DNA of 53,506 nucleotides, counting the filler, from Squatina squatina (taxonomy: Eukaryota), in assembly GCA_031763465.1 (NCBI GenBank). It is 3 parts of 3 records of this genome, joined end to end, with 100 filler letters (N's around TTAATTAATTAA, not from the genome) between each part and the next. Parts side by side here need not be neighbours in the genome. Positions count along the whole stretch, not along the records: positions 15,592 to 40,097 come from JARFOE010000194.1; 2 more parts are not named here. The stretch is one strand, 5' to 3'. The translations under genes were made by a program, and so were the position numbers. Numbering within the stretch: the stretch's first letter is position 1; every line of letters starts with the position of its first letter. This document shows, one piece after another, positions 1-53,506 of the stretch. The notes under the pieces were generated by a model. That model saw only the letters and a list, made by a program, of their open reading frames with translations, ran no database searches and was not told the origin of the DNA.

Positions 1-12315: not shown

Positions 12316-12769
12316 ATTTCATTTGACATGTTCAATGTACACTTATATTTCACATCCAGCAAATCGTTTTTTAAATGTCAAATATTTTATGACCCGGAAG
12401 AGAAAACTCAATACAGCGGAAGGCAATATTTGAATGTTGAAATTGACCCATCTTTACAGGATAGCGCTCTAGTACATCATATTGAAGCTCCAACACCCCA
12501 TCAATATGGATATTGCGCTAGAGATTTATGCCTCGGATTCCTCACACATTAACTTGACATTAGCTCTTGGAAGGAAAAGTCAAAACAACTGCTTGATCAC
12601 AGAGACATGAGAGAAAAGTTTACATCAACTATGCNNNNNNNNNNNNNNNNNNNNNNNNNNNNNNNNNNNNNNNNNNNNNNNNNNNNNNNNNNNNNNNNNN
12701 NNNNNNNNNNNNNNNNNNNNNNNNNNNNNNNNNNCTGTACTTGCTTGAAAACTGTTACATCCCTAACTT

Positions 12770-12893
12770 CTTCCAGTTCTGATGAAAGGTCCTCGATCTT
12801 TTTCTCTCTCCACAGATGCTACCTGACCTGTCGAGTATTTCCAGTGTTTCTGTTTTTGTTTCAGATTTCCAGCATCCGCAGTATTTTGCTTTT
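12770..12893. mobile_element. Penelope-like element terminal repeat fragment (inverted relative to the 12197 copy)
   Basis: ttctgatgaaaggtc...ctctccacagatgctacctgacctg...tttccagcatccgcagtattttg. Confidence 0.5.
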
Positions 12894-13149
12894 GCTACAG
12901 TATGAAGTGAGTTGCTCACCTTCCCTCGCAGGCTTTTCCATGGATCAGTCCAAACCATGGCAGAATTTCAATAGAACCAATAAAATGCTTCAAGAAAGGG
13001 GCCATTTTCTCCAATGTTCACATCTTCTCACTTGAAGGCATCAATCTGACCAGTCTCACTTTTTTTAATATATCAGAGACAAGATTGGATATTAGAGCAG
13101 CTCCCAACCCATGACATGAAGTAAATGATTCATTGAAGTACTGGAATTC

Positions 13150-13600
13150 TTTGAGGTGGTAGCCGAGTTAACAGACCAAGAATATCGAGTGAATATAATT
13201 GGATTTTCAGAAGGCTTTTTATAAAGCACGAGGCTTCTAGAGGTTAAGGCTTGCGGAATTAATGTCACATTAGCGAACTGGATTGGAAACCCATGTGGCA
13301 ATAGGCAGCAGATGATGATAAATGGACAATGCCCCTGGCTGGGACAGTGACAGGTAAAGTTCTGCAGGGGTCTGCTGTAAGGCTCCTGTTGTTCACACTA
13401 TTCATAGATAATTTGAATGGGATATTACAAAGTCTACTGATGGCATTAAGCTACCTGGCCAGATGACAAGTATAAAGAAGATGAGTAGCATTCAAAGAGA
13501 TCGGAGCAAACAGAGCTGAGGAAAGACAGATGGAGTTTAATGTGGATAAATGTAGTGTAACACATGTTGAAACAGAAAATATGAACATGTAAATATGTAG
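13150..13600 (+). mobile_element. Decayed CR1 LINE reverse transcriptase fragment
   Basis: Remnants of LDFQKAF, QGS-LG-LLF and MEFNVDKC (gatggagtttaatgtggataaatg) with frameshifts. Confidence 0.65.
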
Positions 13601-14353
13601 AAGGGGTATCCATTCATAAAGAATTTGGCTGGGATTATTTTTTCGGCGAATGTTTCCAGTATATATGAACGCCTTGTCAACAAAGTTACTCAAATAGCAG
13701 GACGCAGGAAAAGGACATTTTATATATATATATTAATTTACAGCACAGGAACAGGCCATTCTGCACAATTAATCTGTGCCAGTGTTCATTCTCCACGTGA
13801 GCCTACTTCATCTCACCCTAACAACATATCCTCTATTACTTTCTCCCTCATGTACTGAATCCAGCTTCCCCTTAAATTCATCTATGCTATTCACCTCAAC
13901 CACTGCATGTGATAGCATGTTCCACATTCTAACCACTCTCTGGAGAAAGAGGTTTCTCCTGAAATCATTATTGGAATCATTAGTGATTATCTTATATTTA
14001 TTACCCCTAGTTTTGGGATGTTATTTTGGTGAAAGGATAAAAACAGACGCTAAATGGGTGTTGTGCTAGTAAGACACGCCTGTTTGAAAGTCTGGTTGTA
14101 GCAGGCAATTTTGGCCCTAATTGCTGATTACCATGATTTGAACTTGCCTGCAGTTACTAAAAAAGAAACACCTGCAGATTTAGCACTCAAGCGCTGATTA
14201 GACACAATTTTCGTGGATCAGTATAGGTGAGTACCATTCACCCATTTCCACTGNNNNNNNNNNNNNNNNNNNNNNNNNNNNNNNNNNNNNNNNNNNNNNN
14301 NNNNNNNNNNNNNNNNNNNNNNNNNNNNNNNNNNNNNNNNNNNNNNNNNNNNN

Positions 14354-15348
14354 CGAGAAACGGAGTGGCGGGTCTCTACAGCGGACCCTTTCTTTTTTGA
14401 TCGAGACGTGCAGTTGCTTGCTTGACAATGACGCCTAATGATAGCGCAGACGTACGGCATGCCTGGAAGCTTCCTGGCCAAAGCACCTTCGAAAGGACTC
14501 AGCCAAGCAAGCAACATGACCCCGAGTCGACTGGATAAATCAAAGCCATCCCCGGCAAAGCAAGTGCAGCCAGAGTCACACGAGGGAGCTGGGCGTTAGC
14601 GAGCAGGAGCAGCACCGTGGGGGGAGGAGGATGAGACGAATGTGCATGTGGTGCAGCGAGAAAAGCCGAACAGTTGCAACCATTTCTGAGACCTGAGGGT
14701 ATGCTTCAATTGTTGGACATAACAGACTGACGTCGCCTCGCTGAGCCACCAGTGTTTGGGGCAGTTCCCCGGTCCATTTGTTAGAGGAGCCTTTGGACCA
14801 CTCGCCTCTTTGCACTGTGCTCTTTGCAGAGAAGCTGTGGGCAGCGGGGCACCAGGACGTGGAGTTGGAATCAGGCGTCGCTTTGAGCACTCTCCGCGGT
14901 GCTGAAAGTGTATTTCCTACCTTGCGTTTGTTTAAATGTGATGGTCGTCAGGCCTGAACTGTTCGAGCTGTTGCAAGCAGGGGGATCCGGGAGCGCGGTG
15001 CGAACATGCAGGTGCTGTTAGAGTCTCAGGTGGGATCCCGCACCGGCTTGTACACACTTCGAGCAGCGAGTCTCCACAAGGTGTCTTCTCCGGGTTGGCC
15101 CGGCACCGAGCATCGCCTTGCACCGAATCTTTAAGACGGCAACTTTTATTATTCCCGGCGCTGCTCTTCTGGCTGGGAGGAACGAAGGTGGCGGGTGTTT
15201 CGGTGATCGAAAGAGTATGTTTGTGTTCGGGAGCTACCGTTCAGCGAGCCTTTTGCCTTCATTGAAGATGCGCTCCGCGTAAACAAGTGTGAACTGACCA
15301 CAGATCATCTGCAAGGGGCCATCACGTTTTGCAGCTGATTCGGACCAG
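14354..15348 (+). promoter_or_regulatory. CpG-rich region, putative promoter plus long non-coding first exon
   Basis: CpG density clearly above the rest of the window, no credible ORF, possible donor CAG|gtaccg at 15348/15349. Gene unknown. Confidence 0.35.
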
Positions 15349-15491
15349 GTACCGTCGAGTTTTTCTGCACATTGTCATTATATTGCACTGTAAGTAATAC
15401 GTGGTTTCATTCACTGACCGACCCCGATTCCGTTTATCCGCACGAAGTTGCAGGAAGGAAATGCGGCACGCTTGCAACTGGTGTCAATTTC

Positions 15492-15591
15492 NNNNNNNNN
15501 NNNNNNNNNNNNNNNNNNNNNNNNNNNNNNNNNNNTTAATTAATTAANNNNNNNNNNNNNNNNNNNNNNNNNNNNNNNNNNNNNNNNNNNN
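15492..15591. other. Artificial assembly linker N44-TTAATTAATTAA-N44
   Basis: 12-mer with stops in all six frames at 15536-15547, centred in a 100-nt spacer. Confidence 0.97.
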
Positions 15592-16023
15592 TCTGCTTTA
15601 ATGTGGGAACGGTCGATTCACTAATACTGGGATTCTGTCACCAGCTATCTTCTAAATGTGAAATAGATAGTTCAATTAATACATTCCATGTGGAGCAGTG
15701 TTACTGCTCCAACCAGGCTGCTTTATAAAGCTGGGCTGGGCTGGGCTGGGGGAGAGTCTCCAATCATCTGTACAGTGAACCCGGGCCAGCGAGGAGTACA
15801 GAGAGAGTCGAGAGGCGCTAACAACCCCACCTGTGACTTGGAGACGGGACAGGCCGGAAGGAGGCAGAACAAGTCGGAGTTTGAAATGCGTTCCCTTATT
15901 TTTAGCAACAGGAAGAAAGGAGTCAGGGTGCATTAAGCATGCAGCAATAAGTGAAGCTTGCCGCTGTTAGTTTTGATGAATTTGCAGATTGTGTCCACTG
16001 ACATGACCACTGATCTCCCGCAG

Positions 16024-16223
16024 GTGAAGCTAAAGACACTGTTTACGTGGCTACGTGCAATCCGGTCTCTCTCTACTCAGCGAGAGTGCCTGGCAGTACC
16101 ATGCACTACGTGGATCTGTATGACATCTTCCCCCGGAATGCTGGCGGGATCTGGCAGCCGTTTGTGACAGTGGCTCCACTGAGTCAACCACTACATGACC
16201 CGGTCGTGCTGCATGAGGAGCAG
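16024..16223 (+). CDS. VWA8: VWA8 internal exon (EAKDTVYVATCNPVSLY...FVTVAPLSQPLHDPVVLHEEQ)
   Basis: cag|G...CAG|gtattt. Matches recalled human VWA8 TLYVVTCNPASLY...DIFPR...WHPFVTVAPL...VVLHEQQ. Confidence 0.9.
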
Positions 16224-18859
16224 GTATTTGAAATTCTTGGGCGACTTTAACAGCCCATTTTTGTGATTCGATAATCGTGGTCTATGCTCTTGCAGTGGTG
16301 TAAAACAGAATTTTAGAAGTTCACCACTTTAACTAGTGAAGAAATTTTCTTGTTACGTGAGTTAACCTGCTGGCGTGCTCAGTGATCTCCGTTGTATGAA
16401 TTCAGAAGTTACAACAGAGAAACAGATCACTTGGCCCAAACAGACCATCCCAGTGTTTACCCTCCACGCCACCAAATAGCCCGAATCACATTTACCCCTT
16501 TTCCTTCACCAACCTATCCAATCTCACCTTGAATGTTGACATAGTTTTTGCTTCAATCACAACTCTCGGTTTGTGAAGTTTCTTCTGCCCTCTGCTCTAA
16601 ATCTCTCTCATTTAATCTTGTAAAAATTGCGCCTTGTTCTTGACCCCTCTACTAAAAACAGTCTACTTTTACCCGACCTATCCGTTCATCATTTTAAAGC
16701 CTTCGATTATATTGCTCTATAATCAGCGTTGTTCTGATGAAAACAGCCCCGGTTTTTCAAGTCTATCTTTGTATTTGTATTTTCTCATACCAGGCAGTCT
16801 CCTAGTGAAATAAAAGCAGAAAATGCCAGAAACACTCAGCAGATCAGATAGCATCTGTTGAGAGAGATGTAAATGTTTTTAGGGATTACCTTACTATCCC
16901 TCCGTGAGTTCTCGACCTTATGTATAACCTACTAGGTACAAATGTCTCAAATACATTAAATTTCAAGCAAAATAATCTTTTTATTACTAAACACTAGACA
17001 CTATAAACATAATTAGGACATCAGACATAGTTACTTATCAGTCACTGAGGCAAAGCCTGTTTTCTTTCTTTCTTTGTCAAAACTGCCTTTTGGACCCAGC
17101 GGAGCTGTTTACTGCTTGCTTTCTCTTTTTTTTCTTGCTTTGCTGATGTCTTCTTGTGTCTTCCTTTACCTCCCATTCCTTCTCTTCTGTCCCTTGTCTT
17201 TGCTTGTGTCTGAAAAAGCTGTTTGGGTCCTGGGTATTTATAACAAGAATTAGTTTCACTTTCATTTCTCAACACACATTTGTTTTTGGTTTTGTTTTCC
17301 TAAAAATGCTCAGTCATTTCGAGGAATTTGCTTGTGGTCATTTCCAGGAATTGGCTGACAATTGACTGACAGTCAATAGCATTACTTTAAAATACAAAAT
17401 TCACATTATATTTTAAACACCATAAACACCATTATAAATTTTAACAATACATAGAACATTTGGGAAATGTTGACATTTTAGGCCGATGGCCAGAATTGGA
17501 AGATGTTTGAGATAAACAGCTTTTAAGCAAGTACAGAGCCAGGGAAAAGGGGCAGATAAAGAACAAAAGGGAGAGAGCAGTGATTGGGCAGAATGCCCCT
17601 TCCCCACCTTCCCCATTGCTGCTCTACCCAAATCCCAGGACTTGCTTTAGGACTTGCAAGCGGCCCAACATTCATCTTTAGAANNNNNNNNNNTCTTTAT
17701 AAAAGCGGCGAGCTGCCTTTGGAGGCACGACAGGTGCCAACAGCTCACGCAAATAATGATAATGACCAATTTGAGGCTGACCTCAGGCCTCCAGTTGGGG
17801 CTCATGCTGTTGGCACACCACTGGCTAGACATCCCCAAACAAGCCGTAACCAGTTTCTACTCCCTTGTTCCTTTATCTCACCATTTTCCCTACTTTTAAC
17901 TGGTTGATTTTATTTTCCTGCTCTACTCCCTTTATTCCTGCTCCAGCTATCCTTTTTGCTAGATTATATTCTATTCGTTTATTAAAATCATCAATTTCTA
18001 CCTTCTCTACTTACTTTTTCTGATTGTTTTTATTTTCCCTGCCTCCTTTAATCCTAGTTTACACGACTCTTCAATTCCCTATTTATCCAATTTGCCAGTT
18101 CATTAGTTCCATTTCTGTTCAGATGTAGCTGATCCATGTGAAATAGCTCCGATCTTTCCCAGAACTGATACCAATGCACCATAAAACAGAAACCGTCTTC
18201 CTATATTCCACTCCTTTAGTGTTGAGCCACCTAATCTTCTTATCCTTCCCTATTCTAGCTTGCGGTTGGGGGAGCAGTCAGAGATTACCACCCTTGAAGT
18301 CCTGCTCCTAAACTGGCTTCCTGATCTCCTANNNNNNNNNNNNNNNNNNNNNNNNNNNNNNNNNNNNNNNNNNNNNNNNNNNNNNNNNNNNNNNNNNNNN
18401 NNNNNNNNNNNNNNNNNNNNNNNNNNNNNNNCCTCTGCAGTCGAATTGCACCCTCCCCCCCACCCCGGACACACACCAGCCCGAACTCGATGACCGACCC
18501 TTGTCGGGCGAGGAGGTGCTGGTGCCCATGGAACCCCCGTGCCCCAAATCTTACATCGGGAAAGCAGGTGAGCGCTGGGCAGAGATGGGCCCTGACAGAA
18601 AGCGGTGGATTAATCCCCTTAAATGCAGGCAGTGACAGGGCAGAGCTGGAGGCTTGTTCCGGCGACCCCTCTGGGCCTCGCTGTGGGTGAGAGAAAACTG
18701 TCCAGCGCCAGTGACGCACGCTCAGTACAGCAGGCTATAAAAATATCGCCTCATGGCACCAAAATAATTCCGTATTGGCGCGCAAACACTTTTGCTTCCG
18801 CCATTATGGAATTTTCCCCGAGAACTCCCTGAAACATTTTGCAAACCCCTTACCACAGT

Positions 18860-19210
18860 TAAAATTCTTACAGGGCTCGACAAGGTAGATGCAGGAAGGA
18901 TGTTTCTCCTGGCTGGGAAGTCTATAACTAGGGGTCACAGTCTCAGAATAAGGGGTAGACCATTTAGTACTGAGATGAGGAGAAATTTCTTCACTCTTTG
19001 GAATTCTCTACCCCAGAGGGCTGTGGAAGCTCAGTCATTGAGTACATTCAAAACAGAGATTGATAGATTTCTAGATATTAGTGGCATCAAGGAATATGGG
19101 GATCGTGCAAGAAAATGGCATTGAGGTAGATCAACCATGATCTTGTTGAATGGCGGAGCAGGCTCGAGGGGCCGAATGGCCTACTCTTGCTTCTATTTCT
19201 TATGTTCTTA
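18860..19210 (+). mobile_element. CR1 LINE 3' end (ORF2 C-terminus plus 3' UTR)
   Basis: TRGHSLRIRGRPFSTEMRRNFF..LWNSLPQRAVEA followed by ggctcgaggggccgaatggcctactc...ttcttatgttctta tail. Confidence 0.9.
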
Positions 19211-19282
19211 AGATGATCTGGTTGCAGTCATTAAAAACATATTTTAGCAGCATGTTCAGTGACAGGCGTGTGTGTTTTACAG

Positions 19283-19408
19283 GAATTCCCTGGATGTGTT
19301 GGATGTTCTGGAGGGTCGGGCCCATTCCATATCCCTGCCAATCAACGTTAAGTCTGTTCATTTGGTGGCTGAAGACAGATGGTTGCTGGTGGAGAGTAAA
19401 ACTAACAA
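19283..19408 (+). CDS. VWA8: VWA8 internal exon (NSLDVLDVLEGRAHSISLPINVKSVHLVAEDRWLLVESKTN)
   Basis: ttttacag|G...AA|gtgagt. Matches recalled human NSLTVLDVLEGRTHTISLPINLKTVFLVAEDKWLLVESKTN. This frame is not in the ORF track. Confidence 0.92.
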
Positions 19409-19532
19409 GTGAGTGCTGCACGTTTCTTTTACTCTTCACTGTACACTCCTGTACCTTGTAGATCAGGTGCAGCAATTAGTGGACACTGTTAACATGTTAG
19501 CGCTGACTGCTGCTTGCGTATTGGCACTTCTG

Positions 19533-19808
19533 AAGAGAAAAGGTTGTACTTTCATCTCGCCTGGATGTCGCAAACACTTGACAGCAAATGAAGTATTTTG
19601 AAGTGCCGTCACTGTTTTAATTTTAGCGAGATGTTTCAGCCAACTTTGCGCACAGCAACACCCCAGCAACAACAATGAGAAAAATGAGCAGATAATCTTT
19701 TTTAGTGATGTTGGTTGAGGGATAAATATTGGCCAGGACACCGGGGATAACGCTCACGGAATCTTTACAACTACTTGAGAGTCCTCGGTTTAACGCCTCA
19801 TCTGAAGG
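19533..19808 (-). mobile_element. DeuSINE/SacSINE1-like SINE fragment
   Basis: tagtgatgttggttgagggataaatattggccaggacaccgggg core on the reverse strand. Confidence 0.75.
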
Positions 19809-19974
19809 AAGATTTTCTAGCATTCTTTGATCATTTCTTGCCAATATGCATGCAAAAAGCTATTAAGCTAGAGCTAGCATAGGAACTACTTTATTGTAAG
19901 AGGGAAACGTAGCAGGGCATAATTAAAGTGGTTTTAAACACAGTTTAACATTTTAAGATTTTGCAGTACTTAGA

Positions 19975-20347
19975 AAGAAAGAATTTCATTTCAATAGCGC
20001 CTCTCACGACCACCGGACATCCCAAAGTGCTTTACAGCCAATGAAGTCATTTTGAAGTGTAGTCACTGCTGTAATGTGGGAAACGCGGCAGCCAATTTGC
20101 AAACAGCAATGTGATAAATGGCCAGATAATCAGTTTTTGCTATGTTGATTGAAAGATAAATATTAGCCAGGACACCAGGGAGAAGTCCACTGCTCTTCTT
20201 TGAAATAGTGCCATGGAATCTTTTACATCCACCTGAGAGAGAGTTTAAACGTCTCATTCGAAAGACGGCACCTCCGAAAGTGTAACACTTGCTCAGCACT
20301 GCTCTGGAGTGTCAGCCTAGATTCATATGCTGACGTCAATGGAGTGG
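19975..20347 (-). mobile_element. DeuSINE/SacSINE1-like SINE
   Basis: Reverse complement of the same SINE family from tail to near head. Confidence 0.8.
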
Positions 20348-20792
20348 NNNNNNNNNNNNNNNNNNNNNNNNNNNNNNNNNNNNNNNNNNNNNNNNNNNNN
20401 NNNNNNNNNNNNNNNNNNNNNNNNNNNNNNNNNNNNNNNNNNNNNNNTAGCACAATGGAAAAACAAGTTGGAGGATCAAGTGCCGATGCCTCCGTGATTT
20501 GAATCCTCCTTCCCGTTTTTCTGGTGAATTCCATTAATCAATTACACTGACTGCCCTGGTCCTCCTCTCTAGAAACCCATCGAGTTTTCTTTCCTACTTG
20601 TATTATGAATCTTGGTCTGTGTGTTCTTTATTTTGAATCAATTTAAGGAAATTGCAACATTGAGTTTACTATCGAAATGCACTTTTTGACAACTGCGCCG
20701 ATACTGAGAATCTCTCGCCAGCTTCTGTTTGCTTTTAGGAATTATTAATTTTTTTGTTGATTAAATCCTGGGTTTGAAATGTGTCCCTGCAG

Positions 20793-20994
20793 TCTCCCAA
20801 TGAGGTGTACACGTGGAAGCGAAGGGCTCCATTGGACAGTATGGGCGTTGGCTCCCCAAGGGATAAGTTCTTCTCTGGGAGTTTTCAGTCTGGGACTGTG
20901 AAACAGACCAACTGTCTAACCCTGACAGGAACCAACCAGGTGATTCGAGCTGTCGCTGCCAGAGAGGTGCCTCTAAGTGAAATCTACCCAAAAG
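20793..20994 (+). CDS. VWA8: VWA8 internal exon (SPNEVYTWKR...NQVIRAVAAREVPLSEIYPK)
   Basis: ctgcag|TCT...AAAG|gttagt. Matches recalled human SPNEIYSWKR...KQSNCVTL..TNQVVR...EVPLKDIYPK. Confidence 0.9.
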
Positions 20995-21289
20995 GTTAGT
21001 GTGGTGCTGAGGTTCCCTTTAGACAGAGGTATCATCATGTGAGGCTCTCAGTCTATCAGGTCAGATCAGAACTACATTCGCAGCTTTCAATATGAACCAA
21101 GAGATCCACCTCCTGCTCTCTGTACCCCATTCCCACTAAAGTGCTGACCATCCAACTTCCTTTCCTGCCNNNNNNNNNNNNNNNNNNNNNNNNNNNNNNN
21201 NNNNNNNNNNNNNNNNNNNNNNNNNNNNNNNNNNNNNNNNNNNNNNNNNNNNNNNNNNNNNNNNNNNNNATACTGAGCACTTGAACAAG

Positions 21290-21966
21290 TATGAGCTGTT
21301 CAAAGGGAGTCAGCATGGAATTGTGAAGGGTAGGTCATGTCTGACAAAATTAGTTGAATTTTTTCTGAGATTGCCAAAATAGCAGACAGGGGAGTGCCTA
21401 TGAATGTTGTCAATAAGGACTTCTAGAAGGCATTTGATAAGGTTCTGCACAAGAGATTATTAGCAAAAATAAAAGCGCACAGCATTGGAAGGAACCTTGT
21501 GACATGGGTTGGAAATTGTTGTGAGGTAGGAGGCAGAAAGCAGGGATAAAAGGAATATACTCTGATTAGCGGGGTGCGACAAGTAGTGTTTCAAAGTGAT
21601 CTGCACTGGGGTCGCATTTCACCATAGACATAGACACATACAGCATGGAAGGAGGCCATTCGGCCCATCGTGTCTGCACGNNNNNNNNNNCAAAGAGCTA
21701 TCCTACTTTCTAGTTCTTGGTCCGTAGCCAGATAAATGAATGACTTGGATGAAGGAATAGAGAGTTGTATATCCAAGTTTGCAGATGACACTAAGCAGGA
21801 GGCACAGTAAGTTGTGCAGATGGGAGTAGAAAGTGACACAGGTAGATGAAGTAAGTGGACAAAACTGGCAGATGGAGTTCAATGTGGGGAACAGTGACAT
21901 CATCCACTTTGGAAGCAAGACAGACAAATCAGAATACTTTCTATATGGAGAGAGATTAGAAACTTG
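21290..21966 (+). mobile_element. CR1 LINE RT fragments
   Basis: SQHG..KGRSCLT, KAFDKV, ISKFADDTK and WQMEFNV remnants; a 10-N gap and an inverted CR1 tail lie inside. Confidence 0.85.
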
Positions 21967-22494
21967 NNNNNNNNNNNNNNNNNNNNNNNNNNNNNNNNNN
22001 NNNNNNNNNNNNNNNNNNNNNNNNNNNNNNNNNNNNNNNNNNNNNNNNNNNNNNNNNNNNNNNNNNATGGAGAAAAGACAAATTATGATGTCATAACCTG
22101 TCTTATAGTTGTTGACTCACTTGCTATGAAGTTCCAGCATTTTTTGTTTTTATTTCTATCACAACATTTGATATCATCCAAAAAGATGGGACCCAAAGTA
22201 GAATAAAAATATCCTCATAATTTTTAATCGCAATTAGATTTTGTAGCCTTTAATGGGGCACACATTTAGATTTAGCAGAAGAATAATGTGGTATAATGTC
22301 CCCATCCTTTTGAAACAGCACATCTTCTAACTTTAATGAGCAGCACTATGGAAGATTGATGTGTTTTTGGATCTAGTGTGTCTGTCACATCCCAGATATT
22401 GAAATTTGTTACTGATGAAAACAATTTTTAAATAAAAGCCAGTCTGACCTGCATCTTGAAATCTACACAGTTGCATCTGCCTTTTGTAGTTTCT

Positions 22495-23272
22495 AAGTAT
22501 GAGGTCATCCACTTTGGACCTGAGAAGTACAAATTGGAATATTTTCTTTATAGTGAGGAACTAGGTGTTGTGGGGGAGCAAAGGGATTTGGCTGTTCATG
22601 TGCACAGATCACTAAAAGCTAATGCACAGGTACAACAAAATTGAAAAGACTAATGAAATGTTGACCTTTATCTCAAGGGGGATGCAATACAAAAGTGAAG
22701 AAGTGATGCTTCTGTGGTTGAACCTTGGTCAGACACCATATGAAGTACTGTGTTCAGTTTTGGGCATCGCATCCCAGAGAAGGTGCATTGCCTTTGGCCG
22801 AGTTACAGCGCAGGTTCACCCGAGAGGCCTAAAGGATAAGTTATGAGGACCGGTTGCAAAAGCCTGGTTTTTATTCCCTTCTGTTTAGAAGGTTGAGGGG
22901 TGATCTAATCAATTTGTTTAAAATGATAAAGGGATTTGATGGGGGAAATATTTTACTGGTGGGGGAATCCAGAACAAAGGGGCATGATCTTAAAACTAGA
23001 GACAGGCCATTCAGAGGAGAAGTCAGGAAGTACTTTTTCACGTGGAAATCTGAAACTCTCTCCACCCCCCGCCTCCCCAAAAAAAGGCTGTAGATACTGG
23101 GGGTCAATTTAAATTTTCAAGCCTGGGAGCGACACATGTTTATTCGGTAAGTGTATCAAGGGATGTAGATCAAAGGTGGGTAAATGGAGTTGAGGTACAG
23201 ATCAGCCATGATCTAATTGAATGATGGGACAGCCAGTGGGGCTGAATGGCCACTTCCTGTTCCTACGTTCCT
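22495..23272 (+). mobile_element. CR1 LINE 3' portion, decayed
   Basis: EVIHFG..., RRLRGDLI, ESRTKGHDLK, 3' UTR gggctgaatggccacttcctgttcctacgttcct. Confidence 0.85.
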
Positions 23273-24801
23273 AAGGGAAAGGGAAGAGAGCAGAAGCTGC
23301 AAATAGTGCTTTGGGTGGAAGAGGAAGGAGAGTTAACTGAGAGGGAGTGGGCAGGGTGAGTATACACAAGAACTGGGAATGGTGTGAGAAATAAACAGTG
23401 CTTCAACTGGGAATGGAAATGTCAGCTTGAATGGGAGGTGAATAATGTGATAACGTAGGGTTGTGCTGATACAAGACCTCCTACCTCACGCTTCTTTTCT
23501 ATGTTAAAACCTAATGGAAGGAGGAGGCTCCAAGGATGGCTGCATGGCCTGCTGAATAGCTTCTTGAGATTCTGTTGACAAAGTACCTCATTATGCTGGT
23601 GGCTTTGAAGACTCAGCAACTACTGCTACGATGTGTGAATCAACCATCGAGGGCCAACTGTGTAGAGCCGGGTGTTGCTACATCACTAGCACTGAGATGG
23701 GAAGTGGAATCTTGTCCCCGTGGTGCTGTTACTTGCTGATGACACCTTGTTGTAACCAGAGATTCAGACTACATACCTGATTCTGCGCCACCTCCACCTT
23801 CTAAGGTCTCGCAGCCTCAACATATAGACTGTTATCTCTCCGACGTATGTGGGCCCACTGGTTTATTTATACTCTTTGGAAAGAACTTTAGTCGAGTGTT
23901 TTGTTCTCAAAGCTTTAGTCATTGGAGTGTTAGACCTGCGGGGAGAAAACGTTCATCAAAAATCTGGCTTTTAGTTCTCGTCTTTTGTTCTAATTGTTGT
24001 TTATAGCCGACTGCTTTTGGTGCTTAGCATGCAGGTAACCTCATGTCATAGCTTTATTCGGTTGCTGCCTCATTCTATGACACGCCCGTTTACATTTCAC
24101 ACAGAGCCAGGGAAATGCCCCAGCTTGATAGATGGAGCAGTGAGGGATGTGCCAGATCATGAATTTACAGATTGTACTGATTTACAATTCTGCTGCTGCT
24201 TATGACTCACAGCATCTCATGGATGACCAGTCGTTCTTTGTATGTCCTACTTGGCATGGATATAGTGCCATACTCTGCAATCGAAGGTGCCCTCACTGTA
24301 CAAACGAGACTTTGTTGTTCCAAGCACTGTGCACTCATTTTTCTTGTTTTGTAGCAGTTGTTTTACAATGGCGTGGCTTGCTACTCAGAGAACTTCAAGA
24401 ATCACCGCATATTGTGGGACTGGTGTAGGGGAGGTAGATTCCCTTTGCTGATATTAGCCCGTTGGGTTTTCATGACAATCCAGCAGCGAGCCCACAAATT
24501 ACCGGATTTATTTGGATTTGATCTCACGACTTCTGTGTTGCTTATCAGAACCATAACTACTGGGCGACCATACCCTCTTACAATACATTCAAAGTACTTA
24601 TCCATAACACATTTATTTTAATTACAATCATATGCAAATATTTTTTNNNNNNNNNNNNNNNNNNNNNNNNNNNNNNNNNNNNNNNNNNNNNNNNNNNNNN
24701 NNNNNNNNNNNNNNNNNNNNNNNNNNNNNNNNNNNNNNNNNNNNNNGTTTGATTTGATTTGGATTCTGATCTAACTGAACACATTCTGCCCGTCTCTTCA
24801 G

Positions 24802-24960
24802 CTCGGTAGTCCCCAGCAGAAACCCAAGCGCTTGCGGCTGCTTGTGGATGTCTCTGGCAGCATGTACCGCTTCAACGGAGTTGATGGCAGACTGGAACGC
24901 TCCATGGAGGCTGTTTGCATGGTCCTGGAAGCCTTTGAAAACTACGAACAGAAGTTTAAG
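24802..24960 (+). CDS. VWA8: VWA8 exon, start of VWA domain (LGSPQQKPKRLRLLVDVSGSMYRFNGVDGRLERSMEAVCMVLEAFENYEQKFK)
   Basis: tcttcag|CTC...AAG|gtaaag, 159 nt, phase 0-0, MIDAS DxSxS motif (DVSGS). Not in the ORF track. Confidence 0.95.
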
Positions 24961-25039
24961 GTAAAGGGTCGCTGTTAAACACAGCCAGCTGATTTGGTGT
25001 TTTGGAAAGTTGATAATACCAGGAGATCATGGAATCATA

Positions 25040-25365
25040 GAGCACAGAAGAATCGTGCCTGTGCCTTCTCTTTGAAGGAGCTATCCAATTTGTCCTACTC
25101 CCCTGCTCTTTCCCCGCAGTCCTGCAAATTTTTCCCCTTAAAGTGTTTATCCAATTCCCTTTTGAAAGTTATTAATGAATCTGCTTCCACCACCCTTTCA
25201 GGCATTCTTTCATAACTGCTCGCTGTGTATAAAACAAAAAAAGTTCCCTCCCTAGATTTTTTTTGGCCATTTGCCTTAAATCTCTGTCCTCCAGTTACCC
25301 ACCCTCCTGCTAGTGGAAGCACCTTATCCCTATCTACTCTGTCAGAACCCCTCATAATTTCATAA
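25040..25365 (-). mobile_element. CR1 LINE 3' fragment
   Basis: Minus ORF DRVDRDKVLPL...PERVVEADSLITFKRELDKH. Confidence 0.8.
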
Positions 25366-26397
25366 TTAATAAACATGGCTGCTTTTTCTGGCTTGTTTTC
25401 AGTAACTTGTACATAACAATTCAAGCTGTTTTATAGAATAGCCGTATCAATGAGGGGAGTTTTTCTAGTCTTTATGCTGTTATATGTGTCAGAAGAACAT
25501 CCCCTTAATACACTGTATAACCCTTGAGCTACTCCCATTAGGTCTTCAGCCTATCATTGATGAAAAGGCTCTGGCCTCCTAGCCAAATCCTCAAACCATT
25601 TTCCTCTCAAATTTAGCACTTTCAGAGTTTTCCCATCCATGAGCTTTACAGCCAAGTGTTAATTTCTATACTTCTGCAAATGTCGCTGGTCGACCCTCTG
25701 GACCTTAGCTCCGTCGGTTCCAGCAGGCCCTGGACAGCTTTGAACTCATTGAGCTTGGTCACTGCCTCAGCTAATGAACTGTGTGAACCAGTCTTGCTTG
25801 ACCAAGAGAACTGTCTTGGCCAAAGGTGGATCAAGCCTGCTTGTTTAATTCAAACAACACCACACAATGAATGAATCTACTTTTGTTGTGATTGGGCATG
25901 TAAGCTGAACCTGAGGATGGAGACAACATGGCTGAGAAGTTGGGTATAAACAGAGGTGGGTCTGGAAGTGCCTTGATTGGCCTTTCAGAGTGATATCGTG
26001 CACCTGTCGTCCAAGCACCGTGCTGAAGGAAAAGGAGCCGCATTTTGATTTAAGGTGAAGAAAGGGCACAGTTTGCTTCCAGTTTGTAACCCACTGCAGC
26101 CTTTGGATTGAGGAGGGCACGTGCTCCTTGGGGTGTACCAACAGGCTGCACACAAAAGACCGATGAGCAAGACCAGGAGAATTACAGCTGCACTGAGCTT
26201 AAACTGCTTAAATTCACAGACTAAAGAATATTGCGAATATTAATCGAGATCAGGAGGAGATAATGCCTGAGGTTTGTCAAAGTCAAAAGGCTTTTGGNNN
26301 NNNNNNNNNNNNNNNNNNNNNNNNNNNNNNNNNNNNNNNNNNNNNNNNNNNNNNNNNNNNNNNNNNNNNNNNNNNNNNNNNNNNNNNNNNNNNNNNN

Positions 26398-26602
26398 GTG
26401 ACCACACGCTTGAAGGAACAGAACACGCAGTCCAAGAGATCGCCAGGGAAGAGGCAGATGAACATTTTGTCATTGTGCTGAGCGATGCTAACCTGGAGCG
26501 ATATGGTATAAACCCCGCAAGGTTCGCCCGAGCCTTGACTTGCAACCCTCAGGTTAATGCTTTCGCCATTTTCATTGGATCTCTAGGTGATCAAGCAGAA
26601 AG
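26398..26602 (+). CDS. VWA8: VWA8 penultimate coding exon, 5' end in gap (DHTLEGTEHAVQEIAREEADEHFVIVLSDANL...FIGSLGDQAER)
   Basis: Close to recalled human VWA8 C-terminal VWA domain; donor AG|gtattt. Confidence 0.95.
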
Positions 26603-26651
26603 GTATTTACACAAAATTTATGAATTTTGTATGTTGTTATTCGTGTATATT

Positions 26652-27072
26652 TCTGAGTCAGAAGGTTGTGGGTTCAAGTTCCACTCCAAAGACTTAAGCC
26701 CATAGTCCAGTGCAGTGCTGAGAGAGTGCTGCACTACTGGAGGTGCCGTCTTTTGGATGAGAAGTTAAATGGAGGCCCTGGCTGCTCTCTCTCTGATGGA
26801 AGTCAAAGATCCCGTGACACTATTTCGAGGAAGAGCAGGGGAGTTATCCCCAGTGTCCTGGCCAATTTTTAACGTTCAAGTGCTATCACCAAAACAGACT
26901 ATCTGGTCATTATCTTATTGCTATTTGTGGGAGCTTGCTGTGCACAAATTGTCTGCCACGTTTCCTACTTTACAACAATGACTACACTTCAAAAGTACTT
27001 CATTGGCTGTACTGCGCTTTGGGATGTCCTGAGGTTGTGAAAGGTGGTGTATAAATTCAAATACTTTCTTTC
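26652..27072 (+). mobile_element. DeuSINE/SacSINE1-like SINE
   Basis: B-box gggttcaagttcc, Deu-type core and tail gaggttgtgaaagg..tataaat. Confidence 0.85.
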
Positions 27073-28399
27073 TGTGGCTTGGCAGTGAGCATCACCCCCA
27101 AGAGAGCAAGTTTTGATTTGTACTCCAATCATCTCCTAATGGAACACAGTATCATTGTCTTTTTTATTGCTTGCAGCTAAGCACCCTGTTGACAGCTTCA
27201 AATATTTATCCACTGTNNNNNNNNNNNNNNNNNNNNNNNNNNNNNNNNNNNNNNNNNNNNNNNNNNNNNNNNNNNNNNNNNNNNNNNNNNNNNNNNNNNN
27301 NNNNNNNNNNNNNNNNAAATTACAACGCTAATTATGATGATGATGATCACAGAGACTCTAAAATAAGGGGGTGCATACCAGCTATACAAACTAGTGAAAT
27401 TAGGGTACACTTCAATTCCATTTGTCAATTTGAACTCAAGTTTAGGTATGAAGTCCAACATTCTAAGCTGCTCAACCACCCAATGCTTCATAGCTCAAAT
27501 CTCAGTAGTATGCAGTGCTGCAAAATATTTTTCCTGCCACTGATCAAAGTTAGATTTTTCTAACCTTATGAAAAAGAAAGCTTGCTGACGCAACACATTG
27601 CTTAGCAATACAATCAATCGAGTAATATTGGACAATTTTGTACTATTTCTCATTGTTTCTTCCATAAAGCACCACTTTTCATACATATCAATCCCATTAC
27701 ACATCACTGGTCAAGGTCCAGATGCACAGAAGTATCATTATTTTAAATGAAAAAGATACAAATGTACCAATATGAATACCGTGCCTTTGAGTGTGCTCAA
27801 GTACGATTTATGTGAACACCAGGTGAGAAGATTACTGCTGTCATTTACTAAGTATTTTGATTGTGTAATTCTTTGTATACTTAAGATAGACTTACAAAGT
27901 TATTTCTTCATTAAAGCAGGTAATGACAAAAATATCAGAACTTAATATTCACCAATCCAAAAAATGGATAAAAAGATCAATTAAAATGAAATTTGAGAGG
28001 GGGGGAATTTGAATACACAAAGCATCTTGGAAGCACGGAGGAGTGAACTTTGGGATCAGTATATAAAATTAAGCAGAAACAGACATCAGGAGTAGAAAAA
28101 GGGGCCTGGAAATGAGGTAGCTAAGAAAGCAAGCATGACAATGAGCATCTTCCAGTGTAATAACAAAAGAGTAAGTAGAAGGAAAATTAGAACTCTAAAA
28201 GATAAGTGGTGGTGAAGTCGAGTTGTAAAAAAAGTAGTTAAAATACTAAATATTTTCTAGAGAATTCACTAGAGGATAACATGATATCTAATTGTAATGG
28301 TACAAATATCATAGAAGATTTTAAGGTCAGTGTGGCAGAGGTTCTAGACAAGTTATAAAAATTGTGGAAAACAAATATGTATCCAAAGTCGAAAGAAGG

Positions 28400-29560
28400 A
28401 AATGTGATAAGAAAAAGCCAATGTTATGTACAAAGACAAATAAGATATAAACAGAATATGTTTCTATAAATTAAAGAAATTTAATACTCAACTAAACATT
28501 GTGAAGTACAAGGAACAACTAAAGAAAACGAAGGCTGCTATTAGATCAACAAAAATGCTAATGGAAAAAAGGATCATAGACAACTGTGGAAGTAATGGGA
28601 AAAGCTATTTCAGTTGTGTGAAGAGTCAGAGAACTGTGAAAGACTGTACTGGGCCACTGAAGGGTGTTCAAGGACAGGCTACAAAGGACTCACTGGGTAT
28701 GGTGGAAAAATTAAATGAATACTTTGCATCGCTATTCACCCTTGAAGATGATGCTCAACTATTAGAATTTGATAATGTTACTAACAAAATTAATAATATT
28801 AGCATAGATGAACATATTGTTTTAGAAAGAATTAAGAACTTAAAAATAGATAGAGCAGCCAGGCCAGATGATATCCACCCGAGGGTCCTCAGGGAGAAGG
28901 GACGTGTGCTGTGCGAGCCCCTAGCCTGAATTTTTACAGCTCACTCCATTCTGGAATAGTTCCTCTGGACTGGAAAGAGGCTAATGTATTCCCCATCTAT
29001 AAAAATGGTGACAAGACAGGCCCGGATAACTATAGGCCCATTAGTTTAATATCGGTAATAGGTAAGATGCTTGCAAGAATCATTAGAGATGCAATATAGG
29101 AATGCTTGGATAGAGAGCGACATATTATGGACACCCAACATGGCTTCATAAAAAGGTAATGACTTACAAACCTAACCATATTTTTTGAAGAAGTTACAAA
29201 TTTGGTGGATGAAGTAGGTCCAGTAGACATTGTCCACTTAGACTTTCAAAAAGCTTTTGATAAGGTATCACACAAGATTGAAGCCTCTGGCATTAATGGT
29301 AATATATTGAGTTGGGTTGAGAACTGGATTTGGATCTGTTTGGAGACCGATTACCTGTGATGTCCCAGAGGGATCAATGTTAGGACCGTTGCCCTTCACT
29401 ATTTTTATTATGTAGGTGTTGGGGTACAATCTGCAAATTTGCAGATGCTACCAAGATCTAGGACTGTAGATAATACTCGTCTGCTTCAGGCAGATCTTAA
29501 TGTGTTGGGAGATTGGGCTCATGACTGAAAAATGACGTATAGATAAGTTAGATATAGATG
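28400..29560 (+). mobile_element. CR1-clade LINE ORF2 (RT) relic
   Basis: PDDIHPRVLRE, WKEANVFPIYK.GDK..PDNYRPISL.SVIGKML, QHGF, LDFQKAFDKV, PEGSMLGP and KFAD; several stops and frameshifts. Confidence 0.9.
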
Positions 29561-30471
29561 TCAGATAAGTGCAGTTTTTATGCATGTGGGCAGGGTAAAT
29601 GCTCAACATTCAGTTTTATGACTCTTCACTGCACGGCCTTCAGTGTTGCACATTTCCATGGTGCCTCAATGACCAGAACACAAGATAGTCTTGGCCTGAC
29701 CAGAACACTGTACAGCCTCAGACTCCCTAAAAAATGTTGAACAATGGAGAGACATGGAGTGGAGTTTCACCCTGATCACTGCCTGGATCTCTGTTGATTC
29801 TGATTTGCATAAATGACTTGGATACTGAAACCAAAGCTCAGACGATCAATCCTGCAGTTGAAAATAATAGGGATCATTTATGCAAATAAGCAGACAGTTG
29901 GCAGTTAAAATGTAATACTGACCATGGCACTGAACAAAGGGAGTCAAGACCTGGCATACCCTTCAGGTGAAGCAGGGTTTGTGGGCAGAGAATAATTGAG
30001 CAGGACATACAGACATCTCCATTTGAAGGCCTTAGAATTAGTTCTTATCTATAATATTAAAACCTACTGTCGGTGTGCATTTCCTGGTAACTTTTTTTCT
30101 ATTATAAATTCCTATATTCATATTCCAACCACAAATACCCGTATAGAATTGTTTAGATTGAAGTGCCTCCACTGGTGGGACCATATAATTCCAACACGAC
30201 AGTTTCAACTAAGAAAGTGGACATAGGAACTCACAACAGAGCATGTTGATGGGAAGTGTGCGCAGACATTAAAAATGTTTAATATATTATAGATAAATAC
30301 AAAGTATCACATATTAGGCAATGGGTGTCATAAGTGCAAAACAGAATTAACACAGGTGAGGCAATTAGGAATAACATGTTGTGTTAAGTAGCAACAATAG
30401 TGGAATACAAGTTCCCTGAGATTATACAATACACTGGCTGGAGAAACTGTTCAATTTGGGTCACCAATTAC

Positions 30472-30593
30472 AAAAGAAATTGGATTTATATAGCGCTGTT
30501 CATGACCACCGGACATCTCAAAGTGCTTTACAGCCAACGAAGTACTTTTGGAGTCTACTCACTGTTGTAATGTGGGTAACGTGGCAGCCAATT
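30472..30593 (-). mobile_element. DeuSINE/SacSINE1-like SINE 3' tail
   Basis: atttatatagcgc...caaagtgctttacagccaacgaagtactttt, cut by gap. Confidence 0.75.
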
Positions 30594-31209
30594 NNNNNNN
30601 NNNNNNNNNNNNNNNNNNNNNNNNNNNNNNNNNNNNNNNNNNNNNNNNNNNNNNNNNNNNNNNNNNNNNNNNNNNNNNNNNNNNNNNNNNNNNTGGATTG
30701 AGCAATGCCCATTCTTCAGGTGCTACCTGGAGTATGAATGCCCCAATATGGTGGGTAGGAAGCATGTGCACTCCTTTGCATATGTAAACAAGGAGCCTAA
30801 CATTCATTTAAAGACCCCTCTCCAAGATTGGTTTGCCCCAAGGCAGCCAGCACCATTGGTGGCTGAACTGAGAAACCAGCCCTAGGGATCACCTGTAACA
30901 GAAGGCATGTAACTTAACTGAATGCAAGCACTCTTGCTCCTCCCAACCCCACATTCCAAATCACTGTTCTCTTCCCCACCACATCACCCACTCCCACCTC
31001 CCAACCCTCTGCCCTGACCCCCAAATCTTCCTTCCCCACACCCACATTTAAACCCCCTCCTAATCACTGCTGCTCTCAGCCCTCAAATCAGCCCAACCAC
31101 CATTGATAAGTGACCCTTTCCCTCAACCTTCTCTCCAAGCCACTGACCCTTCTCACCCTCCCTTCTCCCCCATACAAATGCATACTATACTGGCTATCCA
31201 TGCCAAACT

Positions 31210-31215
31210 TTATTT
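31210..31215 (-). terminator. Putative RGCC polyadenylation signal AATAAA
   Basis: tttatt on the plus strand about 195 nt downstream of the RGCC stop. Confidence 0.45.
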
Positions 31216-31409
31216 TAGTAAAAATAAAGCATGCAAATTTTAATGCATTTGAAATTGGTTTGAAGTGTATTTACTGATTGAGAACTGGTGACTGTCAAGA
31301 GTCAACATGAAAACAGTCATTGAGTAATGTGGCAGATTTAACAGGTTTTGTAGACATTGGTGTACTTTCTTTTCCATGTGGCTGAAGACCAAGGCTCACC
31401 CTCTTCCTT

Positions 31410-31480
31410 TCACATACTTTTTAATGTTTTGTCCAAATCAGCAATAAAGTCTTCCAGTTCCTTTGTATCTCCAAGCTTTG
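31410..31480 (-). CDS. RGCC: RGCC (RGC-32) last coding exon ([23 protein letters not shown])
   Basis: Minus strand tttacag|CA AAG CTT GGA...ATG TGA. Matches recalled human C-terminus [24 protein letters not shown]; convergent with VWA8 as in human. Not in the ORF track. Confidence 0.93.
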
Positions 31481-32724
31481 CTGTAAAGAAAAGAACCATT
31501 TGAGGATTTTCACTGAGGGTTGGCATTGCTAGTCTCTCCTGTTCACAAGATCTCGGGAAAACACAGAGTGCCTGATCAAAGGCCCATTTACATTGTTGGA
31601 GGGTACTAGTATAGTGGTTATGGTACTTGAACTAGCAACCCCCAAAAATGACCATTAAAGCTGTCCACTTATTGCAAAAACCCCCCAACTGATTCACTAA
31701 TGTTAGATTTGCCACTCCTTCAATCCCATACCAGTTGGCCCCAAAGCAAGATTCATAGGTTTGTTATGGTTGACTGCCAAGAAGACCTAGTAATAAGCCA
31801 ACTGCTGCATGCAAAGCAGGTTGAAATAACCACACACATGTGCCAAGAATGTGAATACATAATCACCTGAACTTCATGTTACTGACTGGGACCTTGCCTG
31901 GTACCAGGGTAAGAGCCAAACAGGGCAGCAATCAAACAGCTATCCTGTGAAAAGGCCCTTCTGTGGCCAAATATTGCCAGGGAAAAGGGTGGCCATTTAC
32001 ATTGGTACTGATGGCACCTTGCCTCTTGAGTTAGAAGTTAATGAGCTCTGCCTTTATTTATGCTTGTGCTGCCTGCAAGTATGTTACACAGCACACTGTC
32101 CCACAACCAGGTCATTGCAGGCACAATAAGCCACTTGCTGCAGAAGAATCAAAGCCAGTTCAAACTCCTGCACCAGGCCCTAGAGTTTCACTTGATTGAG
32201 ACTGATTAGTGCTGAGAGAACAGCTGCAAAACAAGCNNNNNNNNNNNNNNNNNNNNNNNNNNNNNNNNNNNNNNNNNNNNNNNNNNNNNNNNNNNNNNNN
32301 NNNNNNNNNNNNNNNNNNNNNNNNNNNNNNNNNNNNATAAAACCAATTATATTTTTTAAAAATCAGCTTTGGTTGATCCTTAACCTCTCGTACCCTGCTT
32401 TGGCTGAGATTCTCTCTTCCCTCCTTTTCGTCCCTTCCTCATTTAATCAAATGGCCTATGTCTTTTTGGTCCATTGAGGTCCAAACATAATTCATGGCCA
32501 CTCTAAATGAGATACCAGAGGACCCTGAGCACACTTGGAACTATTTTAGCCAGGTGTCATTGTAAAGAGGAAATTGAGGCATTCTTTGTGTACATTGTAC
32601 ACAAGTTGAATGTGAATTTTATATTGAAGTGCAATATCATAACTAAATTGTGTTGAATTTTTGAAATTACACTATACACTTGAAGTGTGTATAAAATGTA
32701 TCCATTCTCTTTTTTAAATTTTAG

Positions 32725-32842
32725 TTTCAAAACCTGCACCAGACTGGGAAGGAACAGCAGTAATAAATGGAGAATTCAAAGAGCTGAAGCTTACAGATTA
32801 TCGAGGCAAATACCTTGTCTTCTTTTTTTACCCACTTGATTT
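32725..32842 (+). CDS. PRDX4: PRDX4 exon ([39 protein letters not shown])
   Basis: ttttag|TT...TT|gtaagt. Typical 2-Cys peroxiredoxin with PRDX4-type WEGTAV. Not in the ORF track. Confidence 0.95.
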
Positions 32843-32957
32843 GTAAGTATCAGAATTACTCGAGGTAAGTGAATCAGTGCTATCTGTGGTGAAGGGAAAT
32901 TGTAATCACTGACTATAAAACATTCTGATCATGTCATTGGTTAAGTACAGCTTAGAG

Positions 32958-33020
32958 CATGGGTTCTCAACCTTTTTGCTTCTGAGGCACCCCTTCCATG
33001 TTCTAAAAAATTCCATGGAC
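32958..33020 (+). mobile_element. Possible hAT-Charlie-type terminus
   Basis: catgggttctcaaccttttt resembles Charlie TIRs; the partner TIR is not seen (gap at 33467). Confidence 0.3.
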
Positions 33021-34027
33021 CCCTGTAACACACAACAAGTAATTTCTGTGTAAAAATTCTCTGTGCTGCTTCCACTCACCTATGCTGCTGCTGCTATCCC
33101 AGCACTGCAGAAAATACTGGTCTCCACACCCATCCCACTCCCTCGTTCCCTCCACACGAGGCCTAATTATCTGACACACAGTCTGTTTCTTTCCCCCGAT
33201 TCCCTCACCGACTGTTTCCAGCAAATCAGCTGGTGCCGGTTCTCTTGATTGCCAGTCAGACAGCCTTTTCCACCCCCTTCTCCAATACTTTTAGAACTAA
33301 TAAACAAAAGTGTACAATAAAAATGACAAAACACTTTTGTAAGGTCCGTATAATTTTTCTACCAAATTGCTTACAGCGATGTGCAGATTAATGTTTTATT
33401 CCTGGAATCCTGGAAGGTTGAAATCCAAGCTGGAGGCCAACATTTGGAGTGAACTATCAGATCCTCNNNNNNNNNNNNNNNNNNNNNNNNNNNNNNNNNN
33501 NNNNNNNNNNNNNNNNNNNNNNNNNNNNNNNNNNNNNNNNNNNNNNNNNNNNNNNNNNNNNNNNNNGGCAGCAACAGCCGCTACACATGGATAACACCCT
33601 AGTGTCCAGATGGAACACATCTAATAGTATAACTGGAACTGCTTGGGTGCAAGAGGAGCTGTGAAATGGTGATCTGCATAGCTTATGGAGGATTTTAACG
33701 CCAAATCACCTGATTGCTACCGAAGAGATTTTGCCCAATTTTGTAATTGAATTTGGAAGAATTTGTCCTAATATCTCCTTGTGTGGCTGTGTTAAATGAT
33801 GCTCCTATGAAATGCCTTGAAGCATGTTACAATGTTAAAGACGTTGTATAAATGCAAATTGGTGAAGTAGTATACTGAGAATGGCACGCCTCCAACAAAA
33901 CACATACTTTTATAGTTTCCCACTGCCTTTGCTCAAGCCTATTTTGTATATGTAAGTTACATTAAATGTACAGCTTCCATCATGAGAAATAAAGTTGACA
34001 CTAATACAAACACTGTTTTTCTTCTAG

Positions 34028-34158
34028 AGGCCTTTTTATTATTGATGACAAAGGAGTACTGAGACAAATTACAATGAATGATCTCCCAGTGGGCCGGTCA
34101 GTGGATGAAACCCTTCGTTTAGTTCAAGCATTCCAGTACACTGACACACACGGTGAAG
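34028..34158 (+). CDS. PRDX4: PRDX4 exon ([43 protein letters not shown])
   Basis: ttctag|A...GAAG|gtacat; canonical Prx sequence. Confidence 0.95.
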
Positions 34159-34362
34159 GTACATATGAATATTATTTGAGCTAAGTGCATGAGACTTATT
34201 TCAGTCAGCATTTTCAATTAAATTGGCGAAAGTAAATAACTTGGAATGGAATAAAATAAAATAGTGCAGAGTGAATAGTTATGCTTTTTTGCAAAGGAGT
34301 TGCTCAGCTGCAGCCTGAATTCATGTCCTATTGTTTTGATGTTTGGTCTTTGGTTTTTATAG

Positions 34363-34397
34363 TTTGCCCGGCTGGTTGGAAACCTGGAAGCGATACG
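34363..34397 (+). CDS. PRDX4: PRDX4 35-nt exon with resolving Cys (VCPAGWKPGSDT)
   Basis: tttatag|TT...ACG|gtaaga; phase-compatible with the preceding exon (G|TT = Val). Confidence 0.95.
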
Positions 34398-35425
34398 GTA
34401 AGACTGNNNNNNNNNNNNNNNNNNNNNNNNNNNNNNNNNNNNNNNNNNNNNNNNNNNNNNNNNNNNNNNNNNNNNNNNNNNNNNNNNNNNNNNNNNNNNN
34501 NNNNNNCCTGATATTCCCCAAATTTGCACTTGCTAGGCCAATTCAGAGGGCATTGAGTCAACAACATAGTGTGGGACTAGAGCAACCCCAGTGTTCCTCT
34601 AAACCTGAATACATTGTGAATGCTTACAGCTGCCTACACAAGGCAGCAAACTAGACTTCCTGAATCTCTGACATTAGCACTGAGCAGTAGAGGGGACAGA
34701 TCATAGGTTTTCTGGGGAGGCCAGGTTCCAGGCATTTCTTTGCCAGCTTTTATACAAAATCTACCCTTCATAGACCCCGCTGCCTCTCAAAAATAGACCA
34801 TGCCAAAGATCTCCACCACCACCACCACCCCACTTGGGGCCTGGACTCAACGTAAATATAACAGTCTGATACTCCCATAAGTATTAAACTCAAGAGGGTT
34901 CAGGTGGAATGAGAAGGGCATTACATGTACCACCCCGGATACAAACTTAAGGAGTTCTACCATACTGATGGGTGCCTGCTGGAAGGTGATGAACAAATGG
35001 TCTTGCCAGTTTCACCTATGACCAGACAGCAGAAAAATAGTTAATAGAATCATAATGACTATGACGTCACTCAACATTACTTATTTTATTTATGAAGGAG
35101 GTGGTAAGTCATTACTCACGAGGTATGCAGTCAACTTATTTCAGAAATAAATAGTATCTAGTTGCATGTCTGGTATTTCCTGAATATTCTCACTACTAGA
35201 TAGCACAATGATGTACATGCCACATGGATTATACAGTCCCTACCATTTATATCAATCGCATTGGTGCTAATGCGATTTGCAGTCGGTAAAACCAAAATGG
35301 TAAGTAACCAACATACTGAGAATCTCATCACTCCTGCTCTTTAATCAGGTGTGAAGAGCTGATTGAAACGGCTTCTGGACCAGAACCCTGGCTGAAATCA
35401 GAAACTCTCCTCAGAAATGTGTTAC

Positions 35426-35576
35426 CTCCGTAGGTCTTTGGGATAACCTGCATCACATCTTTCTCCGAGGCAAAGGTGAAATGGAAGATATTGGTAGTGT
35501 TGTGCTCTTTTGTGAGTGGATCGACAACCTCACTGTGCACTCTGACCTGGATATATTTGTTTTCAGTATAACAAAC
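35426..35576 (-). CDS. ACOT9: ACOT9 penultimate coding exon (VCYTENKYIQVRVHSEVVDPLTKEHNTTNIFHFTFASEKDVMQVIPKTYG)
   Basis: Minus strand ctctacag|GTT...GGAG|gtaaca. Matches recalled human VCFTQNNYIQVRVHSEV...TTNVFHFTF.SEK....PKTYGE; tail-to-tail with PRDX4 as in human. Confidence 0.92.
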
Positions 35577-36602
35577 CTGTAGAGTGAGGAAAGGACGTTG
35601 TTAATGAAACACAAACAGCTGCTTCGTCNNNNNNNNNNNNNNNNNNNNNNNNNNNNNNNNNNNNNNNNNNNNNNNNNNNNNNNNNNNNNNNNNNNNNNNN
35701 NNNNNNNNNNNNNNNNNNNNNNNNNNNNCAATCCCACCAAGAGTCTAAACTCTTTGTAATGGCCAAGTTCATCTAAAAATTGAATATAGCTCCCATATCT
35801 GAGCACGTTGATAGTTCCATCACATTCTTTGACTGTATACATGCAAAGCTGGTCTCCAGCTAGCCTCCAACTAATGACACACTTCTCAGCTCTCCCTCAA
35901 CTTTCTCAATACTGCTATGGTCAGTGCTCCTCTGAAGCTTGACCTCCTGGTCCTCCAAAGTTGCAAAAAGGTCATGCTGTCTCCTACTCTAATTCATTCT
36001 ATCCCAACACCTTGAAACTTGCTTCCTTCAGTCTGGCCTTCCTCCGACAACAATCTCAAACTTTGTTGTCAACCAATCATTGTGTCCTGGTTTACCGAAT
36101 CATCTACCCATTTCAACTTGGGCCTTGGCCTCTCATACATACCACACTGACCAGACAGAACTGTGGTGTTTCTGCATTCAGAATCAACATCCCCCAATAC
36201 TGCTCTCCACACATCTCCCATATAGTGTTCAGCATATTTCCAAGTTTGCCGATTTTAAAAATGACCACCACAGAGCAGGATAACAAGCCAATAATTGGGA
36301 TTTAGGATCTCATATACCCTTGATTCCTGCATTATCTTCATTTATCATCTTTTCTACCCTTTCATACATTTCACGCGATCTTTGCTGTTCTTGCTCAAGC
36401 CAAAAAAAGTTCAATAGCTTTAAAACTGTTGTGTGCCAGTTTTACCTCCAAATGAGTCAAGGTCTTCAAGGATCCTGCCAAATCTGCGTAAGGAAGAATA
36501 CACCAAGACTCAATATAAAAATATTGTATGTTATTTGAGAAAGTTTGATGCCAAGCTGAAAGGTAATTGAAACTATAAATCATAATTGATCAACTGTTGT
36601 AC

Positions 36603-36752
36603 CTTATAAAATTATGTACATTCAGATACTTCTCTCTTAAGTCGGGCTGGCATCCTAATGGTAGATAAGCCTCCAGATAACTGTCCATCATTCGCCGACA
36701 TGGCAAGTCGCCCTGGTGGGTTACTGTTAGAGGACTTGAAGCTTTTTCCTTT
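36603..36752 (-). pseudogene. ACOT9: ACOT9 N-terminal exon, apparently 5'-truncated and frameshifted (THQGDLPCRRMMDSYLEAYLPLGCQPDLREKYLNVHNFIR)
   Basis: Matches recalled human SQDGLPPRRMKDSYIEVLLPLGSEPELREKYLTVQNTVR, with donor AG|gtacaa intact. Upstream RKKLQVL is in a different frame and abuts Harbinger-like sequence. Confidence 0.65.
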
Positions 36753-36754
36753 GC

Positions 36755-37890
36755 AGATTGGAAATGTATGGGCTCTGTCGTGTATGCAGAGCCTTGTGTA
36801 ATGTCAAAGGTGGACTCCTCCATGCTCCTTATCACTGCCGAGAGGCTCTCAGGCACCCTTGCCATTGCATCTATCATCTCTGTGTGCATGCCCATCATCT
36901 TCTTCTAAATGCCTCCCTATCAAGGTCCTCATCTGAATCCTATGCAGCGGAACTTGTGCACAAACTCACTCTCCAGGGATCTGGCCCCGGAGCTACCCTT
37001 TTCCCCCTAACCTTGCTGCAGCCCACTTGTCCTCAGTGCCTCACCCTGTGCAGATCCTGCTACCATACTAGCGTCAAAAGAATGTGTGGTGCCAGTATCT
37101 GAGCTGGTGCCTGCAGGTAAGACATGCAGTGACGTGGTGTGTTCTTCTTCTTCCTCTTCTCCCGCCTTGCTCTCTACAGTGCCCTCAGGGACAGGCTGTT
37201 CTGGTGCTTGCTGATTATCTGAAAGCATAAAAGTGCAAGAGTTAGGTTAAGGTGAGGGGAGTGGGGCAGGAAGGGAGAAATGCATGCAAACAACATGATT
37301 AGCTGGACAGTACAAAATGGTTGTGGCATGATGGGGAAGTGGGATGTGAGAAGGAGTATGGATGAACATACTGTTGTTGTGCCCAAGGGGGTCAACGTCA
37401 CAGATGGCCATGGCTTCCCCCACCTGGTACCCAATAATCTGCAGCCTGTGAACTCGTGCTCTCTCCTGTTGTGAGCCACCTTGGCCTGCCTGTAAGAAAG
37501 AGAGTTAGTGTGGAGCAATGTGTTTGGGTGATGTGCCTGCCATAGTTGAATAACTATCATTGTGTGCAAGTTGTAGATGAGGGTGTGCATGTTGGTAGGT
37601 AGAGATTGTTGGCGGGTGAGTGTGGTACTTTAGGCAGTGTATGAAGATTGTGGTTCAGGTGGAGGTATGTACTATTTGTTGAAGCCTTCACTCACCCTTG
37701 CCACCCGAGTGAGGTCATTAAATTTCTTCCTGCAATGTGTGTGGATCCTGGGACCACAGTGCTGCCTGAGACATGCTGCACTACCTCCCTCCACATGGAG
37801 CGTCTCTCCACAGCGAACACCAATGCTTCCAATGCTTGATCGCAGAATCTGCAGGCTCTCACCCTGGGGTGTGGATCTGCCATGAGTACA
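36755..37890 (-). mobile_element. Degenerate Harbinger Myb/SANT-like (ORF1) gene with introns
   Basis: RACRFCDQALEALV...WREV...HCRKKFNDLTRVAR|gtgagt; next exon cttacag|..AKVAHNRRE; then GMHTEMIDAMARVPESL..SMEES. Multiple frameshifts. Confidence 0.7.
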
Positions 37891-38851
37891 GCTGCTTCAG
37901 TCCTCCGGCTCCTTCTCCTTGACCTGCTGGTACTTGTTGAGGCAGTGGCACAGCCAGCAATACTGACAATGAGGTCCTGCAGCATCAATGAACCTCCCCT
38001 TTAAGAACTGGAAAAGCCTGTGGCAATCATGACTTGCGATTAGACTGCACCTGATATTGGTCCACCCTTTGAGCATCACACCAATGAGCTTGGGCTTAAA
38101 GACTTGAACTAGGACTCCAATCATTTATTTGAGCATTGAGCACGAATTTTGTGTTCAGTCTNNNNNNNNNNNNNNNNNNNNNNNNNNNNNNNNNNNNNNN
38201 NNNNNNNNNNNNNNNNNNNNNNNNNNNNNNNNNNNNNNNNNNNNNNNNNNNNNNNNNNNNNGTGTATCAAACCAGTACTTGATTTTTTTTTATTAACAAG
38301 AACTGTTTTCCTTTGCAGATATGTACAAAAAGGAAAGATATATATTTAATGTAATGAAGGAAATTGTTGGTTGAGAGGCTACCAATTTTATTAATGCATT
38401 AGTATACCAGTGTAGTTAAATACTGTTGTATTGTATCCTGACTGTTCCTAGTAATGGCATTAATTTTCTTTTATAAACATGTTGGGGCCTTTCACACTGG
38501 TCTTTTAAGTCCGCATTTGGATCCATTTTCCATGGCTGCCTTGAAGGCCTAGTTTGAGCTGGGTCTACAAGTCTGCTGCTGGATTAAGGAAACCAAATTT
38601 AACAGTATAACTGCGGAGTGCCAACTTCTGAATCCGCCTTAAGACCAATCTGAAAGCAACTTTGGGTAGCAGCAGAAGATTCCTATAAAGGTTTTGAGAG
38701 CTTGCTGTGTAATCAATTCATGTTGATTGGTCCAAAGGATAAGCTCGATGAATTGAAATTTCTTAAATGTGACAATTACCTTTTTTAATATCTGGTTCTT
38801 GTTTTCAATAATGTTGAATGTATTCTCTTTTAATTTATCTCCAATCTTCAG

Positions 38852-38957
38852 GTTACAGTCTTTAGCTTCGCCATGTACATGGCCCTAGGCGTGTACATGG
38901 GTGGGCGGGCTGGTAACTGAAAGATCCATTAAACATTAGATGATCTTGATAATGGAG
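38852..38957 (+). other. SAT1: SAT1 poison exon X (SSAT-X-like NMD exon, normally between exons 3 and 4)
   Basis: Pyrimidine tract and cttcag|, donor GAG|gtaagg, 106 nt, stops in all three frames, phase-1 entry reads (G)YSL*. Closely resembles the recalled mammalian exon X; order PRDX4(+), ACOT9(-), SAT1(+) matches human Xp22. Constitutive SAT1 exons are not assembled here. Confidence 0.8.
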
Positions 38958-39329
38958 GTAAGGCCCAGAGGGACATGCTACTTGCAATTTTTTTTTTAAA
39001 AAGAGGAAGAAGGATAGCGAAAGCATGGTAGATCAGAACTATTGTATGCATTGCCCTTACAAAAGTGCCCTTTGAAACATTGGCAATGATTGTAAAGTGT
39101 TAAATGAGCTGTTGTGCTTTTTGTGACATTAAGCTGAAGTGGTGAATTTACAGTTTTACCAAAGGGTGAGGGGCTCTGTGTTTGGCAAAATCAGGGCTGA
39201 TTTGAGATGGACTCATGGTATCCTTCTGANNNNNNNNNNNNNNNNNNNNNNNNNNNNNNNNNNNNNNNNNNNNNNNNNNNNNNNNNNNNNNNNNNNNNNN
39301 NNNNNNNNNNNNNNNNNNNNNNNNNNNNN

Positions 39330-39425
39330 ACTGAATTTAAATTTCCGGCTGCTGTAGTGGAATTTGAACTCGTGTCACAGGATCATTAGTCCAGGTCTCT
39401 GGACTACTAGTCCAGTAACTTACTG
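39330..39425 (-). mobile_element. Head of a second tRNA-derived SINE family
   Basis: gaatttgaactc...ctggactactagtccagtaac; related copies at about 44120-44235 (-) and 31605-31700 (+). Confidence 0.6.
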
Positions 39426-39545
39426 CAGCAGATGCATTAGATAAACTTACATACCTATTCATTGGTTATATTTGCTAGCGTTAATATTGCTGTATTTTGT
39501 TATAATCCACCAGCATAAAAGTGGTGTGATTTTTTTTTTGTGCAG

Positions 39546-39585
39546 TATGGGAGCTCACTCAGCAGGTTTTCATCCTGTGATATAG
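39546..39585 (+). other. Candidate 40-nt alternative exon in WBP4 intron 1
   Basis: T-rich tract then gtgcag|, donor TAG|gtaagc; contains ATG...TAG (MGAHSAGFHPVI*). Confidence 0.4.
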
Positions 39586-39788
39586 GTAAGCACTGAGGTG
39601 GCTTCATCTGCCTACTTGCTGCATGAGAAATTTCACAATGAGCAATGAAAGGAAGAGTGGTTATTGTATCTGTGTTTGAACAGGCTTTGTATCCGCTAAA
39701 ACATGTTGGTATTGTGTATATAAAGCACTCGTGCCTTTGTACATAGAAACAATGTATTAACATCTTTTTTAAAATATATATTCTGCAG

Positions 39789-39861
39789 GGCTGACTACTG
39801 GAAGTCTCAGCCAAAGAAGTTCTGCGATTACTGCAAATGTTGGATAGCAGACAACAAACCA
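39789..39861 (+). CDS. WBP4: WBP4 (FBP21) exon 2, matrin-type zinc finger start (ADYWKSQPKKFCDYCKCWIADNKP)
   Basis: ttctgcag|G GCT...CCA|gtacgt. Matches recalled human MADYWKSQPKKFCDYCKCWIADNRP; the leading G completes a split AT|G. Not in the ORF track. Confidence 0.93.
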
Positions 39862-40097
39862 GTACGTGGTATTTTGTTTATTAATTGCAATGTTAGCCGT
39901 TTTGATCAGTGGAGAAGTTTAAAAAGAACTGTTTTCAGTGTATTTCCAGACATGTTAGTGAACTGGATTTTGATAGTGGTACTTCATTTCAGATCAATTC
40001 TGGTAAGATTAATTGCTATTCAGATCATTTTTCTGTGCACAAAACTATATCTTTCTTTGTTTATCGTAATGCATTCTTCGAGGGCAACTATCTGGTA

Positions 40098-40197
40098 NNN
40101 NNNNNNNNNNNNNNNNNNNNNNNNNNNNNNNNNNNNNNNNNTTAATTAATTAANNNNNNNNNNNNNNNNNNNNNNNNNNNNNNNNNNNNNNNNNNNN
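40098..40197. other. Artificial assembly linker N44-TTAATTAATTAA-N44
   Basis: Identical to the linker at 15492-15591; 12-mer at 40142-40153. Confidence 0.97.
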
Positions 40198-41085
40198 TGA
40201 AAGGGTTCTAATATTTAATAACTATTAATTGGTAAAAATGTGGTACTTTACTAATTATGGTCCATTTAAATAGAGTTAATTAAAGTTCTATAGTCAGTAT
40301 TGAAGGGTGATACTTAGTGCTTTCCATCTGATAATGAGACAATTTATTGTGATATTGTAATGATGGACTCATTCATACTGCCAATGGACAAGCACCAAGT
40401 TGTTCGGTGTGACCCAGTTCCAGATGCAAATATAGATGAAACCACCCCAGCATCTGTCTGTTATTAAACGAAAAATATCAAATCATGTCATTCCCATTCA
40501 CTAAACTAATAAGCTCAAAGTAGGTCATTCAATTTTGCTTTGTAAGTGATAGATTTGCAAAAACATTTCTTGCTGCTGTGCCAACTATCTTATATTCATT
40601 CTGTTGCCTTCACATCTGATAACATAATGGTAACATTGTAAGTCTGATTTTAAAAAAAATGCTTCTCTTTGACAGCTGGCAAAATTGGAATCCTTCATAG
40701 AAATTGGACTTGTCATTTCCATTAATCTACCACCCAGTCTTGCAGAGGGGCAGCGAGGGTTGTATTGTGAATGCTTCCAGAGCACAGTAAAAAGTAGAAA
40801 GAAGATTCATTTCCACGGATTTTTACATTAGAACACGACGCCAGTCGAAAATATTATGCAGCTATTTCTGATCTTTTATTTGCAAACTCTTGCATGTTAT
40901 TGGATATTGTGTAAATCTGCTAGCTCTAAAAGTATTGCAACTTTGCAAAACAATGTAATTCTGTCAGTAAGAGCATATTGTGAACAANNNNNNNNNNATG
41001 GATAAGAGAGATATGTATTTTTCTATATAGTCACCTTAAAAAGCACTTTGTAGCCTTATCGCAAAGAAAGTTCCATGTTCAATTT

Positions 41086-41295
41086 GGTTCCTGCTCCTGA
41101 TTACTATCAGTGACCCTCTGATGGAACATGTACAAGTGCAATGTTGGGTGAGGACAGGATTTGATGGCATTCGCCGCCAAATAGTCTACTGAAACAGAAT
41201 GTTTTGGCTTGCACGTGAAGAATGGCCACTTGGACAATGTACTGGATGATACCATGCCTCAAGATTATTAAGCATCTTCATTGAAAAGAGGGGGG
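41086..41295 (+). mobile_element. Ancient SINE fragment, AmnSINE2-like
   Basis: ggttcctgctcctgatt.ctatcagtgaccc...gggtgaggacaggat...tgaagaatggccacttgg resembles the recalled AmnSINE2 core. Confidence 0.45.
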
Positions 41296-41798
41296 AAATT
41301 TTAAGGCAAGGCAAAAACAAAATTGGAAGATTTCTGCTATGTATAGTGAAACTGTAAAATAGCTCTTTGTATACATGCTTACAATCTTGCTATTAATAGT
41401 GAAAAACAGAAATGTTCTCCTTTTGTTTTTAAACAAAAGATTAAAATAATATTGGGGTTAATTTTAACTCCCTCCACCCAGCGGAAACTGAGCAGAGGGT
41501 GCAATAAGTTGGAGCGGGCTATTTACTCACTCTGTTCATGCCCTGATCTGATTGACTGCCGATGCAGGTAGGGTCCTTCTTTAAATGTGCAGATTGGGCT
41601 CCAATGACATCATTGGGACCCGNNNNNNNNNNNNNNNNNNNNNNNNNNNNNNNNNNNNNNNNNNNNNNNNNNNNNNNNNNNNNNNNNNNNNNNNNNNNNN
41701 NNNNNNNNNNNNNNNNNNNNNNTGTGAATTGTTGGCGGATGGGTCTGGATGTGTGCACCATTTGCTCACGTTGTGTTTCCATTTTCCTTGGGTTGCAG

Positions 41799-42325
41799 GT
41801 GATGTGTTCATCCTGGTTTTCAGCCTGGACAACCGAGACTCGTTCGAGGAGGTCCAGCGCCTCAAACAGCAGATCATGGAGACCAAGTCCTGCCTGAAGA
41901 ATAAGACCAAGGAAAACATTGACGTCCCCATCGTCATCTGTGGCAACAAGGGCGACCGGGACTTTTACCGAGAGATACCCAGGGAGAAGATCCAGCAGTT
42001 GCTGGATGGCGACTCGAAATGTGCTTACTTCGAAATCTCGGCCAAAAGGAACACCAACGTGGACGAGATGTTCCAGACGCTGTTCACCATGGCCAAGCTG
42101 CCGAGTGAGATGAGCCCTGACCTCCACAGGAAGGTGTCGGTGCAGTACTGTGACATCTTGCACCGAAAGACCTTCAGAAGCCGCAAAATCAAAGACGAAG
42201 ACGTCTATGGCATCGTGGCCCCCTTCGCCAGAAGGCCGAGCGTGCACAGCGACCTGATGTACATCAAAGAGAAGGCGATCGGCGGGGGCCAAGCCAGGGA
42301 CAAGGACAGATGTGTGATCAGTTAA
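41799..42325 (+). CDS. RASD1: RASD1 (Dexras1/AGS1) exon 2
   Basis: ttgcag|GT GAT GTG..., G4 CGNKGD, G5 EISAK, RRPSVHSDL and CaaX CVIS*; convergent with MED9 as in human. Confidence 0.95.
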
Positions 42326-43719
42326 ATCGGCTTTTGGGGGGGCGCTTTTGTTATTATTTTTGTTTGTTGGAGAAGGACGCAAATTAATGGAGCCCACAGA
42401 CGTGGTTGGGGGACAGGTGCTCCAGGCCCCTACGAACCCGTNNNNNNNNNNNNNNNNNNNNNNNNNNNNNNNNNNNNNNNNNNNNNNNNNNNNNNNNNNN
42501 NNNNNNNNNNNNNNNNNNNNNNNNNNNNNNNNNNNNNNNNNGTGAGAGAGAATTCTGGATACACGAGGGGGTCTATGCCCTCCCTGTAAGGGACTTTCTA
42601 CATGTCAAAAAATACAACAAAGATGTTCCTTTCACAGTTAGTATGGTACCATTACACCCCACAAACATCTTGCAGTGGGGAGAAATAGTACCATGGTAAC
42701 CGGAAAGAGAGTTTCTTAAATGGAGAGTAATAAACATGTAACATATGTGGAACCACCCACCCAAAGAGATTGCAGTTCACACAGCTCAAAACCAGGAATA
42801 GGACAGGAAGAAAATGTTAATGATTAATTGAAGCATTCTGGGCATTATCCCTTCACTTTATTAGTTATTACTGAATGTGAAATGACTTTTCTCCATCACT
42901 GCCAAATCACATTAGTGCTGCTAATTGCCGCTACTGCTACTTTTTGTTAGAAGATCAACTGACAAGGTTTTATTAAATGGACAATAAGACAGATCATTCA
43001 GCATAAACTCAGTGAATACATAGCCAGATTCAAACTTCAATACCCATTACTTGGTGTTGAACTAATTATCTGTATTGATTTTGAATGCCAAACCACTTTC
43101 AGAACATCCAGCTAACCGGTTGCTGGAAGCTTAAAAGCGTAATAGATTTTTGAGCAGTTTCTAGATGCAAAAGCATGCACAAATTAAACTTTAAGTCACA
43201 AATCTACTGTTAAAGACAATATAGAAGAAGTCGAGAAGGAGCCATAGTCCCAGAGCAATGGCATTCTACATTCCATTTCTTGGTAAATCTGAATTCATGC
43301 ACCAGCTGACCAAATCCAAATTATTTCATTGCTAATGCAGCATGTGCCTTCATGCGCAAATAGATCAGAAAGCCAGAAAGATTTCACTTCTTCATACGTA
43401 CTCTCATCAGTCTTACCAGTAACACAAGTGTGATTCAGTCAATACAGTTGTGTATATTGGATGCACTAATTGCTAACAGTGGACATATATTCTGATAAAG
43501 CTATCTCTATAGAGAGCTAGAGGGAGAGCGCGCGCGAGCTAGAGGGAGAGCGCGATATACACCGTGCATACACTGTGTACTAAATTCAACAAGCGGTTTA
43601 TAACTCAATAAACCATTATTAAGCTACAATCTTGCCCATATTTCTGTGGTTATAAACTCTGCAGTAAAAAGATGCATCCAGAATGGAAACTTTCCTTAAT
43701 GCTGCAACGTAGTCACTGC

Positions 43720-43936
43720 CTATGTTTTGGGGATGTCAAACATGCAAAGGCTCTTGTACTTCTGTAGAAGTTCATTCTTGGTGTGAACCTGATCTCGCAA
43801 ATTTTGAAGCTGCTGCTGCTGCTGTTCAGGACTAACATCAATCCCAGGCATCGATGAAATCATCTCCCGGGTCTCCTGCAGCTTGGTCTTCAGTTTATTA
43901 AGCTCTTGGTGCACATCTTGGCTGTCTTTGTCCATG
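43720..43936 (-). CDS. MED9: MED9 exon 2 ([16 protein letters not shown]...[13 protein letters not shown])
   Basis: Minus strand gtgcag|C ATG GAC...; matches the recalled Mediator subunit 9 C-terminal half. Confidence 0.95.
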
Positions 43937-46900
43937 CTGCACTCAATAAAATCAGTGGAGAAACCATTACACACAGTACCAAGTTTTTACAAAATGATTA
44001 ATAGCAACATTACTGTGANNNNNNNNNNNNNNNNNNNNNNNNNNNNNNNNNNNNNNNNNNNNNNNNNNNNNNNNNNNNNNNNNNNNNNNNNNNNNNNNNN
44101 NNNNNNNNNNNNNNNNNNAATTAACTGAATTTAAATCCACAAACTGCCATGGTGAGACTTGACCTCACACCTCCAAGGTTATTAGTTCTGGCTGCTGGAT
44201 TACTAGTCCAGTAGCATAACCACGATGCTACCATACGCCTTATTAAGGTCTGGGGAAACAAGGCAGGTACTGTAGATAGAGTTGAGGTGAAGATCAGCCA
44301 TGATATAATTGAATGGTGGAACAGGCTCGAGGGGTTGAATGGCCTGCTCCATTATATAAGACCCCCTTTATAGTCTTTTCACACTTCTATTTTTCCCTCC
44401 TTTTCAATATTCTTTTCCTCTTTCTCTTATCCTTTCCTGTTTTTTTAAAATTTCTTCTTTATCGAGTATAGCTAGAGATATTGGTATCATGTTCTGGGAC
44501 TTCGAGAGAATGTCCCCAGCTTTAATCTGAAGGTTTAACAGCTATGGGATTTGTACACGACTGAGATTTTATTAAATAAAGGACAAAAGTAGATTGACAA
44601 CTTAAGCCTCTGAGAGACCGTCTCTACTTTCTGCACTGTTATGTGTTTTACGCTTCATTGCATATTACATATTGTATATTGAAACAGGGGACGTCATTGG
44701 TATGATCACTTTATCTAACTTCATTGTGCTAATTCCATTTTTCTATGGCCTGTACCTTCACTTTGTATTGAAACCAGATCGAATAATGTGTTCTTTGTTC
44801 TTCAGGCTAGGGAACGAACTGACAGTCAAGGGAACAGTTTGATGGTTGATGATAATTGACAGAGCACAATACTGAAAAAATGCAGCATATTGTTTGCTTT
44901 TTCATACTTCTGTGTTAATCAGCACCACGGGTTCCAGTGAGCATACGCCCAAAACCCAAGACACGTAGGCACAGCGGCTTGAAGTGTGACCCTCGCAACT
45001 CTCGGCCAAACTATAGGGGAANNNNNNNNNNNNNNNNNNNNNNNNNNNNNNNNNNNNNNNNNNNNNNNNNNNNNNNNNNNNNNNNNNNNNNNNNNNNNNN
45101 NNNNNNNNNNNNNNNNNNNNNGTGTGCGACACTGGCCATATTTATCGCCCATCCCCATGAACAACTGAATGATTTGCTAGATGACTTCAGAGGGCATTAG
45201 ATTCAACCACATACTGTGGATTACAATCACATATAAGCCAGACCAGTTATAGGTGGGAGGTTCTCTTCTCTGGAGGACATAAGAGAACCAATTGTGATTT
45301 TACAAGAAGGCCACAGCCAAACTGTTATGAAATGCAGAAATACAAAATGCTTTGAGACTAATATCCTAATCACTGGGAGGTGCACACATTTCATGCTGTA
45401 TACATTTCCTAATACTAGCTGATCCCCCATGCTGGAGCTCAAAGGCAGTCTGGGGTCTGGACCACTGTTTGTTTAACTGCTTAAGATGGCACTGTGTTTA
45501 ACTTTATCTGTCCCTTCTAAGACCAGTGCTCAAATATTCTCTGCACGGGTACTGGTCTAAATAGGTCAAACCTGATGTCAGTCAGTAGCTAAATCCTGAA
45601 GAAAGTTCCTGTAGACCAGTCGTTGCTTGTGAATCCACAGTGCCTGCCCTTGAGAGCACGGAAGAAAAACTAAAAGGAAATAGCTCACTTTCTTTTTTAA
45701 TACTTTTTGCATTACTAAATACAACAACAGAAGTATCCGGTGCAGATGTTGGATTTATGGCTTTTTATATATCATAGGAACAGGGGTAGGCCACTCAGTC
45801 CTTCTAGCCTGTTCCGCCATTCAAAGAGATCATGCATTAGTAGCAAGTCTCCTGTGGCAATGCTCATGGTAAATGTCAATAATATATAAAAATTCTTAGG
45901 CAGCCCATTCCCTTTAGGAATTCCAATGTTAAAATGTCAACACTAGAGACCTTAGCCTGTCTCTAAAGCCTGGGCTTCAACTGGATATTAATCCCCCAGA
46001 ATGTTTGAAGAGAGTTTGCAACCACATCTAATTCTCTTAAACATTTACAGAATTTCTCAGCATGCGATTTGTAAGTTCTGAGCATGTGCATTTTGCAGTT
46101 CCCCAACAGGCAGCAGTAGGGTTCTGAATCAAAATAAAGGATGAGTCCTCTCATCCTGTCGGATTTATGAGTTTCTTTGCATTTTCTTGGAGACTTTTAA
46201 AGTGATTTAAACTCAGCTAGAAATTAAATTTAAATTATTACAAAGCTTCTGATCAGCTGCGGCCCACTTCAATCACGGCAAATCACTTCACTCTTTATTT
46301 CAGTTGAAAATTCAGTCAAAGATTTTTCTCTTTTGGGGGCAATTGGTTCTCCTGGCTGGACAGTCAAGATTGGTTGCTTCCATAATTCCGCAGGAATTTT
46401 TTATTGGCAATTTTTTGCAGCTTACTGTGCTTTTGACTCATCCATTCCCTACTTCTTCACTTCTGATTATTTCTTGTTTTACTTTAAGTTGATCAACAAT
46501 GTGTGATGATGAATGTTGATAGGATTTTCCCATAATAATCTTTCACGTAGGGGTTTTTCCAATCTAAATGCTGGTATTTAAAATGCTACTCACAATAGTT
46601 TTTATTCAATTTGATAAAACACCACTTTATAAGGCTCATAGTTTCCCATTGTGTTATAAATGTAATCAGATGATTATATTCACAATCTATAATATCGAAC
46701 ATGAATTTTCATGATGATAGCAAAGCATGGACTGAAATTATATATGTAGCTGCAGCAGCAATGGAAGAGGCGAACGCCTGACACACCAAATGCAATGTGG
46801 TTGTGACATTTTATTCTTTAAATTTACAGCCATCTCCGTCCCTAAAATATTGAAATGGTTGATATACCATTTCATATATAACCCAGTGGCAATTTCAGAA

Positions 46901-48845
46901 AACTCTCAATAGACAGAAAGATCCTTGGGTCATTTAGTCTCAGGGATAGTGTGTACCGTTTCCATAGTTACACTCAAACATGTGTGCTCACCAATGGATT
47001 ATTGTACTTAAGAAAGTTTCTCAACATGTTACCGTTGTCATAAATTTGAAGCAAGCTATTTTACATTGCTTTTAGTGGCTGATTCAATGATATTTTGTTT
47101 ATACAGGACCAATTGTTGTGTTGGTTTTGTAACTGAACGATTTATAAAAAGTACATAATGGCACACTGAAGTGTTACTGCCTTGTAATTCTATGACATGA
47201 TGGGAAATATGCAATAGGCTCCTTTGAAAAGGCAGGTAAGCATTTTTATGTATGATTATAAAAAAATGTAATAATATGCACTTTCATGCTTGCAAACCAA
47301 ATAAAAAGCACATTGACAGGAGGGTTTACCAGATGAAGAGTGTAGTTGTGCTTCATGAAAACCTTGTCAGCAGCTTCTCCACTGTACAACAACAACTTGC
47401 AGTTATTTAGCGCCTTTAATGTAGAAAAACCTGCCAAGGTGCATCACAGGGGAACAATAAATTCAACTATTTAAATATATGTAATACAATTAGGATTTGC
47501 AGTAATTACTGGATGTATTGCATGATTGTGACATATGTAATTATGTGGTATCATCACTATACATATCATAGAAACATAGATAATAGGTGCAGGAGTAGGC
47601 CATTCGGCCCTTCGAGCCTNNNNNNNNNNNNNNNNNNNNNNNNNNNNNNNNNNNNNNNNNNNNNNNNNNNNNNNNNNNNNNNNNNNNNNNNNNNNNNNNN
47701 NNNNNNNNNNNNNNNNNNNATGCCACTTGGGCGTTAACGCCTTTGCACCCAGAATGATATGACCTTCCTGCAGCCTTTCCTTCAGATATGCTTTCCATGG
47801 CAATTAATTGTAAGAGTTGTATATATAGTACAAAGTTCAAATTGTTTACTAAAATGTCTTGTTACATGGTGCACAGTAAATAGTCGGGAAGAACCACCAT
47901 TAATCTCAAACAGGTCTGATACATTCTGCTGTTACAACCTTGTCTCCAGCTTCCAGACCAAACTTTGTTCTTAAAATAACACACACATTTATTGATATGG
48001 GTTTTCACCAGACTGTACTTTTTGTTTCAAAGTTGTTAGGACACCAGCAATTCATTTTAATTACAAACTATGATGACATTTGTTCAAATGCTTTCTTGAA
48101 TGGTCAAAAGTAGTAGCTCACCAAAATATAAAACAGTCTTGTTGCTAGATGCTGTAAAGAACGTGTTTACCTTGGAGTTATCTTGGTTTTATGATCAGTT
48201 TCTTTTTTCTCTCACCAGGATAGCTACTAAACACAGTTTTTTGTAGGACTCATGCCGAGTAAGCCGCTGTCTGTTTCAGTGCTGGAAAATAAACTGGAAA
48301 AATTTACTGACAACCAAGGAAAGGGAACTGCAGTGGGAAACANNNNNNNNNNGAAAGAACAAACTAGCCAGTAATGAAACTGCATGGATGAATAAAGAAA
48401 TAAGGGCAAAATTGAAACTAAAGGAAAAGGCATACATGAAATATATGGACAACAAAGGAGAGGATGACACAAGGGAATACAAAAAGGTGTTAGGAATGAA
48501 GTAAAAAAAAATTAGGAAGGCAAAGAGAAACTACAAAATTAAATTAACAAGAAATATATAAAGAAATAGTAAAGTATTCTTCAGGCACGTAGGCCGGAAT
48601 TTTCTCTACCAAGTCGGGTTGGGTGTGTGCGGGCCGCATAGCCGGTTGGTCCTGCGATGTACTGATCAGCCTGCTCTTCAGAGCGAGTGTAGCATAATGG
48701 CCGCTATNNNNNNNNNNNNNNNNNNNNNNNNNNNNNNNNNNNNNNNNNNNNNNNNNNNNNNNNNNNNNNNNNNNNNNNNNNNNNNNNNNNNNNNNNNNNN
48801 NNNNNNNCTGGTGTCAGAGACTTGGCAGGTATGCGCTTACTCAAA

Positions 48846-50150
48846 ATGAGTAAATCTCGGATCTTCCAGATCAGCGGCATCATGGCCTCTGTGTTCATGA
48901 TTCTACTGATAATATTTTATTGGGATGATGTTGGCACAACCCATTTCTATTTGCACACTGCGTTCACAAGAATTCAGACCACACATCTTCCTACTATGAC
49001 AAGCCAAAACCACGACCATCCAAATTCCAAAAAGATAATAGAAGAAAGAATGCCCAGTTTCAAAGCTGATATTATTCAGGATGATATTGAATTAATGTAT
49101 GTGGAAAACTCAAAGGGATACCAAGGGGAAGGAGGTTCCCGTAAGATGGAACAAACCTTCAATGCAATAACTCTACCCAGCCTTGAGGAGCAGCTCCAAG
49201 GCCTTGACTTGAGAATCAATTCTATGAAAACTAAGACTGAGTTAGAACGGATACAGAATGAGAGGATACAGAATGAGAGGAAACAGAAAATTGAAGATAT
49301 TTGTGCAGACTCCAGTATCATGTTCTCAGGGAAAAATAGGTATTTTGAAGATATTCCAAATAAAGAATTGGACCATCTAATTGTAGATGACCGGCATGGG
49401 ATTATTTACTGCTATGTTCCCAAAGTGGCCTGCACTAATTGGAAACGGGTCATGATCCTATTGAGCGAAAGTCTTTTAAAGCANNNNNNNNNNCGTGATC
49501 CACTTGAAATCCCCAGGTATCTTGTGCATAACTCCACCAGCCATTTCACCTTCAACAAGTTCTGGAAGCGCTACGGAAAATTCTCAAAACACCTCATGAA
49601 GATCAAACTGAAAAAATACACCAAATTTCTCTTTGTACGTGATCCTTTTGTAAGACTAATTTCTGCATTCCGCAGCAAGTTTGGAAAGCAGAATAAAGAT
49701 TTTTACAGCCGCTTTGCAATCCCGATGCTCCAACTGTATGCTAATTATTCTAACCCGCCACCATCTGTCAGTGAGGCTTTCGCTGCAGGAATCAAGCCTA
49801 CCTTTATTAACTTCATTCAGTATTTGTTGGACCCTCGGACAGAGCAGGATATGCCTTTTAATGAACACTGGCGACAGGTATATAGGCTATGTCACCCATG
49901 TCAAATAAATTATGACTTTATTGGAAAACTAGAAAGTTTGGATGAGGATGTCCGTTACCTACTTAAATTGTTGAATGTGGAAAAGCTTGTTCAGTTTCCA
50001 CCCAGTTTGCAGAACCAGACAATTGCCAGCTGGGAAGAGGACTGGTTTGCAAAAATTCCGGTAGCCTGGAGGAAAAAGCTGTATGAACTTTATGAGCCTG
50101 ATTTTGTTGTCTTTGGATATCCCAAACCCACAAATTTATTATTTGACTGA
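48846..50150 (+). CDS. CHST12: Carbohydrate (chondroitin 4-O) sulfotransferase 12, single coding exon (10-N gap at 49484-49493)
   Basis: Type II anchor [13 protein letters not shown], 5'-[15 protein letters not shown], 3'-[16 protein letters not shown]-terminus FGYPKP.NLL. Start taken at MSKSRIF by analogy with human MTKARLF. Confidence 0.93.
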
Positions 50151-50797
50151 TCTCAAAGACGCACTAAAAGCCTTAAAGAGAATGGGTATGCAGTTAATGC
50201 CTCGTATGCAACTCCTAGATAGACCTCATCTTGCCAAAAATAAGTTGGAAGTATAGTGAAGATGTCACAATATCACAACATATTGATTACATTACATTAT
50301 GTAAAATTCTTTCCCTGGCACCGTGTAATAATCTCAAACCGCAAAAAATAATAAATTTATATTGGCTAGTAAAAGATTTAACACAGGTAACCAGATGGCA
50401 ATCAGTCTGATATCCCAGTCTCTAAATTTTATATTCCATATATGCTAAACTACTAGGCAGTGGAATACTGTCACTAGTATTTGAGATTTTCCTTACTGTG
50501 ATGTAATTGATATTTTGAGCTATTGAATGTTGATAACTCCAAAGCAATGAAAAATCTGAAGCAATTTTACTTGTGTTATTTTAAGTCAAAACAAGAACTG
50601 TAAGTATTAGGTTATTAGAATCAGTATCTGGGTTGATACTAGGAGAAAGAGCTTAGCTTTATCCATACCTGATAACTGCTGTGATAATGATTTTAAGTAG
50701 AATTTCCTCCTACAATATACAGGCATTTAAACCCAAGCTCAGTGACAGACCATTACCGCTTGTTGATTTATCTTGTCTTTTCTCCTACTCTCTCCAG

Positions 50798-50935
50798 TGT
50801 TGACGGTGTCCTGCATTGCAGGCCAGTGCCGTTCACTGAAGTTTCTTTGCTGATTAAAGTAATGCCTGCCCAGAGGACTGACATTTATGGTTTTTCTCCT
50901 TTCAAGCAAGGAGAGGACATACCGTGTGGTGCTCG
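50798..50935 (+). other. Candidate exon downstream of the CHST12 stop
   Basis: Long pyrimidine tract ending tctccag|, donor CG|gtaaac, 138 nt with one open frame; protein not recognised. Confidence 0.25.
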
Positions 50936-51574
50936 GTAAACACAACCTCAAAGCTTCAGAACTGGGATCAGTTTCGTTTGAGATTGCTCCAGGGAACATA
51001 TTTGTCCATGAGAAATGGAATCCAACTCTTGTTGCCCTTGGGTAAGCACCAATTTCTTATCTTGTGGTGAAGAAAAAGTGGAAGGTACTCTGTTGTATCG
51101 CAATTTCAGATGAGATTCCCTACCTATATGATGTTTCTGGTTCCACATCATTCTTCTATCTCTCTGGGGCCAACTCAAAAGCCAATAGTTCCTCGTGGAT
51201 GTGAGTTAATTGTACAGGATTAGCCGCAATTCAGTGCCAGTTAACACTCACACATCAGTCTCATTCAAACTCATTTTACAAAGGGTCCTCACAATCACAA
51301 GAGGGATGAAACTTCACCCCATTAATCTTGGCTGGATTTCAGGAATGATTGGAGAGCATCACAGTCCACTTCACCATCAAAACTCTAATTTCATTGAATC
51401 TGGTTATGATTTTACTAAATATTGCTTAATCCTCTACAAACTTTTGACCATTATGCACTAAACACTTTCTGTCAGCTTTGGTAATCCCATATTTGAGCCA
51501 GGTATGTCTTCAGCACTGTAGCAGGTCAACCAGGCAGCCTGGCTCACTAAAGGAGGGGTTGACATTTTAAAAAT

Positions 51575-51712
51575 TCATTCTTGGGATGTGGACGTCGCTG
51601 GCGAGGCCGGCATTTATTGCCCATCCCTGATTGTCCTTGAGAAAGTGGTGGTGAGCCGCCTTCTTGTACTGCTGCAGACCGTGTGGTGCAGGTACTCCCA
51701 CAGTGCTGTTAC
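51575..51712 (-). mobile_element. 3' end of a non-LTR retrotransposon (family uncertain)
   Basis: Minus ORF NSTVGVPAPHGLQQYKKAAHHHFLK followed by gggcaataaatgccggcctcgccagcgacgtccacatccc tail. Confidence 0.65.
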
Positions 51713-52591
51713 AGACTTGCCGTCTGGGGCTCGGATTCTTCCCAATTAGCTTCACACATCCCTGTAGACCAAAGCCTTAATTGACAGGGTGATCTTAGCT
51801 GGACTAGCAGTGGGAAATTCACGGGGTTTTGCCTGGTTAAACTCCGTCTTGCCACATTTGGGCCTTCATTATGCCAAGCTACAGTTAAGCTCTTCGGATT
51901 TAGATAAGTGGGGNNNNNNNNNNNNNNNNNNNNNNNNNNNNNNNNNNNNNNNNNNNNNNNNNNNNNNNNNNNNNNNNNNNNNNNNNNNNNNNNNNNNNNN
52001 NNNNNNNNNNNNNGATTTTGTTTTGAGAATTACAGAAATGTCTTGTTTATCAATTTAGGGGATTTTTGCACACTTGGTTGTTTGTGTAGCCGAAGAGAAT
52101 AGTTGTAGAAAAAGGAAAAGCTTAGGGGATTATTTTCTGTACTAAGTAATCAACTTTCCTTTTTTTTTAAAAAAAAAAAGAAATCCTCCTCCTGGTTTAG
52201 GAGAGGCCTTAGATGAGGATAGTTGTAACTTCATGGAAATCTGCTATTTTGGATCTCTTTTCCCACTCCCATTAACTACATAATGACGGTTTTGATTTTT
52301 TTATGGGGACTGACTGGCTGTTTGGAGCAGACTGGAGAAAATTGGAAATTTCCATCTGTGGAAAAGTTGTTACTCGCCTTGAAGCATCAGCTGCCATTAA
52401 ATCAGTGGAGCTCTTCCAGAATGCGCGCACGAAAATTTAGGCTTTCTGCAACAGTCCTTATTTGAGTTCACTAAAAAGACAGGTTCTAAAAGCAAAACTC
52501 CATCTCCTATGATCTGAAACTTCATATGCGTGCAGTATATTAGATATTGTGTTACAATACTAACAGTTACAATTTTTTTGACCATATTAAG

Positions 52592-52795
52592 GAAAGACTT
52601 GCATCCCAAAGCACCTTACAGTCAATTAAGTGTAGTCGCTGTTGTTTTGTAGGCAAACACGTACTACAATATGTCACAAACAGCAATGAGGTGAATGAAT
52701 GACCAGTTAATCTGCTTACCTGAGTGTTTAATCTAAAGGATAATACCTTTGGCAATGTAGCATTCCCTCAGGTTAGGTTATATGTTCAAGTCCTG
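52592..52795 (-). mobile_element. Internally deleted DeuSINE/SacSINE1-like SINE
   Basis: gaaagacttgcatcccaaagc...tgtagtcgctgttgt...cagcaatgag...gtagcattccctcag. Confidence 0.55.
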
Positions 52796-53506
52796 GGGCA
52801 GAGTATGANNNNNNNNNNNNNNNNNNNNNNNNNNNNNNNNNNNNNNNNNNNNNNNNNNNNNNNNNNNNNNNNNNNNNNNNNNNNNNNNNNNNNNNNNNNN
52901 NNNNNNNNTGACAGCGGACTCCTCCTGTGCTAACATCCGTGTCCTCAGTGTGACCCCCCTCCCCCTCCCCCAACTTGTGGGGTCAGGGTGGGACACTTCC
53001 TTTGAACACTTGAGTGACCACTGGAGTCAGGGTGGGATTAGTGTCTGAGTGCAGCCTTTCCTGGGGAGGCTTCCAAATAGTCACGGACGTCACAGCTAGA
53101 TTCCTCCACCCGTGTCCTGCTTACTGACACTCGGATAATTCTTTTTCAGACAACTCCGACTGCGAAGAATACAAAACAAGGGAGGGGAAGGAACCATTCA
53201 TCCCATTTATTTTCCAATTTTCTTTCTTCATCGCCTTGGTAACTGCTTCTACTCAATAGAACTACTGGGAGTCTGAATCCGTTGTTATTTTATTCAGCAT
53301 TGAAACGTAAATCTCCGAATTTAAAAAAAAATCCCTGGTTTCACTATGCACACACACTGGACAGCATTGTACCAAAAGTAAACTCCGGTGTCCAGGCCCT
53401 GAATTTATTACCTCAGAGATACAGAGACGCCGGAATTTTCTTTGACCAAGTTACAGCGTGCTTCAACAAAAAATTGAATGGAAATTATTTACGCTCAGAA
53501 GTCGCC

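Follow-up and report, generated by a model that had tools for sequence, protein, structure and literature searches.

The window, i.e., the whole stretch of 53506 nt analysed here, is made up of 38 short N-free pieces and two 12-nt spacers of A and T only (15536-15547 and 40142-40153), the latter probably being scaffold separators. The assembly is highly fragmented, with gaps of 10 or 100 N between pieces and one gap of 657 N, so that gene order across the gaps is a poor guide to distance. Features scattered along the window include a long low-complexity repeat rich in purines, in which GC skew and AT skew are both strong (5300-7166), broken ORFs that by eye resemble a LINE reverse transcriptase (28444-29357), and a Ras-family exon on the + strand, which we take to be RASD1, next to MED9 on the - strand (41723-43986). 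The segments 48810-50147 and 50863-51042 hold a long sulfotransferase exon (Pfam Sulfotransfer_2) with a 10-N gap inside it and a short serine-protease-like ORF, the latter seen by eye and without a Pfam match.

The central scaffold piece carries peroxiredoxin exons on the + strand, assigned to PRDX4 with a margin of about 1-2 bits over PRDX1, and ACOT9 exons on the - strand; both genes lie upstream of a 106-nt exon, with N gaps of undefined size in between (Table 1). The best 8 of the 71 ACOT9 matches are from sharks, so that the source is a cartilaginous fish and most probably a shark, in keeping with the first-pass annotation, which had placed the exon in a cartilaginous fish, and the ACOT9 protein of the window is ~65% identical to its mammalian matches. 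On the same scaffold piece, the PRDX4-ACOT9-SAT1 block is flanked by vWA-type exons (24775-26702, without a Pfam match), which we assume to be VWA8, and by RGCC (Pfam; 31413-31631), and the contig next after that of the exon holds a U1-zinc-finger exon (Pfam; 39789-39861), presumably of WBP4. In human, VWA8, RGCC and WBP4 are presumably located on a chromosome other than that of the PRDX4-ACOT9-SAT1 block.

Coding exons of SAT1 were searched for in six frames with ten SSAT-type motifs, and none was found (two chance matches of one loose motif); likewise, acetyltransferase families gave 0 matches among 52 chosen ORFs (Pfam). Their absence is expected, because only ~125 of the 442 ACOT9 residues are present in the window. 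Human SAT1 adjoins PRDX4 and ACOT9 (PMC3543422), and the neighbourhood of PRDX4, ACOT9 and the 106-nt exon agrees with the human one, APOO lying outside the comparison. The order PRDX4(+), ACOT9(-), SAT1(+) that had been read from this region is thus upheld for the first two genes, whereas its third member is the 106-nt exon itself, given that no SAT1 coding exon was found.

The exon is preceded directly by AG and followed directly by GT, and it contains stops in all three frames, at codon 23 in phase 0, codon 12 in phase 2 and codon 4 in phase 1, so its description as a bounded exon closed in every frame holds. Entry in phase 1, a phase assigned from published human primers and the SSAT reading frame, reads Tyr-Ser-Leu-stop. 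Recomputing the coordinates returned the same phase-1 stop as before, and its distance of 92 nt from the next junction exceeds the >50-55 nt of an NMD-type criterion. In human exon X the stop presumably occupies the same three bases. The acceptor tract is 79% pyrimidine at -30..-3, with branch-point-like motifs at -24/-22, and AG is absent between 38744 and 38849, leaving an AG-free zone of ~105 nt before the acceptor. Donors that score as well against the consensus are found at 127 of the 2639 GT sites of the + strand. The 968-nt contig that carries the exon is likely a piece of SAT1 intron 3. Fourteen sequencing runs, from five organisms and five studies, share 0.05-0.11 of the words of this contig and carry no weight for or against its splicing.

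Table 1. Features of the SAT1 exon X region and its neighbours, in window coordinates
Feature	Position	Strand	Basis or remark
Two peroxiredoxin exons, PRDX4 by best match	34028-34158, 34363-34397	+	11 of top 12 PDB rows named peroxiredoxin-4
ACOT9 exons, two contigs	35426-35576; 36447-36805	-	5' part nearest the poison exon
Contig carrying the exon, 968 nt	38262-39229	+	100-N gaps at both ends; exon alone on contig
Branch-point-like motif, pyrimidine tract and acceptor AG (38850-38851)	38828-38851	+
Possible 10-bp helix, pyrimidine tract (38834-38843) with donor (38953-38962)	38834-38962	+	weakly supported
106-nt poison exon, almost certainly orthologous to the 110-nt exon X of human SAT1	38852-38957	+	AG/GT borders; human oligo matches
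Premature stop TAG, phase-1 entry	38863-38865	+	first TAG; ends 92 nt before exon end/donor
Predicted lower stem: 38856-38861 with 38907-38912, 38865-38868 with 38903-38906, then exon start or acceptor AG with 38913-38920	38852-38920	+
Predicted upper stem, 11 bp (38871-38881 with 38890-38900)	38871-38900	+	pair probabilities
Donor site	38955-38966	+	kept with human to +9; 7/9 consensus positions

In human and mouse, exon X of SAT1 (also called SSAT-X, SAT1-X or "exon 4"; NR_027783) lies between exons 3 and 4 and is an NMD target repressed by polyamines (PMC12350098, PMC7337517). Because its inclusion leads to NMD in mammals and polyamines repress that inclusion (PMC12350098, PMC7337517, PMC8522690, PMC6547430), SSAT rises at high polyamines. 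The human exon is 110 nt long (PMC7337517) and its place after exon 3 follows from inclusion and exclusion primers and an intron piece (PMC12350098 supplement). What is reported here from the main texts of these four papers, and from PMC3543422, PMC12999471 and PMC13296549, refers to the available portions of each.

Published human oligos, i.e., the inclusion primers and the RIP reverse primer of PMC7337517 (Table S1) and the exon X primer and 5' splice-site oligo of PMC8522690, were compared by eye with the shark sequence. Within exon X, the inclusion primer agrees with 38852-38862 at 10/11 positions and the RIP reverse primer with 38866-38885 at 20/20 (PMC7337517), a match expected by chance 3e-8 times per window; the exon X primer agrees with 38888-38906 at 16/19 and the 5' splice-site oligo with 38954-38966 at 11/13 (PMC8522690). 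Furthermore, the last three exon bases in the human reverse inclusion primer are those of the shark exon (PMC7337517). The four human oligos are colinear on the shark exon and fix both splice borders in register; identity amounts to 57/63 from the exon start to donor +9, or 57/75 when the whole donor oligo is counted, since its deeper part (+10..+21) matches at 0/12 positions (PMC8522690). Outside the oligos are 38863-38865, 38907-38953 and the acceptor tract. By eye, no obvious shark counterpart was seen for the human intronic RIP forward primer (PMC7337517) or for a 437-nt human intron piece (PMC12350098 supplement).

The shark exon is close to its mammalian namesake, as the first-pass annotation had stated. 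The two share phase-1 entry, the early stop and the PRDX4/ACOT9 neighbourhood, and differ in length (110 against 106 nt) and in the intron past +9, which is unrelated. The sequence match makes it almost certain that 38852-38957 and human SAT1 exon X are orthologues. The match also bears on the suggestion that the bases after the stop are under non-coding constraint: 39 of the 43 covered exonic bases downstream of the stop are identical in human and shark, against none of the 12 at intron +10..+21. Because this identity is reached although the ACOT9 protein is only ~65% identical to its mammalian matches, the constraint, as judged from this comparison, is real.

Because a shark possesses an exon nearly identical to the human one, the element likely goes back to the jawed-vertebrate ancestor. 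Of the earlier proposal that the whole regulatory circuit goes back to that ancestor, the sequence part is sustained; the circuit itself is a further step, and zebrafish has been reported not to use the exon. In that species ssat1a adjoins acot9 and ssat1b/c adjoin prdx4, and RT-PCR revealed no alternative form of ssat1a/b/c, from which the study concluded that the exon is unused there (PMC3543422). Set beside the shark exon, this result suggests that the exon was lost or went undetected in zebrafish, rather than that mammals invented it. Searches of the mostly non-subscription literature found neither exon X outside mammals nor a hairpin in exon X, and SAT1 is absent from nine supplements of a human-mouse-zebrafish screen for intronic elements (PMC5369223) and, by term search of the main text, from a 2026 preprint on RNA structure (bioRxiv 10.64898/2026.10.24.761493). 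Relative to the literature searched, the extension of exon X to a shark is new, as is the predicted hairpin over its acceptor; in the available portions of PMC7337517, PMC12350098 and PMC8522690 such a hairpin is unmentioned.

The whole exon has a predicted folding energy of -38.3 kcal/mol (z -3.84). Its first 66 nt, i.e., the 5' two thirds, reach -31.8 kcal/mol (z -4.09) with none of 1000 shuffles as stable, whereas the last 40 nt fold in an ordinary way (z -0.64). Among the 738 tiles of the window the hairpin region has the lowest energy and the fifth-lowest z, and the larger unit 38823-38975 has z -4.8, with 0/500 shuffles as stable. The core of the prediction is the upper stem, 10 of whose 11 pairs have probabilities of 0.9-1.0 in all four sequence contexts, and whose two arms are both kept in human primers (PMC7337517, PMC8522690). 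These arms contain a 9-nt direct repeat (38874 and 38892) and a 14-nt palindrome (38870-38883), and since two copies of a self-complementary motif are present, the upper stem follows automatically. The lower stem was rejected as independent evidence: with the upper stem held fixed, 745/5000 and 391/5000 shuffles were as stable. Opening the acceptor is predicted to cost 16.0 kcal/mol, compared to 6.8-13.1 for eight control coding-exon acceptors of the window, one of which was scored at two candidate AGs and several with shorter context. The hairpin as modelled buries the acceptor and may be a control element of the exon.

Human and shark differ at 4 of the 50 hairpin positions covered by oligos, mostly in loops. 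The mean pairing probability is 0.41 at the four differing positions and 0.84 elsewhere (permutation p 0.012; hypergeometric 0.001-0.016), one of the four, 38888, being paired at 0.92. Judged by eye, the difference at 38889 gives human a pair where the shark has a loop-closing mismatch, and one wobble pair of the stem is common to the two species. No two-sided compensatory change is present among the covered pairs (two species, 50 positions), and an invariant stem of this kind cannot separate structure from sequence motifs. Rfam gave 0 matches at gathering score in the window with 4227 families. Two other tiles fold well: 38526-38591 on the same contig, ~260 nt upstream of the exon (-25.6 kcal/mol, z -3.7), at which no long inverted repeat was found, and 18762-18827, with the lowest z of the window (-7.4, from 25 shuffles).

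A second candidate, the helix between pyrimidine tract and donor, has p ~1.0 in three flanked contexts. It was equalled by 64/5000 and 198/5000 tract shuffles, by 7 of 120 tracts, by 2 of 234 donors (its own site included) and by 318 of 10000 random tract-donor pairs. The cost of opening the donor is 10.6 in one folding window and 4.9 in another, the latter value within the 2.0-5.3 of six controls, and a human difference, at 38954, falls on one of the paired bases. This helix was downgraded from a firm feature because of the dependence on the folding window and the human difference on a paired base, and it may serve as a weak lead. At the human donor, a sense oligo identical to the splice site of exon X raised inclusion, for which its authors offer only speculation (PMC8522690); the effect, which bears on the mechanism, could be that of a decoy for a repressor or could come from strand displacement. 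The shark counterpart of that oligo is 38954-38978.

The regulators of exon X published so far are proteins and trans routes, namely RBM10, TDP-43/MALAT1, KDM3A and SF3 phosphorylation (PMC12350098, PMC7337517, PMC8522690, PMC12999471), and a 2025 paper describes the details of the SAT1 splice choice as unknown (PMC12350098). The polyamine "metabolic shielding" of SF3 in the U2 snRNP explains how polyamines control the splicing of SAT1, with 3' splice-site use as the controlled step; it is a trans mechanism that acts on many exons, and, in the available portions of its source, no cis element in exon X is named (PMC12999471).

The reading that we prefer, at a probability of about 0.5, is that the shark counterpart of exon X is likely the same poison exon and that the predicted hairpin over its acceptor likely sets the rate of inclusion. 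By analogy with mammals, inclusion between exons 3 and 4 would very probably send the mRNA to NMD, because the stop would then stand 92 nt upstream of the following junction, and would lower SSAT. It is probable, with less assurance, that inclusion would go up when polyamines fall and down when they rise, which would close a feedback loop. More tentatively, with chances slightly below even, the untranslated part may owe its conservation to a fold that brings it back onto the exon start and the acceptor. In such a model the 3' splice site would be structure-limited and would become polyamine-sensitive either via U2/SF3 activity or via direct stabilisation of the helix. A structure-limited acceptor would explain both the frozen untranslated bases and the sensitivity of the exon to the state of U2/SF3 (PMC12999471).

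One alternative, which we regard as unlikely although it has some weight, accepts the same orthologous poison exon and attributes the conserved untranslated part to two protein-binding sites, one in each copy of the 9-nt repeat; the hairpin would be a by-product, and polyamines would act only through trans factors, e.g., SF3 phosphorylation or RBM10. The direct repeat and the palindrome, the non-significance of the lower stem alone and the absence of compensatory change among the covered pairs all agree with it, as does the fact that exon X is already known to be reached through SF3 shielding and through RBM10 (PMC12999471, PMC7337517, PMC13296549). However, identity extends outside the repeat (38866-38873 and 38902-38906) and the human/shark differences avoid paired positions (p 0.012); moreover, the change at 38889 makes a loop-closing pair and the wobble pair is retained in both species.

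Polyamines stabilise RNA helices. In its boldest form, the preferred reading would make exon X a 450-million-year-old polyamine-sensing RNA switch, similar to a riboswitch, in which spermine and spermidine directly stabilise the fold that closes the acceptor, with the donor perhaps closed as well. The SAT1 pre-mRNA would itself read the polyamine level and skip the poison exon, a riboswitch-like control of splicing in vertebrates; we consider this quite improbable. It is also improbable that the orthologous element is, in sharks, no polyamine-regulated exon, whether through rare splicing, a response to different signals or retention for a role at the DNA level. Such a view could call on the zebrafish genes ssat1a/b/c, which showed neither alternative splicing nor induction by DENSPM, but that test, as described in the available portions of the paper, was run without NMD block and without polyamine depletion (PMC3543422). 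Furthermore, the conserved stretch runs from the initial base of the exon to donor +9 (11/13, followed by 0/12), and these limits are the footprint of an exon.

There is very little to suggest that the exon is maintained for a short truncated SSAT protein instead of for decay. The first 14 exon bases are in frame and the single difference among them is synonymous, and a title in the reference list of PMC3543422 speaks of a protective SSAT isoform, both of which are in favour of this idea. Against it, the coding bases are only 14 of 106, and the identity after the stop (39/43) lies beyond them; the human form, in addition, is described as an NMD target (PMC12350098, PMC7337517, PMC8522690). Finally, a misplaced contig, a paralogous copy or contamination, i.e., a sequence from outside the shark SAT1 locus beside ACOT9, is scarcely credible: the contig is isolated in a gapped scaffold and followed by one with an unrelated U1-zinc-finger exon, yet the position of the exon, after the 5' portion of ACOT9, is that of SAT1 in human, a human copy is excluded by the ~10% divergence of the exon and an intron without likeness to the human one, and a retrocopy by the intact splice signals.

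Hairpins are a known feature of MAT2A. The metabolite-responsive unproductive splicing of MAT2A and OGT (PMC13296549) resembles that of SAT1, as in each case the mRNA of a metabolic enzyme is adjusted by the enzyme itself via a conserved non-coding element coupled to decay; MAT2A and OGT use detained introns and protein sensors, whereas SAT1 uses a cassette exon with a hairpin predicted inside it. The SAT1 poison exon is among the best-known metabolite-responsive splicing events, and the shark exon serves as a natural footprint that marks its important parts, namely the exon start, the two arms of the stem and the donor to +9. This footprint singles out a candidate cis element, specific and cheap to test, for the polyamine control of SAT1, one that would be relevant to therapy with DFMO and polyamine analogues and to the viruses that shift exon X inclusion (PMC7337517).
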